NCBI GenBank assembly: GCA_041671365.1 | Contig: JBAZBP010000001.1 | Coordinates: forward strand, 116,459-180,458 | Direction of reading: 5' to 3' | Length of the DNA stretch: 64,000 nt | Source of the DNA: Patescibacteria group bacterium | GTDB taxonomy: Bacteria > Patescibacteriota > Patescibacteriia > Patescibacteriales > UBA12465 | Shown here: positions 1-64,000 of the stretch, one piece after another | How positions within the stretch are numbered: the first letter of the stretch is position 1 | Layout: each line of letters begins with the position of its first letter | Made by a program: the position numbers and the translations under genes | Notes under the pieces: generated by a model | Told to the model about the DNA's origin: nothing | The model's input: only the letters and a program-made list of their open reading frames with translations | The model's database searches: none

Positions 1-753
1 AAAAATTTAACTAAAGCGATTTATCGTACCGGTCTAGAAATTGAAGATTTAGTGATTGCGCCACTCGCCGCCGCCGAAGCAGTTTTAAGTAATAAACAAA
101 AAGAACTGGGTGTGGCCCTGATTAACTTGGGCTCAGCTACGACCTCTCTGGCAGTCTACGAAGAACGTAATTTAATTCATACGGCGATTTTGCCAATAGG
201 CTCTGAGCACATTACTGCCGATATCGCCATTGGTCTGCGTTGCCCGATTAATTTAGCGGAAAGAATCAAACAAGAATACGGCACGGCGCGAGTAGAAGAA
301 ATCGACAAAAAGGATGAAGTTGATGTCAGTCAATTAGTTAAGGAAGAAGAAGTTAATGACGATATTAATTTAATTTCTCGTAAGTATTTAGCGGAAATTA
401 TTAGTGCCCGGGTAGAGGAAATTTTTGATAAAGTTGATAATGAATTTAAACGAATTGATCGATCTGGGATGTTGCCGGCCGGTGTTATTTTCGTCGGCGG
501 CGGTTCGGAATTAGACGGTTTGGTGGAAGAGGCTAAAAAGAAATTACGCTTACCGGCGGCGCTAGGAGCAACCAAAAATATTAATGTGATTATTGATAAA
601 GTTAGAAATCCAGAATTTTTAACAGCTCTTGGGCTCGTTATCTGGGGCAGCCATACGGACGGTGACAGTGGCGGTGATAGTAAATTTAAGAATTTTTTAA
701 GCGGTACTTTAGAAAAAACTAAAGATTGGTGGGGTAAAATAATGCCAAAATAA
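1..753 (+). CDS. ftsA: Cell division protein FtsA (5' truncated by window edge)
   Basis: Actin-like ATPase C-terminal half (…LINLGSATTSLAVYEERNLIHTAILPIGSEHITADIA…VIFVGGGSELDGL…). Lies immediately upstream of ftsZ. The ORF is open to the window start. Confidence 0.85.
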   Translation, partial: KNLTKAIYRTGLEIEDLVIAPLAAAEAVLSNKQKELGVALINLGSATTSLAVYEERNLIHTAILPIGSEHITADIAIGLRCPINLAERIKQEYGTARVEEIDKKDEVDVSQLVKEEEVNDDINLISRKYLAEIISARVEEIFDKVDNEFKRIDRSGMLPAGVIFVGGGSELDGLVEEAKKKLRLPAALGATKNINVIIDKVRNPEFLTALGLVIWGSHTDGDSGGDSKFKNFLSGTLEKTKDWWGKIMPK

Positions 754-775
754 ATAATTAAATAAGAAAAATTTT

Positions 776-1969
776 ATGGCTGAAGTTAAACCAGAAATTG
801 AGACATTTGCTAAAATAAAAGTTGTCGGCGTCGGCGGCGGCGGCGGCAGTGCGATTAATCGTATGGTCGCTAACGGCATCAAAGGCGTCGGTTTTGTGGC
901 TATTAATACGGATGTCCAAGCGCTTCATTATAATAAGGCTACGGAAAAAATTCATATCGGTAAAACGGTGACCAGAGGACTGGGCGCCGGTATGAATCCG
1001 GATTTAGGGAAGAGCGCGGCCGAAGAATCACAAAATGAAATTAGGGAAGTTTTAAAAGATTGTGATATGGTTTTTGTGACTTGTGGTTTGGGCGGCGGTA
1101 CCGGTTCGGGCGCTTCGCCAATCGTGGCGCAAATTGCTAAAGATTTAGGAGCTTTGACTGTTGCCGTTGTAACCAAACCTTTTTTATTTGAAGGAGGACA
1201 GCGAAAAAATATCGCTGATCGAGCCTTTTCTGAGCTAGCCGATAAGGTTGACACGATAATTACTATTTCTAATGACAAATTATTACAAGTTGTTGACAAA
1301 AGAACTTCATTATTGGATGCATTTAAAATTGCTGACGATGTTTTGCGCCAGGGTGTTCAGGGTATTGCCGAAATTATTACCGTACCCGGTATTATTAATG
1401 CTGATTTTGCCGATGTTAAGGCAGTAATGTCTAATGCCGGTTCGGCATTAATGGGTATCGGCCAGGCTAGTGGCGAAAACAAGGCCGTAGAAGCGGCCAA
1501 GGATGCAATTAACTCTAGTTTACTGGATATGTCTATTGACGGCGCTAGAGGCATCGTTTTTACGATTACCGGTGGTCCGGATTTGAGTATGACCGAAGTT
1601 AGCGAAGCGGCCAAAGTTATTACTTCAGCCGCCGATGAAGATGCTAAGATTATTTTTGGAGCCGTGGTCGATGAAAACATGAAAGATCAGATTAAAATTA
1701 CGGTAGTAGCCACAGGTTTCGATGGTCACGGTAAGAGTCAAAAGGGAGAAATGACCAAATCCTATACTCCAAATTCGTTTATTGTGGAAAAAGAAGCCGA
1801 GAAAGATCTCGCGCCCAGCAGTAATATTGACAAGAATAAAGGAAAATTTTCGGTTTTTAAGAATATTCCAGTAAAACCAGCCTTAGAAAAAAAGGCCGAA
1901 AAAGCTAATCACCAGGATGATGACGATGATTTAAGCGTTCCAGCGTTTATTAGGAAGAAGATGGGGTAA
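776..1969 (+). CDS. ftsZ: Cell division GTPase FtsZ
   Basis: Tubulin signature GGGTGSG (…TCGLGGGTGSGASPIVAQIAKD…). N-terminal VGVGGGGGSAINRM. Acidic C-terminal tail ending …DLSVPAFIRKKMG, a typical FtsA-binding peptide. Confidence 0.95.
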   Translation: MAEVKPEIETFAKIKVVGVGGGGGSAINRMVANGIKGVGFVAINTDVQALHYNKATEKIHIGKTVTRGLGAGMNPDLGKSAAEESQNEIREVLKDCDMVFVTCGLGGGTGSGASPIVAQIAKDLGALTVAVVTKPFLFEGGQRKNIADRAFSELADKVDTIITISNDKLLQVVDKRTSLLDAFKIADDVLRQGVQGIAEIITVPGIINADFADVKAVMSNAGSALMGIGQASGENKAVEAAKDAINSSLLDMSIDGARGIVFTITGGPDLSMTEVSEAAKVITSAADEDAKIIFGAVVDENMKDQIKITVVATGFDGHGKSQKGEMTKSYTPNSFIVEKEAEKDLAPSSNIDKNKGKFSVFKNIPVKPALEKKAEKANHQDDDDDLSVPAFIRKKMG

Positions 1970-1995
1970 TTTTAATTTGACTGTAGATAGAATTT

Positions 1996-2029
1996 AAAAA
2001 CTCCTTACCCTTGGTAAAGAGTTTTTTTA
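1996..2029 (+). terminator. Rho-independent terminator after ftsZ
   Basis: Hairpin AAACTCCTTACC-ctt-GGTAAAGAGTTT followed by a T7 run. Confidence 0.6.
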
Positions 2030-2105
2030 ATTTTTAAAATATAATATTTTAAAATTCTGTGCATAACTTTGGATTTATTTAATATTTTTTTAAAGATTAG
2101 CTAAA

Positions 2106-2134
2106 TTGACCGCCAGTTAAAATCTTGCTAAAAT
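2106..2134 (+). promoter_or_regulatory. Sigma70-like promoter for the nrdR-nrdD-nrdG operon
   Basis: TTGACC, 17-nt spacer, TAAAAT. Confidence 0.5.
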
Positions 2135-2143
2135 ATAGAGACA

Positions 2144-2192
2144 ATACAATATTTAGTGGTCATAACTAGTGAATGGCCACAAAATATAGATT
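2144..2192 (+). promoter_or_regulatory. Candidate tandem NrdR boxes
   Basis: ATACAATATTTAGTGG (2144-2159) and CCACAAAATATAGATT (2177-2192) match the 16-bp NrdR-box palindrome acaCwAtATaTwGtgt at 13/16 and 12/16 positions. Centres are about 33 bp apart. Both lie between the -10 element and the nrdR start. Confidence 0.45.
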
Positions 2193-2195
2193 TAT

Positions 2196-2654
2196 ATGAA
2201 ATGTCCTATTTGTTATTTTCCTGATACCAAGGTGGTTGACTCTCGTGTGGCCATAGATGGCCTGTCGATTCGTCGTCGTCGTGAATGTTTAAAGTGTGGT
2301 TTTCGTTTTTCGACCTATGAAGAGATAGAATTGCTGGATTTGGTTATTGTTAAAAGGGATGGTCGTCGAGAATCTTATAATCGAGAAAAAATGGTTAATG
2401 GTTTAAAAAAATCTTGTGAAAAGCGGTCGATTACGGAAGATCGTTTTAAAAAATTAGTCCATTCTATCGAACGTGATTTGCAGCGTCTTAAAAATACGGA
2501 AATTACTTCGCGGCAAATCGGTCAAGCGGTAATGAAGAATTTAAAACGAGTCGATCCGGTCGCTTATATTCGCTATGCCTCGGTTTATGAATCCTTTAAA
2601 GATGCCCACGAATTTCGTAAAGAGTTAAATAAATTAATTAATGAAAAAAAGTAA
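2196..2654 (+). CDS. nrdR: Transcriptional repressor NrdR (zinc ribbon plus ATP-cone)
   Basis: MKCPICYFPDTKVVDSRVAIDGLSIRRRRECLKCGFRFSTYEE is the canonical NrdR N-terminal Zn ribbon. An ATP-cone follows. Confidence 0.9.
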   Translation: MKCPICYFPDTKVVDSRVAIDGLSIRRRRECLKCGFRFSTYEEIELLDLVIVKRDGRRESYNREKMVNGLKKSCEKRSITEDRFKKLVHSIERDLQRLKNTEITSRQIGQAVMKNLKRVDPVAYIRYASVYESFKDAHEFRKELNKLINEKK

Positions 2655-4716
2655 TATGACTGAAACTATCAGCAAACTAATTAAAAGGTCCGGTGAAATT
2701 AGTGATTTTGATCAGGATAAGATTGTTACGGCGATTTATAAGGCGGCCCTAGCAACGGGGGTAGATGACCATCACCAGGCTAAAAAATTAGCTAGTCAAG
2801 TAGTTATTCAGCTTAATAAGAAATTTTATAAAAGTAGTATACCGGCCGTAGAAGAGGTCCAGGATATAGTGGAAGAGGTATTGATTGAGAATAAGTTAAT
2901 TAAGATCGCTAAGGCTTATATTTTATATCGCGAGCAACATCGTCAATTACGTGATATTAACACTAAAATAATTGATGATAAATTGATGGAAGATTATTTG
3001 GGTAGAGCGGATTGGCGTTTGAAAGAAAATAGTAATATGAGTTTTTCTGTCCAGGGTTTAAATAATTATATTGCTTCGGCTATTTCCGCTCGTTATTGGT
3101 TAGATAAATTATATCCAGAAAATATTCGCGCCGCCCATATTAATGCTGATTTTCATATTCATGATTTAGGTTTACTCGCCCCTTACTGTTGTGGTTGGGA
3201 TTTAAAAGATTTATTGATTCGCGGTTTTCGGGGAGTGAATGAAAAAGTACAAAGTAATCCGCCTAAGCATTTTCGCAGCGCCCTCGGTCAGATAATTAAT
3301 TTTTTCTATACCATGCAGGGCGAAGCGGCCGGCGCTCAAGCTTTTGCTAATTTTGATACTTATCTGGCGCCATTTATCCGCTATGATAATTTAACCTATA
3401 AAGAAATTAAACAGGGTCTGCAAGAATTCATGTTTAATATTAATGTCCCGACTCGAGTTGGTTTTCAAACCCCGTTTACTAATGTTACTTTAGACGTTAC
3501 TCCCTCTCCTATGATTGGCGAAGAAAATGTTATTATCGGCGGAGAAATCAAATCGGAGAAATATAAAGATTTTCAAGCGGAAATGGATTTATTTAATACC
3601 GCTTTTGCCGAAGTGATGATTGCGGGTGATTCGACCGGGCGGGTTTTTGGCTTTCCTATACCGACTTATTGTATTGATAAAGATTTTGACTGGGACAGAG
3701 AATGCTTAAAGCCGGTTTGGGAAATGACCGCTAAATATGGCATCCCTTATTTTTCTAATTTTGTTAATTCCGACATGAAGCGCGATGATGCCCGATCAAT
3801 GTGTTGCCGCTTAAGGCTGGATAACCGAGAATTACGTAAACGTGGCGGCGGTTTGTTTGGCGCGAACCCACTGACCGGTTCTATTGGCGTCGTGACAGTT
3901 AACTTGCCTCGTATCGGCTATTTGTCCAAGAGCAAAGAAGAATTTAAAAAACGTTTGTTAGTTTTAATGGAATTAGCTAAAGAGAGTTTAGAAATTAAAC
4001 GTAAAATTTTGGAAAAATTTACCGATGACCACCTTTATCCTTATTCTATGTTCTATTTAGATAATATTAAGAAACGTTTTGGTTCTTATTGGCAAAATCA
4101 TTTTTTGACTATTGGCATCAACGGTATGAATGAAGCCGCTTTAAATTTAATGGGTAAAGACTTGTCTACTCCCGAAGGTCGCGCCTTTGCGGCCGAAATT
4201 TTAGATTTCATGCGCGAAAAACTTATGGATTTTCAAAATGAGACTAATAATCTGTATAATTTAGAGGCGACTCCGGCCGAAGGCACCACCTATCGTTTCG
4301 CTAAAAAAGATCAGCAGCTTTATCCGGGTATTATTTGCGCTAATACGGAGGCGGTAAAAACTCAAGGAGCTCCTCCTTATTATACTAATTCTTCACATTT
4401 GCATGTAAATTTTAGTGATGATATTTTCTCCGCTCTTGATTTGCAGGATGATTTACAAATTAAATATACCGGGGGAACGGTTTTGCACGGTTTCTTGGGA
4501 GAAAGACTGCCTAATGGTGATACCGCTAAGAAATTAGTGAAAAAAATTGTTGAAAATTATCGTTTACCATATTTTACGATTACCCCAACTTTCTCGATTT
4601 GTCCTAAGCATGGATATTTATCCGGCGAACATAAGTTTTGTCCGAAATGTGACGAGGAAATTGGTTATAAAGAAAATTTAGCAGAGCTTGAAACCGATAA
4701 AAATGTTAATAAATAA
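2641..4716 (+). CDS. nrdD: Anaerobic ribonucleoside-triphosphate reductase NrdD, large part: ATP-cone, catalytic barrel and Zn-ribbon, ending before the glycyl-radical segment
   Basis: N-terminal ATP-cone (LIKRSGEISDFDQDKIVTAIYKAA). NrdD core motifs are present. The C-terminus carries the Zn site …FSICPKHGYLSGEHKFCPKCDEE… and then stops. Followed by nrdG. Confidence 0.9.
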   Translation: MKKSNMTETISKLIKRSGEISDFDQDKIVTAIYKAALATGVDDHHQAKKLASQVVIQLNKKFYKSSIPAVEEVQDIVEEVLIENKLIKIAKAYILYREQHRQLRDINTKIIDDKLMEDYLGRADWRLKENSNMSFSVQGLNNYIASAISARYWLDKLYPENIRAAHINADFHIHDLGLLAPYCCGWDLKDLLIRGFRGVNEKVQSNPPKHFRSALGQIINFFYTMQGEAAGAQAFANFDTYLAPFIRYDNLTYKEIKQGLQEFMFNINVPTRVGFQTPFTNVTLDVTPSPMIGEENVIIGGEIKSEKYKDFQAEMDLFNTAFAEVMIAGDSTGRVFGFPIPTYCIDKDFDWDRECLKPVWEMTAKYGIPYFSNFVNSDMKRDDARSMCCRLRLDNRELRKRGGGLFGANPLTGSIGVVTVNLPRIGYLSKSKEEFKKRLLVLMELAKESLEIKRKILEKFTDDHLYPYSMFYLDNIKKRFGSYWQNHFLTIGINGMNEAALNLMGKDLSTPEGRAFAAEILDFMREKLMDFQNETNNLYNLEATPAEGTTYRFAKKDQQLYPGIICANTEAVKTQGAPPYYTNSSHLHVNFSDDIFSALDLQDDLQIKYTGGTVLHGFLGERLPNGDTAKKLVKKIVENYRLPYFTITPTFSICPKHGYLSGEHKFCPKCDEEIGYKENLAELETDKNVNK

Positions 4717-4761
4717 AATCGATTTGTAATTTAAATATTTTTAATTTATAATAATAAACAT

Positions 4762-4899
4762 ATGAGTCCGATCCAAACCCAAAGACAAGAATGTGTTGTT
4801 TATAGCCGGGTTGTTGGCTGGCTAACACCGACTAAAAACTGGAACCCGGGAAAAGCTTCTGAATATACTGATCGTAAAACCTATCAAGTTAATAATTAA
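4762..4899 (+). CDS. Free-standing NrdD glycyl-radical peptide (45 aa)
   Basis: MSPIQTQRQECVVYSRVVGWLTPTKNWNPGKASEYTDRKTYQVNN matches the NrdD C-terminal glycyl-radical consensus (…VYSRVxGYLxPVxxWNxGKxxExxxRxxY). It sits 45 nt after the nrdD stop, with in-frame stops between them, and ends 2 nt before nrdG. It is not in the ORF track because it is under 60 aa. Confidence 0.6.
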   Translation: MSPIQTQRQECVVYSRVVGWLTPTKNWNPGKASEYTDRKTYQVNN

Positions 4900-4901
4900 T
4901 T

Positions 4902-5639
4902 TTGTTTAATTTTATGATAATCGGTGGTTTGGAGAAATTAACTCTCCTCGACTACCCCGATCATCTAGCGGCGATTATCTTTACCCAAGGTTGTAATTTC
5001 CGTTGCCACTTTTGTTATAACCCCATGCTTGTCTGGCCCCGACAGGGAACGGACAAAAAAAATAAAAAAGAAAAAGGTTTTTCACCACCATCTGTTAATG
5101 ACCTTTTTCTTTTTTTACGAGAAAGATTTGGCCGTTTAGAGGGAGTAGTTATTACTGGCGGAGAGCCAACCCTGCACTCCGACCTGCCTTCTTTTATTCG
5201 AACCATAAAAGATATGGGTTATTTGGTGAAGTTAGATACCAATGGCACTAATCCGGCAATGTTGAAAAAATTAATTGGGGACAGGCTGATTGATTACATA
5301 GCCATGGATTTAAAGGCCCCTCTTTCTAAATATGAAACCGTAGTCGGGACATCTATTGACTGTAATAATATAAAGAAAAGTGTTAAAATTATAATGACGA
5401 GCGGTCTCCCTTATGAATTTCGGACGACCGTTGTCCCCGGTCTTTTAACTTTAACGGATTTTGCGTCAATGGGCCGAGTAATTAAAGGAGCGAAAAAATG
5501 GTATTTGCAATCATTTAAGTCCGACACCGATTTAGTCGATGTTAAATATCAAAAGCAAGCGGCTTATACTAGCCAAGAAATGCTTAGCTTTGCGGCCATT
5601 GGCAGAAAATATGTCGATCTCTGTGAGCTGCGCGCTTAA
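4902..5639 (+). CDS. nrdG: Anaerobic RNR activating enzyme NrdG (radical SAM)
   Basis: CNFRCHFCYN CxxxCxxC cluster and GGEPT motif. Lies immediately downstream of nrdD. TTG start (ATG alternative at 4914). Confidence 0.85.
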   Translation: MFNFMIIGGLEKLTLLDYPDHLAAIIFTQGCNFRCHFCYNPMLVWPRQGTDKKNKKEKGFSPPSVNDLFLFLRERFGRLEGVVITGGEPTLHSDLPSFIRTIKDMGYLVKLDTNGTNPAMLKKLIGDRLIDYIAMDLKAPLSKYETVVGTSIDCNNIKKSVKIIMTSGLPYEFRTTVVPGLLTLTDFASMGRVIKGAKKWYLQSFKSDTDLVDVKYQKQAAYTSQEMLSFAAIGRKYVDLCELRA

Positions 5640-5664
5640 TTGATTTTTCTCATTTTTTAAATGT

Positions 5665-7431
5665 ATGAAAGATATAGCGGTTTTTGCTCAGACAACTTAT
5701 CGTAACGAATTTAAAAAATTCGGCATTAAAGTCGACGATCGCCGTCGGCATATGTATTTGATTGGAAAAACCGGTATGGGTAAGTCGACAATTTTAGAAA
5801 ACATGATTGTCGATGACATTCGCGCCGGCAATGGCGTGGCCGTAGTTGATCCGCATGGCGATTTAGCGGAAAAAATTATTCGCTATATCCCCAGTAGCCG
5901 GATTAATGAGGTAATTTATTTTAATCCTTCGGATATTAATTACCCGATTGCTTTTAACGTGGTTGAACAAGTGGAACCGCATTTGCGCCATTTAGTCGCT
6001 TCCGGTTTAATTGGAGTTTTTCAAAAATTATGGGCTGATTCTTGGGGGCCACGTTTGGAATATATTTTACGTAATACTATTTTGGCAATTTTAGATTTTC
6101 CCGGCTCAACTCTTTTAGGCGTGGTGCGTATGCTATCCGATAAAAATTATCGCAAAAGAGTGGTCGCTAATATTAAAGATCCGGTGGTTAAAGCTTTTTG
6201 GGAGAAAGAGTTTTCCGGTTATGCCGATAAATTCGCTTCTGAGGCGGTTTCGCCGATTCAAAATAAAGTCGGGCAATTTCTTTCCAGCTCTTTAATGAGA
6301 AATGTCATCGGTCAGGTAAAATCTTCAATTGATATTCGTGATATTATGGATAATGGTAAAATTTTAATTATGAATTTATCCAAAGGACGTATCGGCGAAG
6401 ACAACTCCGCTCTCTTAGGAGCTATGATGATTACTAAGATCCAGTTGGCAGCGATGAGTCGGGTTGATGTTCCGGAAAAAAATCGTCGGGATTTTTATTT
6501 ATATATCGATGAATTCCAAAATTTTTCAACCGATAGTTTTGCCAATATTTTATCGGAAGCGCGAAAATATCGGTTGAATCTAATTTTAGCGCATCAGTAT
6601 ATTGAACAGCTCAGTGAAAAAGTTAGACCGGCGGTTTTTGGTAACGTTGGAACAATGATTGTTTTTCGAGTAGGAGCGATTGACGCCGAGGAATTAGTTA
6701 AAGAATTTACGCCAACTTTTACAGAAGAAGATTTGGTAAATTTACCAAAATATGAAATGTATTTAAAATTGATGATTGACGGAATTTCATCTTCGCCCTT
6801 TTCCGCTGCCGGTCTTCCGCCCCTGCGAGAAGACGAAGAAACCGGTAATGAACAAAAAGTAATTGATTATTCTCGTGAAAAGTATGCTTCGGATCGGGCA
6901 ACGGTAGAAGAAAAAATTATGAGTTGGCATGAAAATTATGGAGAAGACGAAATTAGGACTTCGGCTAAAAAAATTGTTTTACCGGCCAATCGAATTGATG
7001 ATTCGGCTATCGAAGCCAAAACTGTAGCCGCAGTTGCGTCAGTTCCGGTATCGCCGCCAATTTCATCATCTTTTTCGGCCGCTAATTCTAAACTTTCGGC
7101 AAAACCCGTATCTCCAAAAACTTTTTTAACCGCCGATAGTTCAACTTTTAGTCAAAAATCAGTAGTTAAAACCGGTTATTCGGCCATATGTGCAACTTGT
7201 GGGCAGAAAACGATGACTATTTTTAAACCGGACGGCATTCGACCGGTTTATTGCCGAGATTGTTTAAGCCGGAAAAAAGAAGAGAAACGCTTGGATCTGG
7301 AAGCCCGTCATTTAGCCAAAGAACAAGAAAAACAAAGCTTAACAACGACAACTACCACAACCACTACTACCGAAACAATGAAACCGGCGGCAGTGAATCC
7401 GGTTTTATCCCTGAATGATTTAAAAATATGA
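5665..7431 (+). CDS. TraD/VirD4/TraG-superfamily (type IV coupling-protein-like) P-loop ATPase with C-terminal zinc ribbon and poly-Thr linker
   Basis: Walker A HMYLIGKTGMGKST and Walker B-like FYLYIDEFQNF. C-terminal CATCGQKTMTIFKPDGIRPVYCRDC is a CxxC-x19-CxxC ribbon. A TTTTTTTTTTET tract follows. Confidence 0.5.
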   Translation: MKDIAVFAQTTYRNEFKKFGIKVDDRRRHMYLIGKTGMGKSTILENMIVDDIRAGNGVAVVDPHGDLAEKIIRYIPSSRINEVIYFNPSDINYPIAFNVVEQVEPHLRHLVASGLIGVFQKLWADSWGPRLEYILRNTILAILDFPGSTLLGVVRMLSDKNYRKRVVANIKDPVVKAFWEKEFSGYADKFASEAVSPIQNKVGQFLSSSLMRNVIGQVKSSIDIRDIMDNGKILIMNLSKGRIGEDNSALLGAMMITKIQLAAMSRVDVPEKNRRDFYLYIDEFQNFSTDSFANILSEARKYRLNLILAHQYIEQLSEKVRPAVFGNVGTMIVFRVGAIDAEELVKEFTPTFTEEDLVNLPKYEMYLKLMIDGISSSPFSAAGLPPLREDEETGNEQKVIDYSREKYASDRATVEEKIMSWHENYGEDEIRTSAKKIVLPANRIDDSAIEAKTVAAVASVPVSPPISSSFSAANSKLSAKPVSPKTFLTADSSTFSQKSVVKTGYSAICATCGQKTMTIFKPDGIRPVYCRDCLSRKKEEKRLDLEARHLAKEQEKQSLTTTTTTTTTTETMKPAAVNPVLSLNDLKI

Positions 7432-7550
7432 GTCCGCGTGATTTTCGCGGCCGGGAGATAAAAAATCGGTCAGCATCTTTAGAAAAAAATACCGAAGAGA
7501 AGACATTAAAAGAGGGAGAAGATTTAATTATCAGTAACAATAATTTTTAA
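7428..7550 (+). CDS. Small 40-aa ORF filling the ATPase–exonuclease gap
   Basis: ATGA start/stop overlap with the upstream ATPase, and its stop is 3 nt before the downstream start. Sequence MSPRDFRGREIKNRSASLEKNTEEKTLKEGEDLIISNNNF. No recognisable domain. Confidence 0.3.
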   Translation: MSPRDFRGREIKNRSASLEKNTEEKTLKEGEDLIISNNNF

Positions 7551-7553
7551 ATT

Positions 7554-8132
7554 ATGTATTTGTTTTTTGATACGGAAACAACCGGTTTACCTCGTAATTA
7601 TCAAGCACCGCTTGATGATTTTTTGAATTGGCCGCGGATTGTGCAGTTAGCCTGGAGCCTTTACGATGAAGATGGCGGACTCTGGGAGAGTTATAATTAT
7701 ATTATTAAACCCGTTGGCTTTATCATTCCCGAAGAGTCCACTAAAATTCATCATATTTCTCAAGAAAGAGCCAGGCAAGAGGGTATAGAATTACAGCTGG
7801 CGCTGAAATATTTTTTGCGAGATGTCGATGGCGCCGCCACCCTGGTTGCTCATAATATTGATTTTGACGAAAAAATTATTGGCTCGGAGCTTTTACGAGA
7901 AAAATTAATAAATCCTCTGACGGCTGCTCATAAAATTTGTACCATGAAATCCAGCGCCGCTTATTGTCAAATAGCTAGTAGTCGTGGCGGTTATAAGTGG
8001 CCGAATCTAATGGAACTTTATACCTGTCTGTTTAAGATTGGATTTGCGGATGCTCACGACGCTATGATTGACGTTAAGGCTTGCGCTGAATGTTTTTTTG
8101 AGTTAAAAAGAAGAGGTGTTATTCGACTATGA
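7554..8132 (+). CDS. DnaQ-like DEDDh 3'-5' exonuclease
   Basis: Exo I FFDTETTGLP, Exo II LVAHNIDFDEKII, Exo III HDAMIDVKACAECF. Confidence 0.75.
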   Translation: MYLFFDTETTGLPRNYQAPLDDFLNWPRIVQLAWSLYDEDGGLWESYNYIIKPVGFIIPEESTKIHHISQERARQEGIELQLALKYFLRDVDGAATLVAHNIDFDEKIIGSELLREKLINPLTAAHKICTMKSSAAYCQIASSRGGYKWPNLMELYTCLFKIGFADAHDAMIDVKACAECFFELKRRGVIRL

Positions 8133-9724
8133 ATCAAACTGTTAATTATTTAAAGATTGGTAAGGCCGCCGATTTAAGCGGTCGTGATTACACAATTTAC
8201 CGGATATTAGAAATATTACCGGGATTTTTATCGATTTTTTCTCTTTTAATTTTAGTAGTTTTATCTTATTTACAACCGGTTTGGGTGGCTTACTTTATTA
8301 TTGCCTTCGATGTTTATTGGTTATTATTGGTCATTTATATGGCCATTTTTTTAATTTCTTCTTACTACCAACTCCAAACCGGATTAAAAACTGATTGGCG
8401 CATGGAATGCGAAAAATTAAAAAATATCCAATCTAACCCGCAATCAGCAGCGGCCACTTCTTTGGCTAGCCAGGGCGTTCAGTGGGAGGATTTATGGCAA
8501 TTAATTGTTTTGCCGAATTATAATGAAAGTTTAGAAATAATTCGGACTTCACTAATTTCTTTAGTAGAGGATGGTTATCCTGCCGATCGTTTAATTATTG
8601 CTTTGGCCATGGAAGAGCGGGCGGGCGTCGACGCTAAAAATCGCGCGACCTTGATTCAAGAAGAATTTGGTCATAAATTTGGACATTTTATCATTACTTG
8701 GCATCCGGACGGATTACCCGATGAATTAAAAGGTAAGGGTGCGAATCAAGCTTGGTCGGCGCAAATAGTAAAACGAGAAATAATTGATCGAGAAAATTTA
8801 AATTATGATCGGATTTTAGTTAGTGTTTTCGATATTGATACCATTGTTCAGCCGGGATATTTTTTTGCTCTGACTTATAAGTTCTTAACAGTGAACGATC
8901 CTTATCATACCAGCTATCAACCTTTGCCCGTTTATCATAATAATATTTGGAACGCTCCATTTTTTTCTCGAGTGGCCGCTTCGTCGAATACTTTTTGGCA
9001 GATGATTATGCAAATTAGACAAGAAAGCCTAGTTACTTATTCTTCCCATTCCATGACCTGGCGCGCCTTGGTAGAAATTGGTTTTTGGTCAACCACTAAT
9101 GTTTCCGAGGATTCTCGTATTTTTTGGCACTGTCTTATGTATTATAATGGACATTATCGAGTCGAGCCGATTCATTATAAAGTATCAATGGATGTTACCC
9201 ATGATGAAAATTATTTAAAAACGGCAAAAAGTCTATATAAGCAACAACGGCGCTGGGCCTGGGGAGTAGAAAATATTCCCTATTTATTATTCAACTCCGG
9301 TCAGCGCTGGAAAAATAAAGACTTTGATCGCAGTAAAGTCATCGGACATATTTTTATTCAACTTTACGGTTTCTATGCTTGGGCGACTAACGCTTTGATT
9401 ATTGCGATCATCGGTTGGTTACCAATGCTTCTCGGCGGAGATCGTTTTAATTCCACGGTTTTATCGGGAAATTTACCATCAGTGACGCAAAATTTGATGA
9501 GCGTGGCCATGATTGGCTTAGTTTTATCCGGTGTTATTTCCGCTCTTTTATTACCGCAGAGACCGAGAAAATATACAGTCTGGAAAAATATTGTGATGGC
9601 CTTAGAATGGGTAGTTGTGCCGATTACTATCATTATTTTTGGCGCTATTCCTTGCCTAGAGGCGCAAATTCGTTTAATGGCAGGCAAATACATGGGTTTT
9701 TGGGTAACGCCTAAATCTCGATAA
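8129..9724 (+). CDS. Processive family-2 glycosyltransferase, integral membrane (cellulose/chitin/PNAG-synthase-like)
   Basis: PNYNESLEII, FDIDT (DxD) and QQRRWAWG (QxxRW) motifs. N- and C-terminal TM clusters. ATGA overlap with the upstream exonuclease. Confidence 0.7.
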   Translation: MNQTVNYLKIGKAADLSGRDYTIYRILEILPGFLSIFSLLILVVLSYLQPVWVAYFIIAFDVYWLLLVIYMAIFLISSYYQLQTGLKTDWRMECEKLKNIQSNPQSAAATSLASQGVQWEDLWQLIVLPNYNESLEIIRTSLISLVEDGYPADRLIIALAMEERAGVDAKNRATLIQEEFGHKFGHFIITWHPDGLPDELKGKGANQAWSAQIVKREIIDRENLNYDRILVSVFDIDTIVQPGYFFALTYKFLTVNDPYHTSYQPLPVYHNNIWNAPFFSRVAASSNTFWQMIMQIRQESLVTYSSHSMTWRALVEIGFWSTTNVSEDSRIFWHCLMYYNGHYRVEPIHYKVSMDVTHDENYLKTAKSLYKQQRRWAWGVENIPYLLFNSGQRWKNKDFDRSKVIGHIFIQLYGFYAWATNALIIAIIGWLPMLLGGDRFNSTVLSGNLPSVTQNLMSVAMIGLVLSGVISALLLPQRPRKYTVWKNIVMALEWVVVPITIIIFGAIPCLEAQIRLMAGKYMGFWVTPKSR

Positions 9725-9794
9725 AAATTTGGCCAATAAATCGAAATTTTAGAATAATTTCGCAGCTATTTTTTTTATGCTATAATAATTAACG

Positions 9795-10226
9795 ATGATA
9801 AAAAATAAAATTCGCCCTCGAAATTTTAATGGAGGGCCAGATTCTATTTCCCATAGTTTTTTTTATCGTCTGGTTTCTAACCAGCGTTTTTTAGCGATTA
9901 TCGGCTTGGTTTTTTTGGTGGTTATTATTTTTCCGTTGGCTCAAACTTATAGTCAACGCCGCTTGGCCGAAAAAGAGGTTCAGGATGTTAAAAATAAAAT
10001 AAGTAATTACGAGATTCAAAATAAGCAATTGGAAGATTTAATAACTTATTTAAAATCCGATCAGTCATTGGAAGCGCAAGCCCGACTTAACCTTAATATG
10101 AAGAAACCCGGCGAAGCGGTAATTGTTGTGGAAGATAAAAAGGTTAGTACCATGAATATTGCCGCCAGCTCCACCGATGAGTCCAGAAGTAATTTAGTTA
10201 AATGGTGGCGTTATTTTTTTAATTAG
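9795..10226 (+). CDS. Septum formation initiator (FtsB/DivIC-like) bitopic protein
   Basis: Single TM (FLAIIGLVFLVVIIF), then a coiled coil (…QDVKNKISNYEIQNKQLEDLITYLKSD…) and …ARLNLNMKKPGEAVIVV. Confidence 0.5.
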   Translation: MIKNKIRPRNFNGGPDSISHSFFYRLVSNQRFLAIIGLVFLVVIIFPLAQTYSQRRLAEKEVQDVKNKISNYEIQNKQLEDLITYLKSDQSLEAQARLNLNMKKPGEAVIVVEDKKVSTMNIAASSTDESRSNLVKWWRYFFN

Positions 10227-10239
10227 AGGATTCTTTTTG

Positions 10240-10312
10240 AGCCGAGAAGGGGATTCGGACCCCTGACCTACGCGTTACGAGTGCGTTGCTCTACCAGCTG
10301 AGCTATCTCGGC
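10240..10312 (-). tRNA. tRNA-Thr (anticodon CGT)
   Basis: Reverse complement GCCGAGATAGCTCAGCTGGTAGAGCAACGCACTCGTAACGCGTAGGTCAGGGGTCCGAATCCCCTTCTCGGCT folds as a cloverleaf with a 7-bp acceptor stem and GGTCCGAATCC T-arm. Anticodon loop CTCGTAA. No encoded CCA. Confidence 0.75.
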
Positions 10313-10331
10313 AGTTGAGTAATGAACTGTC

Positions 10332-10406
10332 TGGAGCGGGTAAGCGGAATCGGACCGCCTTCTTCAGCTTGGGAAGCTGACGTAATAACCATTATACGAT
10401 ACCCGC
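10332..10406 (-). tRNA. tRNA-Gly (anticodon CCC)
   Basis: Reverse complement GCGGGTATCGTATAATGGTTATTACGTCAGCTTCCCAAGCTGAAGAAGGCGGTCCGATTCCGCTTACCCGCTCCA. Perfect acceptor and anticodon stems, loop TTCCCAA, U73 discriminator, encoded CCA. Confidence 0.8.
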
Positions 10407-10464
10407 GAGACGAATGGTTGATATATTATAGAATTATTAAATTAGTTTAGTCAATTAATTATTT

Positions 10465-11961
10465 ATGTTTTCAAAATCTAATAAATATTTTTGGTTATTT
10501 GGTTTGGTTCTGTTTTTAATGCCACTAAGCGGGCGAACAGCCCTGGCGGCGAGTTTAAATATAACTTACGTGCCAGAGGCTTTCACGGCACCGGCTATTT
10601 TAAATATCGCTACTAGTTCAGAAAAAACAAGTTTGCCTTGGCAGTGGAAAGCCTTAACACCGGCTTATGATTATTCATTAACCACAGATGGTTTTTATGA
10701 TCCTAGCCGACCGATGAGGATTACAATCAATTATACCGGAACTAATAATTATTTAAAACAAATTTTTATTTTTGATTCCTCGGCTAATCTTTGGCGACCG
10801 CTCCCCACTACCGATTTTCCTAGTAAGAATCAGGCGACAGCTATGACGACTTCAGTGAGCGGTCGGCTGCTGATAGCTGCCAATTCAGATATGATGACCA
10901 TCGGTACCGCTAGTTGGTATAAATATAAAAATGGCTTGTTTGCCGCTTCCCCCGATTTTGCCAAGGGCTCTGTCTTAAAAGTTATTAATTTGGATAATAA
11001 TAAATCGGTTAATGTGATCGTTAATGATTATGGCCCGGAGAGAGCAATCTTTCCTAATCGTGTTGTTGATTTAGATTATGTAGCCTTTAAACAAATTGCT
11101 TCAACCGGCGCCGGATTAATTAAAGTTAGAATTGAACCTCTAAAAATTGTTGGATCTACTTTGAATAAACCTTTGGCACCGACATTAAGTACTCCAGCCT
11201 TGACCGCTTCATCGGCTGTAATTATGTTGGAGAAAACCGGAGAGATTCTTTGGGGAAAAAACCAAAATAAGATTTCCCCCTTGGCCAGTCTTAGCAAATT
11301 AGTGGCGATGCGAGTTTTTTTGGATACGCGTCCCAGTTTAAATAAAGTAGTTGCCTATAAAGTCCAGGACGAGAATTATAACTCTAAATATTGTTCACCT
11401 TCGGAATCGGCGCGCATTCGCCTGCGAGACGGCGAAACCGTTACGATTCAAGATTTAATTTATAGTTCTTTGGTTGGTTCAGCTAACAACGCCGTAGAAA
11501 GCTTAGTGCGGGTTAGTGGCTTAAGTCGTCCGAATTTTATTAAAAAAATGAATGAATTAGTTAAAACTTGGGGGGCAACTAATACTGTTTTTGTAGAACC
11601 GACGGGACTATCTCCCAACAACGTGAGTTCCCCGCAAGACTATGCTATAATAACTAAAGAAGTTTTTACTAATCCGTTATTGCAGAAGATCAGTACAACT
11701 TTAAATTATACTTTTAAGACAATCAACACCAAGATCAGACATAGTATTAAAAATACCGATAAATTATTGCAGACTAACACCTATAAAATTATTGGTTCAA
11801 AGACTGGTTATTTAGATGAAGCCAAATACTGTTTAATGACGCGTGTCCAAACGCCGCAGGGAAATTTGATTTCTGTTAATTTTGGTTCAACCAGTCAGGC
11901 GAATAATTTTTTGGATAATGAGCAATTAATTCGTTACGGATTATCTCTTTTTAAAAAATAA
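10465..11961 (+). CDS. Secreted fusion protein: RlpA-like DPBB domain plus D-alanyl-D-alanine carboxypeptidase (PBP5/S11-like)
   Basis: Signal peptide. RlpA-like TASWYKYKNGLFAASPDFAKGSVLKVINLDNNKSVNVIVNDYGP. SxxK (LASLSKL), SxN (GSANN) and KTG (SKTGYL) motifs. Confidence 0.7.
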   Translation: MFSKSNKYFWLFGLVLFLMPLSGRTALAASLNITYVPEAFTAPAILNIATSSEKTSLPWQWKALTPAYDYSLTTDGFYDPSRPMRITINYTGTNNYLKQIFIFDSSANLWRPLPTTDFPSKNQATAMTTSVSGRLLIAANSDMMTIGTASWYKYKNGLFAASPDFAKGSVLKVINLDNNKSVNVIVNDYGPERAIFPNRVVDLDYVAFKQIASTGAGLIKVRIEPLKIVGSTLNKPLAPTLSTPALTASSAVIMLEKTGEILWGKNQNKISPLASLSKLVAMRVFLDTRPSLNKVVAYKVQDENYNSKYCSPSESARIRLRDGETVTIQDLIYSSLVGSANNAVESLVRVSGLSRPNFIKKMNELVKTWGATNTVFVEPTGLSPNNVSSPQDYAIITKEVFTNPLLQKISTTLNYTFKTINTKIRHSIKNTDKLLQTNTYKIIGSKTGYLDEAKYCLMTRVQTPQGNLISVNFGSTSQANNFLDNEQLIRYGLSLFKK

Positions 11962-11970
11962 ATTACGTTT

Positions 11971-12651
11971 ATGATTAATTTGGAAAACATTTCCAAAACT
12001 TATCGGAATAAAGTAAAAGTCGTGAAAAATGTCAGTATTAGAGTGCAGCCCGGAGAATTTGTATCGATTGTTGGACAATCTGGTGCCGGTAAAACAACTT
12101 TAGTTCGTTTATTAATAGGAGAAGAACGAGCGGACGAAGGACGAGTGATGATTGGCGACTGGGATATAACCAGAATAAGTCGACGAGAAGTACCATATTT
12201 ACGGCGCCAAATCGGGGTTATTTTTCAAGACTTTAAGCTATTGCCTAAAAAGACTCTAGAGGAGAATGTTTCTTTTGCTCTGCAGGTTTCCGGCGGCCGG
12301 CCAGCTAAAATTAAAAAAATAGTTCCCAGTGTTTTGAAAATTGTTGGTTTAGATGCCGAAAGAAAACGATATCCTCATGAAGTTTCCGGCGGCGAACAGC
12401 AACGGGCGGCCATCGCTCGCGCTTTAGTGCATCAACCTAAAATATTGTTGGCCGACGAGCCGACCGGTAACTTGGACGCAATTAACGCGAATGACATTAT
12501 TAATTTATTATTACGAATTAATAAATTTGGGACGACGGTTGTTTTAGTGACGCACAACAAAGAAATCGTTAATCGTTTAAATAAGCGCGTCATTACCATG
12601 GATCACGGTCAGATTATTAATGATCAGGAACACGGAAAGTATTTACTTTAA
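11971..12651 (+). CDS. ftsE: Cell division ABC ATPase FtsE
   Basis: Walker A GQSGAGKTT, signature SGGEQQR, Walker B ILLADEPT. Followed by ftsX. Confidence 0.9.
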   Translation: MINLENISKTYRNKVKVVKNVSIRVQPGEFVSIVGQSGAGKTTLVRLLIGEERADEGRVMIGDWDITRISRREVPYLRRQIGVIFQDFKLLPKKTLEENVSFALQVSGGRPAKIKKIVPSVLKIVGLDAERKRYPHEVSGGEQQRAAIARALVHQPKILLADEPTGNLDAINANDIINLLLRINKFGTTVVLVTHNKEIVNRLNKRVITMDHGQIINDQEHGKYLL

Positions 12652-12672
12652 AGAATATTTATTTATTTTATT

Positions 12673-13581
12673 ATGTTATTTCTTTATCGCATTATAAAAT
12701 TTAGCTTTCAAGATATCGTTCGTAATGTTTGGTTGACTATTGCGACGGTCATGATTTTGCTTTTAGCTTTATTTTCTATTAATACTCTAATTACTGTTCG
12801 CTTAATCAGCGATAATGCTGTTACGGCGATTAAAGAAAAAATTGATATTAGTTTATATTTAAAAGCCGACGCGACGGAAAACCAGATTATGGATTTAAAA
12901 ACCCAAATTGCCGATCAGCCTAATATTAATAAGGTTATATATATTTCTAAGCAAAGTGCAATTGACGCTTTTCGTGTTAAGTATGAAAATAACCCCGAGG
13001 TTTTAGCCGCCTTGCAAGAATTGGGGCGCAATCCCTTGTCGCCAAGCTTAACAATTATTCCGCAAAATTTTGATGAATCTAATCTAGTAATTAATAGACT
13101 CAAAACTATTGATAATCCGATTATTGAATCGCGTGATTTTTCGGACAACACTGCCATTCTCGCCAAAATTAATAATATTACTTCTCGTATTAATGAAGTG
13201 GGATTATTCATTATTTCTATTTTTATTTTGATCAGCCTGTTGGTAGTTTATAACGCTATTCGAGTCGCTATTTATACTCATCGCCAGGAAATTGAAATTA
13301 TGCGTTTAGTGGGAGCTTCCGGATCTTTTATTTATATGCCCTATCTATGTTCTGCCGTAGTTTATGCTCTCTTAAGCGTTTTGATTATTATTTCGGTTTT
13401 TTATCCCTTTTTAACTTTACTCCAACCGTATTTAGAAGCTTTTTTTATGGGTTATAATATTAATATTCTTTCTTATTTCGTGGATAATTTTATTTTAATT
13501 TTTGGTGTTCAATTCTTGGTGGTGGTGATTATTAATGCTTTGGCCAGTTTATTGGCGGTACGTAAATATGCGCGGATTTAA
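12673..13581 (+). CDS. ftsX: Cell division permease-like protein FtsX
   Basis: TM1, then an extracytoplasmic domain, then 3 C-terminal TMs. Adjacent to ftsE. Confidence 0.8.
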   Translation: MLFLYRIIKFSFQDIVRNVWLTIATVMILLLALFSINTLITVRLISDNAVTAIKEKIDISLYLKADATENQIMDLKTQIADQPNINKVIYISKQSAIDAFRVKYENNPEVLAALQELGRNPLSPSLTIIPQNFDESNLVINRLKTIDNPIIESRDFSDNTAILAKINNITSRINEVGLFIISIFILISLLVVYNAIRVAIYTHRQEIEIMRLVGASGSFIYMPYLCSAVVYALLSVLIIISVFYPFLTLLQPYLEAFFMGYNINILSYFVDNFILIFGVQFLVVVIINALASLLAVRKYARI

Positions 13582-13654
13582 TTTGACATATTAGGCATTT
13601 TTTAATAATATCCTCTGGTGAGGATATTTTTGTCTAGAAGAATAAATTTTATAT

Positions 13655-13725
13655 TGCGAGATCGTCTAATGGTAGGACAGCGGCCTTTGAAGCCGTTTAT
13701 CCTGGTTCGAATCCAGGCCTCGCAG
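13655..13725 (+). tRNA. tRNA-Gln (anticodon TTG)
   Basis: TGCGAGATCGTCTAATGGTAGGACAGCGGCCTTTGAAGCCGTTTATCCTGGTTCGAATCCAGGCCTCGCAG. U1-A72 and G73 are typical of tRNA-Gln. Anticodon loop CTTTGAA. No CCA. Confidence 0.75.
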
Positions 13726-13798
13726 CTAAAAGAAAAAGAAGCTAATTTTGTTAGTTTCTTATACTAATAATTAATTTTTTTTATTAAATTTACCAAAT

Positions 13799-14371
13799 AT
13801 GACTAAATTTAAAAATGAATTAATCGGAAAGAGAATTGTTTTAAAAAGACTCAAGCCAACTATTTTAATGGCTAGCACGATATTTAAGGTAGTTAATGAT
13901 AATAGATCACATTTATTACCCTGGTTTCCTTGGGCAAAGCTAGAGGCAAAAGTTGAAGACTCTTTTAAATATCTGCTGGAAACGAATGCAAAATTTAAGG
14001 CCGGAGAAAAGGTGGATTATGGAGTTTATATGAATAACGAATATATTGGTAATATAGGTATATTTGATATTAGTAAAAAGAAAAAATCCGCAGAAATAGG
14101 TTTCTGGCTATCTAAAAAATTTACCAGGAATGGATATATGACCGAGGCGGTGAGAATATTAGAAAAAGAATTTTTTTCAAATATCAATTTGAACAGAATT
14201 CAAATTAAATGCGATGAGAGAAATATTCCCTCCGCTGGCGTTGCTAAAAAATGCGGATATGTTTTTGAAGGAAAATATCGAGAAGATTTATATAGCGATT
14301 ACTTTAAAGATTTCAGGAACACTTTAATTTTCTCTAAATTAAAATCTGAATACAGGAAAAAGAGGAAGTAG
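13799..14371 (+). CDS. GNAT N-acetyltransferase (RimJ/RimL-like)
   Basis: GNAT core …IGNIGIFDISKKKKSAEIGFWLSKKFTRNGYMTEAVRIL…KCGYVFEG…. Confidence 0.7.
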   Translation: MTKFKNELIGKRIVLKRLKPTILMASTIFKVVNDNRSHLLPWFPWAKLEAKVEDSFKYLLETNAKFKAGEKVDYGVYMNNEYIGNIGIFDISKKKKSAEIGFWLSKKFTRNGYMTEAVRILEKEFFSNINLNRIQIKCDERNIPSAGVAKKCGYVFEGKYREDLYSDYFKDFRNTLIFSKLKSEYRKKRK

Positions 14372-14443
14372 TTATATTAGATTATCATTCCAATCTCCCC
14401 TTATTTCTAACTAGTTTTTCAAAATCGCCATTTAGGCGGTTTT

Positions 14444-14481
14444 TTGTTATAATTTAAATAAGCTTGTAATTTAAAGCTTAT
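14444..14481 (+). promoter_or_regulatory. Candidate -10 element plus palindromic operator upstream of mntH
   Basis: TTATAAT (14447-14453), followed by the perfect inverted repeat ATAAGCTT-gtaattta-AAGCTTAT (14458-14481). Confidence 0.35.
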
Positions 14482-14510
14482 TTTATTAATTTTGTGGTAA
14501 AGTGTGAATA

Positions 14511-15815
14511 TTGGTTATCCTTAAGATTAGAAGTATGAAAAAAATTAAAAATAAGATAAAAAAAATTTTTAAAATTATCGGACCGGGCGTTATTACGGGA
14601 GCGGCCGATAATGATCCGTCCGGAATCGCCACTTATTCTCAGACTGGCGCGCAATTCGGTTATGGCCAATTGTGGACGGTTATTTTTACTTTACCGTTTC
14701 TAACGGCCATTCAAGAGGCTTGCGCCCGTATCGGAGCGGTAACCGAGCAGGGTTTAGCGGCGGTTATTAAAAAACATTATACTAAAAAAGTTTTATTTGT
14801 CGCTATTTCCTTAATGTTTATAGCCAATACGATAAATATCGGGGCGGATATTGGCGCGATGGCGGCCGCCTTGCAGTTAGTCGTTCCTATTAATTTTACT
14901 TTGGCGATTTTAAGTTTCACCGTTTTAATCTTGATACTGGAGATTTTTACTAACTATCGTACTTATTCGAAGATTTTAAAGTGGTTAGCCTTGACTCTAT
15001 TGGCTTATCCGATTACGGTTTTTTTGATTCATCATCCTTGGTCGCAAATTTTAAGTGCCACCCTGGTACCGCACCTAGAATTTAGTTTCGCCTTTTTCTT
15101 TATCATTACGGGCGTTCTGGGCACAACCATCTCTCCTTATATGTTTTTTTGGGAAGCCTCGGAAGAAGTAGAAGAAGAAAAAATGGAACATATTTTTAGG
15201 AAAATCGGTCTGCCCCGCGGTATAAAAAAATTTATGAAAAATTTGCGCTGGGATAATTTTATCGGAATGTTGTTTTCGGAGATTACTACTTGGTGTATTA
15301 TTGTCGTGGCGGCAACCGTCTTAAATAGTAACGGTGTAACAAATATCGCAACGGCGGCGGATGCGGCTCGCGCCCTGGAGCCGTTGGTGCAGACTTTTCC
15401 GAACGCCGGTTTCATCGCTAAACTTATTTTTTCCGTAGGGATTATCGGCTTGGGTTTATTGGCTATACCGGTTTTATCCGGTTCGGCTTCTTATGCTTTA
15501 TCCGAAGCGGTTAGCTGGCGCGCCGGTTTAAATTTAAAATTTAAAAAAGCTCATGGATTTTACGGAGTGATTACTATTGCCACTTTAATCGGCTTGGGGA
15601 TTAATTTTATCGGCATTGATCCAATGAAGGCATTAGTCTTTACGGCCGTATTTAACGGCGTGGTTTCCGTTCCTCTTATTTTTTTGATTGCTCATATCGC
15701 CCGTAATAAAGAGATTATGGGAGAATATCGCAGCGGTTGGCTGTCTAATGCTTTAGTGTGGGGGACCTTTTTAATTATGGCTGCCTCGGCCGTCGCTATG
15801 TTTATTACTCTCTAA
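14511..15815 (+). CDS. mntH: NRAMP-family Mn2+/Fe2+ transporter
   Basis: GPGVITGAADNDPSGIATYSQTGAQFGY Nramp signature. About 11 TMs. Confidence 0.85.
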   Translation: MVILKIRSMKKIKNKIKKIFKIIGPGVITGAADNDPSGIATYSQTGAQFGYGQLWTVIFTLPFLTAIQEACARIGAVTEQGLAAVIKKHYTKKVLFVAISLMFIANTINIGADIGAMAAALQLVVPINFTLAILSFTVLILILEIFTNYRTYSKILKWLALTLLAYPITVFLIHHPWSQILSATLVPHLEFSFAFFFIITGVLGTTISPYMFFWEASEEVEEEKMEHIFRKIGLPRGIKKFMKNLRWDNFIGMLFSEITTWCIIVVAATVLNSNGVTNIATAADAARALEPLVQTFPNAGFIAKLIFSVGIIGLGLLAIPVLSGSASYALSEAVSWRAGLNLKFKKAHGFYGVITIATLIGLGINFIGIDPMKALVFTAVFNGVVSVPLIFLIAHIARNKEIMGEYRSGWLSNALVWGTFLIMAASAVAMFITL

Positions 15816-15816
15816 T

Positions 15817-16497
15817 ATGAAAGTTAAAGCCAGTTTACATATTCATACCGCCGAAGACGTTTTAGAAGGGCGCCATATTTTTTATAATATTTATCAGTTA
15901 ATTGATGCAGCCAAGAAATTAGATTTTAAAATTTTAGCCTTGACTGGGCATGAACATTTTATTTACCGCTCGGAATATGGAGCGTATGCTAAAAAAAATG
16001 GCATTCTCCTTATTCCGGGGATAGAATTAACAGTTATCTCCAAGAGCCATAAAAAAAATCATGTCGTAGTTCTAAATTGCGGTCCAGATATTGAAAGCAT
16101 TAAAACATTCCCTGATTTAGAAAATTATAAAAGAAATCATTTAGATATTTTTATTATTGCCCCTCACCCTAATTTTCATTTAGGTGTTTCTCTGGGATTA
16201 AAGAATTTGGAAAAATATATAGAACTATTTGATGCCATTGAGCATAGCTGGTTTTACACTAAATGGTTTAATCTTAATATTGCGGTCGCTAAAATTGCCC
16301 AGAAATATCATCGTCCGCTAGTGGCTACCAGTGATTTGCATCAGTTGGCCTATCTAGACAGGGATTACGCGCTGATTGAGTCAGCCGACTTAGACATTAA
16401 AAATGTTTTGTCGGCCCTCAGTCAGAATAATTTTGTTAACGTCACTAAGGCTAAAACCTGGAGAGAGTTATTGCCTGATTCTTTGAATTTATTATAG
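15817..16497 (+). CDS. PHP-domain metal-dependent phosphoesterase
   Basis: LHIHT…LTGHEH… His-rich PHP motifs. Confidence 0.55.
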   Translation: MKVKASLHIHTAEDVLEGRHIFYNIYQLIDAAKKLDFKILALTGHEHFIYRSEYGAYAKKNGILLIPGIELTVISKSHKKNHVVVLNCGPDIESIKTFPDLENYKRNHLDIFIIAPHPNFHLGVSLGLKNLEKYIELFDAIEHSWFYTKWFNLNIAVAKIAQKYHRPLVATSDLHQLAYLDRDYALIESADLDIKNVLSALSQNNFVNVTKAKTWRELLPDSLNLL

Positions 16498-16572
16498 AAA
16501 TTTTAAGGTCTGATAATTGTCCGATTCTGTTTAATACAGTCGCAGAACAAAACATGATATAATGATATTATT

Positions 16573-17916
16573 ATGAAAAAGTTAGTTTTATCATTATGTT
16601 TAATAGTTTTAATATTACCCTTGTTGGTTGGTGCTTTAAAATCTCAAGCGCAAATTAGTCCCGATCAATCTCTACAAACAGAAAAAACTCGGTTAGAACA
16701 GCAATTACGCGATATTGAAAGACAAATTGTTCAGAATGAACAATCTCTGTCTCAAGTACAATCGCAAAAAAATACTTTAGCCAATAAAATTAGACAACTT
16801 GGCTTGCAAAGAGCTGGACTCGTTTTAAAAATTAAAGCCCTGTCGGTTAATCTGGATCATTCCACTGTTCAGTTAACGCAAGTTCAATTTCAGATTGAAC
16901 AAAATCAGCAGAAAATTTTAACCTTACAGCAACACTTAGCCACAATTATCGATGAATTGTGGAGAACTCAGCAGTTTTCTTTATTTAATTTATTATTGTC
17001 TATTAATAGTTTCGCCGATTTTTATAACGGTATACGGAATTTAGAGAGTGTTAGCGTCAACATAAATAAATTATTGCAATCTTTGCGGGATCAGAAAAAT
17101 CAATTACAGCGAAACAGGCAATTACTTGTTGATGAAAGAGAAAAGCAACAAAATTTTGCGGTAATTATTAATTTGCAGAATTCTCAGGTAGCGAAAAATA
17201 TTCAGGACCAAAATAATTTATTAGCGCAGACCAAGGGCCAGGAGTCAAATTATCAAATACTCCTAAAACAAAACAAACAACGAGCAGTCGCTATTCGTAA
17301 TCGAATTTATAGCTTGGCCACCGTCGGTGTTGCTAGCCAAATTACCTTTGGCCAGGCTGTGCAAATAGCCCAAGCGACTTCCGGACAAACAGGAGTGCGC
17401 GCCGCGTTATTGTTGGCTGTTTTAACCCAGGAATCTAATTTGGGTCGTAATGTCGGGACTTGTAATCGTCAGGGGGATCCGCCCAGTAAAAGCTGGAAAG
17501 TCGTTATGAGTCCTAGCCGAGATCAAGGTCCGTTTATTCAGATAACTAAAGAATTAGGATTAAATATTAATATTACGCTCGTTTCTTGCCCGATGCACGA
17601 TAAAAATGGTAAACAGCTGGGTTGGGGCGGAGCAATGGGACCGGCACAATTTATTCCTTCTACTTGGTTAGGTTATAAATCGGCCATAGCGGCCATCACT
17701 GGTCGCACCGCCAATCCTTGGGATATTCGCGATGCTTTTTTAGCGGCCGGTTTGAAATTAAAAGCCGATGGTGCCGCTACGCTTAGTGGTGAATGGGCGG
17801 CGGCGATGCGTTATTTTTCCGGCTCCACTAATCCGGTTTATAGTTTTTATGGTGATAGCGTTATAGCGACCGCGACCCAATATCAAAATGATATTAATGA
17901 GTTAAATAGTAAATAA
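16573..17916 (+). CDS. Secreted coiled-coil protein with C-terminal SLT-like lytic transglycosylase domain
   Basis: Signal peptide and a Q-rich coiled coil of about 230 aa. C-terminal LTQESNLG…GPAQFIPSTW…AAMRYFSG matches the SLT family (E-S, GxxQ, AYNAG-like). Confidence 0.55.
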   Translation: MKKLVLSLCLIVLILPLLVGALKSQAQISPDQSLQTEKTRLEQQLRDIERQIVQNEQSLSQVQSQKNTLANKIRQLGLQRAGLVLKIKALSVNLDHSTVQLTQVQFQIEQNQQKILTLQQHLATIIDELWRTQQFSLFNLLLSINSFADFYNGIRNLESVSVNINKLLQSLRDQKNQLQRNRQLLVDEREKQQNFAVIINLQNSQVAKNIQDQNNLLAQTKGQESNYQILLKQNKQRAVAIRNRIYSLATVGVASQITFGQAVQIAQATSGQTGVRAALLLAVLTQESNLGRNVGTCNRQGDPPSKSWKVVMSPSRDQGPFIQITKELGLNINITLVSCPMHDKNGKQLGWGGAMGPAQFIPSTWLGYKSAIAAITGRTANPWDIRDAFLAAGLKLKADGAATLSGEWAAAMRYFSGSTNPVYSFYGDSVIATATQYQNDINELNSK

Positions 17917-18002
17917 ATATTTTGCCCGCTTTAAGTCGCTTGTTTGGTTTTTAATTATTGACAATACCAGTTAGTTGCGTTAGCATAAGATACGATAAAA
18001 AT

Positions 18003-18944
18003 ATGCTTAAAAAAAAATTATTGATTATAATCGGCGGTTTAATTTTTCTGGTTTTATTGGCATTAATTATAGCGATGAATTTTTTGTCGACGGTAAAACC
18101 ACTCTTAACCGGACAAGCGGATAAAATCAAAGTGACCGCCAGTTTTTATCCTTTGTATTTTTTTGCTGGTGTAATTGGCGGTCAACGGGCAATAGTAAGC
18201 AATATTACACCAGCTGGTACTGAACCTCATGATTACGAACCAACGGCGGCCGACATGATACAAATTGAAACTAGCCGGTTATTAATATTGAATGGCGGTG
18301 GCTTGGAAACGTGGACTCAAAATATCAAGCAAAATATTAATTTCCGACAGACGTTAGTGATTAGGGCGGGTGAAAATTTAACTAATCAAGGAATAAATAA
18401 AAATAATCAGGAAATTGTTGATCCGCACGTTTGGCTGAGTCCGGTTTTAGCTCAGCAAATGGTTGATAAAATTACTCGTGGTTTTATTGCTGTCGATCCG
18501 GCTAATCAGATTTATTATCAAGCTAATGCCGATAAACTTAAGATTCAATTAACTCAGTTAGACGAAGAATATGTTCGCGGTTTAAGCCATTGCTCTCATC
18601 AGGATATTGTCACGGCTCATGCGGCTTTTGCTTATTTAGCCTTCCAATATCATTTTAATCAATTGCCAATTGCCGGTTTATCGCCTGAGGCCGAGCCGGC
18701 ACCGCAACAATTAATTAATATAATCCAGCTTGTTAAAAGTCGTCAAATAAAATATATATTTTTTGAAAGTTTGGTTAGCCCTAAATTGGCGCAGATGATT
18801 GCTCAAGAAGTAGGTGCTCAGACCTTAATTCTTAACCCCCTGGAAGGATTGACCGCTACTGAAGTAGCTCAAAATCAGAATTATTTTACGGTCATGCGCG
18901 CTAACTTAGTCAATTTACAAAAAGCCCTTGAATGCCAATTATAA
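18003..18944 (+). CDS. znuA: Zinc/manganese ABC transporter substrate-binding protein (ZnuA/TroA family)
   Basis: Signal peptide MLKKKLLIIIGGLIFLVLLAL. TroA-like fold motifs. Upstream of znuCB. The ORF-track start at 17958 is probably the promoter -35 (TTGACA) in frame. Confidence 0.8.
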   Translation: MLKKKLLIIIGGLIFLVLLALIIAMNFLSTVKPLLTGQADKIKVTASFYPLYFFAGVIGGQRAIVSNITPAGTEPHDYEPTAADMIQIETSRLLILNGGGLETWTQNIKQNINFRQTLVIRAGENLTNQGINKNNQEIVDPHVWLSPVLAQQMVDKITRGFIAVDPANQIYYQANADKLKIQLTQLDEEYVRGLSHCSHQDIVTAHAAFAYLAFQYHFNQLPIAGLSPEAEPAPQQLINIIQLVKSRQIKYIFFESLVSPKLAQMIAQEVGAQTLILNPLEGLTATEVAQNQNYFTVMRANLVNLQKALECQL

Positions 18945-19720
18945 ACTATATGCCGTTTGTTGATCATAATAAAAATATTATTGAAGTTAATCATGTGTTC
19001 TTTTCTTATGGTACCAATACCGTTTTAATCGATGTAAATTTAGCTATTCATCGGGGTGATTATTTGGGAATTATTGGTCCCAATGGCGCCGGAAAAACAA
19101 CTTTATTTAAAATCATGCTCGGTCTTTTAACTCCAAAAAGTGGAACGGTTAAATTATTTGGTGTTGATATTCGCAATTTTCAAGATCATTTAAAGGTTGC
19201 TTATGTGCCGCAAAAGGCGTCAAACTTTGACGTTAATTTTCCGATAACCGTTAAAGAGGTGGTAGCCATGGGCCGTTATGCTAAAAAAGGATTATTTCAT
19301 AATCTGCAGGCAGAGGATAACAAAATAATTAGGAATTCTTTGGAGCAAGTAAAAATGCAAGAGTATGCCAATGTTTTAATCGGTGAACTGTCTGGGGGAG
19401 AAGTCCAACGAGTCTTTATTGCCCGGGCCTTAGCGGGTCAGCCGGAAGTTGTTTTTTTGGATGAACCGACGGCGGGCATCGATCAGAAATCGCAAGATGA
19501 TTTTTATGGCTTGTTAAAAGAATTAAATCAAAAAATGGGCTTAACTTTAGTTTTAATATCTCATGACATTGAAAGATTAACCAAAGAAGTAATGCATATC
19601 GCCTGCTTGGATCATAATTTAGTTTGTCATAATTCTCCCGAAGAGTTTCTTCGCGACAGCGATTCTTTAAACCTTGACGGGCAGAAGGTTAAGGTTATTA
19701 CCCATCATCATTATAATTAA
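18932..19720 (+). CDS. znuC: Zinc ABC transporter ATPase
   Basis: Walker A GPNGAGKTT, signature LSGGEVQR, His-rich C-terminus (…ITHHHYN). Confidence 0.85.
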   Translation: MPIINYMPFVDHNKNIIEVNHVFFSYGTNTVLIDVNLAIHRGDYLGIIGPNGAGKTTLFKIMLGLLTPKSGTVKLFGVDIRNFQDHLKVAYVPQKASNFDVNFPITVKEVVAMGRYAKKGLFHNLQAEDNKIIRNSLEQVKMQEYANVLIGELSGGEVQRVFIARALAGQPEVVFLDEPTAGIDQKSQDDFYGLLKELNQKMGLTLVLISHDIERLTKEVMHIACLDHNLVCHNSPEEFLRDSDSLNLDGQKVKVITHHHYN

Positions 19721-19734
19721 TTTTTCTTAATTAA

Positions 19735-20535
19735 ATGTTATTCGATGTTTTTCAATACAGCTTTATGGTTAGGAGTTTAATTGCCGGTTTGATTGTGGCG
19801 CTTATCGCGCCGCTTATCGGAATTTTTTTAGTACTGAAGAGATATTCTCTCGTGGCCGACACTCTTAGTCATGTTTCTTTGGCCGGGATTGCTTTGGGCT
19901 TATTTTTCGGGGTTAACCCCGCACTGACAGCTCTAGGGGCGACGGTAGTGGCGGCCGTGGGGATTGAAAAATTACGAAGTTCGAAAAAAATTTACGGGGA
20001 ATCGGCCTTGGCGCTATATCTTTCCGGCAGCTTAGCTTTGGCCATTGTGTTGCTTAGTTTGGCTCATGGCTTTAACGCCAATCTTTTTAGTTATTTATTC
20101 GGCAGTATAGTTATGGTCACAGTTGGCGATATTTATGAAATCGCTATTTTAGCGTTAATTGTTATTATAACATTGGTTGTCTTTTTTAAAGAATTGGTTT
20201 TTATTACCTTTGACGAAGAAGCGGCCCGAGTTAGCGGATTACCGTTGCGGCTGCTTAACTTTATTTTTATTATTCTGGCCGCCTTAACTGTTTCCTTGGC
20301 TGTCCCCATAGTTGGTATTTTGCTTATTGCCGCGCTTATCGTAATTCCGGCAGTAACAGCCTTGCAATTAAAAAAGGGCTTTGTCCCGACAATTATTTAT
20401 GCGGAAATTTTTTCGGTAGTTTCCGTTATTTCCGGGATATTTTTATCTTTTTATTTTAATTTGGCGACCGGCGGAACGATCGTTTTGCTTATGATCCTAA
20501 TTTTTTTGGCAGTTTTTATTAGTCGGCGTCGGTAA
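19735..20535 (+). CDS. znuB: Zinc ABC transporter permease
   Basis: About 8 TMs. ABC-3 family profile. Confidence 0.85.
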   Translation: MLFDVFQYSFMVRSLIAGLIVALIAPLIGIFLVLKRYSLVADTLSHVSLAGIALGLFFGVNPALTALGATVVAAVGIEKLRSSKKIYGESALALYLSGSLALAIVLLSLAHGFNANLFSYLFGSIVMVTVGDIYEIAILALIVIITLVVFFKELVFITFDEEAARVSGLPLRLLNFIFIILAALTVSLAVPIVGILLIAALIVIPAVTALQLKKGFVPTIIYAEIFSVVSVISGIFLSFYFNLATGGTIVLLMILIFLAVFISRRR

Positions 20536-20556
20536 GCGGAGATGATATAAATTTCT

Positions 20557-22581
20557 ATGTTCAAAGAGTTAAAAACAGAAAAATTTCTCAAAATTTTTAT
20601 TTTTACGGGTTTATTGTTTTTAGTTCTTATTATTTTTTCGCAGAAAATTGAATTTACCTCTATTGATCTGGGGCGACACTTGGAAAACGGAAAAATTATT
20701 TGGCAGAACCCTCAGGTTTTATTTACAAATTTTTACTCTTATACCGAAACTAATAACTTTTTCATTAACCATCATTGGTTGTCGGGAGTTATTTTTTATG
20801 GATTTTATTTGATTGGCGGTTATCAATTACTGTCTTTATTTAATATTTTATTGGCACTCGCAATTTTCGGGCTAACTTTTAATTTAGCCAGAAAAAAAAC
20901 AGGTTTTTATTTAAGCGGTTTTTTATCTTTACCGGTAATTTTTTTACTTAGCGAACGGGTAGAGATTCGTCCGGAAGCTTTTAGTTATTTATTTATTATT
21001 TTAACTTGGTCGATTATTACCTCCGTGGCGGCAGATAAAAATTTTCGTCGTTTAAATTGGTTAATTCCGCTTTTCTTGTTTTGGGTAAATCTCCATATCT
21101 ATTTTTTCATCGGCCTAGTTCTTGTCGGTTTTCAGGCGATGGCCGAATTTTTGCCACCATTTTTTCGAAACGCGGATAATTTAAAAAGTCGTCTGCTGGC
21201 CGGTTGGCTAGCGGCCCGACTCTGGATAAAAAGACTGGTAATATTAATTTTTGTTTGTTTATTAAATCCTAATACTTGGCGGGGATTATTTTATCCTTTT
21301 AATATTTTACACAATTATGGTTATGAGATTGCGGAGAATAAAACTATTTTCTATCTCGGCCATTTGATGATTAATTATAATTTTTTCATTTTTAAAAGCC
21401 TCTTGTTTTTAATGGTTTTTAGTTTAATTGCGGATTTCTTGATTACTAAAAAATTGCGACTTTTTTCTTTATTTTCGATAGTTTTTTTCTCGGTGCTGGG
21501 ATTGTTTGCTGCCCGCAATCTGGCTTTGTTCGGGTTGATATCCTTAGTTCTAATCAGTGATAATTTAGTGAGCTTGAAAGATTTTTTCCTGAGCCGACCG
21601 CCGCTTATAAAATTAGTTAGCCGCCGGCCGATCCGCTTGTATTTAGCCGGTATTTTACTTTTGCTTATTGTCAGTAGTTTTTTTTACTTGATAGCCAGCG
21701 CTTCTTATTCGTCTAGTTTTTTTAAGAGACCCTTGGGTTTAGATTTAAACGATGGTAGTGCGGATTCGGTGAAATTTTTTAAAGATAATCATCTTAGCGG
21801 GCCGATATTCAATAATTATGATATCGGCAGTGCTTTGATTTTTTGGCTTTATCCGCAGGAAAAAGTTTTTGTCGATAATCGTCCGGAAGCCTACAGTGAA
21901 AAATTTTTTAAAGATATTTATAAACCCCTGCAGACCGATCCGGCTCTCTGGCGAACCGTCAGCGCTAAATATAATTTTAAAACGATATACTTTTCTCATA
22001 CCGATTCTACTCCTTGGGCGCGTCAATTCTTGAGTTTTATTTTAACCGATGAAAATTGGTCTTTGGTTTACTTTGATCGTTATGCGGTTATCTTGGTTAA
22101 TAAAAAATTAACCGACCCGGCTATCGTCAAAAAATTGGCTCTAGATAATTTAGCTTTCCGGGATCGCTTGCGAGTTCTGGCAGCCGCCGCCGATTTAAGA
22201 GGTAAATTTAATTTAGCTTCTTTGGCGGAGGAGAATGGGCAGACCGATTTGGCCCAATCAATTTATCAAGATATTTTATTTGTTTATCCTGGTAATCAGC
22301 AGGCCTTGGTGGCCCTGGGATCTTTATATGCCGGCAGTCAAAGCAATATTGATCTGCAAATAGCCCTGACTTATTTTAATCGCGCTCGGGAATCCGGATA
22401 TCGGCTTCCGGGAATTTATAATCAAATCGCTTTAGTTTATTGGCGTTTGAATAATTATCAGAAAGCCGAAGACGCTTGGCGTTCGGCTTTAGATTTAGAT
22501 AAAAATGATTCGACTGCTTTATATTATTTACAACAGATTAAGTCGCTGCGGTTAGAGGGCAGGTTGCCGCTAGTTAAATAA
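20557..22581 (+). CDS. Polytopic membrane protein with C-terminal TPR repeats (possible GT-C-like glycosyltransferase)
   Basis: About 11 N-terminal TMs. C-terminal TPR-like repeats (…ALVALGSLYAGSQ…YNQIALVYWRLNNYQKAEDAWRSALDLD…). Confidence 0.35.
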   Translation: MFKELKTEKFLKIFIFTGLLFLVLIIFSQKIEFTSIDLGRHLENGKIIWQNPQVLFTNFYSYTETNNFFINHHWLSGVIFYGFYLIGGYQLLSLFNILLALAIFGLTFNLARKKTGFYLSGFLSLPVIFLLSERVEIRPEAFSYLFIILTWSIITSVAADKNFRRLNWLIPLFLFWVNLHIYFFIGLVLVGFQAMAEFLPPFFRNADNLKSRLLAGWLAARLWIKRLVILIFVCLLNPNTWRGLFYPFNILHNYGYEIAENKTIFYLGHLMINYNFFIFKSLLFLMVFSLIADFLITKKLRLFSLFSIVFFSVLGLFAARNLALFGLISLVLISDNLVSLKDFFLSRPPLIKLVSRRPIRLYLAGILLLLIVSSFFYLIASASYSSSFFKRPLGLDLNDGSADSVKFFKDNHLSGPIFNNYDIGSALIFWLYPQEKVFVDNRPEAYSEKFFKDIYKPLQTDPALWRTVSAKYNFKTIYFSHTDSTPWARQFLSFILTDENWSLVYFDRYAVILVNKKLTDPAIVKKLALDNLAFRDRLRVLAAAADLRGKFNLASLAEENGQTDLAQSIYQDILFVYPGNQQALVALGSLYAGSQSNIDLQIALTYFNRARESGYRLPGIYNQIALVYWRLNNYQKAEDAWRSALDLDKNDSTALYYLQQIKSLRLEGRLPLVK

Positions 22582-23259
22582 TTTTTCACTGATTAAAGTT
22601 TTTATGGCTAAAAGTCCGTCGCGGGCTTTTATTTTTTTTCCCTCCTTATAGCCTCGTCGGACGTAATGAATAGGAAATTCTTTTATATTATAGCCGGCTT
22701 TTAATAATTGGGCGGTAATCTCCGGCTCGATTTCAAAACGTCGCCCTGTTAATTTTATAGTTTTTAGGGCAGTTACGGGAATTAGTTTGAAGCAAGTTTC
22801 CATGTCGGTTAGTCGGCTGCCGAACAGAAGGTTGGTGAGCGTCGTTAAAAATTTATTAATGAGATAATGAAAACTGATTGTCGGTCGAGCTAGAAAACGC
22901 GAACCGTAAATTACAGTTCGCGTGTCTTTAGTAGAAAGCATTTGTGTTAATAAATAAACGATATCTAGCGCTTGATATTCCAAGTCGGCATCACAAATAA
23001 TAAAATAATCGCCTTTTATTTCTTCTAATCCGCGCTTAATCGCCGCCCCTTTGCCCTGATTACTTGCTTGGTCTATTAATTTAAAATCGTATTTTTTTTT
23101 CAATTCTTGGAGGATAGTTCGAGTGTTATCGGTTGAGCCGTCATTTATAATTAGCACTTCTTTATTGATGTTTAAATTAAAAATTATCGGCAGAGAGCCG
23201 GCCACAATATTTTCTTCGTTATAAATAGGCACAATAATTGATAATAATTTTTCCGCCAT
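22570..23259 (-). CDS. Family-2 glycosyltransferase (Dpm1/polyprenyl-phosphate sugar synthase-like)
   Basis: IVPIYNEENI, GKGAA, ICDADL motifs. No TM core. Confidence 0.75.
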   Translation of the reverse strand: MAEKLLSIIVPIYNEENIVAGSLPIIFNLNINKEVLIINDGSTDNTRTILQELKKKYDFKLIDQASNQGKGAAIKRGLEEIKGDYFIICDADLEYQALDIVYLLTQMLSTKDTRTVIYGSRFLARPTISFHYLINKFLTTLTNLLFGSRLTDMETCFKLIPVTALKTIKLTGRRFEIEPEITAQLLKAGYNIKEFPIHYVRRGYKEGKKIKARDGLLAIKTLISEKLFN

Positions 23260-23271
23260 AATAATCAGTCG

Positions 23272-25815
23272 TTAATTTTTAATAGCCATTTGTTTATAAA
23301 ATAATTGTTTGACTATCTCCATAACAATTAAATAGACTATAACGATTAAGAAGATGGCAACGAAAGCGGCCATCGGTAGAGGACTAAAACCGAAGAACCC
23401 CCCAATTCCTTTAAAAGTTAAAATGATACCAATTAATATCGCTCCTAAAGTACTGATTATTAAAGATTTACTAGGGCTTGATTGTAAAAAAGGAGTTTTT
23501 TGAGTTCTAATAATATAAATTACTAAAATTTGTGTGGCTAAAGATTCGACAAACCAGCCGGCTTGAAAGGTAGCGACATTAAAATGAAAAACACCATACA
23601 AAACATAGAAGGTTAAAAAATCAAAAATAGAGCTAATCGGCCCAAAGACTATCATGTATTTTTTAATAAAAGACATATTCCAGTGTTTTGGTTTTTTTAA
23701 ATATTCTAAGTCCACGTTGTCGGTGGGAATGGATAATTGGGCGCTGTCGTAAATAAAATTATTAAGTAATATTTGGCCGGCGGTCATTGGGAAAAAAGGA
23801 AGAAATAAGCTGGCACCGATCATTGAAAACATATTGCCAAAATTAGAACTCAGACTCATGAGCAGATATTTCATGGTATTGCCGAAGGATTTTCGTCCTT
23901 CCAGTATCCCCGCCATTAATTCTTTTAACCCTTTTTTCATGAGAATAATATCCGCCGTTTCCTTGGCTACATCTACGCCGTTATCGACCGAAATGCCGAC
24001 ATCGGCCGTTTTTAAAGAGGGAGCGTCATTAATACCGTCTCCCAGGTAGCCGACGATAGAACCGTTTCTTTTTAGTTCCATAATTATTTTTTCCTTTTGA
24101 CTGGGGCTAAGCCGAGCGCAGATTGTGGCATTTTTAACTTTTTTATAAACTTCTTCATCGGTCAAGCGATTTAAATCTAAATCCTCTCCCGTTATTATTC
24201 CGGTCACATTTAGGCCTAAATCGGCACAAATTTTTTTAGTGACCAGCGGGCTGTCGCCGGTTAAGATTTTAATCTCCACGCCGTGCTTTTTCATAAAAAT
24301 TAAGGTTTTTTCCACGTCGGCCTTAGGTGGGTCATAAAAAGCCATAAATCCTCTAAGGGTTAAATTGTTTTCTTCGTTTAGAGAATATTGTTCTTTTTCG
24401 TCGTCAAGAGTTTTTTCGGTAATTGCTAAAATTCTCAAACCTTCATTACTGAAATTATCGTATAAAGTTTGAGCTTGTTTTAAAATTTCCGGCGTTATTA
24501 ATATCCGTTTATCGTTAAAAAAATAATGAGTACAAATTTTAAAAATTTCTTCCGGAGCGCCCTTAGTGATCATGGTCAGGATACCTTCTTTTTTATAGAT
24601 AATTGAAGAACGTTTGCGATTAAAATCATAAGGCAGTTCTTTGATTTTGGTGTAGCCGCTTAATTCTATTTTTTGGTAATCTAGTATCGCTTGGTCTAAA
24701 ATACTTTTGATTCCGGTCTCAAAGTAGCCATTAATGTAAGCGTCTTTAAAAACGTTCGGAGATTCTTGACCGAAAATATCCACGTGTTTAATAACGGTAA
24801 TACGATCTTCGGTTAGAGTCCCGGTTTTATCGGTGCAAAGAATATCCATCGAGCCGAAAGTCGGAATAGCGTTTAATTTTTTTATTAAAACCCCCCCCTT
24901 AGCCATTCGAGTAGCGCTTTTAGCCATGTTAACGCTCATAATCATTGGCAGAAGTTCCGGGGTAACACCTACGGCCACGGCCAGAGAGAAGAGCAGGGAG
25001 TCTAATAGGCCTTTATGTAAAATAGCATTAATTAAGAAAATGCTAGCCACAATAAAGACAATAACGCGGATGATTAAAAAACCAAAATTATTTATCCCTT
25101 TTTCAAAAGCATTTTCTATTTCCGGTCGGGCGATTCTTTGGACGATGCGACCAAATTCGGTGTTTAGACCAATATTGGTCACTAAAAATTGACCAAAACC
25201 GGAAACAACATTGGTTCCTGAAAAAATAGCATTATTTTTATCCGCGTATTTTTCAACCGGCAAGCTTTCACCCGTTAAGCTCGCTTCGTTTAAGAAAAAG
25301 TCAGTAGCACTTATGATTTTACCGTCGGCCGGCACTATATCACCGGCCGCCAAATAGATTATATCGCCGGGTACGATATATTTGGTAGCTAACTCCTGTT
25401 TTTGGCTGTCGCGTAAAATTTCCGCTTTAATCGATAAACGATGAAGAATTTTTTCTACCGCCTGACTGGATTTATGTTCTTGATAAAAATTCAGAGAAAC
25501 ACTTAAAAAAATCATGGATAAAATAATAACCATGCTGCGCAGCTCTCCGGTTAATCCGGAAATAAGAGCGGCAATCATTAGGATAATAATTAAGGGATTT
25601 TTAAAGTAATTTAAAAATTTAATTAAAGTGTGTTGTTTTTTAGTGCCGGCTATCTCGTTATAGCCATTATCCTTTGAGCGTTTAATAGCTTCCGTGGTCG
25701 TTAGCCCCTGGATTTGCGAATTAACTAGAGTATAGATTTTTTCTATGGGAAGCGATTTTAAATCGACGGTTGTGATTTGAGGAATTTTCATAATAATAAA
25801 ACTTATTTTTGTCAC
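23272..25815 (-). CDS. P-type cation-transporting ATPase (MgtA/Ca2+-ATPase-like)
   Basis: TGES, DKTGTLT and GDGINDAPSLK motifs. 10 TMs. Confidence 0.85.
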   Translation of the reverse strand: MTKISFIIMKIPQITTVDLKSLPIEKIYTLVNSQIQGLTTTEAIKRSKDNGYNEIAGTKKQHTLIKFLNYFKNPLIIILMIAALISGLTGELRSMVIILSMIFLSVSLNFYQEHKSSQAVEKILHRLSIKAEILRDSQKQELATKYIVPGDIIYLAAGDIVPADGKIISATDFFLNEASLTGESLPVEKYADKNNAIFSGTNVVSGFGQFLVTNIGLNTEFGRIVQRIARPEIENAFEKGINNFGFLIIRVIVFIVASIFLINAILHKGLLDSLLFSLAVAVGVTPELLPMIMSVNMAKSATRMAKGGVLIKKLNAIPTFGSMDILCTDKTGTLTEDRITVIKHVDIFGQESPNVFKDAYINGYFETGIKSILDQAILDYQKIELSGYTKIKELPYDFNRKRSSIIYKKEGILTMITKGAPEEIFKICTHYFFNDKRILITPEILKQAQTLYDNFSNEGLRILAITEKTLDDEKEQYSLNEENNLTLRGFMAFYDPPKADVEKTLIFMKKHGVEIKILTGDSPLVTKKICADLGLNVTGIITGEDLDLNRLTDEEVYKKVKNATICARLSPSQKEKIIMELKRNGSIVGYLGDGINDAPSLKTADVGISVDNGVDVAKETADIILMKKGLKELMAGILEGRKSFGNTMKYLLMSLSSNFGNMFSMIGASLFLPFFPMTAGQILLNNFIYDSAQLSIPTDNVDLEYLKKPKHWNMSFIKKYMIVFGPISSIFDFLTFYVLYGVFHFNVATFQAGWFVESLATQILVIYIIRTQKTPFLQSSPSKSLIISTLGAILIGIILTFKGIGGFFGFSPLPMAAFVAIFLIVIVYLIVMEIVKQLFYKQMAIKN

Positions 25816-25858
25816 TAATATTATAGCATTATTTTTGAATATTTTGTGCCTAGAGATT

Positions 25859-27340
25859 TTAAATAGAATTATTTTTGTTAATCAGGTTTTTTATGGGATC
25901 AAGCGGCAGGGAAACTATAAATCGACTTCCTAGATTAATTTGGCTTTCCACGGTAATGCTGCCGGAAAAATTATGTTCGGTAATATTTTTTACGGAGGCT
26001 AATCCCAATCCCAAACCTCGATCATTTTCGGTTTTAGTGCTAAAAAATGGTTCAAAAATTTTATCTATATTTTCGGCCATAATACCGACGCCCTGGTCAC
26101 TGACTAATATTAAAATTTTATTTTTTTGATTTAATAGTTCAATTTTAATTTCTTTTTTGGAACTATGGTCATTACTTATTTTTATTTGTTCTTCGCTGGC
26201 TTCAATAGCATTAGCCAGTAGATTGATAATGATTTGTCCAAATTTAACAGCATCGCCATAAAACTTTATTATTTCGGTAGAGATAAAATTTATTTGAATT
26301 TTAGCTTGCCGGGCTTTATGAGTTAAAATCTGGATAATTTGTTCAATCTCTTCATTAACGATAAAAACAGTCGGACTGCTTTTTTGTTGAATTTGCTTTT
26401 TGATACCGACAATCAAATTTTCCATTCGATGAGTCGCTAGTAAGGCCTGATCGAGATAAGATTTAGCATTAACTATTTTATCGCCGGCCTCTCCTTTAAT
26501 TTGTTCTAAGTTTAAGGATACGGCCGTTAGGGGGTTAATAAGGTCATGAAAAATACCAGAAGACAGGCGGCCGAATTCGGCCAAGCGATAGAGCTGTATA
26601 ATTTTTTCTTCTTCGGCTTGATGCAGCTGCTTGGTTCGTTCGATTACCTTTATTTCCAGCAACTCATACTCTTCTTGCAATTTTTCTTCGCTTTCGCGGG
26701 CGCTGGCCAGCGCTTGCTTTAAACTGCGTGACAGCAGCCAAATAATCAAGGCGATAACCAGAAGCAATAAGGCATAGATGACGGTGTCGGTGACTTCATT
26801 TTTTTCTGCTCGCCAGTAATCGTTGAATTTTATTAAACTCGTGTGTTGAAAATAAGCCAATAGAATCATAAAAATCCCGATAATGGCGCTACTCATTAAG
26901 ACCGGACCGTCTTCGATTAATAAACCGAATAAACTGATAATTAAAACGGCCAACAGTAAAGAAGTCGGCAAATCCGTTCCCTGGAGGATAAACAAATGAA
27001 ACATCGGAAGAGAATAGGTCGTAATTAACAGCCAAGTGGTAATTTTTATTTGACCTTTTTTAGATAGCCAAAACAAAAAAATTAAAAAAAGAAAAATTAG
27101 ACCAGTATAAATAGGCGGTAAACCGTGTCCCTTGGTACTGGTTGCCCGGTTGATTAATTGAATAAGATTAATCAGAGCAAAGCCGACGATTGAAGAACTT
27201 AAAAGAATATTAAGTAATAATTCCTGGCGGTTTAGATTTTTATCGGGATTTTGGGGCTGAATTAATTTTTTAAAATAATTTTTTATGGATAAGGCGTTTG
27301 TTTGAATGCTAAAAAAGTAGATTTTATTTTTTTTCATCAA
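25859..27340 (-). CDS. Membrane sensor histidine kinase
   Basis: Multi-TM N-terminus. H-box SSGIFHDLINPL. N, G1 and G2 boxes (DQGVGI…GLGLGLA). Confidence 0.8.
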   Translation of the reverse strand: MMKKNKIYFFSIQTNALSIKNYFKKLIQPQNPDKNLNRQELLLNILLSSSIVGFALINLIQLINRATSTKGHGLPPIYTGLIFLFLIFLFWLSKKGQIKITTWLLITTYSLPMFHLFILQGTDLPTSLLLAVLIISLFGLLIEDGPVLMSSAIIGIFMILLAYFQHTSLIKFNDYWRAEKNEVTDTVIYALLLLVIALIIWLLSRSLKQALASARESEEKLQEEYELLEIKVIERTKQLHQAEEEKIIQLYRLAEFGRLSSGIFHDLINPLTAVSLNLEQIKGEAGDKIVNAKSYLDQALLATHRMENLIVGIKKQIQQKSSPTVFIVNEEIEQIIQILTHKARQAKIQINFISTEIIKFYGDAVKFGQIIINLLANAIEASEEQIKISNDHSSKKEIKIELLNQKNKILILVSDQGVGIMAENIDKIFEPFFSTKTENDRGLGLGLASVKNITEHNFSGSITVESQINLGSRFIVSLPLDPIKNLINKNNSI

Positions 27341-27995
27341 TTTTATAGCCTCGATTCGAAACAGTAAAAATTAATTTTTGTTCTTCTGTTTCTAATTTGC
27401 GGCGCAAATTTCTAATATGGACCTCGATGGTATTAGAAAAAGGGTCGGCATTTTCATCCCAAACATGTTCCATTATATCTTGGCGAGACAGAATCAACCC
27501 CTGATGTTTTAATAAATATTCCAACAGAGCAAATTCTTTCGAGGATAAAGCGATTCGACGGCCGCCGCGGGTAACCAAAAATTTATCCGGGTCCAACTCC
27601 AAATCGTTAATTTTTAAAGTATGGCCCTGCCATGACTTTGGTCGGCGCAAAATGACCTTAATACGGGTCAAAAGTTCCGATAAAGCAAAGGGTTTAGAGA
27701 TGTAATCGTCGGCTCCGAGAGTTAATAAATCGATTTTATCGTTTAGTTCGCTGTGGACGGTGAGCATTAAAATAGGCAGGCTTAGCCCCTCGTATCGCAG
27801 TTTTTTAATAATTTCCCGGCCATTCAGCCCGGGCAAGTTGTAGTCCAAGATAATTAAGTCGTAGCTATTAGTACAAGCCAGAAAGTAGCCGTGCTCGCCG
27901 TTGCCGGTCGCGTCTACGGTGTAATTATCGGCTTTAAGTGTCGGCAAGAGAGTACTAACAATATCCTCATCATCTTCCACTAGCAGTAACCTCAT
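27324..27995 (-). CDS. OmpR-family response regulator
   Basis: Receiver domain (LLVEDDEDI…DLIILDYNLPG) plus winged-helix output. Overlaps the kinase start. Confidence 0.85.
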   Translation of the reverse strand: MRLLLVEDDEDIVSTLLPTLKADNYTVDATGNGEHGYFLACTNSYDLIILDYNLPGLNGREIIKKLRYEGLSLPILMLTVHSELNDKIDLLTLGADDYISKPFALSELLTRIKVILRRPKSWQGHTLKINDLELDPDKFLVTRGGRRIALSSKEFALLEYLLKHQGLILSRQDIMEHVWDENADPFSNTIEVHIRNLRRKLETEEQKLIFTVSNRGYKIDEKK

Positions 27996-28177
27996 ATTTT
28001 TGTTTTTATTTTAGCGCAAATTTAAGATTTTTACAATTAATGATAAACCATATTAAATTATAGCAAAAGACCGATAAATAAAATTTAAATTTTTTATAAA
28101 GAAAAAATAAAGACCATAATTTTAGCCGGATAGTACCTTGCCTTTGCTTTCATTTAGCGTTAAAATGCTTAAAAGAT

Positions 28178-30289
28178 ATGAATAAAAAATTCTTCAAAAT
28201 TATTAGAAAAAATAATTTAGTTGAGTCTTTACAGGAGAAGCATAATGATCCTTTTTTGGTTAAAGAAGGACGTTTTCATTTTGGCGGATTAAAAGACTCT
28301 TTTTATTATACTGATTGGACAGAGGAGTCTTTTTTGGCGGATTCCAGCCGTAAAGAAATCGTTAGTCGTTCTTTTAATTTTAATCGGTTAAAATATTTTG
28401 TTTTGCTTATCATGGTTGGTTTAGCTTTTTTAATTATTAGAGCTTTCTGGCTGCAAGTGGCCAAAAATAATTATTATAGCTTACTATCGGAAAATAATCG
28501 TTTACGCCTGGAAACAATTGAGCCGAGGAGAGGCATTATTTACACTCGTGATTTGCAGCCCTTGGTGCGCAATAAAGCCAATTTTGTGTTATATTTTAAA
28601 CCGATAGACCTACCCTCTATCGAGTTAGTACGTGACGATTTATTGCGACAAATCAGTAGAATTCTATCGGGAGAATCAACGGCGACCGGCAGCGCGCCAA
28701 TCAATATTAGTACGTCATCAGTTAGCGTGACGACCGATAATGATATTTTTTATAAATTAAAAGATGTGCTTTCTCGGGTTAGATTAGGATCCTTAGAGTC
28801 TTATCAACCACTTTTTGTGGTCGATAATATTGATTATGATAAGGCAATGTTAATTAATTTAGAGCTACCGAATTGGCCCGGAGTTTTTTTGTCCAGTAAA
28901 ATACGACGTGAATATCTTTTGCCAAGTGCCACCTCAAGCCCTATAGTTTTAAGTGATAGTACTTTTTCTCATATTTTAGGTTATACAGGAAAAATCACTA
29001 CTACGGAATTAGAAAAGTTGAGCGGTGATTATTCGTTAGTGGACTATGTAGGAAAGACGGGGATCGAATATTCTTGGGAAAAGGAATTGAAAGGTTTACC
29101 CGGAAGCAGAAACATTGAAGTAGACGCTTTGGGTCGTCAGAAAAAAATTGTTAGTGAGACGCCGGCCATTGATGGAAATAATTTACAATTATCTTTAGAT
29201 TTTAATCTTCAAGAGCAAGCGGAGAAAATTACCAAAACTTATTTAGATAAAGCCGGGTTGAAACGCGCCACGGTTGTTATGATGAATCCTAATAATGGAG
29301 AAATTTTAGCCTTGGTTAGTTTGCCGGCTTATAATAATAATTTGTTCGCTCGTGGTATCAATCAAACCGAATATAATCAATTTTTGGATAACCCTGATCG
29401 GCCTTTATTTAACCGAGCAATCAGTGGAGAGTTTCCCTCCGGCTCGACAATTAAGCCAATTTTTGCCGCCGGTGCGTTGCAAGAAAAAATTATAACTGAA
29501 ACCACCAGTGTTTTAAGTAATGGAGGTTTGCACATTGGGCAATGGTTTTATCCGGACTGGAAAGCCGGCGGACATGGTTTAACCGATGTTAAAAAAGCCT
29601 TAGCTTTATCAGTAAATACTTTTTTCTATTATATTGGCGGTGGGTATAAAGATTTTAAAGGATTGGGCGTGGACGGTTTAGCTAAATATGCTCAACTTTT
29701 TGGTTTAGGCCAAGCAACTGGGGTTGACTTACCGGGAGAAAGACCTGGTTTTGTGCCTACCGCGGCCTGGAAGGAGCAAATAAAAAAAGAATCTTGGTAT
29801 ATTGGGGACACTTATCATTTCGCCATTGGACAGGGCGATGTTCTGGTTACACCGCTTCAGGTCGCTAATTATACTGCGGCCATTGCTAACGGCGGAATTC
29901 TATATGAGCCGCATCTGGTTAGTAAAATTTTAAGTCCGGATAACCAGGTAGTAAAAAATATTCAGCCGTTAGTAATTCGTCGTAATTTTATTGACTCCGC
30001 TAATTTACAAATTGTTCGCGCCGGGATGCGTCAAACTATTACCGGAGGCAGTGGCGTAGCGTTGAATTATTTGCCGGTAGCCGTAGCTGGAAAAACCGGC
30101 ACAGCTCAATGGTCAACCACAAAAGCTCCGCATGCCTGGTTTATTGGTTTCGCGCCCTATGATAATCCGCAAATAGTCATTACTGTTCTGGTTGAAGAAG
30201 GAATTGAAGGCAGCGCAATTTCTACACAAATATCCAGAGATATTTTAAATTGGTATTTTACTTATGATCAGCCAATAAATATAAAATAA
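28178..30289 (+). CDS. Penicillin-binding protein 2 / class B transpeptidase
   Basis: SGSTIKP (SxxK), SxN and KTGTAQ motifs. N-terminal TM anchor. Confidence 0.85.
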   Translation: MNKKFFKIIRKNNLVESLQEKHNDPFLVKEGRFHFGGLKDSFYYTDWTEESFLADSSRKEIVSRSFNFNRLKYFVLLIMVGLAFLIIRAFWLQVAKNNYYSLLSENNRLRLETIEPRRGIIYTRDLQPLVRNKANFVLYFKPIDLPSIELVRDDLLRQISRILSGESTATGSAPINISTSSVSVTTDNDIFYKLKDVLSRVRLGSLESYQPLFVVDNIDYDKAMLINLELPNWPGVFLSSKIRREYLLPSATSSPIVLSDSTFSHILGYTGKITTTELEKLSGDYSLVDYVGKTGIEYSWEKELKGLPGSRNIEVDALGRQKKIVSETPAIDGNNLQLSLDFNLQEQAEKITKTYLDKAGLKRATVVMMNPNNGEILALVSLPAYNNNLFARGINQTEYNQFLDNPDRPLFNRAISGEFPSGSTIKPIFAAGALQEKIITETTSVLSNGGLHIGQWFYPDWKAGGHGLTDVKKALALSVNTFFYYIGGGYKDFKGLGVDGLAKYAQLFGLGQATGVDLPGERPGFVPTAAWKEQIKKESWYIGDTYHFAIGQGDVLVTPLQVANYTAAIANGGILYEPHLVSKILSPDNQVVKNIQPLVIRRNFIDSANLQIVRAGMRQTITGGSGVALNYLPVAVAGKTGTAQWSTTKAPHAWFIGFAPYDNPQIVITVLVEEGIEGSAISTQISRDILNWYFTYDQPINIK

Positions 30290-30327
30290 TCTAAATTATT
30301 TAAATAATAGCCATAAAACAGACCAAA

Positions 30328-30354
30328 TTAGCACTCTCTTGACTTGAGTGCTAA
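30328..30354 (+). promoter_or_regulatory. CIRCE operator (HrcA binding site) upstream of hrcA
   Basis: TTAGCACTC-N9-GAGTGCTAA perfect inverted repeat. Confidence 0.85.
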
Positions 30355-30367
30355 TTTCGTTTATAAT
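30339..30367 (+). promoter_or_regulatory. Sigma70-like promoter overlapping the CIRCE element
   Basis: TTGACT, 17 nt, TATAAT. Confidence 0.5.
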
Positions 30368-30414
30368 ATATTCAGTTATATTTTTAATATTTTGATGAGT
30401 CAGCGCAAAATTAA

Positions 30415-31107
30415 ATGATTTCTGAACGTAAAAAATTTTTATTATTTACCCTTATTAAAGAATATGTTAAAACTGCTCAGCCGGTTTCTTCGGGCGGGCT
30501 GGTTGATAAATATAAATTAGATGTTTCTCCGGCGACGGTACGCAACGAGATGATGGAACTGGAGGATGAGGGTTATATTTATCAGCCTCATACTTCCGCC
30601 GGACGCGTTCCCACTGAAATTGCTTATGAATTATTTTTAATCGATTTAAAAGAAAACCATAAAAACAAAGAATTAAAAGAGCTAGAGTTGAAAAATTTAG
30701 AGCGTATATTTAAACGCGAGGAAGCAGCCTACAAACAGACAGCCAAGACAATTGCTGAATTATCCAGCGCCGCTGTTTTTTGGGCCTTCCATAAAAATGA
30801 TTTATATTATACCGGTTTGGCTAATTTATTTGCTCATCCGGAATTTAAACAGGTTGATGCTGTTTGCGATGTTTCCGAAGTGATTGATCGTTTAGACGAA
30901 ATTATCGATGATGTTTTTGAAAAATTGGTGGACGGCCAGCAAGTTTTAGTTGGTACTAAAAATCCTTTTGGAAATTTTTTAAGTACAGTTTTAGTTAAAT
31001 ATAAAAATAATAATCAGAGCGCTATTTTTGGAATTATCGGACCGATGCGCATGGATTATGGTCATAATTTAGCGCTGGTGGAGTTTATTAAAAATAAATT
31101 TGAATAA
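30415..31107 (+). CDS. hrcA: Heat-inducible transcription repressor HrcA (short form)
   Basis: N-terminal wHTH …LLFTLIKEYVKTAQPVSSGGLVDKYKLDVSPATVRNEMMELEDEGYIYQPHTSAGRVPT… Preceded by a CIRCE element. Confidence 0.8.
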   Translation: MISERKKFLLFTLIKEYVKTAQPVSSGGLVDKYKLDVSPATVRNEMMELEDEGYIYQPHTSAGRVPTEIAYELFLIDLKENHKNKELKELELKNLERIFKREEAAYKQTAKTIAELSSAAVFWAFHKNDLYYTGLANLFAHPEFKQVDAVCDVSEVIDRLDEIIDDVFEKLVDGQQVLVGTKNPFGNFLSTVLVKYKNNNQSAIFGIIGPMRMDYGHNLALVEFIKNKFE

Positions 31108-31115
31108 GTATTCTT

Positions 31116-31733
31116 ATGAATAAGTTAAAAAAAGGAATCTATCGTCATTATAAAGGAGGCGAATACCGGATTGTCGGAGAAGCGCGATCGACGGTTGATG
31201 ACCAGGAAAAAATGGTAGTTTATGAAAGCCTTAAGGATAGTCAAATTTGGCTTCGTTCCGTTCAGGAATTTTTAAGCGAAGTAGAAGTGGCCGGAGAAAA
31301 AAAACCGCGCTTTGAATGGCTGCGAGAAGAGGAAATGGCTGACTGGGAGTCTAAATATAAAAGAGCTTTGGCCGATTATCATAATTTACTTAAGCAGACT
31401 ACTCGCGAAAAACAAGATTTTATTAAATATGCTTTAACTGATATTTTACAAGATATCTTACCAATTTATGATCATTTAAAAATGTCTTTATCCGGTTTAA
31501 GCGAAGAGGAGGCCGAGAATGCTTGGGTGGTAGGAGTTAAACATGTTTTAAAACAATTTAAAGAAGTTTTGGCTACGCGTGGGGTTGAAGAAATAATGAC
31601 CATTGGCGTTAAGTTTGACCATAATACCATGGAGGCATTAGACGGTACTGGTGAAAATATTAAGCAAGAAGTGTTGCCTGGTTATAAATTGAATGGTCGA
31701 GTTATTCGTCCGGCTAAAGTTATAGTAGAATAA
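31116..31733 (+). CDS. grpE: GrpE nucleotide-exchange factor with N-terminal DUF1653 domain (fusion)
   Basis: Residues 1-70, GIYRHYKGGEYRIVGEARSTVDDQEKMVVYESLKDSQIWLRSVQEFLSEVEVAGEKKPRFEWL, fit the DUF1653 pattern. The C-terminal …DILPIYDHLKMSL…GVKFDHNTMEAL…GYKLNGRVIRPAKVIV is the GrpE four-helix bundle plus beta domain. Located between hrcA and dnaK. Confidence 0.8.
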   Translation: MNKLKKGIYRHYKGGEYRIVGEARSTVDDQEKMVVYESLKDSQIWLRSVQEFLSEVEVAGEKKPRFEWLREEEMADWESKYKRALADYHNLLKQTTREKQDFIKYALTDILQDILPIYDHLKMSLSGLSEEEAENAWVVGVKHVLKQFKEVLATRGVEEIMTIGVKFDHNTMEALDGTGENIKQEVLPGYKLNGRVIRPAKVIVE

Positions 31734-31821
31734 GATTATTTTTTAAGAAAACAATAATTATTTATTTTTTCTGACATCTACCTGGCTTTAAGCTAAGTTT
31801 TTCAGAAAAAAATATAAAACT

Positions 31822-32256
31822 ATGTCACTTATAAAATGGACCCCATTTTTTTCGGAAATAGACGACTTGGAAAAAAGCATGGAATCTATGTTGCCCAGTC
31901 TTCATGGCAATCAGTTTGGTTTTACGCCCGCTGTTGATATGTACGAAGATAAAAACAATATTATTATTGAAACTCAGCTGGGAGGCATTGATCCGGAAAA
32001 AGTTGATATTTCTATCGAAAATAATACTTTGTCGATTAAAGGTGAAAGCGAGAAGAAAAGTGAAGTTGATGAAAAGAATTATTATCGTAAAGAAATTCGT
32101 CGCGGCTCTTTTTATCGGACCATTCCTTTGCCGATAAAGGTTGACGGCGCTCAAGCCTCGGCTGTTAATGAGGACGGTATTTTAAAAATTACCGTGCCCA
32201 AAGCTCCGGAGACAAAAACTCAAACAATTAAAATTCAAAATAAAAATAAAAATTAA
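31822..32256 (+). CDS. Small heat shock protein, Hsp20/alpha-crystallin family
   Basis: ACD core …PAVDMYEDKNNIIIETQLGGIDPEKVDISIENNTLSIKGE…GILKITVPK. Confidence 0.85.
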   Translation: MSLIKWTPFFSEIDDLEKSMESMLPSLHGNQFGFTPAVDMYEDKNNIIIETQLGGIDPEKVDISIENNTLSIKGESEKKSEVDEKNYYRKEIRRGSFYRTIPLPIKVDGAQASAVNEDGILKITVPKAPETKTQTIKIQNKNKN

Positions 32257-32274
32257 ATTATAAATAAAAACATT

Positions 32275-34206
32275 ATGTCAAAAATTTTAGGAATTGATTT
32301 AGGAACAACCAACTCGGCCATGGCCATCATGGAGGGCGGCGTACCAAAAATTATCGAAAATATCGAAGGTAACCGTACCACTCCGTCCGTCGTGGCAATA
32401 TCTAAAAATGGTGAACGAATTGTTGGTTCGGCCGCCAAACGCCAGGCCGTGATTAATCCGGAAAATACGGTTTATGCGGTTAAACGTTTAATCGGCCGTC
32501 ATTTCGGTGAAGACGAAGTACAGCGAGATCTCAAATCCGTGCCTTATAAAATTTTGCAGGCCGGAGAAGGCGTGAAAGTAAAAATGGGCGATAAAGATTA
32601 TAGTCCGCAGGAAATTTCGGCCATGATTTTATCTAAATTAAAAGCGGATGCCGAAGTTAAATTGGGTGAAAAAATTACGGAAGCGATTATTACTGTCCCG
32701 GCCTATTTTAACGATTCGCAACGTCAGGCGACTAAAGATGCGGGCGCTATTGCCGGGCTGGATGTTAAACGGATTATTAACGAACCGACGGCCGCGGCTC
32801 TAGCTTATGGTTTTGATAAAAAACAGGGTCAAAAAATTGTAGTTTATGATTTAGGCGGCGGGACTTTTGATGTTTCGGTTTTGGATATTTCGGCTGATAC
32901 CGTCGAAGTTAAAGCGACTAATGGCGATACGCATTTAGGCGGCGAAGATTTTGATCAACGAATTATTACTTGGATTATTGAAGAATTTAAAAAAGACCAG
33001 GGTCTGGATTTGTCTAAAGACACCTTAGCTTTACAGCGAATTAAGGAATCGGCCGAAAAAGCCAAAATTGAATTATCTACGGCACAAGAAACAGAAATTA
33101 ATCAGCCATTTATTTCTACCGATGCTAACGGTCCGAAGCATTTAGTAATGAAGCTTTCTCGGGCGAAATTAGAGGCATTAATCGGAGATTTAGTTGAGAA
33201 AACTATTGAACCGTGCAAAAAAGCTTTAGCTGATTCCGGTTTTAAATTGGCGGATATTAATGAAGTCCTGATGGTTGGCGGTATGACTCGTATGCCCCTA
33301 GTTCTGCAGAAAGTAAAAGATTTCTTTGGTAAAGAACCGAATTTAAGTGTTAATCCGGATGAAGTGGTCGCTCTAGGAGCCGCCGTTCAGGCCGGAGTCC
33401 TTCAGGGAGACGTTAAGGACGTTTTATTATTAGATGTTACCCCCCTAACTTTAGGAATTGAAACGATGGGATCGGTGGCCACCCCTTTAATAGAGAGAAA
33501 TACAACCATTCCGACCTCCAAGTCACAGGTTTTTTCGACGGCGGCCGATGGTCAAACTGCGGTTGATATTCATATTGTTCAAGGCGAACGTCCGATGGCC
33601 GGCGACAATAAAACTTTGGGCCGGTTTATGTTAGACGGTATTCCGGCGGCACCGCGCGGTATTCCGCAAGTTGAAGTTAAATTCGATATTGATGCTAACG
33701 GTATTTTAAATGTTTCGGCGACCGATAAAGCGACCGGTAAACAACAAAAAATTACGATCACTTCTTCTTCCGGCTTATCGAAAGAAGAAATTGAAAAAAT
33801 GAAGAAAGAGGCGGAGCTGCACGCCGAAGAAGACAAGAAAAAGAAAGAGGAGGCGGAAGTCAAAAATTCAGCCGATGCAGTTTTATTTACGATGGACAAA
33901 ATGTTAAAAGAATCCGGCGACAAAATGAAACCGGAAGATAAAAAAGACATGGAGGATAAGGCCGCCGCGCTTAAAAAAGCTAAGGAAGCCGGCGATTTAG
34001 AGGACATAAAAAAGAAAATGGAGGAATTAAATACGGTGGCTCAGAAAATAGGAGCGGCGATGTATCAACAGCCGGGAGCAAACGCCTCCGAAGCGGGAGC
34101 AACCGGAAACATGGGGGCCGATCAAGCCGACGCCAACGCCGGTACCGGATCGAGCAACAAAAAAGATGATAATGTGGTCGAGGGAGAAGTTGAAGAAAAG
34201 AAGTAG
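32275..34206 (+). CDS. dnaK: Chaperone DnaK (Hsp70)
   Basis: [18 protein letters not shown] and [13 protein letters not shown] signatures. Confidence 0.97.
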
Positions 34207-34237
34207 GTTTTATTCTTAACCAGCGTAAGAAATTTCT

Positions 34238-35320
34238 ATGTCCAAAGATTACTATGATATTTTAGGCGTTTCTAAAAGCGCCACGCCCGATGAAATAAAA
34301 ACAGCTTTTCGAAAAAAGGCCCACGAATATCATCCGGACAAAGGTGGTAATGCCGAAAAATTTAAAGAGATTAATGAAGCTAATCAGGTTTTGGGTAATC
34401 CAGAAAAAAGAAAGCAATATGACCAGTTTGGTTCTGCTTTTCAGAATGGCCAGGCCGGCGGCGGTTTTAGTGGTGGTGGATTTTCCGGATTCCAGAATGG
34501 CGGCGGATTTAATATGGACTTTGAAGATTTGGGTGATATGTTCGGCGGTTTTGGCGATATTTTTGGTTTTGGCGGCGGAAAACAAAATACTAAACGTCAA
34601 ACCCGCGGCCATGATTTAGAGATGAATGTATCTTTGGATTTTATGGATGCAGTTTCTGGAACGGAAAAAGAAATTAGTTTTTCTAAAAATATTGTTTGTA
34701 GTCGCTGCCAGGCCAGCGGTGCGGAACCCGGATCTAAAATCGAAATTTGTAAAAATTGTAACGGTTCCGGTCGAGTAACGCGTTTACAGCGAACAATTCT
34801 AGGCAATATTCAGACGCAATCAGTTTGCACTTATTGCGACGGTGAAGGGAAAACGTATGATAAAAAATGTTCGAGATGCGAAGGAACGGGAGTACATCGC
34901 GAACAAGTTAAAATTAAAGTTCGCGTGCCGGCCGGAATTAATGATGGAGAATCTATTAGATTAAGCGGCCAAGGCGAAGCCGGACAAAAGGGGTCTGAGG
35001 CCGGTGATTTATATTTGCGTATCAAGTTACAAGCACACCGGAAATTTAAGCGTCACGGTTATGATATTAATACGGAAGAGATTATTAATATTAGTCAGGC
35101 GATTTTAGGCGATAAAATTGAGATTGAAACGGTGCATGGTCCGGTAAAATTAAAAATTCCCGAAGGCACGCAATCCGGGACAATATTTAAGCTTAAGGGA
35201 AAGGGGATGGTTAAATTACACAGTCAAGGAACGGGCGATCAATTTACTAAAATAATCGTTAAAATTCCGATTGGATTGAATAAGAAACAGAAGCAATTAT
35301 TAGCCGAGCTTAATTTATAG
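34238..35320 (+). CDS. dnaJ: Co-chaperone DnaJ
   Basis: J-domain with HPD (EYHPDKG). G/F-rich region. Four CxxCxGxG zinc-finger repeats. Confidence 0.95.
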   Translation: MSKDYYDILGVSKSATPDEIKTAFRKKAHEYHPDKGGNAEKFKEINEANQVLGNPEKRKQYDQFGSAFQNGQAGGGFSGGGFSGFQNGGGFNMDFEDLGDMFGGFGDIFGFGGGKQNTKRQTRGHDLEMNVSLDFMDAVSGTEKEISFSKNIVCSRCQASGAEPGSKIEICKNCNGSGRVTRLQRTILGNIQTQSVCTYCDGEGKTYDKKCSRCEGTGVHREQVKIKVRVPAGINDGESIRLSGQGEAGQKGSEAGDLYLRIKLQAHRKFKRHGYDINTEEIINISQAILGDKIEIETVHGPVKLKIPEGTQSGTIFKLKGKGMVKLHSQGTGDQFTKIIVKIPIGLNKKQKQLLAELNL

Positions 35321-35351
35321 TATTCATTTTATAGGATCCATTATAATTTTT

Positions 35352-36203
35352 ATGTTTATTGATACTCATGCCCATGTTAATTTCGCTGCTTTTAAAGATG
35401 ATGCCGATGAAGTTATTCGTCGGTCTTTAGCCAATGACACTTGGATGGTTTTGGTTGGTTCGGAGTTAAAAACCTCGAATCGAGCTTTAGATTACGCCAA
35501 TAAATATGAAAAAGGCGTTTATGCGGCGATTGGCTTACATCCGGTTCATTTGGAAGAAGGTTTGGTTGATACCGGAGAAGAGGGTGGTACTTCGGGATTT
35601 ATTACTCGGGCCGAAGAATTTGATTATGGTAGCTATGAAAAAATTGCTAAGTTTGAAAAAGTGGTGGCGATTGGTGAAATCGGTTTAGATTATTATCATT
35701 TAAACCCCACCAAAGATTTAGTGGCGATTAAAAAGAAACAGCAGGAAGTTTTGGCTCAGCAATTATTATTAGCTCGAAGCCTTAATTTGCCGGTAATTAT
35801 TCATTGTCGTCAGGCCCATGACGACCTACTCCCGCTTTTACAAGAATTTAAGAATGAATATGGTCATTTAATAACGAATAATAAACCCTGGGGAGTAATT
35901 CATTGTTTTTCCGGCGATGAGGATTTGGCGTGGAAATATTTTAAATTAGGATTACTGATTTCTTTTACCGGTTTGATTACTTTCAGTAAACAGTGGGATG
36001 ATTTGATTAGAAAAATTCCTTTAGATAAGTTGATGATTGAAACGGATACGCCCTATATGACTCCCGAACCTTATCGCGGCCAGCGCAACGAACCTTTGTT
36101 GGTTCAATACGTAGCTAATCGAATTGCCGATATCAGGGGAATTAAGCCGGAAAAGGTGGCTGAAGTAACCACCGCTACGGCTCGAAATTTTTTTCAAATT
36201 TAA
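35352..36203 (+). CDS. tatD: TatD-family metal-dependent hydrolase (DNase)
   Basis: MFIDTHAHVNF…IGEIGLDYY…IHCR…HCFSG… TatD motifs. Confidence 0.85.
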   Translation: MFIDTHAHVNFAAFKDDADEVIRRSLANDTWMVLVGSELKTSNRALDYANKYEKGVYAAIGLHPVHLEEGLVDTGEEGGTSGFITRAEEFDYGSYEKIAKFEKVVAIGEIGLDYYHLNPTKDLVAIKKKQQEVLAQQLLLARSLNLPVIIHCRQAHDDLLPLLQEFKNEYGHLITNNKPWGVIHCFSGDEDLAWKYFKLGLLISFTGLITFSKQWDDLIRKIPLDKLMIETDTPYMTPEPYRGQRNEPLLVQYVANRIADIRGIKPEKVAEVTTATARNFFQI

Positions 36204-36226
36204 GTTAGAAATAAAAAATTAGAGGG

Positions 36227-36255
36227 TTGACACTTAAGGTTTTTTGCGTTATAAA
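36227..36255 (+). promoter_or_regulatory. Sigma70-like promoter of the ATP synthase operon
   Basis: TTGACA, 17 nt, TATAAA. Lies 30 nt upstream of the atpZ start. Confidence 0.55.
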
Positions 36256-36283
36256 AAAGATAGTTTAGATATTTTAGCCCGAG

Positions 36284-36541
36284 TTGGGCGCAGGCTGTAT
36301 GAAAAATGATTCTTGGGGATTAGCCTTAAAGGTTATGGCCAACGTTTCTGCTTGGATCGCTTTTCCGGTTATTATCGGTTTGTATTTAGGAAAATGGTTA
36401 GATAAAAAGTTAGGGACTGATCCTTGGTTGTTTTTGCTGACAATTGCTTTATGCTTCGCTGTTTCTATTTATGGTTTGACGGTCAACGCTTTAAAAGAAT
36501 TTAAACAGATAGAAAAAGAATATCGAGATAAGAAAAAATAG
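36284..36541 (+). CDS. ATP synthase operon leader protein (AtpZ/AtpI-like small membrane protein)
   Basis: 85 aa with 2 TMs. Immediately upstream of atpB. Confidence 0.45.
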   Translation: MGAGCMKNDSWGLALKVMANVSAWIAFPVIIGLYLGKWLDKKLGTDPWLFLLTIALCFAVSIYGLTVNALKEFKQIEKEYRDKKK

Positions 36542-36556
36542 TTTAATGGATTTTGC

Positions 36557-37369
36557 ATGGTAGAAGAGATTATTCATGAAAATACTTTATATTCTGAGCC
36601 GATAGCCCATATCGGCAATTTTGTAATTACTAACTCTTTGATGACGTCCGGCTTAGCTCTGGTTATTGTCTGTATTTTAGCAGTCGCTATCAGTCGTAAC
36701 TTAAGACAGGTTCCGACTGGTTTACAGAACGCTTTGGAAATGATTATTGAAGGTTTTTTGGGAATTTTTGACAGTGTTACCGGTAATCGTCAGCGATCAT
36801 TAGGTTTTGCGCCGATAGTTTTAGCCTTTTTCTTTTTTATTTTAATCAATAATTGGATGGGGCTTTTGCCGGGAGTAGGCTCAATTGGTCAGATTGTCCA
36901 ATCCGGAGGTGAAAAGTTTTTTATTCCCTATTTACGAGGCGGAACGGCCGATTTGAATACTACCTTAGCTTTGGCCACTTTAGGCGTAGTTTTAAGTCAT
37001 ATTTTTGGAATATTAGCTATCGGTTGGTGGAAGTATCTTAATAAATTTATTAACATCAAAGCTTTTTTAGACATACCCCGGAAAATTAAGAAAGATCCGA
37101 TGATTTTATTGATTAATCCGATTAAAGCCTTTGTTGGTCTGATTGAAGTGGTCGGAGAATTGGCTAAAGTCGCTAGTCTATCTTTCCGGTTATTCGGTAA
37201 TGTTTTTGCCGGTGAAGTTTTGTTGGCTTCGATTTCGGCCATGTTAGCTTATGGCGCTCCGATCCCTTTTTTATTTTTAGAAGTTTTAGTCGGCCTGATT
37301 CAGGCTTTAATTTTTATGATGTTAGTGTTAACATATTTAACAATTAACACTACCGCCGAAGAACATTAA
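36557..37369 (+). CDS. atpB: F0F1 ATP synthase subunit a
   Basis: Conserved Arg helix …LSFRLFGNVFAGEVLL…. Confidence 0.85.
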   Translation: MVEEIIHENTLYSEPIAHIGNFVITNSLMTSGLALVIVCILAVAISRNLRQVPTGLQNALEMIIEGFLGIFDSVTGNRQRSLGFAPIVLAFFFFILINNWMGLLPGVGSIGQIVQSGGEKFFIPYLRGGTADLNTTLALATLGVVLSHIFGILAIGWWKYLNKFINIKAFLDIPRKIKKDPMILLINPIKAFVGLIEVVGELAKVASLSFRLFGNVFAGEVLLASISAMLAYGAPIPFLFLEVLVGLIQALIFMMLVLTYLTINTTAEEH

Positions 37370-37413
37370 TTTAATTATAAATAAAAGCTCAAACAAATAT
37401 ATCAATTTGTTGA

Positions 37414-37641
<228 letters not shown>

Positions 37642-37733
37642 TAATTTGACGGATTTCTCCTGATTTTAATCGGGGGAAGACGCCAGATGGTTATTTTTTA
37701 ACTTTCTAATTTTTAACTTTCTAATTTATTCCT

Positions 37734-38222
37734 ATGGATTCATTAATTTCTACTTTTCATCTTGATATCGGTTTATTTGTTGCTCAGCTGGTTAATTTTT
37801 CTATTGTCTTCTTGGTTTTATATTGGTTTGCTTTTAAGCCATTGGTTAAAATTATGACTGATCGTTCCGCTAAAATCGATCAGAGCCTAAAAGACGCGGC
37901 TGAGATTGAAAAAAGATTAACCTTAACTACGCAAGAACGAGAAGCGGTTATCGTTGCCGCCAAAAAGCAAGCGAATTTAATTATTGAAGAAGCCGATAAG
38001 CGCGGCGAAGAACGACGCAGCGAATTATTAAGACAAGCTAAGGAAGATATCGGGCAGGTAATTAATAATGAAAAAGCTAAATTATTGAGAGAAAAGGCGG
38101 AAACTTTAAAGGAAATAAAAAAGGAAATAGCCGAACTCGTAATTTTAACTGTAGAAAAATTACTGAGCGAGAAAATGACCAGCGATAAAGATCGCGAGTT
38201 AATTAAGAAGTTGTTGAAATAG
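37734..38222 (+). CDS. atpF: F0F1 ATP synthase subunit b
   Basis: N-terminal TM followed by a long charged helix. Confidence 0.8.
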   Translation: MDSLISTFHLDIGLFVAQLVNFSIVFLVLYWFAFKPLVKIMTDRSAKIDQSLKDAAEIEKRLTLTTQEREAVIVAAKKQANLIIEEADKRGEERRSELLRQAKEDIGQVINNEKAKLLREKAETLKEIKKEIAELVILTVEKLLSEKMTSDKDRELIKKLLK

Positions 38223-38252
38223 TTGAATTTGTGCGCTGTTAATATCAAAAAA

Positions 38253-38654
38253 ATGAAAATATCGAAGCAACAATACGCCCGGAGCCTCTACGAAGCGATT
38301 AGCGATAAATCCGATAAAGAAGTTAAGGCGATAATCGCCGGTTTTGTCTCGATTTTAGCCCAGCATCATGATTTAGATCGAGGAGCGGAGATAATTCAAA
38401 ATTTTCAAGAATTATGGAGCTTAGAACGCGGAGAACTAAGGGTAGAACTAACGAGTGCACGACGTTTAGAGCCGACGGTTAAAGCATCCATCGTTGATTA
38501 TTTGAAAAATAAAACCGGAGCATCCAGTATAGATCTGCAGGAGAAAATAGATGTTAATTTAATTGGTGGTTTTGTGCTAGGGTATAATAGCAGCGTGCTT
38601 GATGGTAGTTTGCGTAACAGTTTAACGGATTTGAAAAATAAAATTAGTAATTAG
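38253..38654 (+). CDS. atpH: F0F1 ATP synthase subunit delta (OSCP)
   Basis: MKISKQQYARSLYEAI… OSCP N-terminus. The ATG at 38253 is preferred over the TTG at 38223 that heads the ORF track. Confidence 0.75.
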   Translation: MKISKQQYARSLYEAISDKSDKEVKAIIAGFVSILAQHHDLDRGAEIIQNFQELWSLERGELRVELTSARRLEPTVKASIVDYLKNKTGASSIDLQEKIDVNLIGGFVLGYNSSVLDGSLRNSLTDLKNKISN

Positions 38655-38667
38655 CTTTAAATAAATT

Positions 38668-40191
38668 ATGTCAACCACAAAAGATTTTATTGTTGAGCAA
38701 TTAAAAGAAGAAATTGCCGGCTTTAAAGGAGGAATTACCGAAAAATCGACTGGTCGAGTTTTAAAAATTTTTGATGGTATTGCTTTAGTTTCCGGTTTAT
38801 CGGAAGCGATGATGAGCGAAATTTTAGTTTTTAAAACCGCAAAAGGCGAAGTCAATGGCGTAGCTTTGAATTTAGAAGAAGACCAAGTCGGAGTTATTAT
38901 TTTTGGCGACTATACGGCCATTAAGGAGGGCGATGAAGTGGTTGCCACCAAAAAGATTTTAGAAGTGCCGGTGGGCGAAGCTTTAATTGGCCGAGTAGTT
39001 AATCCTTTAGGCGAGCCCATGGACGGTAAAGGAAAAATAGCGACCACTAAATTTTATCCGATTGAAAAAATTGCTCCCGGCGTAATTACCCGTGATCCGG
39101 TTAAACAATCTGTTCAGACCGGGATTAAGGCTATTGACGCGATGATTCCTATCGGTCGCGGTCAAAGAGAGTTAATTATCGGTGATCGTCAACTCGGTAA
39201 AACGGCAATTGCCATTGATACTATTATCAACCAGAAAGGAGAGAACATGAAATGTGTTTATGTGGCTATTGGTCAAAAAGAATCTAAGGTGGCCAATATT
39301 GTGGCTAAACTGGAGGCTACTGGGGCGATGAAATATACTACGGTAGTTTTAGCCGGCGCCTCTGCTTCCGCTTCTTTACTATACATTGCTCCTTATGCCG
39401 GTTGCGCTATGGCTGAATATTTTCTCGATCAGGGTGAAGATGTTTTGATTATTTATGATGATTTATCCAAACACGCGGTGTCTTATCGAGAAATTTCTCT
39501 ATTATTACGCCGACCCCCGGGAAGAGAAGCTTACCCGGGCGATGTTTTTTATTTGCATTCTCGATTACTCGAAAGATCTTGTAAATTAAATAAAGAATAC
39601 GGCGGCGGTTCAATTACGGCTTTACCGATTATTGAAACCCAGGCCGGTGATTTGTCGGCCTATATTCCGACTAATGTTATTTCTATTACCGATGGCCAGA
39701 TTTTTTTGGAACCGGATTTGTTTTATAAAGGTAATCGCCCGGCGGTTAATGCCGGATTGTCCGTATCTCGAGTTGGTTCGGCCGCTCAGATTAAAGCAAT
39801 GAAAAAAGTGGCCGGTAAAATGCGTCTTGAGGCCGCTCAATATCGGGAACTGGCTGCTTTTGCTCAATTTGGATCAGATCTTGATTCGGAAACTAAGAAG
39901 AAATTAAGTCGCGGTCAGCGCTTATACGAAATTTTTAAACAGGATCAGTACCAACCGCTTTCGGTAGCGAAGCAAGTTTTAATTTATTATACTTTGATTA
40001 ACGGCTTGATGGACGATGTTCCGGTTGAACGAGTTCGAGAATTTGAGAATGGTTTGTATAAATATGCCGATTTGCATGATGAAGTTTTAAAAGTAATCAA
40101 TACTAGAAAAGAACTGGACGAAGCGTTGGAGGTTCAAGTTAAAACTTTAATTTCCGATTACAAGACAACCGTTGAGTATTTAGTAAAGTAA
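38668..40191 (+). CDS. atpA: F0F1 ATP synthase subunit alpha
   Basis: [19 protein letters not shown]-loop and the alpha signature region. Confidence 0.97.
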
Positions 40192-40193
40192 TT

Positions 40194-42561
<2,368 letters not shown>

Positions 42562-42563
42562 TT

Positions 42564-43010
42564 ATGTCTCAAAAGACTATAAAATTCGAGATTGTTACTC
42601 CGGAAAAAGTTGTTTTTAAAAAAGACATTCTTCAAGTTTCAGTGCCGACGACTAGCGGAGAAATTACAATTTTACCTGATCATATTCCCTTAATTTCGGT
42701 TTTACGGCCCGGCGTCATCGAATTGAAGAAAGAAGACGGAGCTCTAGAGTTGATGTCTGTATCGGGCGGTTTTATTGAGGTTATGAAGGGAAAAATAGTG
42801 ATTCTGGCCGATACGGCCGAAAGAGCTGAAGAGTTAGACGCGGAAAGAATAAAAATAGCCCAGCTTCGAGCCGAAGAGTTAAAAAAGAGCGCTCAGAATG
42901 TAGATGATGTGCAGTTTGCCGATATCTCGGCACGCCTGGAAAAAGAATTGGCGCGAGAAAAGACAGTTAATCGCTGGAGGCATTTAAAAAATTTAGATAA
43001 TAAAAATTAA
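42564..43010 (+). CDS. atpC: F0F1 ATP synthase subunit epsilon
   Basis: Beta-sandwich plus helical hairpin. Last gene of the operon. Confidence 0.9.
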   Translation: MSQKTIKFEIVTPEKVVFKKDILQVSVPTTSGEITILPDHIPLISVLRPGVIELKKEDGALELMSVSGGFIEVMKGKIVILADTAERAEELDAERIKIAQLRAEELKKSAQNVDDVQFADISARLEKELAREKTVNRWRHLKNLDNKN

Positions 43011-43047
43011 AATAAGTTCATTTAATTAATATAAAAAGGAGAATCAC

Positions 43048-43851
43048 ATGTTTAATCAACGACCAGACAACCTACTTCATAATATGACAGAAAAAAATAA
43101 AGACCATCATGAGGAGTTATTGGATCATGAATGGGAAAAATCAGAACGTAATACTATTATTGAAGCTTTGAAATCAGGCAAAAAAATTGCCGAGATTATT
43201 AAAGACGTTCCCGGTTTTCAAAAAGCTTTTGATCACCGACTTACTTGTTTGGAATGTTCCGACGGTCGGGTTTGTTCCGGAGCTAAATTGGGGTTGCCGG
43301 GAGCCAGCGGCATTCTTCTTTCCGAAGAAGGAAAAAAGATTTTAGCCGAAGTCCTGAGAGACAAGGGCCTTTTATTGACTGGTCACGAAAGTTGTGGTGC
43401 GGCCGCCTTAGCCCATCCGGGAGATGATAGCGACAAATATGGTTATGAAAACGTTCGAGCTTTAGCCACCGTTACCGGCAATTCTTATGGAGAAGTCTAT
43501 AAAGATCAATTTGTCTGTTCGGTCCATAATGAAAGATCCTTGGTGTTAGAAGGTACTGGTCGATTTGATTGCGCTAACTGGAAGGAGTTTCCGGCGCAAT
43601 TTATAAATTCTGCCCCCTTTTTGGGACTGCCAGATGGTGATATAAAAAATACTGTGACGGCTTTATCTCAAATTGCATTTAGTGATCATGGATATGGCCA
43701 GAGATTTAATGCCCAGAACCCATTTTATGTCATAGTTTCCGCCGACAGTCAGGAGAAGCTCGATCATCTTCTAACATTGGCCCATGAAGCGGTTAAAGAT
43801 TTTGGTGATAAAGTAAAAGTAGATGGTTTTATTGCCCCCGACAAAAAATAA
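43048..43851 (+). CDS. Hypothetical protein with beta-carbonic-anhydrase-like zinc motifs (divergent)
   Basis: LTCLECSDGRV (CxDxR) and LLLTGHESCGAAA (HxxCG), each following a hydrophobic strand as in beta-CA. The RNAGN-like motif is missing. Good SD (AAAGGAG). Confidence 0.35.
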   Translation: MFNQRPDNLLHNMTEKNKDHHEELLDHEWEKSERNTIIEALKSGKKIAEIIKDVPGFQKAFDHRLTCLECSDGRVCSGAKLGLPGASGILLSEEGKKILAEVLRDKGLLLTGHESCGAAALAHPGDDSDKYGYENVRALATVTGNSYGEVYKDQFVCSVHNERSLVLEGTGRFDCANWKEFPAQFINSAPFLGLPDGDIKNTVTALSQIAFSDHGYGQRFNAQNPFYVIVSADSQEKLDHLLTLAHEAVKDFGDKVKVDGFIAPDKK

Positions 43852-43870
43852 GTTAGCCGGAAAAAAATCA

Positions 43871-43906
43871 AAAAAGACTGTTGTCTCCAACAGTCTTTTA
43901 TTTTTG
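43871..43906. terminator. Bidirectional rho-independent terminator between the 43048 ORF and uppP
   Basis: AGACTGTTG-tctc-CAACAGTCT perfect hairpin flanked by A and T runs. Confidence 0.75.
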
Positions 43907-43921
43907 GGTATTAAACCTTTT

Positions 43922-44740
43922 TTATTTTAGGAATAGCCAGAGAAAAATTATAGCTCCTAAAATTATCCGATACCAGCCAAAAGGTACAAAATTATTGTTT
44001 TGGATAAATTTAATAAAAAATTTAACGCCGATTACGGCCGTTACAAAAGAAACAAAAAAACCAATCAACCACATAAATAAATCTTGACCGCTTAAGCCGC
44101 TTAGAAAGTCTTGGCTTTTATAAAGATCTAAGCCGGTGGCGGCTATCATAGTCGGAATCGCCAAGAGAAACGAGAATTCCACGATATCTTGTCGTTTAAC
44201 GCCCAAACTCAAACCGCCGACTATTGTCGCTCCGGCACGTGATACACCGGGAATAATCGCTAAAGACTGACAAGTGCCGATAATCGCCGCTTGCTTATAA
44301 GAAATAGAAGACAATTCTTCCGGCGTCGACTTACTAACGGCTTGCTCGGCGACTAAAGGGTTGTTTTGATGGGGATAATATTTTTCAAATATTATTAAAA
44401 TAATGCCGCCGAGCAAAAGAGCCGCGGCGATAATATAGTTATTATCCATCAGATAGTTTTTAACTATTTTATAGAAAGCTAAACCGATAATGGCGGTTGG
44501 AATAAAAGCGGTAGTGATTTTGCCGATTAAATTCCAACTGCTCCAAATTTTTTTCCAAAATAAAATTACAACGGCCAGAATTGCCCCGAGTTGAATGGAA
44601 ATTTCAAAAGTTTTTAAGAATTCCGTGCTGGGAATATGTAGCCAGTCGCTCGCCAGAATCAAGTGGGCAGTGGAGGAGATCGGTAAAAATTCTGTTAGCC
44701 CCTCGATAATACCGAGTATTAAGCTGTAAAAAATTGTCAT
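43922..44740 (-). CDS. uppP: Undecaprenyl-diphosphate phosphatase
   Basis: …IEGLTEFLPISSTAHLIL… BacA/UppP motifs. 8 TMs. Confidence 0.9.
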   Translation of the reverse strand: MTIFYSLILGIIEGLTEFLPISSTAHLILASDWLHIPSTEFLKTFEISIQLGAILAVVILFWKKIWSSWNLIGKITTAFIPTAIIGLAFYKIVKNYLMDNNYIIAAALLLGGIILIIFEKYYPHQNNPLVAEQAVSKSTPEELSSISYKQAAIIGTCQSLAIIPGVSRAGATIVGGLSLGVKRQDIVEFSFLLAIPTMIAATGLDLYKSQDFLSGLSGQDLFMWLIGFFVSFVTAVIGVKFFIKFIQNNNFVPFGWYRIILGAIIFLWLFLK

Positions 44741-44802
44741 ATTTTGAGATTTAAAAAATAATATCTATATTCTACAACAAAATTAACTATTATTCCATTG
44801 TC

Positions 44803-44831
44803 TTGACAATTAATTTTTAAACGTCTAAAAT
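44803..44831 (+). promoter_or_regulatory. Sigma70-like promoter of groES-groEL
   Basis: TTGACA, 17 nt, TAAAAT. Confidence 0.6.
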
Positions 44832-44841
44832 TATAACATAA

Positions 44842-44868
44842 TTAGCACTCGTCTTTATTGAGTGCTAA
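44842..44868 (+). promoter_or_regulatory. CIRCE operator upstream of groES
   Basis: TTAGCACTC-N9-GAGTGCTAA perfect inverted repeat, 10 nt downstream of the -10 element. Confidence 0.85.
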
Positions 44869-44895
44869 TAATAATTTATTTAATATTAGAAAAAA

Positions 44896-46866
<1,971 letters not shown>

Positions 46867-46887
46867 TTTTTAAACCGATTCGTTTTT

Positions 46888-46918
46888 AAAAACCGTTCAT
46901 TTTTGAGCGGTTTTTTTG
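46888..46918 (+). terminator. Rho-independent terminator after groEL
   Basis: AAACCGTTCA-tttt-TGAGCGGTTT hairpin (one G·U pair), then TTTTTT. Confidence 0.65.
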
Positions 46919-46976
46919 ATTTTAATTTTTAGATTATTTTGCTATAATATATTCATCTAATCTTTTAAATTTTATT

Positions 46977-47468
46977 ATGAAAAATGTTAAAAATTCTCGC
47001 CATCGTCCGGTGGTGGTCGTTGTTTCCGGTTATTTTAATCCCCTTCATGTCGGGCACTTGGAAATGATTTCTCGGGCTAAAAAGTTGGGCGACAAATTAG
47101 TGGTGATTGTTAATAATGATAAGCAGGTAAAATTAAAAGGCAGTGTGCCTTTTATGTCCGAAGCGGATAGATTAAAAATAGTTAAGGCTTTACGTGATGT
47201 TGATGAGGTATTTTTATCAATTGATGATTATAAATTAGCCAGCGGGCATGTTCCGGTTATAAAATCTTTAGCTAAAATTAAACCGGATATTTTTGCTAAT
47301 GGCGGCGATCGCCATAGCGTTGGGGATGTGCCCGAATATGCCATTTGTCAAAAATTAAAGATAAAAATGGTTGACGGTTTAGGTCGAAAAATTAGAGCTA
47401 GTTCTGTTATCATCGCCCAGGCCAAAGCGCGCGAAATTAAAACTTGTAACTCTGCTTGTTGCGGTTAA
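46977..47468 (+). CDS. Cytidylyltransferase-like HxGH nucleotidyltransferase (TagD/RfaE-domain-II-like)
   Basis: VVVSGYFNPLHVGHLEMISRAKKLGDKLVVIVNND places a HIGH-type motif in a Rossmann fold. Confidence 0.6.
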   Translation: MKNVKNSRHRPVVVVVSGYFNPLHVGHLEMISRAKKLGDKLVVIVNNDKQVKLKGSVPFMSEADRLKIVKALRDVDEVFLSIDDYKLASGHVPVIKSLAKIKPDIFANGGDRHSVGDVPEYAICQKLKIKMVDGLGRKIRASSVIIAQAKAREIKTCNSACCG

Positions 47469-47491
47469 TTATTTGACTGAAAAATATAATT

Positions 47492-48436
47492 ATGAAAAAA
47501 ATAGTCCGCTATTTATTAATTATCGCCGTTATTTTTTTGGCTACTATTGTAGTAGTGAGTATTTTTTACGCCCAGTCTATTTATAGAAATTTGGTTGCCG
47601 GCAATAGATCGGAGTTTCCATACTTATTAACAAAAATTTTTGATCGTTTGTCTCCGTCGTCGCCGCTTGTCCCTATATTGAAAGCTGAATATACTATTCA
47701 GATTCTCGAAGGCTGGACTAATCAAGATATTGCTCGTTATTTGGCTGAAAAAGGAAACTGGACCACTAAAGATTTTCTAGAAGTTGCCGGTTCGGCTCAA
47801 TTTTCCGATAGCGGCTCGGCTGTAGCAGCGAGCTCTACCGAATTGGCCGCTCGTTTTTCTTTTTTAGAGGATCGGCCGAAAAACGTTGGGCTGGAAGGTT
47901 ATTTGTTTCCCGATACTTATCGTATTTATGCCAGTTCGACCGTTAAAGAAATAATTGTCCGCATGTTAAATAATTTTAACGAAAAGTTGACGTCTAAAAT
48001 GCGAGCAGATATCAAGTCTCAAGGAAAAACAATTTATGATATAATTATTATGGCCTCTTTGATAGAAAAAGAAGCGCCGATTAATTATAAGCAAGGCAAT
48101 AACTCTGATGCGAAAATTATTTCCGGGATTTTTTGGGATCGACTTAAAAATAATCAGGCCTTAGAATCCGATGCCACGCTTTCTTATATTTTAAAAGATA
48201 ATCAACCTAGCCATAGCGGTCAAGAATTAGAAATTAATTCTCCTTATAATACCTATAAATATCGAGGGTTGCCACCGGGACCGATTTGCAACCCCGGTTT
48301 ATTGGCTATTGAGGCGGCTATTTATCCGACCTGGTCTCAATATAATTATTTTTTATCGCCGCCGGAAAAAAACACGGTAATTTATGCTAAAACTTATGAC
48401 GAGCATTTGAAAAATGTCTATCAATATTTAAGATAA
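47492..48436 (+). CDS. mltG: Endolytic murein transglycosylase MltG (YceG family)
   Basis: N-terminal TM, GYLFPDTYRIY, SLIEKEA and YNTYKYRGLPPGPICNPG motifs. Confidence 0.8.
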   Translation: MKKIVRYLLIIAVIFLATIVVVSIFYAQSIYRNLVAGNRSEFPYLLTKIFDRLSPSSPLVPILKAEYTIQILEGWTNQDIARYLAEKGNWTTKDFLEVAGSAQFSDSGSAVAASSTELAARFSFLEDRPKNVGLEGYLFPDTYRIYASSTVKEIIVRMLNNFNEKLTSKMRADIKSQGKTIYDIIIMASLIEKEAPINYKQGNNSDAKIISGIFWDRLKNNQALESDATLSYILKDNQPSHSGQELEINSPYNTYKYRGLPPGPICNPGLLAIEAAIYPTWSQYNYFLSPPEKNTVIYAKTYDEHLKNVYQYLR

Positions 48437-48440
48437 ATTT

Positions 48441-50828
48441 ATGTTTACTGAACCTTCAACAATTTTATCTTCAGAAAACGAGACCGTCGATGATTCCGTG
48501 AACGGCGAGCCGGAATCTTCGCCGCCGCCGTTTAAAAAAATTTTATTTCTAACAGCTTTAATTTTAGCTGTTGTTATTTTAGGAATTGCTATTTTTTTTG
48601 TAGTTAAAAAATATTGGCCATCCCCAAGACAACCGGTGGTAAATAATTTAGATTTGACCAGCAGTACAACTGTTCCGGTTTCACCGGCTACGACCACTCT
48701 ACCAAACCTAGATCCGATAGCGACGACAACCGTCGACGTGGCGACGTCTTCTTTTTCTAATTTAGAGATAGAATATTTATCGTTTGCTGATTTTTATAAA
48801 GCGCCAGACAACAAAATCATCCCAAAAATTATTAACTACCCCTTGCCGTTAAACGTTAAAATAGACGTAATGAATTATTATGATATTTCTCGTAAATTAA
48901 ATCTAGACCCCGGGTTGAATGATCTAAACGGTCAGGGGTTTACCTTGATTAACAATCCTTGGCCGCAAAAATCCCCGGATTTTTTTGCTCTTTACGGCAG
49001 TTTGAGCGCCAATCAGATCCCTTTGCTGATTACTTCCGATTTTATTATCTATAATTATCAGAATATTTTAAAAAAATCCTTTAAAGATATTGAAAAAAAT
49101 GTTTTTTATAATAATCTTTGGGATATTAATTATCGTTTATATACCGCCGCGAAAAATCGTTATGAAGCGCGCTTGGCCAGTATCGGCAACATTAACGACT
49201 CTATTCTGGAAGGAGAAAGGCTGGAAACCGCTTTTTTTGCGGTTGCTCTAGAATTATTAAAACCGGCTGTTAATCAAACTCCATCCAACAGCGCTTCGCC
49301 TAACTTAGATTTATTTACGAAGACGGAAACCGATCGTTTTTATTTTGTAGTTCCGCCCTATCTTCGTGATGACGTCTTGGCGGAAGAGAATCTTATTCGC
49401 GGCGCTAATGCTTCCCAGACTAAATCTCCGGTTTTTCTTTACCCGCGTGATTATAAGGAATTTATCGTGCCCCCAGATTATCGCACGGATGCTAAATTAA
49501 ATAATTTTTATTTAACCACTAAGTGGCTAAATTCTGTTTTTCCTTTGAATTATCGCGATAAAAATTGCCCGAACTGTCTTCTTGATCGGGCGGATTGGCG
49601 GATTAATTTAACCGCCGCCAGTTTAATATCTCAAGACTTTTCTCTGCTTCCGGAATTGAAGAATAAATGGGCCAGAATTTATAAAGTGATGTCTTTTTTT
49701 AAAGGCTTGCGGGAAGATTTGAGTTATATTAACTATCGTGATTCCTTGAGTTCTTTATTTGGAGCGGATTATAAAATTGATGAACTATTTAGTGATCAAA
49801 ATAAACAGGGGCTAAGTAATTTAGAAAAATTACGCGCCAAGCTTTCGGATCTTGATTTTTCGGTAATTGCCGGAGGTTTGGATCGTAATTCGCCGTCTTT
49901 TAAGTCTCAATCGGGCCTTAAAGTGCTGGCTGAATCATTTTGGCCCAATGATTATATTTTTAGCCGATTAACAGCGCCGACCGTTAGCACTTATTTAGGA
50001 ACTAGCACGCTTTCGACTAATATTACTTCTTGCAAAAAGAATCAGTCAACTGTGCGATGTACCGGTTTTTCGCTTGATCCGATAAATCTAGTTTATCCTA
50101 TCGGAGGGAGTCTTTATTTTGCCGAGAATACCAATTACTTGCATTATAATCAAGAAATATCCAATCTTCAGGCGAAAATGTCTAAGGATAATGTTAAGTA
50201 TACCAATAACTATTGGACAACCCTGAATTTAATAAAAATATTTTTATCTCCAGATAAAAATCTTCTGCCTGTGTTTGCTTTATCTCCGGAGTGGAGGAAC
50301 AAGGAACTTAAAACGGCGGCGGCTGTCTGGATTAATCTTCAGCTACCTCTAGAAAATTTTTCAGTTGTCCCTACTTTTACCGGGACAAATATTAACAGCT
50401 TAACCCAATTAAATAAAAATTCTTATGTCGAACCTAATTTGAATTTAATTAATGAACTGATAGCCAATAACAACATGCTTTTAGGTATGTTTAATGCCTT
50501 GCAATTGGACACAGAGGTCCCAGCGGCGTCGCAGAATATTAAAAATTTTTCGTCTAATCTAATTGCTTTGCAGCAAATAGTGACTAAAGAGCTTGCCGGT
50601 GAATCGTTGACGACGACCGATAATGAAACGATTGTCGGCTTCACTCGACAATTTAAAATTACTAATTACTCGCCCGGCAATCAGCAATTATATTTAAGTT
50701 TTCCTCAGACAAAAAACGGCCTTAAAGAAGATCTTAGCCAATTGCAGTTATTAGTTTTAATTCATCAAGAGGGCAATAATAAAGTATTTTCCGTCGGTCC
50801 GGCGTGGAGTTATCAAGAGGGTCGTTAG
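48441..50828 (+). CDS. Large bitopic (N-in, TM, large exported domain) protein of unknown function
   Basis: Cytoplasmic acidic and proline-rich N-terminus, one TM (ILFLTALILAVVILGIAIFFVV), a Thr/Ser-rich linker, then about 700 aa with no motif I recognise. Begins 4 nt after mltG. Confidence 0.4.
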   Translation: MFTEPSTILSSENETVDDSVNGEPESSPPPFKKILFLTALILAVVILGIAIFFVVKKYWPSPRQPVVNNLDLTSSTTVPVSPATTTLPNLDPIATTTVDVATSSFSNLEIEYLSFADFYKAPDNKIIPKIINYPLPLNVKIDVMNYYDISRKLNLDPGLNDLNGQGFTLINNPWPQKSPDFFALYGSLSANQIPLLITSDFIIYNYQNILKKSFKDIEKNVFYNNLWDINYRLYTAAKNRYEARLASIGNINDSILEGERLETAFFAVALELLKPAVNQTPSNSASPNLDLFTKTETDRFYFVVPPYLRDDVLAEENLIRGANASQTKSPVFLYPRDYKEFIVPPDYRTDAKLNNFYLTTKWLNSVFPLNYRDKNCPNCLLDRADWRINLTAASLISQDFSLLPELKNKWARIYKVMSFFKGLREDLSYINYRDSLSSLFGADYKIDELFSDQNKQGLSNLEKLRAKLSDLDFSVIAGGLDRNSPSFKSQSGLKVLAESFWPNDYIFSRLTAPTVSTYLGTSTLSTNITSCKKNQSTVRCTGFSLDPINLVYPIGGSLYFAENTNYLHYNQEISNLQAKMSKDNVKYTNNYWTTLNLIKIFLSPDKNLLPVFALSPEWRNKELKTAAAVWINLQLPLENFSVVPTFTGTNINSLTQLNKNSYVEPNLNLINELIANNNMLLGMFNALQLDTEVPAASQNIKNFSSNLIALQQIVTKELAGESLTTTDNETIVGFTRQFKITNYSPGNQQLYLSFPQTKNGLKEDLSQLQLLVLIHQEGNNKVFSVGPAWSYQEGR

Positions 50829-52807
50829 CGCCGATATTCAAAAACATAAACCCGATCGTTGATTGCCCACCATTTAGAGGCCATAACTTTAGCTTCATTA
50901 ATTATCCGGTCACTTTGGTACCAATATTTATTGATAATCAAATAACCGCTATCGGTTCCGCTCAGATTTAAAGCTCCAATCATATTTTCTTGGCTGGGGC
51001 TTTTATAAACCATGTTTAGATAATATTGATAGAGCGGTCCGCCGGTCGGGATAGGATAAAAATAAACTGGGCCGAGAGATGTTTGATAATAATGATTAAA
51101 TCCTAATTCCTGCAAGGCGGCAGCGCTGACCTGTTGATTCGCTAAAACAATATAGGGATTGGGAGAATTTTGGTTGATTAATTTAACGGCGGCGAGATCG
51201 TCAGCACTGACACTATAACCGCGGCTATTATAATATTTATCCCAACGCGGATATGACAAATAAAGACTGATGCTCAGCAGACTAATTCCCAGAAATAACC
51301 AAATTATTTGGATTAAATTTTTTTGTTGACGAATTTTTATAATTATTTGATTTAAACCAGCCATTAGAAACGGCAACAGGAAGATACTTATTATAATCGG
51401 CAAGCGATTGGCATAATCCGCCTGTTCGTAAGCAACTAAATTATTAAAAACAATCTGGCTGCTTAATAGGTAGGAGAATAAGAGAGCTAAACTTATTAAA
51501 ATCAAACTTCTTTTTAAAATTTTGTCTTGTGGGCTATCATTTTTTGGCTGTCGGTAATAAAAAAATAAGACGACGCCTATAGTTATAATTAAAAATAGAT
51601 TATAATTGTTAGCTAAAAAATAAATAAAATTAGACAGCCAATCTTCCTGGCCGACCATTCCCGGGTTGGCCAGTAGAGTTTTCAGGGGCGATAATAATAA
51701 ATTTAAGTAATTATTAATTTTTGGCCACTGGCCGCCGCCCGCCAAAAGTAAAGCTAGCGGTAAAGCTACCGACATGGAAATAAAAATTATTGATCTAATC
51801 ATTTTTTGCAGCGTGAGTTTTACTTTTTTTTGGTATTTTTCAAAAGTTAGCCAGATGACAAAAGTCAGAGCCGGTAAGCCGGTCAAAGGATGAACGGCCG
51901 CGGTCGCTAAAGCCAACACCCAGACGATTATTAAGCGAGAATAAGTGAAGCTGGCGAGCACGGTTAATATCAAAAATAAATAACTGAGGTTTTGCGGCGT
52001 CGTTAAAATAAATGGAGAGAATGTTAGAATTAATAGAAAAAGAACGGTTAGCGGGGCATTAATGTTTTCTTTTTTAAGGAAACGAAAAAAAGCCGTCGGT
52101 AAAAATAAAGCGGTTAGTCCCGGGACGATAATTTTATTTAAAAAATTAATTGATATTCCGCTGATTTGATGGACAATGACAATTAGGCCATATTCTCCGA
52201 GGTAATAAGGTGTTTTAGGCGGCACCAGTCCCTCAGCAGAAATTAGTTTCATGGTAGCCTGGTGGATAAAGGGATCAAAACCGTAACCGATTTTATAGAC
52301 GATAACGGCAATAGATAAAGAAATTAGATAATGTAGGGAAACTAAAATAATTTTTAGATTGTCGGAAAAATTTTGTTTAATTAAAATTAGTACCAATAGT
52401 AAAGAAGCTAGGGAATAAAACCCAAAAAAACTAGGATTGATTATTTGCCAGGGAGAAACTATCGCCCGGTCGCTTTGACTAAAAAATAATTGAATAACGA
52501 TGAATAAACAAAATAAGCCGTAAGCCGTTAAAAGAATTTTATTTTTTTGGCTTAGAAGGGAAAGATGGTTTAACGTTTGAATTTCGTTTTTTATAATTTT
52601 TTCTTCGACTGCTCCCCCTTTTTTAAAAAAATGCAGAAAAGCTATAAAACTGCCAATAATTAAAACTAAAGATAGAATAATTCCTAACCAATTTAAGGCG
52701 TATAAATAATAAACCACCGCCCCCCAAATTGCCGTTAAAGCGACTAGGAACAATAAATAATCATTTAAATTGTTGGTAATTTTAGGCCAGTTTATGAGCT
52801 TTTTCAT
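50825..52807 (-). CDS. Large polytopic membrane protein (unknown, possibly a GT-C-like glycosyltransferase)
   Basis: About 14 predicted TMs. No soluble catalytic motif recognised. Confidence 0.35.
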   Translation of the reverse strand: MKKLINWPKITNNLNDYLLFLVALTAIWGAVVYYLYALNWLGIILSLVLIIGSFIAFLHFFKKGGAVEEKIIKNEIQTLNHLSLLSQKNKILLTAYGLFCLFIVIQLFFSQSDRAIVSPWQIINPSFFGFYSLASLLLVLILIKQNFSDNLKIILVSLHYLISLSIAVIVYKIGYGFDPFIHQATMKLISAEGLVPPKTPYYLGEYGLIVIVHQISGISINFLNKIIVPGLTALFLPTAFFRFLKKENINAPLTVLFLLILTFSPFILTTPQNLSYLFLILTVLASFTYSRLIIVWVLALATAAVHPLTGLPALTFVIWLTFEKYQKKVKLTLQKMIRSIIFISMSVALPLALLLAGGGQWPKINNYLNLLLSPLKTLLANPGMVGQEDWLSNFIYFLANNYNLFLIITIGVVLFFYYRQPKNDSPQDKILKRSLILISLALLFSYLLSSQIVFNNLVAYEQADYANRLPIIISIFLLPFLMAGLNQIIIKIRQQKNLIQIIWLFLGISLLSISLYLSYPRWDKYYNSRGYSVSADDLAAVKLINQNSPNPYIVLANQQVSAAALQELGFNHYYQTSLGPVYFYPIPTGGPLYQYYLNMVYKSPSQENMIGALNLSGTDSGYLIINKYWYQSDRIINEAKVMASKWWAINDRVYVFEYRR

Positions 52808-52907
52808 AGTACTTTAATCATAGCAAATTCTTGCTAAAATTGGCAATTTTGGCTACTATTAATTTAGTTATACTCAATAATTAGTTTAAAATAGCTAAAT
52901 TTTAACC

Positions 52908-54686
52908 ATGTTTAGGGAAAAATATATTAATTTAATTATAGTCAGTCTATTGGCGTTAGTTTTTTTTATAGCTACTGCCAGCCTTAATTTTTATTCGCAA
53001 ACGCAAGACTATACTAAATGGTCCTCGCCGGACGAAACCGCTAATTATTTTTTTACAAAACAGTTAAGTCAGACCGGCCAGCTGTCTTATTTTGATGCGG
53101 CCAATATTATTGGCGATAATATGGTCATTCCCCGTAGCGTCCGGAGTGATAACGGCTGGGTGAAGCCCGTTAGCTTTTTAGGTATTATCTTAATTTATGG
53201 TAGCCTGGCCTCTATTGTTGGGACGGCCGTAATTCCGTTTTTGACTCCCTGGTTTGCAGCTTGGGGCATAATATTTTTTTATTTAATTGTCCGACGCTTG
53301 TTTTCGGAACGTGTCGGTCTCTGGTCGGCTTGGTTATTGGCAATTTTCCCGGTTTATATTTATTATACCGTCCGCAGCATGTTTCATAACGTGTTATTCA
53401 TTGTTTTGCTTTTGATTAGTGTTTATTTATTTGGTTTAGCTATTGGTCGTCAAGAGACTAAAGTTAAAACTAATTTTTTAACTTGGACTCGGCCGATTCA
53501 TCAGTGGTTAGAGTTTTTAGCTGTTTTTGGCAGCGGTATTTTTTGCGGTTTGGCCGTTATTACTCGTACTTCCGAATTGTTGTGGTTAGTTCCGGTTGTG
53601 CTTTTAGTATGGATATTTTATTTTCGTCGTCTCGGTTTTGTTAAACCATTTTTATTTATTTCCGGCTTTGTCTTGGCTTTGATTCCCGTCGCTTATTATA
53701 ATCAGATTATTTATAATTCTTTTTGGCAGGGCGGTTACAATGAGATGAACCGTTCTCTTAAAGACATTGCCGCTTCCGGTAGTGAAATTTGGAAATTTAC
53801 TTGGACCGGACAATTTAATTACTACCATCATTATTTTGGACAAATTTTTAATAGAATTTTTTATTTTGGTTTTGATTATAATCAATCGTTAGTAATGCTT
53901 GGACATTACGTTTATGAAATGTTCCCGTTTCTTCTAATTGGCGGCATTCTCGGATTATTAATTATTATTGGGCAAAATTTCCGTCGTTTTCAAAAGAAAT
54001 ATTTGGTCTATATTTTAGGCTGGCTAATCCTTAGCGTTATTTTGGTTTTCTATTATGGCAGCTGGAAATTCAATGATAATCCGGATTTAACGCAATTTAC
54101 TATCGGCAATTCTTATACGCGTTATTGGTTACCTTTATATTTAGGATTAATGCCTTTGGTTTCTTTAGCGCTAGTTCGTTTAAGCCGAGCCTTATTATTC
54201 ATTAATTCAAAAACTTCAGCCGGAATTCGAAGGATAATAGCTAGCGGCTTGCAAGTTTTAGTTATTTTAACTTTGAGTATTTGGTCTCTGATGTTTGTAA
54301 TTTACGGTTCGACCGAAGGTTTGGCGTATTTATATTATAATAACCAAGCCGAAAAGGTTAATGCCGAAAAAGTTTGGTCTTTAACGGAGCCGACGTCCGT
54401 TATTATTACTCGTTATTACGATAAATTCTTTTGGCCGGAGCGGCGAGTAATTATGGGCACACTGCCTAATGATGAAATTTTAACGGCCGCGGCTAAACTT
54501 GTTAAAGTTTATCCTGTTTATTACTATAATTTTTATTTAGATTCGGCCGCGGTAACCTATTTAAATGAACGAAAATTTTTGCCCTATGGTTTACAAATGA
54601 ATTTAGTTAAAAAATTGAATGCTAAATTTGGTTTGTATAAATTAACGGCTAAACAGATTGATTATGAAAATACCGTCAAAAATTAA
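52908..54686 (+). CDS. GT-C family (ArnT/PMT GT39/GT83-like) polyprenyl-phosphate-sugar-dependent glycosyltransferase
   Basis: The first extracytoplasmic loop WSSPDETANYFFTKQLSQTGQLSY resembles the ArnT/PMT DE motif region. About 13 TMs. Confidence 0.5.
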   Translation: MFREKYINLIIVSLLALVFFIATASLNFYSQTQDYTKWSSPDETANYFFTKQLSQTGQLSYFDAANIIGDNMVIPRSVRSDNGWVKPVSFLGIILIYGSLASIVGTAVIPFLTPWFAAWGIIFFYLIVRRLFSERVGLWSAWLLAIFPVYIYYTVRSMFHNVLFIVLLLISVYLFGLAIGRQETKVKTNFLTWTRPIHQWLEFLAVFGSGIFCGLAVITRTSELLWLVPVVLLVWIFYFRRLGFVKPFLFISGFVLALIPVAYYNQIIYNSFWQGGYNEMNRSLKDIAASGSEIWKFTWTGQFNYYHHYFGQIFNRIFYFGFDYNQSLVMLGHYVYEMFPFLLIGGILGLLIIIGQNFRRFQKKYLVYILGWLILSVILVFYYGSWKFNDNPDLTQFTIGNSYTRYWLPLYLGLMPLVSLALVRLSRALLFINSKTSAGIRRIIASGLQVLVILTLSIWSLMFVIYGSTEGLAYLYYNNQAEKVNAEKVWSLTEPTSVIITRYYDKFFWPERRVIMGTLPNDEILTAAAKLVKVYPVYYYNFYLDSAAVTYLNERKFLPYGLQMNLVKKLNAKFGLYKLTAKQIDYENTVKN

Positions 54687-56001
54687 TAAAACTTATTATA
54701 TTATGACTATCGGTTGCCAGATGAACTCAGCCGACAGTGAGCGCTTGGCTGCTTTTTTAGATAATAGCGGATATCGGGCCGTTTCTGATTTTAAAATTGC
54801 CGGCACAGTGGTTATTAATACTTGCGGCATTCGACAGGCTGCCGAAGATCGGGCTTATGGTTTAGTTAACCAAATTAATAAATATAATCCGACAGCTAAA
54901 GTTATTATTGCCGGTTGTCTAAGTAAGCGACCAGACGTCAAAAAACGTTTGGCGGGCCGGGCTAACTTTTTTTTACCAATTAATGAAATGTTGCAATTAC
55001 CGGATTTATTGCAAGGTCAGGAGTATGAGCCATATTTTAGTTTAGATGAAGTTCGTTTAAAGGCGGGTGAAAAATATTTAGATATTTTACCCGTGCATCA
55101 AAGTAAATTTACCGCCTATGTTCCAGTAGGCAATGGCTGCAATAATTTTTGTTCTTATTGCGTGGTTCCTTATGCGCGCGGACGAGAAGTTTATCGTTCG
55201 TCGCTGGAAGTGATTAAGGAGGTTCGTGCTTTAGTCAAAAAGGGCTACAAGGAGATTATTTTAATTGCGCAAAATGTTAATAGTTATTCTGATGGAGATT
55301 ATAATTTTCCTCGCCTGTTGGCAGAATTAATTAAAATTCCCGGAAAATTTTGGTTACGTTTTTCTTCCAGCCACCCGAAAGATTTAAGCGATGAATTAAT
55401 AACGGTTATGGCTTCGTCTTCTAAGGTTTGTTCGCATTTGCATTTAGCGGTCCAATCCGGCGACGACGCTATCCTTCGGGCAATGAATCGTCAGTATACC
55501 GTCAGTCATTATAAAAATTTAATTAAAAAAATGCGCGCGGCTAAACCGGGAATAGCGATTACGACCGACGTGATTGTCGGTTTTCCCGGAGAGACTAAAA
55601 CTCAATTTAATCACACCGTTAAATTATTTAATGATTTAAAATTTGATTTAGCTTATATTTCCCAGTATAGTCCACGGCCGGGTACAGCTTCCGCTAAAAT
55701 GATTGATAATGTCAGTCCGGCTGAGAAGAAACGGCGAGCCTATGAATTAAATGAAATTTTAAAGCAAATAGCCTTGAAAAATCATCAGAAATATTTGGGT
55801 CAGATTGTAGAAGTATTGATTGAAGGTAAAAATAAGAAGGAAAAATATTATGGCAAGCTAAGTAGTTATCAAACGGTATTGATTAATGTGCCGGGAGATT
55901 TTAAAATAAATAAAAAAAACGACCCAATTGGTCATTTTGTAAATGTGAAAATTAATAAAGTTTTAGCTTTTGGGCTAGAGGGTGATTGGATAAAAAAATA
56001 G
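54658..56001 (+). CDS. miaB: tRNA (i6A37) methylthiotransferase MiaB (radical SAM MTTase)
   Basis: KTYYIMTIGCQMNSADSE UPF0004 domain, radical-SAM CNNFCSYCVVP, C-terminal TRAM domain. Upstream of miaA. Confidence 0.8.
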   Translation: MIMKIPSKINKTYYIMTIGCQMNSADSERLAAFLDNSGYRAVSDFKIAGTVVINTCGIRQAAEDRAYGLVNQINKYNPTAKVIIAGCLSKRPDVKKRLAGRANFFLPINEMLQLPDLLQGQEYEPYFSLDEVRLKAGEKYLDILPVHQSKFTAYVPVGNGCNNFCSYCVVPYARGREVYRSSLEVIKEVRALVKKGYKEIILIAQNVNSYSDGDYNFPRLLAELIKIPGKFWLRFSSSHPKDLSDELITVMASSSKVCSHLHLAVQSGDDAILRAMNRQYTVSHYKNLIKKMRAAKPGIAITTDVIVGFPGETKTQFNHTVKLFNDLKFDLAYISQYSPRPGTASAKMIDNVSPAEKKRRAYELNEILKQIALKNHQKYLGQIVEVLIEGKNKKEKYYGKLSSYQTVLINVPGDFKINKKNDPIGHFVNVKINKVLAFGLEGDWIKK

Positions 56002-56065
56002 GTTAGATGTCTGTGAGACAATCTAAGAGCCAATAGTTATTTATATATTAGCATAAATATAAGAT

Positions 56066-57031
56066 ATGGCAACAAAAGTTATCCACCATAATAAATTTAA
56101 TAAGCCCTTGGATTCTAAACCTCAGGTTTTAGTAATTTTAGGTACGACGGCGAGCGGTAAAACTAGTCTGGGGGTTAAGTTGGCCGTTAAGTTTAAGGGA
56201 GAGATAATTAGCGCCGACAGTCGCCAAGTTTATAAAGGGATGGATGTCGGGACAGGCAAGGACTTGACGGAATATCGGATTGGAAAAAAGAAAATACCGT
56301 ATCACTTGATTGATGTCGCCGATCCTAAAAAAGGATTTGATTTGGCTCGTTATCAGAGATTAGCTTTTCGGGCTATCAAAGATGTGCTTAAGCATAATAA
56401 TTTACCGATTGTTGTCGGTGGGAGCGGGCTTTATCTGCAGGCTTTAGTGGATAATTATTCTTTGGATCAAGGGAAAACAAAGTTACCCCAACGAACTAAA
56501 TGGGAAAAATGGCCGGTCAAGCGTTTATTTCAGGAACTGGTCAGATTAAAGCCGGATTTTGCCGGACGTCTTAATAATAGCGACAAGAATAATTCGCGCC
56601 GTCTAGTTCGCTATCTGGAAATTGCCGAAGCGGGTGATTTAGATAAAATTAGGAAAAGAGAGTCGCCATATAATTTTATTTTATTAGGCCTGACTTGGTC
56701 CGATGCGGTTTTACGAGAACGGATTAATTTTCGGATTTTAGAGCGCCTGGAAAAAGAGGGGATGTTAGCCGAGGTCAAAGAATTAAATAAACAAGGTTTG
56801 AGTTGGGAGAAACTTAAATCTTTTGGATTAGAATATAAATTTATCAGTCAGCATCTTTTAGGTGAATTGACTTATTCGGAAATGGTTGAGAAATTGAGTA
56901 TAGCGTCTTATCGTTTTGCTAAACGTCAGAAAACCTGGTTCAAGCGTTGGGAAAATCAGGGGGCAAAGATTAAATGGATTAAAAACATTAAAGCGGCCGA
57001 AAAAGAGATTAGAAAGTGGATGAGAGTATAA
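56066..57031 (+). CDS. miaA: tRNA dimethylallyltransferase MiaA
   Basis: P-loop ILGTTASGKTSLGVKLA and DSRQVYKGMDVGTGK. Confidence 0.9.
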   Translation: MATKVIHHNKFNKPLDSKPQVLVILGTTASGKTSLGVKLAVKFKGEIISADSRQVYKGMDVGTGKDLTEYRIGKKKIPYHLIDVADPKKGFDLARYQRLAFRAIKDVLKHNNLPIVVGGSGLYLQALVDNYSLDQGKTKLPQRTKWEKWPVKRLFQELVRLKPDFAGRLNNSDKNNSRRLVRYLEIAEAGDLDKIRKRESPYNFILLGLTWSDAVLRERINFRILERLEKEGMLAEVKELNKQGLSWEKLKSFGLEYKFISQHLLGELTYSEMVEKLSIASYRFAKRQKTWFKRWENQGAKIKWIKNIKAAEKEIRKWMRV

Positions 57032-57101
57032 TTTTTAGGAAAAAATTGATTAAATTATAGCTAATTTTAAATAAATATTGTTTAGTTAAAAAATCATCTT
57101 A

Positions 57102-57935
57102 TTGTATCATAGATATCAGCCAGGAGGATATAAAGATTTTAAGATTTCTGACCCTAAACCACGTCATATCCATAAAGCCAATGTCCGTGACCGTTTACTC
57201 CATCACGCTATCTACCGTCAACTTTATCCCTTTTTTGACCGCATTTTTATTTTTGATAGTTATTCTTGCCGGTTAGATAAAGGCACTCATAAAGCCCTTG
57301 GCCAATTTCGTAGTTATTTTCTAAAAGTCAGCCGCAATAACACTAGAAATTGTTGGGTCTTAAAAGGCGATATCAGAAAGTTTTTTGCTAGTATTGATCA
57401 TAGTATTTTAATGGACATTTTAAAGGAGTATATTCCCGATGAAAAAATTGTCTGGTTGCTTCAAGAAGTTATTGGCAGCTTTAAAATTGGGACTGAGAAT
57501 AAGGGCTTACCCTTAGGCAATTTAACTTCTCAACTTTTTGCCAATGTTTATTTAAATAAACTAGATCAGTTTATTAAGCACCAGATTAAAGCCAGATATT
57601 ATATCCGTTATGCCGATGATTTTGTTATTTTTTCGGAAGATAGGGAATGGCCGGAGAATATAATTCATAGAATATCAGAATTTCTAAAATTTGATCTTAA
57701 ATTAGAGCTTCATCCGGATAAGTTATTTTTAAAAACAATCTTTTCGGGCGTTGATTTTTTGGGTTGGGTACATTTTCCTGATCATCGGGTTTTACGGAGC
57801 GCAACCAAAAAAAGAATGTTTAGAAAACTAAAGATTAATAATTACAAGAAACAATCGCTTAATTCTTATTTAGGGATGTTGAGCCATGGAAATGCCAAGA
57901 AATTGCGATTATTAGTTAAAAGTAATTTTAGTTAA
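57102..57935 (+). CDS. Reverse transcriptase, diversity-generating-retroelement (DGR) type
   Basis: RT motifs 1-2 (ISDPKPRHIHKANVRDRLLHHAIYRQL…SYSCRLDKGTHKAL), motif 4 GLPLGNLTSQLFANVYLN carrying the DGR-specific LGxxxSQ, and motif 5 YADDFVIF. Near-colinear with Bordetella phage Brt (IGSLTSQLFANVY…RYMDDIVVL). TTG start. Confidence 0.75.
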   Translation: MYHRYQPGGYKDFKISDPKPRHIHKANVRDRLLHHAIYRQLYPFFDRIFIFDSYSCRLDKGTHKALGQFRSYFLKVSRNNTRNCWVLKGDIRKFFASIDHSILMDILKEYIPDEKIVWLLQEVIGSFKIGTENKGLPLGNLTSQLFANVYLNKLDQFIKHQIKARYYIRYADDFVIFSEDREWPENIIHRISEFLKFDLKLELHPDKLFLKTIFSGVDFLGWVHFPDHRVLRSATKKRMFRKLKINNYKKQSLNSYLGMLSHGNAKKLRLLVKSNFS

Positions 57936-57952
57936 GATAATAACATTAATAT

Positions 57953-59458
57953 TTATTTTAATAATTTTTCCAGTAATTCTCTAACAATTTTAGGATTAGC
58001 CTTGCCTTTGGTTTCGGCCATTACTTGGCCGACAAAAAATTGCAGGACCGTAGTTTTTCCCTGACGATATTGTTCTAGTTGGGCGGGATTATTAGTGATT
58101 ATTTTTTTTACCGCTTCTTCTAATTCATTCTCATTATTCATTTGCTGCAGCCCCAAAGCTTCCATAATATCGGTCGGATCGCCGCCCTCCCAATACATTT
58201 TTTCTAAAATACTCTGTCCGGTTGAAGAATTAATTTTATCTTGATAAATTAAACACATTAATTCCGCAAAATTTTCGGCCGTCATTTTTAAGTCGGTAAT
58301 TTTTTTATTATCTGCGTTTAGATGTTTTAATAATTCGCTGGTAATCCAGTTGGCGGCGGTCTTGGCTAGGCTTTTTTCTTGACGAACCGCTTCGTCGCCG
58401 TTAGCTTCAATCCAAGCGTCGAGTTCGGATATAACCTCCTCTGTCCAATCGGCTAAACTTCTATCGCTAACTAAAACTTCGGCTAATTCCGGGCTGTAGC
58501 CATATTCTTTCATAAAGCGTTGTTTTTTTAGACTAGGCATTTCCGGTAATTTAGCCTGGATGTCAGCCAATAAATCGTCATCAATTTTTAGAGGGGGAAT
58601 GTCCGGTTCGGGAAAATAGCGATAATCCGCTGAACTTTCTTTCAGGCGCTGACTGACGGTAGCCGCTTTATTTTCATCCCAGCCGCGAGTTTCGGCGAGT
58701 ATTGCTTCTCCCTTTTCGAGCAGTTTGGTTTGTCTTTCAATTTCAAAATTAATAGCCTTTTCCACGGCGCGGAAAGAATTTATATTTTTTACTTCGACTT
58801 TAGCGTTAAGCGGATGGTTCTTTTTGGGTTGAATTTGTCCATCTTTATAAATCCATTCGCCCGATGCCTGGACGCTAATATTAGCTTCACAGCGCATTTG
58901 GCCTTTTTCCATGTCTGCGTTACTAATATTTAGATAACGTAAAATTTGTTGGTAGGCCTGGCAGAATTTTTTAGCTTCATCGGCGTTTTTTATTATTGGT
59001 TCAGTTACTAATTCCATTAAGGGCGTACCGGCACGATTAAAGTCTAAAAGAGTATAATCTTGCTCTTTAAAATGCAGAGATTTACCGGTATCTTCCTCTA
59101 AGTGGATTCGAGTAATGAGGATTTTTTCGTTATTTATGGTTAGATAACCGTCGTAAGCCAGCGGTTGATCATATTGAGAAATTTGGTAGCCTTTGGGCAG
59201 ATCGGGATAAAAATAATTTTTTCGATCAAATTTAGAAGTGCGATTAATTTTACAATGCAAGGCTAGTCCGGTTAAAATTGTCCAATCAATGGCTTGCTTG
59301 TTGGGAACCGGTAAAGTTCCGGGGTGTCCCAAACAGATAGGGCAAACTGTAGTATTGGGCGCTTGACCGTCGGCGTCATTATCACAGGAGCAAAACATTT
59401 TGCTTTTAGTTTTTAGTTCGGCGTGGATTTCCAGGCCGATAATAGTGTCGTAAGTCAT
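57953..59458 (-). CDS. gatB: Asp-tRNA(Asn)/Glu-tRNA(Gln) amidotransferase subunit B
   Basis: MTYDTIIGLEIHAELKTKSKMFCSC… GatB N-terminus and C-terminal YqeY-like domain. The internal Met is taken as the start (the ORF track extends to 59482). Confidence 0.9.
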   Translation of the reverse strand: MTYDTIIGLEIHAELKTKSKMFCSCDNDADGQAPNTTVCPICLGHPGTLPVPNKQAIDWTILTGLALHCKINRTSKFDRKNYFYPDLPKGYQISQYDQPLAYDGYLTINNEKILITRIHLEEDTGKSLHFKEQDYTLLDFNRAGTPLMELVTEPIIKNADEAKKFCQAYQQILRYLNISNADMEKGQMRCEANISVQASGEWIYKDGQIQPKKNHPLNAKVEVKNINSFRAVEKAINFEIERQTKLLEKGEAILAETRGWDENKAATVSQRLKESSADYRYFPEPDIPPLKIDDDLLADIQAKLPEMPSLKKQRFMKEYGYSPELAEVLVSDRSLADWTEEVISELDAWIEANGDEAVRQEKSLAKTAANWITSELLKHLNADNKKITDLKMTAENFAELMCLIYQDKINSSTGQSILEKMYWEGGDPTDIMEALGLQQMNNENELEEAVKKIITNNPAQLEQYRQGKTTVLQFFVGQVMAETKGKANPKIVRELLEKLLK

Positions 59459-59459
59459 A

Positions 59460-60731
59460 TTAGAATTTACCGGAGCTGCCAAAACCGTTGTCTTGACGTT
59501 CGGTAGAATTATCTAATTTCTCTTCGCTAATTTCTAAATTTAAAACTTCTTGAATTAAAATTTGGGCAATTTTTTGACCGGGAACAATATTAAAAATTTC
59601 TTCGCTTAAATTTTTGACCACCACTTTAATTTCTCCGCGATAATTAGCGTCGATGACTCCGCCCATAATGGTTATGCCTTCTGAGGCTAATCCGCTTTTA
59701 TCCCAAATTAAACCGGCGCAGCCTTCGGGTATTATCATTTTTAAACCGGTAGCTACCAGAGCTTGATTATAGGGGGGCAAAGAATAATAATCGTTGGCAT
59801 ATAAATCATAGGCAGCGTCGTTAAGATGGGCTTTTTGGGGAAGTTTGGCTTGCGGGCTAATTTTTTCAACTATTAATTTTGTCGCTAGACTTTTTTTAAC
59901 CGGTTTATCGTCTTTAATTTCAGTTTTTATTGTTTCTCGATTTGAATCTTTAGTATATTCAAAAATAACTTCCCGATGATCCACGATTTGTCGGTTAGAA
60001 CCGATAATATTACTGATAGGCTGGAAATCCTGATGTTTAAGGGAATCATGGTTAATTATTTTTTTTACCGTTAGCCAGACCAATAAACTTATTTCGTCAC
60101 GATTTAGAATTTCTTTATTTTTTGTGCAGCTGATGAGCTGAAAATCCGGGAAGCTATTGGCAATTTCTAAATAAACTTGTTCGGCTTTTTGCAGATGCTC
60201 TAAATTATTTTCATGAATATCGGTAGTTTTTCCGACCCAATCTTCGCGCGACCTGGTTTTGGCCAGTTGTTGAGCAATACTGGATTCAACATGTAAAATA
60301 ATCGATAAATCCGGCCGGGGAATTTCTAGAATTTTATATTCTAAATCATCCAACCAATTAAAAAATATTCGCCGTTCTAGCGGATTAGTAATTTTACCGC
60401 CCTGGTGTCCCATATTGGCGCTGGTATAACGGTTAGCGAGCACAATTTTTCCTTCGGTTAACCACTGTTTTATTTTCCAACTGGCGTCGTAACGATCGAC
60501 GGCATAAAATATGGAAGCCTTGTAAGCGTCGACTTCATTGGCGTTGCCATATTTGCCTGATAAATATTCTTCTATCGGTCCGGCCGATTTAGTGTTGTAT
60601 TGGGGAAAGTCGGCCACCTCCACTGCGTAGCCCTCATTTTCCAGCTTCGCCTTTAACAGACTAAGCTGGGTGGTTTTTCCACTGCCGTCAGTGCCGTCGA
60701 TAACAATAAATTTTCCGGGAAAACCGTTCAT
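59460..60731 (-). CDS. Fusion protein: thymidylate kinase (Tmk) plus dUTPase (Dut)
   Basis: N-terminal FIVIDGTDGSGKTTQ with lid and DRY motifs (Tmk). C-terminal …AAYDLYA…GVIDANYRGEIKVVVKN…GQKIAQIL (dUTPase motifs I-V). Confidence 0.8.
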   Translation of the reverse strand: MNGFPGKFIVIDGTDGSGKTTQLSLLKAKLENEGYAVEVADFPQYNTKSAGPIEEYLSGKYGNANEVDAYKASIFYAVDRYDASWKIKQWLTEGKIVLANRYTSANMGHQGGKITNPLERRIFFNWLDDLEYKILEIPRPDLSIILHVESSIAQQLAKTRSREDWVGKTTDIHENNLEHLQKAEQVYLEIANSFPDFQLISCTKNKEILNRDEISLLVWLTVKKIINHDSLKHQDFQPISNIIGSNRQIVDHREVIFEYTKDSNRETIKTEIKDDKPVKKSLATKLIVEKISPQAKLPQKAHLNDAAYDLYANDYYSLPPYNQALVATGLKMIIPEGCAGLIWDKSGLASEGITIMGGVIDANYRGEIKVVVKNLSEEIFNIVPGQKIAQILIQEVLNLEISEEKLDNSTERQDNGFGSSGKF

Positions 60732-60734
60732 AGA

Positions 60735-61292
60735 TTATTTATTTAATTTAGCCATAATTAAATCGATTTGCTTATGCAGTTCGTCTAAACTTCCGTCATT
60801 GTTCAAGTTTAATTCTGCTTCAGCCATAACCGAGGGGATACTAATTTCGGTTTCCATTTCTAGGTGGTCCCGAGTAAACTGTTCTAAAGTTTTTTCGGTG
60901 TCGCCGACATTTTCGTTCCTTTCAACCAAGCGCTCGTGGCGTATTTTAATGTCGGCATCGACGCTAATTAAATGAAAACCCGGTATTTTTTTAAGATATT
61001 CAATATCCGCTAAGCGTCTTATTCCTTCAACGACTATTAATTTTTCATTAGAATTTTTTATATCTCCAGCCATAGTCTTGGCGAACAAGTCTTCTCCAAA
61101 AGTTTGCCTTAGACAAGTAGAAATATTTACCATATTGAGACGATTTATTTCTAAGTTCAAACGTTCCAATATTTCTCGCATGATAGTCGAGAAACGAAAA
61201 CCCTTAGCGCCATATTTTTCTTCCAAATATTTTTTACAAATGCCCTTGCCGCTAGCCATCGGTCCGGTGAATCCTAAAATGATTTTTGTCAT
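60735..61292 (-). CDS. P-loop nucleoside/nucleotide kinase (CoaE/dNMP-kinase-like)
   Basis: ILGFTGPMASGKGI Walker A. About 185 aa. Sits inside the dTTP-synthesis operon. Confidence 0.4.
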   Translation of the reverse strand: MTKIILGFTGPMASGKGICKKYLEEKYGAKGFRFSTIMREILERLNLEINRLNMVNISTCLRQTFGEDLFAKTMAGDIKNSNEKLIVVEGIRRLADIEYLKKIPGFHLISVDADIKIRHERLVERNENVGDTEKTLEQFTRDHLEMETEISIPSVMAEAELNLNNDGSLDELHKQIDLIMAKLNK

Positions 61293-61295
61293 AAT

Positions 61296-61799
61296 TTAAT
61301 ATTGTACCCGATATCGCAACATCAAGGTGTTTTCATTTAAATTTTTAACTTCCAATAATTTTAAATTAACATTTAAATCCTTATTGAACAAGGATAATCC
61401 AGTGCCAAAAATTTTAGGTTCAACTGTCAGAATAATTTCCGTAATTAATTTTTTTTCTAAGAACAGAGAATTAAGGAACGAACCGCCGCCTAATAAGGCG
61501 GATTTATAGCCCATTACTTCTAATTCTTGCAAAACATCGGCGGGTTCTCCTTTAACCCATTTTACACCGGTAATTTCTGCCGGGTTTTCATTTTCCGAAA
61601 ACACGACATTCAATCTTTCTTTTAAGGGCGCCGGAAAAGTTCGGAAAGTATTTTCACCCATCATAATTACGCCCTGGGCTTTGGATATTTCGACAAATAA
61701 TTTTTTGTCTTCGCGGCTAGTCCAGTCGGCAAATTGGGTTTTATCTTTAGCGATTTTTCCGTCAACGGTCATCGCCATCATCATGGTTACGGGTATCAT
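61296..61799 (-). CDS. Dihydrofolate reductase-family protein (RibD C-terminal-like)
   Basis: MTVDGKIA…VIMMGENTF…LLGGGSFLNSL pattern of the DHFR/RibD_C reductase family. Adjacent to thyA. Confidence 0.6.
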   Translation of the reverse strand: MIPVTMMMAMTVDGKIAKDKTQFADWTSREDKKLFVEISKAQGVIMMGENTFRTFPAPLKERLNVVFSENENPAEITGVKWVKGEPADVLQELEVMGYKSALLGGGSFLNSLFLEKKLITEIILTVEPKIFGTGLSLFNKDLNVNLKLLEVKNLNENTLMLRYRVQY

Positions 61800-61818
61800 A
61801 GAAATTTAAGGTAAGTAA

Positions 61819-62634
61819 TTAAATGGCGATTGGAGCTTTAATGCCCGGATCCGGATCGTAGCCTTCTAAATGGAAGTCTTCATATTTAAAATTAAAGATG
61901 TCTTTTACTTCCGGATTAATAGTCATAGTTGGCCCCGTTTTAGGTTCACGAGTTAATTGTAATTTTACCTGTTCAATATGATTATTGTAAATATGCAAAT
62001 CACCGAAAGTATGGATAAATTCACCCAGCTTTAAGTCGCAGACCTGCGCCATCATCATAGTTAAAAGGGCGTAAGAGGCGATATTAAATGGTACGCCCAG
62101 AAAGATATCGGCGCTGCGTTGGTACAACTGACAAGATAATTTATTGTCATGAGAAACGTAAAATTGGAAAACGGTATGACAGGGAGGCGGAGCGGTTTTT
62201 TTACCGCCGATTAATTCGCGTAAATCGCCGACATTCCAACCGCTGACAATTATACGTCGAGAGGTCGGGTTGTGCTTAAGCATTTCAACCGTTTCCGCGA
62301 TTTGGTTTATTTTGGTTCCATCTTTAGCTTCCCAGGCGGTCCATTGTTTGCCGTAAATCGGGCCAAGATCGCCGTTTTCATCCGCCCATTCGTTCCAGAT
62401 ATTAACGCCGTTTTCATTTAGATATTTAATATTAGTATCACCCTTTAGAAACCACAATAATTCATAGATAATAGATTTCAAATGGACCTTTTTAGTGGTT
62501 AAAAGGGGAAATCCTTGACTTAAGTCGTAGCGTGTTTGACGGCCAAAAACACTGATGGTGCCGGTGCCGGTTCGATCATCTTTACCCTGTCCGTTTTCTA
62601 GCACGTCTCGCAAAAGATCAAGATATTGTTTCAT
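61819..62634 (-). CDS. thyA: Thymidylate synthase
   Basis: …[23 protein letters not shown]… and the active-site region …PCH…. Confidence 0.95.
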
Positions 62635-62694
62635 ATTAGTCAGTTTTAAATATGATTTATTTATTTTTTATAACTAGTTGGCGACATGGTCGCC

Positions 62695-63186
62695 CTATTT
62701 CATATCCGCATATTCTGTAACCGTATCGTCTAATAATACAAATTCGATCTTCGCTTCTTTAAATATTTCTTTGCTCCTCTTGCTATCGTGATAATCTTGA
62801 GCGCAAATCACTTTTTTAATACCGGCATTGATAATCATTTTAGCGCAAGCATAACAGGGGGTCATTTTACAGTATAAAGTCCCGCCGCCCAGAGCGGTAC
62901 CCATACGAGCAGCCTCGCAAATAGCGTTTTGTTCGGCGTGTGTAGTTCTAATGCAATGGCGACTTTGTTGGCCGTTTTCATGAGTGACCGTGTGCATCTC
63001 GTGACCGACTTCGTCGCAATGAGCTAGACCTACAGGCGAACCGGCATAACCAGTGGCAATAATTCGTTTGTCCCGCGTCACAACGCAACCGCCTCGGAAA
63101 CGGTCACAGGTGCCGCGGCTACCGACGATGTCTACAATTTTTATAAAATATTCGTCCCAAGAAGGGCGGCGGTAGACCTCACTCAT
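62695..63186 (-). CDS. dCMP deaminase (cytidine/deoxycytidylate deaminase zinc-binding)
   Basis: HAEQNAI…CYACAKMI zinc-binding motifs (H-x-E, PC-x-x-C). Confidence 0.85.
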   Translation of the reverse strand: MSEVYRRPSWDEYFIKIVDIVGSRGTCDRFRGGCVVTRDKRIIATGYAGSPVGLAHCDEVGHEMHTVTHENGQQSRHCIRTTHAEQNAICEAARMGTALGGGTLYCKMTPCYACAKMIINAGIKKVICAQDYHDSKRSKEIFKEAKIEFVLLDDTVTEYADMK

Positions 63187-63364
63187 AAAATTAAATTATA
63201 AATTTTAAATTCTTTAAAGCATTTATATTCTAGCTTATTATTTAAATAAAATAAATCTTGACAGATAAGGTTTTATATTACTTTTGGTCTTTTAAAAAGT
63301 TAAAAAAAGAGCTAGAATATAGACACCTGCTTGATGAGTATTAGTAATTTTAAATGTAACTAAA

Positions 63365-63631
63365 ATGTTAAGTCAGTATATAAAAAAATTAGCTAATAAT
63401 AAAGAAATTTATTTAAAAATTAGGACTTCTCCGAGTGCTAGCCGAACTGGTTTTTTGAATATAATGGCCGATGGTACTATTAAAATTGCCGTAGCCGCTG
63501 CCCCCGAAAAAGGTCTGGCTAATCAAGAGTTAATTAAATTTTTAGCCGATGAACTCGGTGTTCGTAAATATCAAGTAAAAATAGTCAGCGGGGTCGGCGA
63601 AAAGAGCAAGCTAATCAAAGTTAGTCGCTAG
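63365..63631 (+). CDS. DUF167 (YggU/UPF0235) family protein
   Basis: …EIYLKIRTSPSASRTGF…DGTIKIAVAAAPEKGLANQELIKFLADELGV… matches the YggU pattern. Confidence 0.65.
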   Translation: MLSQYIKKLANNKEIYLKIRTSPSASRTGFLNIMADGTIKIAVAAAPEKGLANQELIKFLADELGVRKYQVKIVSGVGEKSKLIKVSR

Positions 63632-63639
63632 CGCACTTA

Positions 63640-64000
63640 TGGATTTATCAATTATTATCGTTTCTTGGAACGTGTTGGAAAAGTTGCGCGCCAATTTAAT
63701 CGCCCTGCTAAAATCGTCGGGTGATTTTAAATTTGAAGTTTATGTTGTAGATAATAATTCCTCTGACGAGAGTGTCGCTATGATCCGAACAGAGTTTCCG
63801 ACAGTACATTTAATCACCAATTCTGATAATTACGGTTTTGCGCGCGCTAATAATCAAGCTATCAGGTTAGCTACTGGTCGTTTTATTTTGTTGCTTAATC
63901 CGGATATGCAAGTTGAACTCGATACTTTGAAAAATGTTTTAGACTGGGCTAAAAAAAATCCTCAGGCGACGGTTACCGGCTGCCGGTTGCAGAGTGATAA
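63640..64000 (+). CDS. Family-2 glycosyltransferase (3' truncated by window edge)
   Basis: MDLSIIIVSWNVLEKL…VYVVDNNSSDES…YGFARANNQAI… is the GT2 N-terminal half. The ORF is open at the window end. Confidence 0.65.

Follow-up and report, generated by a model that had tools for sequence, protein, structure and literature searches.

A class III ribonucleotide reductase probably encoded in two parts, with the glycyl-radical segment as a separate 45-residue peptide between nrdD' and nrdG

Results

Layout of the locus

The window (the whole 64-kb stretch of DNA that was analysed) carried the gene order nrdR - nrdD' - peptide ORF - nrdG on its forward strand. The first gene, nrdR (2196–2654), encodes a 152-aa transcriptional repressor of RNR genes, identified by its Zn_ribbon_NrdR (E = 1e-19) and ATP-cone (E = 2e-19) domains, and overlapped the annotated start of nrdD' by 14 nt. 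A NrdR-box-like sequence, ATACAATATTTAGTGG (2144–2159, forward strand), was found between a promoter-like site (2106–2134) and nrdR. No other match was present in the window. Given its 3 mismatches and a chance expectation of 0.93 matches, the sequence is a weak candidate, of which the position alone is suggestive. The same search produced no match in the gap between nrdD' and the peptide ORF.

The second gene, nrdD' (2641–4716, stop codon TAA at 4714–4716), encodes 691 aa comprising an ATP-cone, catalytic barrel and zinc ribbon, but no glycyl-radical segment; its C-terminus reads ...FSICPKHGYLSGEHKFCPKCDEEIGYKENLAELETDKNVNK. An AT-rich intergenic gap of 45 nt followed (4717–4761), after which an ATG at 4762 opened a 45-codon ORF (4762–4899, stop codon at 4897–4899) that matched the glycyl-radical segment of NrdD; its product is MSPIQTQRQECVVYSRVVGWLTPTKNWNPGKASEYTDRKTYQVNN. 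This arrangement, with the 691-aa ORF ending just past the zinc site and the radical segment on an ORF of its own, agreed with the earlier note. That note had also placed several further in-frame stops in the gap; an in-frame stop does occur there, but there is one extra TAA (4732–4734) rather than several.

The next ORF, nrdG (4914–5639), encodes a radical-SAM activase and was an equivalog match to NrdG2 (TIGR02495, 207 bits against a cut-off of 131 bits). The ORF listing began this gene at TTG 4902, but ATG 4914 (MIIGGLEK...) is most likely the start, because it gives the same N-terminus as the NrdG of two related loci (L086 and L087, see below). The spacer between the peptide ORF and nrdG would therefore be about 14 nt, and not the 2 nt claimed previously. 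The synteny of nrdG was kept across related loci.

The NrdD' protein

Both ORFs were aligned to NrdD profiles, as the earlier note had proposed, and they matched adjoining stretches of the Pfam NRDD profile: NrdD' covered positions 1–529 of 562 (E = 3e-182), in addition to its ATP-cone, while the peptide covered positions 530–562 (E = 9e-8; 31.6 bits against a cut-off of 26.2 bits). Scores for NrdD' were 607.6 bits with PF13597 (cut-off 26.2), 514 with TIGR02487 (326) and 1027 with NF006126 (548). On the 684 positions of NCBIfam NF006126, NrdD' covered 3–654 and the peptide 649–683.

The catalytic features of the barrel were retained. A finger-loop motif, M387-C388-C389-R390 (3799–3810, forward strand), belongs to a motif class described in PMC9669993 and is the predicted site of the catalytic thiyl-radical cysteine; C388 and C389 were invariant in alignments A3–A5, including those against fused homologues. 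A conserved pair of barrel cysteines was present at positions 183–184 and was likewise invariant when aligned with fused homologues. The zinc ribbon, a metal site predicted from sequence pattern, had the form C654-P-K-H657 ... C667-P-K-C670 (4600–4650, forward strand). The C-x2-H of its first pair had been regarded as a deviation. It is present, and aligned with C-x2-C in the NrdD of P. copri, but it is the rule for the whole NrdD subfamily, fused or split: CPxH was invariant in 81/81 split loci, C-x2-H occurred in most of the fused homologues listed, and the first zinc pair of T. maritima NrdD is likewise Cys...His. Judged by these alignments, it is unrelated to the split.

Directly after the last zinc cysteine was the motif D-E-E-I-G-Y (4651–4668, forward strand), a signature of split NrdD' proteins. 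A D-E-E-[IML]-G-[YF]-like motif was present in 92/92 proteins from split loci and in 120/120 homologues, and in 0/23 proteins from fused loci. The tail of 15 residues that follows it was variable and had AlphaFold2 (AF2) pLDDT values of 58–74. The possibility that DEEIGY is the relic of a duplicated radical motif was considered, but three matching residues are too few to establish this; one MAFFT alignment was rebuilt without the NrdD' rows, after the 'IGY' of NrdD' had fallen on the 'VVGY' of fused proteins.

The glycyl-radical motif RVxG[YF] was missing from the NrdD' chain, which ended 21 residues past the zinc ribbon, and no second Gly-radical motif was found within the 64-kb window beyond the one in the peptide. 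All of the 120 closest NrdD' homologues listed (84–100% identical) also ended after the zinc ribbon. Since NrdD' is so strongly conserved, it is unlikely to be an enzyme that has lost its function, which selection would not keep in this state. Inteins were present in some NrdD homologues.

The glycyl-radical peptide and the gap

The radical-site motif of the peptide, R16-V-V-G19-W20, corresponded to 4807–4821, with the codon of Gly19 at 4816–4818. Twelve positions were invariant among 45 stand-alone peptides (Y14, R16, V17, V18, G19, W20, P23, N28, G30, K31, E34 and R38), and YSRVVGW was invariant among related split loci. The ATG and the MSP start of the peptide were conserved. Strong purifying selection was evident (mean pN 0.086 against pS 0.78); codon-position entropies were 0.28, 0.22 and 1.22 for first, second and third positions, i.e., synonymous sites were saturated while the protein sequence was kept. 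By these measures, the peptide is probably translated and is constrained.

Solved relatives of NrdD were those of T. maritima (4COI), P. copri (8P23) and phage T4 (1H7A). The peptide aligned with residues 616–645 of T. maritima NrdD, where the break corresponds to a linker of about six residues, the zinc ribbon extending to 609 and the Gly loop beginning at 616. There was no similarity to the C-terminus of pyruvate formate-lyase (PFL; Pfam Gly_radical); the sole Pfam match was PF13597 NRDD, and all NCBIfam matches were to NrdD. The reading RVVGW, also noted before as a deviation, is present, but tryptophan in place of tyrosine was confined to the Falkowbacteria-type clade. The rest of the larger split group has GY or GF, so by comparison of these sequences the substitution was acquired within a single clade. 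Cys11 of the peptide was considered as an inter-chain zinc ligand and rejected, the NrdD of P. copri and T. maritima having Asp or Val at this position.

The gap contained a promoter-like motif, TTGTAA (4724–4729) and TATAAT (4747–4752) separated by 17 nt, which ended 9 nt upstream of the peptide ATG. The motif TTGTAA-N17-TATAAT was matched at 11–12 of 12 positions in 46/79 related loci and was 74-fold enriched in the gap. No Shine-Dalgarno sequence preceded the peptide ATG of the window, and a similar sequence was seen in 5/79 related loci; the base at position -1 of the ATG was T in 79/79. Rfam identified no family in or around the window's gap, and therefore no intron. Nor was there any sign of a mobile element, the gap (45 nt here, 18–193 nt in relatives) having neither an ORF nor an Rfam match.

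When NrdD' and the peptide were joined end to end and modelled with AF2, an artificial single chain for which an alignment of fused homologues was used, the pLDDT was 86.3. Residues 10–39 of the peptide scored 86–92 and formed a hairpin with the glycine at the turn, while the NrdD' tail and the peptide leader were low-scoring. The top PDB matches were class III RNRs throughout. A chimera modelled from single sequence had a pLDDT of 36. Being a single chain built on an alignment of fused homologues, the model restates homology and is no test of binding in trans.

Conservation and distribution of the split

A scan of GTDB matched 220 species representatives. The set of 81 loci that could be scored drew on 80 loci from these species, on three places for P0042 and on the window. 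The same split, which the earlier note had suggested seeking in related genomes, was found in 81/81 scorable loci, 80 of them from GTDB species representatives. The gap ranged from 18 to 193 nt, and the two ORFs were in the same frame in 40 loci, including the window, and in the two other relations in 22 and 19.

Gene order differed between lineages. In L087, on a contig of 2.6 Mb, the order was nrdD'-nrdG-peptide and the peptide had its own Shine-Dalgarno sequence; in L086 (P0186, on a contig of 0.5–1 kb) the locus was split with the two ORFs overlapping out of frame. A search with the peptide returned 44 close clusters, every one of 34–72 aa, and a peptide profile had 4192 matches among 1.84 billion representatives. 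The best 150 of these 4192 were all 47–115 aa long, and 146 of them had a Met start. Stand-alone peptides made up more than 150 distinct clusters at 50% identity, and the P0042 peptide was present in 110 sample blocks. Of 80 metagenome loci of the NrdD subfamily, 31 were split, 25 fused and 16 stand-alone. The split reaches well past the Falkowbacteria-type clade and accounts for about half of the sampled metagenome loci of the subfamily. As far as sequence comparison can establish it, the arrangement is old, conserved and widespread.

Among 80 IMG/VR loci, for which viral status was spot-checked, the peptide gene stood alone in about 70, neither nrdD nor nrdG lying within 5 kb of it. In two loci, L004 and L005, the neighbours included an integrase, a tail-fibre-like protein and holin-like small membrane proteins. 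A tblastn search of GenBank phages (INPHARED) with the peptide gave two matches, both weak, and PHROGs contained no family for it. Phages that infect these bacteria thus appear to carry only the peptide gene of the system, as would be expected if the peptide acts in trans.

Discussion

A putative two-chain enzyme

The locus probably encodes a naturally split, obligate two-chain class III RNR, whose detachable peptide would be radicalised by NrdG. As NrdD' itself lacks a radical domain, the peptide seems to be an obligate radical subunit; the word 'obligate' depends on the strong conservation of NrdD'. We infer a function in trans for the peptide, which does not look like a replacement part serving an enzyme that is already complete. 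The earlier proposal of a separate, detachable peptide comparable to GrcA/YfiD is supported by the conserved split, purifying selection, variable gene order and phage copies.

Under this reading, NrdD' would provide the ATP-cone, the zinc ribbon and a ten-stranded barrel whose finger loop bears Cys388/389, while the 45-residue peptide would provide a beta-hairpin bearing the radical glycine (Gly19 in RVVGW). The peptide would be made by its own translation and, in many relatives, may share a transcript with nrdG that starts at a promoter within the gap. NrdG would abstract a hydrogen from Gly19 using SAM and a [4Fe-4S] cluster; the radical peptide could then dock non-covalently in the NrdD' barrel, at the place of the fused domain in ordinary NrdD, and generate the thiyl radical with which nucleotide reduction starts. 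A glycyl radical exposed to oxygen is lost through cleavage of the chain at the glycine, and a separate peptide would therefore be a cheap, replaceable cartridge. We infer docking, activation by NrdG, peptide exchange and a physiological benefit. That the cartridge is freely exchangeable, with oxygen-cut peptides being replaced and phages bringing cartridge genes for dNTP synthesis in the host, is a tentative extension, with the chances slightly against it. To our knowledge, GrcA is the sole biochemical precedent for a stable radical on a free peptide such as this one of 45 residues, which counts against the two-chain reading.

Alternative explanations

The split could have arisen by recent pseudogenisation of an ordinary fused nrdD, as the earlier note had alternatively proposed, or through sequencing or assembly error. 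The peptide ATG does lie in the frame of nrdD' and the gap is just 45 nt, but the split recurs in 81/81 scorable loci and hundreds of independent assemblies, gaps vary from 18 to 193 nt with the ORFs in different frames in 41/81 loci, the 120 closest NrdD' homologues listed all stop at the same place, and synonymous sites are saturated in a peptide whose protein sequence is kept by purifying selection. Recent pseudogenisation is refuted by these observations, and the explanation as a whole has a negligible probability. Rejoining of the ORFs in expression, by readthrough, frameshifting, ribosome hopping, an intron or an intein, would restore a single-chain NrdD; the shared frame in the window and in 40/81 loci would permit this, and precedents exist in the inteins of some homologues and the group I intron inside nrdD of phage T4. 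It is nevertheless very improbable, given two in-frame stops in the window's gap, the occurrence of all three frame relations with variable gap length, the lack of an Rfam family and hence of an intron, the conserved ATG-Ser-Pro start and the promoter-like motif inside the gap. For the gene order of L087, the out-of-frame overlap of L086 and phage copies without nrdD, rejoining is impossible.

More serious, though still unlikely, is the view that the peptide is a GrcA-like accessory spare part or regulator, that the working enzyme is a full-length NrdD or another RNR encoded elsewhere in the genome, and that NrdD' has a different role. GrcA-type spare parts do coexist with complete PFL (PMC13450708), and some stand-alone peptides are encoded well away from any nrdD. 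Against this, NrdD' retains its ATP-cone, the cysteine pair at 183–184, the MCCR finger loop and the zinc ribbon, is highly identical across the clade (84–91%), and sits in an nrdR-nrdD'-peptide-nrdG operon; the genomes of the clade are also small (about 0.5–1 Mb), so that a redundant RNR is unlikely. Finally, a short peptide gene beside a radical-SAM gene is the typical layout for a RiPP, and the small ORF might be a precursor modified by its neighbour and unconnected with RNR catalysis. This is scarcely credible for a peptide whose residues follow those of the NrdD C-terminus one by one, the invariant RVxG and WN.GK..E...R among them, and whose radical-SAM neighbour is an NrdG2 equivalog (207 bits against 131); leader-core architecture, protease and transporter are all absent.

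Comparison with known systems

Glycyl-radical enzymes are regarded as single chains carrying their own radical glycine, and the one exception known to us is GrcA, the spare part for PFL. GrcA/YfiD of E. coli and Y06I of phage T4 resemble the peptide in being small, stand-alone copies of a C-terminal glycyl-radical segment; all of them are presumably radicalised by the activase of the parent enzyme and act in trans. GrcA is homologous to PFL, whereas the NrdD peptide matches NRDD profiles only and, at 45 aa, is far shorter than GrcA (about 127 aa). GrcA serves as a backup to a complete PFL once oxygen has cleaved it, but the neighbouring NrdD' lacked a radical segment in 81/81 loci. Phage-encoded versions exist both for the GrcA type (PMC13450708) and for the NrdD peptide. 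A review of June 2026 (PMC13450708) describes spare-part proteins as known for PFL (formate lyases) only, and lists as open whether other glycyl-radical enzymes possess such a protein.

The canonical single-chain NrdD (NF006126/PRK08270) shares the ATP-cone, barrel, MCCR motif, C-x2-H...C-x2-C, Gly-loop sequence and NrdG2 of the split form. In fused proteins the glycine lies on the same chain, 12–14 residues after the last zinc cysteine (CPxC-3 to 6 aa-EVYSRVVGY); in the split form a stop codon, a gap containing the promoter-like motif and the start codon of the peptide ORF come between, and NrdD' has gained the conserved DEEIGY motif and a tail. Other RNR genes are interrupted while the enzyme remains active, by a homing-endonuclease gene in the 'genes-in-pieces' NrdA of Aeromonas phage Aeh1 and by a self-splicing group I intron in nrdD of phage T4. 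In these cases the insert is mobile or self-splicing, unlike the gap after nrdD' with its 18–193 nt and neither ORF nor Rfam match. PMC9669993, citing Crona et al. 2015, describes a split class II RNR in Pseudomonas aeruginosa, NrdJa/NrdJb, encoded by two adjacent genes whose products must associate. Here too an RNR catalytic chain is divided over adjacent genes; however, it is another class of RNR, the barrel is parted from a C-terminal IscU-like and zinc-finger domain rather than from the radical element, and NrdJb is a full-sized domain, unlike the 45-residue peptide. No split class III RNR or NrdD-type spare part was described in the searchable part of the literature, most subscription journals lying outside it.

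If the cartridge interpretation is true, the split RNR would be the first glycyl-radical enzyme with an obligate two-chain build, and the peptide the first autonomous glycyl-radical cofactor outside the PFL family, occurring in several uncultivated lineages and their viruses. A large group of ultra-small bacteria appears to rely, for its essential anaerobic RNR, wholly on a separate 45-residue radical peptide, and related peptides are common in metagenomes and phage genomes. If confirmed, the peptide would be a natural minimal substrate for the study of glycyl-radical installation by activases; it would show how a radical loop is accepted by a barrel in trans, point to an inexpensive way of repairing oxygen damage, and constitute a new, very small auxiliary gene with which phages could raise the nucleotide supply. 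In current annotation pipelines the peptides appear either as 'hypothetical protein' or under the name of the full enzyme, and the truncated NrdD' is labelled as the normal enzyme.

Organization of the locus

The genes concerned formed a co-directional row of ftsZ (776–1969), nrdR (2196–2654), nrdD' (2641–4716, 691 codons), a 45-codon ORF (4762–4899) and the radical-SAM gene nrdG, which ended at 5639; nrdD' and the small ORF were separated by an AT-rich gap of 45 nt. By Pfam and NCBIfam, nrdD' encoded a class III ribonucleotide reductase (RNR) catalytic subunit with an ATP-cone (1027 bits against NF006126), while nrdG was assigned to the NrdG2 equivalog (NCBIfam). When both ORFs were aligned to NrdD profiles, as the earlier note had proposed, the large ORF proved to be NrdD, its alignment to Pfam NRDD breaking off at position 529 of 562, and the small ORF (hereafter, the peptide) supplied the missing C-terminal positions 530–562 (E = 9e-8, exceeding the gathering score). 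The zinc ribbon (C654-P-K-H...C667-P-K-C670) lay 21 residues before the end of NrdD', and a second in-frame TAA occurred within the gap. The two-ORF layout, the adjoining profile matches and the second TAA therefore confirmed the observation of a stand-alone glycyl-radical segment between nrdD and nrdG. Two details of the layout required correction: a single extra in-frame stop was counted, rather than several, and the 2-nt spacing between peptide and nrdG was not retained, since the N-termini of relatives favoured ATG 4914 (MIIGGLEK...) as the probable nrdG start over the TTG at 4902 in the ORF list.

Downstream, a 588-aa protein with a C-terminal CxxC...CxxC motif and a run of 11 threonines was encoded at 5665–7431. 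This is probably a TraG/VirD4-like ATPase, because genes at the same position in three other loci (L001–L003) matched TrwB_AAD_bind, TraG-D_C and zf_Tbcl_2.

Conservation of the split

A search with the peptide returned 44 protein clusters, all of 34–72 aa and 61–86% identical, with twelve positions invariant among peptides, Y-S-R-V-V-G-W included. One of these peptides (P0042) was found in 110 sample blocks, and had the context nrdR–nrdD' (686 aa)–gap–peptide–nrdG in the places examined. Scanning one genome per GTDB species identified 220 species with a relative, from which 80 loci were examined, labelled mostly as Falkowbacteria or Patescibacteria. Within a set comprising these 80 loci, three P0042 places and the window, the 3' end of nrdD was visible in 81 loci and the gene was split in every one, so that the same split, which the earlier note had suggested seeking in related genomes, was indeed present there. 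The gap measured 18–193 nt (median 69) across the 81 loci; the nrdD' stop codon was TAA in 61, TAG in 19 and TGA in one, and the peptide ORF shared the nrdD' frame in 40 but occupied other frames in 41.

Among 83 distinct peptide-coding sequences, pS was 0.78 (i.e., synonymous sites were saturated) against a pN of 0.086, and entropy at the three codon positions was 0.28, 0.22 and 1.22; it follows that the small ORF is translated and under strong purifying selection. Every one of the 120 closest NrdD' homologues (84–100% identical) ended past the zinc ribbon. An assembly artefact or recent accident was ruled out by the 81 split loci, the purifying selection and the 120 truncated homologues. The alternative raised previously, that the peptide is a remnant of a recently pseudogenised fusion, was likewise refuted by the fixed split, the saturated pS against low pN, and the truncated homologues. 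That the split gene is genuine and selected is close to certain.

Rejoining of the two ORFs into a single chain was also considered. An Rfam search returned no intron or other RNA family at the gap, which was too short throughout to hold a mobile element, and all three frame relations between nrdD' and the peptide ORF were present across loci. In two loci (L087 and L088, from a 2.6–3.1-Mb genome) the order was nrdD' (687 aa)–nrdG–peptide, the peptide being 51 aa long with the motif RVVGF and a Shine-Dalgarno sequence upstream, while in L086 the peptide ORF was out of frame and overlapped the nrdD' stop. The lack of an Rfam match, the three frame relations, the altered gene order and the overlap ruled out rejoining.

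Distribution of split and fused forms

A peptide profile compared with 1.84 billion representative proteins produced 4192 matches at E ≤ 1e-3 and 380 at E ≤ 1e-10. The best 150 of the 4192 were all 47–115 aa long, 146 of them beginning with Met, and their motifs included RVVGY (68), RIVGY (25), RVVGF (18) and RVVGW (14). When 80 metagenome loci were sampled with a GY/GF-type peptide profile, 31 were split (nrdD'–peptide–nrdG), 25 were fused, 16 were stand-alone (i.e., with no nrdD in the locus) and 8 ran off the contig end; a search seeded by a fused relative (L197) gave 118–119 fused proteins among the 120 matches listed. Therefore, split and fused forms are both large families.

In an approximate neighbour-joining tree built from barrel cores, made without support values, the clade of the window, with Trp after the radical Gly, was nested in a larger clade, split in nearly every case, the remaining members of which kept GY, several of these also sharing the MSPIxTxRQxC leader. 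More split lineages were dispersed among fused ones. This nesting and dispersal suggest an ancient fission and further events in addition. Some fused proteins (L195 and L238/L242) had a linker of approximately 25 residues from zinc ribbon to Gly loop (CPxCD[RK]E...KRTKCEVYSR), and such proteins may be intermediates between the two forms, or re-fusions.

Inteins (PF14890, PF14528) were seen in NrdD homologues of about 1000–1120 aa, split and fused alike (clusters P0125, P0155, P0159, P0163, P0331, P0332, P0337 and P0437; loci L192, L222, L238 and L246). Many GTDB records with a Patescibacteria-type locus (L008, L009, L012–L014 and many more) were titled 'uncultured Gammaproteobacteria bacterium' (TPA assemblies) and others Bacillota or Planctomycetota; these records are probably mislabelled.

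Viral copies

One close peptide (P0044, YSRVVGW) was without RNR neighbours. Its stand-alone genes (4001–4138 in locus L004, 1452–1589 in L005) lay downstream of genes for an integrase (phrog_1), a tail-fibre-like protein (phrog_3030), a Laminin_G_3 protein and three small membrane proteins. A relative was encoded on 146 viral contigs in IMG/VR. The 80 loci examined, the viral status of which was only spot-checked, contained approximately 54 short stand-alone ORFs (GY 30, GW 19 and GF 4 among the 51 classed as short by script), 9 ORFs of 84–145 aa with zinc ribbon and Gly loop, approximately 7 with a C-terminal extension, and four full-length fused nrdD. With the exception of the four fused genes and of L096, a split nrdD'–peptide–nrdG locus, nrdD or nrdG was found within 5 kb in none of the 80. 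The viral stand-alone peptide gene resembles an auxiliary metabolic gene of very small size, paralleling Y06I of phage T4, which serves PFL, and its occurrence away from nrdD and nrdG fits action in trans.

The 84–145-aa ORFs represented a second stand-alone form, in which a CxxC...CxxC zinc ribbon and Gly loop made up the whole NrdD C-terminal domain, mostly on viral contigs (L117, L125, L127, L128, L130, L138, L139, L143, L164, L213 and L214; also clusters P0204, P0262 and P0279). Viral ORFs of 150–190 aa (L151, L156 and L159–L162) had the Gly-radical segment at the N-terminus; the approximately 140 residues behind it formed an unrelated domain that contained Cys.

Expression signals

The window's gap contained TTGTAA-17 nt-TATAAT (4724–4752), the -10 element ending 9 nt upstream of the ATG. 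Of 79 related loci, 46 had the same promoter-like motif (11–12 of 12 positions) 8–79 nt upstream of the ATG, the spacer being 17 nt long with a single exception, and the motif was enriched 74-fold in the 200-nt stretch before the ATG relative to the remainder of the loci. On the strength of this conserved and enriched consensus motif, the peptide seems to have its own promoter, probably together with nrdG. An SD-like sequence was present in just five of the 79 loci, position -1 was T in all 79, and the window's peptide transcript is suggested to be nearly leaderless. The sole NrdR-box-like sequence, ATACAATATTTAGTGG (2144–2159), lay upstream of nrdR and downstream of a promoter-like site (2106–2134); it was a single match with three mismatches, a count equal to chance expectation, and hence nothing but its position was suggestive.

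Structure and proposed mechanism

In T. maritima NrdD the zinc ribbon ends at residue 609 and the Gly loop starts at residue 616, and the break would fall between the two. NrdD' and peptide were modelled with AF2 as an artificial end-to-end chain, using an alignment of 66 fused homologues (mean pLDDT 86.3, pTM 0.81). Peptide residues 10–39 (pLDDT 86–92) were predicted to form a beta-hairpin, its turn occupied by Gly19, and then a helix, while the NrdD' tail and peptide leader scored 58–64; the best PDB matches were class III RNRs without exception. Given an artificial junction and an alignment made up of fused proteins, the model indicates solely that the canonical fold can accommodate both pieces.

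Judged by its sequence, the system is a class III RNR of two chains, one of them an autonomous glycyl-radical peptide of the NrdD type; the main interpretation of the earlier note, a separately encoded radical peptide, holds given the fixed split, the selection and the phage copies. The peptide is likely the trans-acting radical subunit. NrdG would radicalise Gly19 of the separately made peptide, which, seated in the NrdD' barrel, would hand the radical to the cysteine of the finger loop, whose sequence is MCCR; all later steps of catalysis would match those of fused NrdD. Encoded on its own, the peptide could be expressed independently and probably at a higher level, be reached by the activase without the domain flip-out needed by fused enzymes, and be replaced cheaply after oxygen cleavage.

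A June 2026 review (PMC13450708) names formate lyases as the sole glycyl-radical enzymes for which spare-part proteins are known and leaves the existence of others to be determined. A split class II RNR is known in NrdJa/NrdJb (PMC9669993). No description of a split class III RNR was found in the searchable literature, and Pfam, NCBIfam and PHROGs held no dedicated peptide family; the peptide went under the name 'ribonucleoside-triphosphate reductase' at JGI and 'hypothetical protein' at NCBI. The two-chain system has a wide distribution across uncultivated bacteria and their phages.

Sequence motifs

The C-x2-H pair, previously regarded as a deviation, was instead a subfamily trait: C-x2-H...C-x2-C was present in all split homologues and most fused homologues among the matches listed, aligning with C-x2-C of P. 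copri NrdD, and the first pair is Cys...His in T. maritima NrdD as well. Trp after the radical Gly was invariant in the Falkowbacteria-type clade and its phage copies, and is derived from Tyr or Phe inside the split group. Directly behind the last zinc cysteine, split NrdD' had D-E-E-[IML]-G-[YF] (92 of 92 locus proteins, 120 of 120 homologues), followed by a variable tail; the motif was absent from all 23 fused locus proteins. In the window it reads DEEIGY (4651–4668, residues 671–676), and MAFFT matched its I-G-Y to V-G-Y of the radical motif in fused proteins. The motif could help the peptide or NrdG to dock, or it could be a relic.

At some loci (L043, L050, L052, L066, L067, L072, L074, L078 and L080–L085), cysteine pairs terminated the tails of NrdD' (ERCSTC, ERCPNC, NNPACC, NCGEC) or of the peptide (SCC, CGCGRV, GGGCGSCGCDK), reminiscent of the redox-shuttle C-termini of class I and II RNRs.

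Follow-up and report, generated by a model that had tools for sequence, protein, structure and literature searches.

The nucleotide exchange factor GrpE is usually viewed as a protein of fixed layout, in which a tail is followed by a stalk, a four-helix bundle and a beta domain. In E. coli, the tails bind the peptide groove of the DnaK substrate-binding domain (SBD) weakly via 17-IIM-19 and promote substrate release, an effect that weakens as the stalk melts (PMC12915176). Opinions still differ on whether and how the disordered tail drives DnaK to let go of its substrate (PMC12915176, PMC12987570), and a 2025 review treats its role as unsettled and leaves folded N-terminal domains unmentioned (PMC12987570). 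In the literature we searched, no description of a DUF1653-GrpE, a Nudix-GrpE or any other folded N-terminal domain of GrpE was found, while the domain itself surfaced merely as an entry in a proteomics table under the name DUF1653 and not at all under PF07866. The only solved member of the DUF1653 family is 3BE3 from Bordetella bronchiseptica. The PHROGs entry of DUF1653 states 'unknown function' only, and to our knowledge no ligand, partner or activity has been recorded for any DUF1653.

Here we describe a GrpE that begins with a DUF1653 domain. It is encoded in a 64-kb window, by which we mean the whole stretch of 64,000 nucleotides that was analysed, from the genome of a Falkowbacteria-like member of the Patescibacteria, and it is the CIRCE/HrcA-regulated GrpE of that host.

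A DUF1653-GrpE fusion in the heat-shock operon

The fused gene and the parts of its product are laid out as follows.

31116..31733, + strand: fused DUF1653-GrpE gene, 205 amino acids plus stop, ATG to TAA
31134..31316, + strand: DUF1653 domain, residues 7–67, a small all-beta SH3-like barrel (Pfam, AF2, Foldseek, signature residues)
31317..31343, + strand: short acidic linker, residues 68–76 (WLREEEMAD), the site at which a Nudix domain is inserted in relatives
31344..31436, + strand: retained GrpE stalk helix, residues 77–107, corresponding approximately to E. coli 58–88 (AF2 model, alignment)
31437..31580, + strand: helices of the GrpE four-helix bundle, residues 108–155 (AF2 model, Foldseek, alignment)
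31581..31730, + strand: GrpE beta-sheet domain, residues 156–205, the part that binds the DnaK nucleotide-binding domain (AF2 model, Foldseek, alignment)

A preliminary description of this DNA had read the gene as one open reading frame coding for an N-terminal DUF1653 and a C-terminal GrpE, and both statements are borne out. A read-through check of 31116..31733 on the + strand found no internal stop, and Pfam assigns DUF1653 (PF07866) to residues 7–67 with E=9.3e-20 and 71.2 bits (cut-off 23.5), matching profile positions 1–61 (61 of 62), and GrpE (PF01025) to residues 71–204 with E=1.4e-33 and 116.4 bits (cut-off 25.8), spanning positions 24–163 of the 165 in the profile. The motifs IYRHYKGGEYRIVG, MVVYESL and PRFEWL are all found in the fused protein. 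Profile match, fold and genomic context all identify the protein as a GrpE. The domain at its N-terminus is a genuine DUF1653, and the gene almost certainly encodes a functional fused GrpE. Neither a NUDIX nor an HD match was obtained with Pfam in the DUF1653-GrpE of this genome. An identical protein is deposited at NCBI on a contig of 529,534 bp (MFA6994920.1, 'nucleotide exchange factor GrpE'), and the architecture is already visible in public databases under the plain GrpE name. All 25 listed NCBIfam models miss their GrpE equivalog cut-offs on this sequence, the best being NF010738 with 84.5 bits against 137; the name given by NCBI is still GrpE.

The gene is indeed placed in the Hsp70 operon, which is under heat-shock control and is listed here together with a second CIRCE further along the window:

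30328..30354, + strand: CIRCE operator (HrcA binding site), a perfect TTAGCACTC-N9-GAGTGCTAA with no mismatches, upstream of hrcA
30339..30367, + strand: sigma-70-like promoter TTGACT-17-TATAAT, 11 of 12 positions, overlapping the CIRCE; a consensus match only, in a region where the total number of such sites is no greater than chance
30415..31107, + strand: hrcA, short form of 230 amino acids (PF01628, E=2.9e-16; weak match to the HrcA winged helix)
31822..32256, + strand: hsp20 (alpha-crystallin family) between grpE and dnaK, by profile match
32275..34206, + strand: dnaK (Hsp70), the partner of GrpE (PF00012, E=4e-256)
34238..35320, + strand: dnaJ, by profile match
44842–44868: a second perfect CIRCE, preceding groES/groEL

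The expected number of CIRCE matches in 100 shuffles was 0. Nine base pairs separate the hrcA stop from the grpE ATG, and no terminator-like site was found between grpE and hsp20. The position in the order hrcA-grpE-hsp20-dnaK-dnaJ together with the CIRCE therefore marks the DUF1653-GrpE as the exchange factor belonging to the HrcA heat-shock regulon, and from this operon position we infer that it is the sole GrpE of the genome. A tblastn search of the 64-kb window detected neither a second GrpE nor a free DUF1653. A Nudix homologue near grpE was likewise absent from the window, where the one weak tblastn match (496–684, E=0.008) lies inside ftsA.

The fusion is widespread among the relatives of this genome. 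A search of 5.8 billion proteins gave 1057 matches, and both Pfam domains are present in all 120 of the best homologues, at 60–100 % identity. Relatives number at least 585 in contigs representing one genome per species, and DUF1653 lies within the GrpE ORF in 67 of the best 80 species-level loci, where the order PBP2-hrcA-grpE-hsp20-dnaK-dnaJ-tatD is kept wherever the locus reaches far enough. In 78 of 80 related loci hrcA is found upstream of grpE, the remaining two being without upstream sequence, and hsp20 is present in 78 of the 80 as well. Most records of these relatives are titled 'Patescibacteria group' or 'Candidatus Falkowbacteria', the latter being a phylum that belongs to the Parcubacteria group. 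The same operon also occurs in many third-party MAGs titled 'uncultured Gammaproteobacteria', which are apparently mislabelled.

Within the fusions, conservation is lower in the head than in the GrpE core: DUF1653 has a mean pairwise identity of 0.53 and GrpE one of 0.74, with 0.75 in the stalk and 0.46 in the linker (measured over residues 69–78). Nine DUF1653 positions are nevertheless invariant in 35 aligned fusions, namely G7, Y9, G14, Y17, Y36, W45, R47, R65 and F66.

The DUF1653 head, the GrpE stalk and alternative heads

Modelled in isolation with AF2, the DUF1653 domain reaches a pLDDT of 94.4, and Foldseek superimposes it on 3BE3 with E=4.9e-5, TM scores of 0.84 (query) and 0.79 (target) and an rmsd of 2.4 Å over 74 columns; the two also match in sequence (E=2.7e-4). 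The family signature and the fold together confirm that the domain is of the DUF1653 type, as had been proposed from the letters. The other Foldseek neighbours, all at E>0.1, comprise EF-P/eIF5A domain I, Tudor, CarD and R67 DHFR; these generic SH3-like barrels carry no functional information. In the alignment, the signature G-YRHYKG-Y ... VVY ... W-RP ... PRF is common to the fusions and seven stand-alone members from plasmids and phages, with the W-RP of the family reading W-RS in the protein described here and an 'HSETxE' stretch being weakly retained in the fused domains. About 30 % of the aligned fusions form a sub-clade without RHYK, in which YLCHTG takes the place of YRHYKG, and RHYK is therefore inessential in the GrpE setting. 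No chaperone link was seen for the stand-alone plasmid and phage genes, whose varied neighbours include GNAT (twice), GIY-YIG and a phage nucleotide-metabolism region.

It had initially been proposed that DUF1653 replaces the long N-terminal helix and the tail of GrpE and is fused to the four-helix bundle. The replacement of the tail stands, whereas the helix is kept as a stalk of ~30 residues and the GrpE profile matches from position 24 of 165 onwards; nor is the fusion to the bundle direct, as a helix starting at residue 77 of the AF2 model intervenes. This model shows beta strands within residues 8–70, helices at 77–92, 96–125 and 136–154 and a beta domain at 157–204, and Foldseek assigns it a probability of 1.0 to 9BLS, 1DKG, 3A6M, 4ANI and 8GB3. 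The full-length model has a pLDDT of 83 and a pTM of 0.44, so the relative domain orientation is not confidently predicted. Identity to E. coli GrpE is 29 % over residues 55–204, which match residues 36–192 of the 1DKG chain, and BLASTP aligns residues 83–107 with E. coli 64–88, in coordinates that agree with those of the 1DKG match. By alignment and model the stalk measures about 30–36 residues against about 48 in E. coli. R198 and Y105 align with E. coli R183 and F86, which we take from the mutational literature to be DnaK-contact residues.

In place of a disordered tail with a hydrophobic SBD-binding motif, residues 1–70 form a folded beta domain (pLDDT 94), and no tail precedes DUF1653 in this protein; some DUF1653-GrpE relatives retain an acidic N-terminal extension of 20–30 amino acids. 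The plain members of the clade (L050, L057, L072 and L079) carry an acidic low-complexity tail of ~35 amino acids and behind it the same short stalk ('...EDDYKEKYLRALADYQN...'). As the plain relatives share the short stalk behind their acidic tail, DUF1653 replaces the tail and not the helix, a conclusion in which we have high confidence, and the short stalk is a feature of the lineage. Plain GrpEs nested inside the clade show that basic function does not depend on the head.

DUF1653 is not the only head found at this position. A survey of GrpE N-terminal architectures, already suggested in the preliminary description, revealed DUF1653, Nudix and HD heads next to plain forms. Of the 150 nearest representatives at 50 % identity, 109 are plain GrpEs, 8 are DUF1653-GrpEs and 15 are Nudix-GrpEs whose Nudix box is intact, while the N-terminus of another 18 exceeds 90 residues. 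Among 35 of the forms with a long N-terminus, Pfam detects NUDIX in 25 and HD in P0156, and P0205 is a GrpE with two Nudix domains. In the orthologous slot of the 80 loci we find seven DUF1653-Nudix-GrpE triple fusions of ~343 amino acids, with the strict Nudix box intact in six and failing in L076, one degenerate-Nudix-DUF1653-GrpE (L032, matching P0121), five Nudix-GrpEs, four degenerate-Nudix-GrpEs and four plain GrpEs. The head fusion always occurs at the GrpE N-terminus and never on hrcA, hsp20, dnaK or dnaJ across these 80 loci.

The triple fusions fall into at least 18 clusters at 90 % identity, and their Nudix domain sits within the linker between DUF1653 and the stalk. JGI names one of them 'GrpE/8-oxo-dGTP pyrophosphatase MutT'. 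Some Nudix-GrpE forms begin with 'MEELK(R/K)(H/Y)PE' and, judged by this sequence, look like triple fusions minus the DUF1653. On a rough neighbour-joining tree, built on ~135 residues of the GrpE core, lacking support values and used for interleaving only, the DUF1653-GrpEs form the background in which the other architectures are interleaved and scattered, which argues for repeated gain and loss. The fused Nudix domain is a minimal MutT-like one, with T. thermophilus Ndx1, NudI and MutT as best matches, all under the family cut-offs. Its substrate class is not assignable from matches this generic. Free homologues of this Nudix domain lie in genomic surroundings unrelated to grpE.

A search with the DUF1653 and Nudix part of a triple fusion uncovered a second setting in which the two domains are joined. 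P0306 consists of a MutT-like Nudix (NUDIX_4) and a C-terminal DUF1653 without GrpE, and this architecture is found in ~40 clusters at 90 % identity, which are 51–77 % identical. They adjoin free homologues from Oscillospiraceae/Clostridiales annotated as (deoxy)nucleoside triphosphate pyrophosphohydrolases, and one such gene lies between dnaX-ybaB-recR and a DNA-alkylation-repair gene. The two settings share neither the phylum nor the Nudix subfamily nor the order of the domains, and by the classical fusion argument the repeated joining hints at a functional link between DUF1653 and Nudix, which we regard as somewhat probable. DUF1653 looks like a portable SH3-like module that is tied to Nudix enzymes and has been mounted on the GrpE stalk.

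Possible roles of the head

DUF1653 may have a place in the Hsp70 cycle, as the fusion reasonably suggests, but the domain is equally tied to Nudix hydrolases, and no DnaK residue co-varies with it. The explanation that accounts best for the observations overall, put forward tentatively, is one in which two DUF1653 heads, each on a linker of ~9 residues, would stand at the stalk tip of the GrpE dimer, at the site where, in E. coli, the tails make contact with the substrate-binding domain of DnaK. In this position, each head may bind either a metabolite of the nucleotide type or another protein as its partner, the ligand probably belonging to the same nucleotide-type class that the Nudix heads hydrolyse. 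Binding of the ligand or partner would tune the timing of the GrpE-driven release of nucleotide and substrate from DnaK, with the head acting instead of a pseudo-substrate tail, and DUF1653 would be a portable module for binding that operates alongside nucleotide hydrolases of the Nudix type. That the head senses a ligand or partner and so modulates the DnaK cycle is possible in our estimate, though we would not yet call it probable. A broader form of the idea appears rather unlikely to us. In it, the N-terminus of Patescibacteria GrpE would have become an attachment site for heads that handle nucleotides (Nudix, HD, DUF1653), the Hsp70 cycle would be coupled to the sensing or removal of nucleotide signals or contaminants, and DUF1653 would be an overlooked nucleotide-linked module for binding or regulation that partners Nudix enzymes. 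Such an exchange factor would read or edit the nucleotide pool, with ApnA alarmones, oxidised nucleotides and ADP among the candidate molecules.

Several observations speak against the preferred reading: no ligand has been recorded for DUF1653, the stand-alone genes lack a chaperone link, the head is less conserved than the core, RHYK is lost in a sub-clade and plain relatives function without a head. In addition, no DnaK column was found to co-vary with the presence of DUF1653 in 66 loci, where the best p value of 0.006 missed the Bonferroni limit of 7e-5 in what is a weak test of 55 versus 11 genomes. This last result also bears on both of the main alternatives. According to the first, the DUF1653 pair dimerises or packs on the stalk tip with neither a ligand nor a Nudix connection, and would thereby steady the short coiled coil, amounting to a change of the thermosensor, and/or press on the DnaK SBD for substrate release. 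Such a cap would suit a domain placed exactly at the exit of the tail on a very short conserved linker, and a stalk ~18 residues shorter than that of E. coli, but plain relatives with an equally short stalk do without it. The dead, degenerate Nudix domains kept at the same position suggest that bulk or shape can outweigh chemistry, and the loss of RHYK is tolerated in a sub-clade; most of the signature residues of the stand-alone family are kept nonetheless, pointing to a retained ancestral binding function and not to a spacer. While the two chains in the 3BE3 crystal would be in keeping with a dimerising head, the recurrent pairing with Nudix, also outside of GrpE, would go unexplained, and the lack of co-variation in DnaK speaks against this reading as well. 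We give a purely structural head a somewhat lower probability than the preferred reading.

Even less likely is a second alternative, in which small stress genes (DUF1653, Nudix, HD) became fused to the 5' end of grpE for co-expression under CIRCE/HrcA and for the stability offered by a dimeric scaffold, the parts acting independently and leaving the chaperone cycle unaffected. Here the lack of co-variation in DnaK is what would be expected, and the N-terminus indeed accepts a number of unrelated domains, with both orders represented, and can lose them again. The operon is under heat-shock control and a role in stress is plausible for 'house-cleaning' enzymes of the Nudix type, but mere co-expression does not account for fusions that are confined to the GrpE N-terminus while sparing the neighbouring genes hrcA, hsp20, dnaK and dnaJ. 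Nudix domains persist even where their catalytic site is degenerate, two phosphohydrolase folds (Nudix and HD) occur specifically on a nucleotide exchange factor, and the linker is short and conserved where independent passengers would be expected on a long and floppy one.

Finally, the joining of an adjacent DUF1653 gene and grpE by a sequencing or assembly error, a frameshift or a missed stop has a negligible probability and was ruled out, given that no in-frame stop exists and the same continuous ORF recurs across homologues and loci in hundreds of independent assemblies (NCBI, JGI, ENA, Logan), while nothing was found in its support and the 9-bp gap between hrcA and the ATG fits any gene model.

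Comparison with known systems

Compared to the stand-alone DUF1653 represented by 3BE3, the head of this GrpE shares 61 of 62 profile positions, the fold (TM 0.84) and the signature. It differs in being a domain of a larger protein instead of a free protein of ~70 amino acids, and in residing in an Hsp70 operon, whereas the stand-alone genes have no chaperone neighbours. The Clostridia-like Nudix-DUF1653 proteins (P0306, P0311–P0347) likewise use DUF1653 as a covalent accessory module and in this respect parallel the DUF1653-Nudix-GrpE triples, yet they are devoid of GrpE, carry DUF1653 at the C-terminus, belong to the NUDIX_4/MutT-like subfamily and are found in a replication/repair neighbourhood. 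DUF1653, structurally solved but without an assigned function, thereby gains its first concrete functional associations, namely recurrent Nudix fusions in two unrelated settings and a fusion with a nucleotide exchange factor.

Also related to the present protein are the Nudix-GrpE, DUF1653-Nudix-GrpE and HD-GrpE forms (L052–L064, P0126, P0156, P0205), which have the same short stalk, the GrpE core and a folded head for a tail. L052–L064 occupy the gene slot orthologous to that of the DUF1653-GrpE, the slot orthology referring to these loci, while the HD-GrpE stems from a more distant relative than the Nudix-carrying sister genomes. With close relatives that are headless or carry DUF1653, Nudix or both, the lineage supplies a ready-made series of natural variants in which the contribution of the GrpE N-terminus can be tested. 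If head and exchange factor were mechanistically coupled, an active Nudix or HD domain on an Hsp70 exchange factor would represent a new link between chaperones and nucleotide metabolism in minimal genomes.

N-terminal modules of Hsp70 exchange factors that act on substrate release or targeting are represented by the 'release domain' of Fes1/HspBP1 and the ubiquitin-like domain of BAG-1. The concept is the same as for the DUF1653 head, whereas these factors are eukaryotic and of unrelated folds, and no homology is implied. With canonical GrpE, as known from E. coli (1DKG), G. kaustophilus (4ANI), T. thermophilus (3A6M) and M. tuberculosis (8GB3), the protein has in common the Pfam domain, the fold of stalk, bundle and beta domain, and an hrcA-grpE-dnaK-dnaJ operon with CIRCE, into which hsp20 is placed between grpE and dnaK here. 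It departs from the canonical form in its stalk, of ~30 residues against ~48 in E. coli, and in its N-terminus, where a folded DUF1653 barrel stands in contrast to the disordered tail with its IIM-like SBD-binding motif.

N-terminal domains carried by GrpE

Besides DUF1653 alone, several other heads were found at the N-terminus of GrpE, namely Nudix-GrpE, DUF1653-Nudix-GrpE, degenerate-Nudix-DUF1653-GrpE, HD-GrpE and 2xNudix-GrpE.

Genome loci (L) and database proteins (P) with other GrpE heads
L052, L060, L062, L064, L070, L076, L080: ORFs at approximately 4350-5560 in each
L054-L056, L059, L063; L032: further loci
P0126, P0131, P0144-P0146, P0156 (HD-GrpE), P0205 (2xNudix-GrpE): proteins

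A gene slot in common with the window is established for the listed L loci. The Nudix box is intact in many of the Nudix-headed GrpEs; others have kept a degenerate Nudix domain. For domains of nucleotide hydrolases, the GrpE N-terminus is a hot spot in the window's lineage.

Variation was also observed within the DUF1653 domain of the fusions themselves. One sub-clade in the alignment of DUF1653-GrpE fusions (A1; e.g. P0029, P0038, P0041, P0044, P0052, P0091, P0100, P0109 and P0110), as well as locus L052, features YLCHTG instead of the DUF1653 hallmark YRHYKG, and an acidic N-terminal extension of 20-30 aa is frequently added in this sub-clade. In protein P0139, the DUF1653 domain is strongly degenerate and has lost W45, R47 and PRF.

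A Nudix match near the start of the window was rejected as spurious, as it lies within ftsA. The region 52-1969 was identified as the following genes:
52-753: ftsA (partial)
776-1969: ftsZ

The HrcA regulon and the heat-shock operon

A second perfect CIRCE element was found in the window directly upstream of groES:
44842-44868: CIRCE no. 2
44858-45187: groES
45205-46866: groEL

As this perfect element precedes groES/groEL, the HrcA regulon of the window genome takes in both chaperone operons. The HrcA protein encoded in the window (30415-31107) comprises just 230 aa; its match to the Pfam HrcA C-terminal domain begins at profile position 78, and its winged-helix region is matched weakly. The HrcA adjoining the distant fusion P0153 is likewise short with 228 aa, and a truncated HrcA seems to be a Patescibacteria trait. 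Between grpE and dnaK sits hsp20 (window 31822-32256), an arrangement seen in 78 of the 80 related loci.

The Patescibacteria-type operon including the fusion was also detected in dozens of third-party MAGs labelled 'uncultured Gammaproteobacteria bacterium', as well as in single 'Bacillota' and 'Planctomycetota' MAGs (examples of such oddly labelled records are L001, L002, L010, L012, L018 and others; L042; L051). The organism labels of these MAG records look wrong.

DUF1653 outside GrpE

An independent family of approximately 205-aa proteins combines a MutT-like Nudix domain (NUDIX_4) with a C-terminal DUF1653 and contains no GrpE (P0306, P0311-P0347; loci L088-L090, with the gene at 5001-5621 in L089 and L090). 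The family stems from Clostridia-like genomes, where its gene adjoins dnaX-ybaB-recR and a DNA-alkylation-repair gene.

Stand-alone DUF1653 genes are commonly carried by plasmids and large phages:
L081, 4001-4213: Legionella plasmid
L085: Eleftheria plasmid
L086 and L087: Vibrio phage Va2 and Bacillus phage phi3Ts

Two stand-alone DUF1653 genes are adjoined by GNAT acetyltransferases, and both phage copies have genes of nucleotide metabolism (dUTPase; NrdI and ribonucleotide reductase) within approximately 3 kb.

Follow-up and report, generated by a model that had tools for sequence, protein, structure and literature searches.

The closest solved relative of the gene described here is the reverse transcriptase (RT) of Bordetella phage BPP-1, bRT (PDB 8ub7 series), an enzyme of a diversity-generating retroelement (DGR). 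In bRT, the palm residues I181 and Q187 touch the template base and the incoming dNTP, and the N-terminal extension (NTE) subdomain forms an extensive interface with two protomers of the accessory protein Avd (bioRxiv 10.1101/2023.10.23.563531). A conserved lysine of the NTE, Lys29, touches the nucleotide at which templating begins, at its 5′ phosphate, and Avd is needed for catalysis and cDNA synthesis by the enzyme (bioRxiv 10.1101/2023.10.23.563531).

By sequence, the nearest relatives of the gene (58-93% identical) reside in standard DGR cassettes on the chromosomes of CPR/Patescibacteria, and their clade is the 'CPR set' of Wu et al., 2018 (PMC5758913), or clade 2 of Roux et al., 2021 (PMC8144416). 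Cassettes of this family run in the order small target gene with a C-terminal variable repeat (VR), template repeat (TR), bAvd gene on the opposite strand, and RT gene. At four loci whose RTs are 83-88% identical to ours (L001, L004, L005 and L006), the target gene encodes 185-206 amino acids and its 3′ end is the VR, while the TR, 119-133 nt in length, follows the VR at a distance of ~470 nt; mismatches between the two repeats fall at TR adenines in 12 of 12 cases in L005 and in L006, 12 of 13 in L001 and 11 of 13 in L004. These four loci and a fifth, L010, carry a bAvd gene that scores above the Pfam cut-off. Here we describe a Patescibacteria locus that retains the body of such an RT without the ~53 first RT codons, bAvd, TR, VR or target gene that relatives with enough flanking sequence all possess. 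We analysed it within a 64 kb stretch of a metagenome-assembled contig, which we call the window.

A DGR-type reverse transcriptase gene between miaA and gatB

The features of the locus, in window coordinates, are as follows.

54658-56001, forward strand: miaB-like radical-SAM methylthiotransferase gene, upstream of miaA (ORF and synteny)
56066-57031, forward strand: miaA (tRNA isopentenyltransferase), intact (ORF, synteny, and Pfam IPPT on orthologs)
57032-57098, no strand: AT-rich junction spacer of 67 nt, 13% GC, from the miaA stop to the breakpoint
57099-57904, forward strand: stretch whose DNA is homologous to the full-length RT genes of relatives (blastn, with the sequences compared side by side at the breakpoint)
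57102-57935, forward strand: truncated DGR-type RT ORF of 277 codons (ORF listing, RVT_1, bRT alignment and homologs)
57513-57533, forward strand: LGNLTSQ motif, residues 138-144 (sequence and bRT alignment)
57609-57620, forward strand: YADD catalytic motif, residues 170-173, in which D172 and D173 correspond to bRT D215 and D216
57953-59482, reverse strand: gatB, convergent with miaA and the RT (ORF; 100% match to NCBI MFA6994946.1, the GatB of a Patescibacteria MAG)

The ORF is uninterrupted from a TTG at 57102 to a TAA ending at 57935 and matches the Pfam RVT_1 family (E 4e-24). Its fingers, palm and thumb are present, and most of its NTE is gone. The best match among solved structures is bRT (E 6.9e-38, 33% identity), with window residues 4-257 colinear with bRT 57-300. 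Residues F66, R74, I76, D138, Q187 and D215/D216 of bRT are all conserved, and I181 is replaced by leucine; L138 and Q144 of the window protein align to I181 and Q187. The two proteins share the motif [I/L]G[S/N]LTSQLFANVY, where the window's leucine stands for I181, and within it LGNLTSQ carries the motif 4 signature of the DGR clade, [I/L]GxxxSQ. Relatives in the protein database number in the thousands; the best 120 are 63-90% identical and measure 285-374 aa, and those with a named source stem from Patescibacteria/CPR MAGs. The top matches sit inside CPR DGR cassettes, and the catalytic motifs of the CPR enzymes are identical to those of the window RT. The ORF is a genuine DGR-type RT gene of this known CPR clade. 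An initial annotation, made from the letters of the DNA, had reached the same class from LGNLTSQ in motif 4 and near-colinearity with the Bordetella phage enzyme, and on each of these points we agree with it.

Models of other prokaryotic RT classes also recognise the protein. Group II intron RTs belong to the same superfamily, and their fingers and palm can be aligned with it (GsI-IIC RT, PDB 6ar1, E 4e-18); a group II RT/maturase model, TIGR04416, is the top NCBIfam match (135.8 bits, positions 47-287), and PADLOC gives generic RT models and many DRT/UG models, the latter at E 1e-16 to 1e-28. The TIGR04416 score is nevertheless far short of the family cut-off of 300 bits, as is every other NCBIfam match, including those to retron, Drt and AbiA models. 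The E value of bRT is 20 orders of magnitude better than that of any group II or retron structure, the group II structures lying at about 1e-17 to 1e-18. An Rfam scan around the ORF, which leaves just 17 nt downstream of its stop, found no intron, retron or other RNA and no msr/msd-like match; the ORF listing contains no fused or adjacent effector, and the protein has no X/maturase or endonuclease domain of the kind that accompanies group II intron RTs. We also considered whether the gene has a foreign base composition: its GC content of 33% is unremarkable against the window mean of 37.8% (sd 2.9).

The gene is cut within its N-terminal coding region

When aligned with its homologs (alignment A1), the window protein starts at column 69. 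The homologs are 310-367 aa long, compared with 277 codons in the window, and extend ~53 residues further at the N-terminus, with the consensus MKIxLxHKFEDIISLENLLAAWQEFLxGKRRRLDVQIFExxLMDNIFSLHYD. At the DNA level, identity over 57099-57904 is 93% to locus L009, 90% to L008 and 88% to L005. This homology sets in abruptly at 57099, at the codon for Leu53 of the full-length protein, and there is no similarity upstream. The TTG 'start' at 57102 encodes an internal residue of the full-length protein, Leu54, and is the first permissible codon past an in-frame TAA at 57087-57089, within the junction spacer. The RT N-terminus is encoded in all of 88 related loci, comprising the contigs of the closest relatives and 80 further loci from a scan that took one genome per GTDB species. 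The window gene is the last four-fifths of a DGR RT gene, cut at 57098/57099, and the full-length, NTE-bearing RT of a complete DGR is missing from this site. The deleted part corresponds to the 56-residue N-terminal segment of bRT; Lys29 of bRT aligns to a conserved Gly-Lys-Arg (GKR) loop of the CPR RT family, and this loop is among the residues lost.

Six database entries for RTs of this family are only ~285 aa long (P0013, P0015, P0020, P0032, P0074 and P0099) and start at an internal methionine, which raised the possibility of natural short isoforms. The DNA of two of these was checked, and in both P0015 and P0074 the whole N-terminus is present in frame in the upstream DNA, beside Avd. 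These two entries are therefore gene-calling artefacts that arise because the overlapping, divergent Avd gene misleads gene callers. bAvd lies antisense to target, TR and RT in this family (L005 1174-1491, reverse strand; L004 1213-1530, reverse strand; L010 ~9448-9780, reverse strand; likewise in L172 and L174), and its long ORF overlaps the RT start, so that an internal Met is called.

We also looked for residual cassette homology in the 67-nt spacer. Local alignments of 57032-57098 to RT 5′ ends and to the miaA-target spacer of L010 were no better than those of shuffled sequences; such homology is rejected, and the spacer thus gives no left endpoint for the deletion.

The partners of a DGR are absent from the window

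Among the 88 related loci, 66 have a TR/VR pair with at least 80% adenine bias 400-1000 nt upstream of the RT, and four more have a weaker pair; in 16 the RT lies within about 1 kb of a contig end, and the last two show Avd and runs of N upstream. Put differently, a VR/TR-type pair is found just upstream of the RT in 70 of the 72 loci with at least 1.2 kb of upstream sequence.

The window presents a different picture. We queried the 64 kb with three target proteins and three Avd proteins of the family, three TR regions and the N-terminus of the RT; tblastn and blastn returned only chance-level matches. There is no Avd homolog adjacent to the RT or elsewhere in the window, and no homolog of the 185-206 aa family targets with their C-terminal VR. 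Repeat searches of the same 64 kb detected neither a family of direct repeats nor a repeat pair with A or T bias, and in particular gave no TR/VR pair differing almost only at TR adenines.

These results bear out much of what the initial annotation had described, namely the absence of Avd, of a TR and of a VR-bearing target ORF, and intergenic spaces of 70 nt upstream and 17 nt downstream; the search for A-biased repeats that it had recommended, run on the 64 kb window, found no pair. It had also described the TTG start and a very short N-terminus correctly but left the truncation of ~53 residues uninterpreted. Its overall reading was accordingly right about a DGR-type enzyme without partners and missed the 5′ cut at 57098/57099 and the loss of the NTE. 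Its choice between an orphan RT and action on a remote TR/VR, with the gene taken as intact, overlooks the central point, which is that the gene is 5′-truncated; 88 of 88 relatives encode the N-terminus.

A complete cassette occupies the same site in another Patescibacteria genome

The RT lies 70 nt from the miaA stop (57032-57101, counted to the TTG), and its own stop is 17 nt from that of gatB (57936-57952). miaB-miaA, followed by convergent gatB and tmk/dut, is a conserved block: gatB lies downstream of miaA in about 60 of 80 metagenomic loci found through miaA, with an RT in none, and the miaA-gatB spacer in those loci is usually 50-130 nt long and contains a GC-rich hairpin followed by a T-run. 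The three closest relatives by gatB (L169, L170 and L171; 82-83% identical) are syntenic with the window over about 11 kb, and their miaA/gatB spacers of 49-78 nt hold a terminator only. Because these DGR-less closer relatives have a terminator spacer alone, the closeness of the RT to the miaB-miaA tRNA-modification genes is best read as incidental; a position that had seemed curious is not functionally meaningful when the miaA/gatB pair is itself conserved in about 60 relatives.

DGR-less spacers (L092, L094, L095, L101, L129, L131 and L169-L171) carry their GC-rich hairpin with T-runs on both sides, as in a bidirectional terminator. Across 57032-57952 of the window, there is no terminator hairpin on either side of the RT stump, and miaBA and gatB transcripts may therefore run into it, sense and antisense respectively. 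On the far side of gatB, a 423-aa ORF (59460-60731, reverse strand) overlaps the gatB start by 23 nt; its orthologs in L169-L171 match Pfam thymidylate kinase and dUTPase/dCTP-deaminase, and it belongs to a conserved block of nucleotide-metabolism genes that also includes dCMP deaminase, thyA, DHFR and an AAA kinase.

One further genome, the Patescibacteria MAG represented by L010 (JBAQCS010000043.1), has a complete cassette in the miaA/gatB spacer in the same orientation as the window RT. Its RT is 76% identical to ours, and at least nine genes are syntenic with the window. The gene order is PMT-like gene, miaB, miaA, target/VR, TR, Avd, RT, gatB, tmk-dut, with the following coordinates on that contig.

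7273-8199: miaA
8420-8977: target gene
8854-8972: VR
9313-9431: TR, with 17 of 17 mismatches at A
about 9448-9780, reverse strand: bAvd
9842-10834: RT, 330 aa
10851-12359, reverse strand: gatB

The RT and gatB stops are 16 nt apart in L010 and 17 nt apart in the window. Several DGR-less genomes (gatB 80-83% identical) are closer to the window than L010 is (gatB 69%), and occupation of the shared site therefore requires that cassettes inserted there independently or that they were cleanly lost several times. We considered, and rejected, the possibility that the cassette was transferred together with gatB from an L010-like donor: across eleven 50-column windows of the gatB alignment, the gene of our locus is nearer to DGR-less relatives in nine, the exceptions being the first and the last. 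We likewise rejected the idea that these cassettes aim at convergent terminators, as IIC introns do, as the downstream neighbour is co-directional at 53 loci and convergent at 21.

The remaining reading frame shows no decay

Comparison of the window RT with that of L009 gave a dN/dS of 0.068 at a dS of 0.32 (Nei-Gojobori). When substitutions were polarised with L009, L008 and L005, the window lineage showed 14 synonymous changes and, within 3 codons, 4 non-synonymous ones, and the full-length L009 lineage 17 synonymous and 3 non-synonymous. Neutral expectation is ~80% non-synonymous, which gives P = 2e-7 for the window. Two of the window's non-synonymous changes, I214 and F215 in the TIFSG stretch, give residues that also occur elsewhere in the family, for example in P0074. 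The ORF that is left is thus not decaying, which means that the truncation is recent or, with lower probability, that selection still acts on the stump. For a non-functional stump, we estimate that the time since the deletion would take up no more than about 12% of the branch that leads from the split with L009 (Poisson upper bound, 4 observed vs 57 expected non-synonymous changes).

Whether the stump could be translated is not something a Shine-Dalgarno test can address here, because only 5 of the 51 long ORFs in the window have such a motif upstream. Leaders are extremely AT-rich, which together with this count suggests that initiation in this Patescibacteria genome is mostly SD-independent. 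A terminator scan of 57032-57098 predicted no terminator-like site, so read-through transcription of the stump is plausible, and it may be transcribed in this way from miaBA.

Origin of the truncated gene

Together, the 5′ cut, the missing partners, the occupied site in L010 and the lack of decay in the reading frame indicate that the ORF is probably a recent deletion remnant of a CPR DGR, no longer able to diversify anything. In the most likely history, a cassette inserted into the miaA/gatB convergent spacer, and an illegitimate deletion then removed its 5′ ~1.8 kb, taking away the target gene with its VR, the TR, Avd and the greater part of the RT's NTE. We infer this history because L010 has the whole cassette at the same site and in the same orientation. 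With the NTE, the template RNA and the recipient VR all gone, the stump is very probably unable to carry out mutagenic retrohoming, and its truncation is most likely recent in evolutionary terms. Most likely, then, this is an ordinary degenerate DGR remnant, and a new kind of stand-alone enzyme is unlikely. The junction at 57098/57099 is known from a metagenome-assembled contig, and the search for partners covered the 64 kb window. Several considerations weigh against this explanation: the strong signature of purifying selection on the window branch would also fit a functional stump; L010 is a more remote relative than several genomes that have no DGR at the site; a second, complete DGR may lie elsewhere in the genome; and it is possible that only a fragment of the cassette was ever acquired at the site.

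The first of these considerations leads to the alternative that fares best, in which an NTE-less RT has been retained and is functional, translated from the TTG and co-transcribed with miaBA, and either acts in trans with a TR, Avd and VR located elsewhere in the genome or has been domesticated for another role. The 277-codon ORF is intact, with all catalytic and template-contacting core residues conserved, and its ratio of 14 synonymous to 4 non-synonymous changes is no different from that of the full-length L009 gene; there is no predicted terminator-like site between miaA and the ORF, the lack of a Shine-Dalgarno motif is no argument against translation when 5 of 51 window genes have one, and several CPR genomes hold more than one DGR (L014 with L020, L036 with L083 and L040 with L073 each come from a single assembly). 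Against this, the missing NTE supplies in bRT both the Avd interface and the template-contacting Lys29, and Avd is required for cDNA synthesis. A natural NTE-less form was seen in none of the 88 related loci and in neither of the two short database entries checked, and the 'start' codon is an internal leucine after an in-frame TAA. Further, no other genome turned out to carry the truncated allele: an identical protein is absent from the records, the closest gatB is 83% identical, the best miaA relative is 74% identical, and no closer relative with the same junction was found. We therefore regard a retained, functional enzyme as unlikely, and its more specific form, a stand-alone NTE-less DGR RT kept under purifying selection, expressed through miaB-miaA read-through and working with no Avd or TR nearby, whether in trans on a remote TR/VR pair that has no RT of its own or in a new role that needs no DGR template, as very unlikely.

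DGR loci combine near-identical VR/TR repeats with hypervariable sites, and both features trouble assemblers. As the window stems from a metagenome-assembled contig, the truncation could in principle be an artefact of assembly or binning, or a minority deletion variant in a population whose other members carry a complete DGR at miaA/gatB. The missing interval, however, runs from the miaA spacer to RT codon 53 and not from VR to TR, as collapse of the repeats would give. The 67-nt junction matches no cassette sequence, and the flanks on both sides are colinear with the conserved synteny. We judge this account to be highly improbable. Membership of another RT class, be it group II intron maturase, retron or Abi/DRT defence RT, is effectively refuted by the family cut-offs, the ranking of PDB structures and the lack of an associated RNA, and by the A-biased TR/VR pairs and Avd that relatives of the window RT possess.

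Read as a deletion remnant, the locus illustrates cleanly how a DGR decays in a small CPR genome, with a stump seen soon after the loss of template, accessory gene and target. For surveys of DGRs it carries a caution: an RT that looks like an 'orphan' needs to be examined for loss of its 5′ end before trans action or novelty is claimed for it. At least two lineages have had a DGR cassette in the miaA/gatB convergent spacer. The residual interest of the stump lies in its clean signal of purifying selection; only if it were both expressed and under selection would it speak to the question of whether the core of a DGR RT works in the absence of NTE and Avd.

Sequence elements around related cassettes

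An imperfect palindrome of ~52-56 nt (TTTGCCACAGCAGAAAG...CTTTCTGCTGTGGCAAA) is conserved ~70-85 nt upstream of the DGR target gene in related cassettes (L010 8283-8338; L005 2-53; L006 1569-1620; L001 8394-8447; L004 1-46). The cassettes that bear it occupy different genomic contexts, and it may be a cassette-borne regulatory or boundary element.

The RT of L008, on a Logan contig and 90% identical to that of the window, has an in-frame TAG at ~1403 in place of a conserved tryptophan (codon W119), and its lineage-specific changes comprise 14 non-synonymous and 16 synonymous substitutions. It could be a decaying copy, or the changes could reflect assembly errors.

The genomes of the closest RT relatives also contain dispersed intergenic repeats of 50-200 nt that are 71-86% identical to one another. 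Examples are found in L001 (8028-8102, 11057-11131 and 13566-13641, as well as 5913-6052/8124-8264), in L005 (2640-2838 vs 3646-3845) and in L006 (1-163 vs 4256-4408), where the pair brackets the whole DGR region. Some of these repeats terminate in a tRNA T-arm-like sequence, GGTTCGAATCC. Candidates for the identity of the repeats are MITE- or REP-like elements and att-like duplications.
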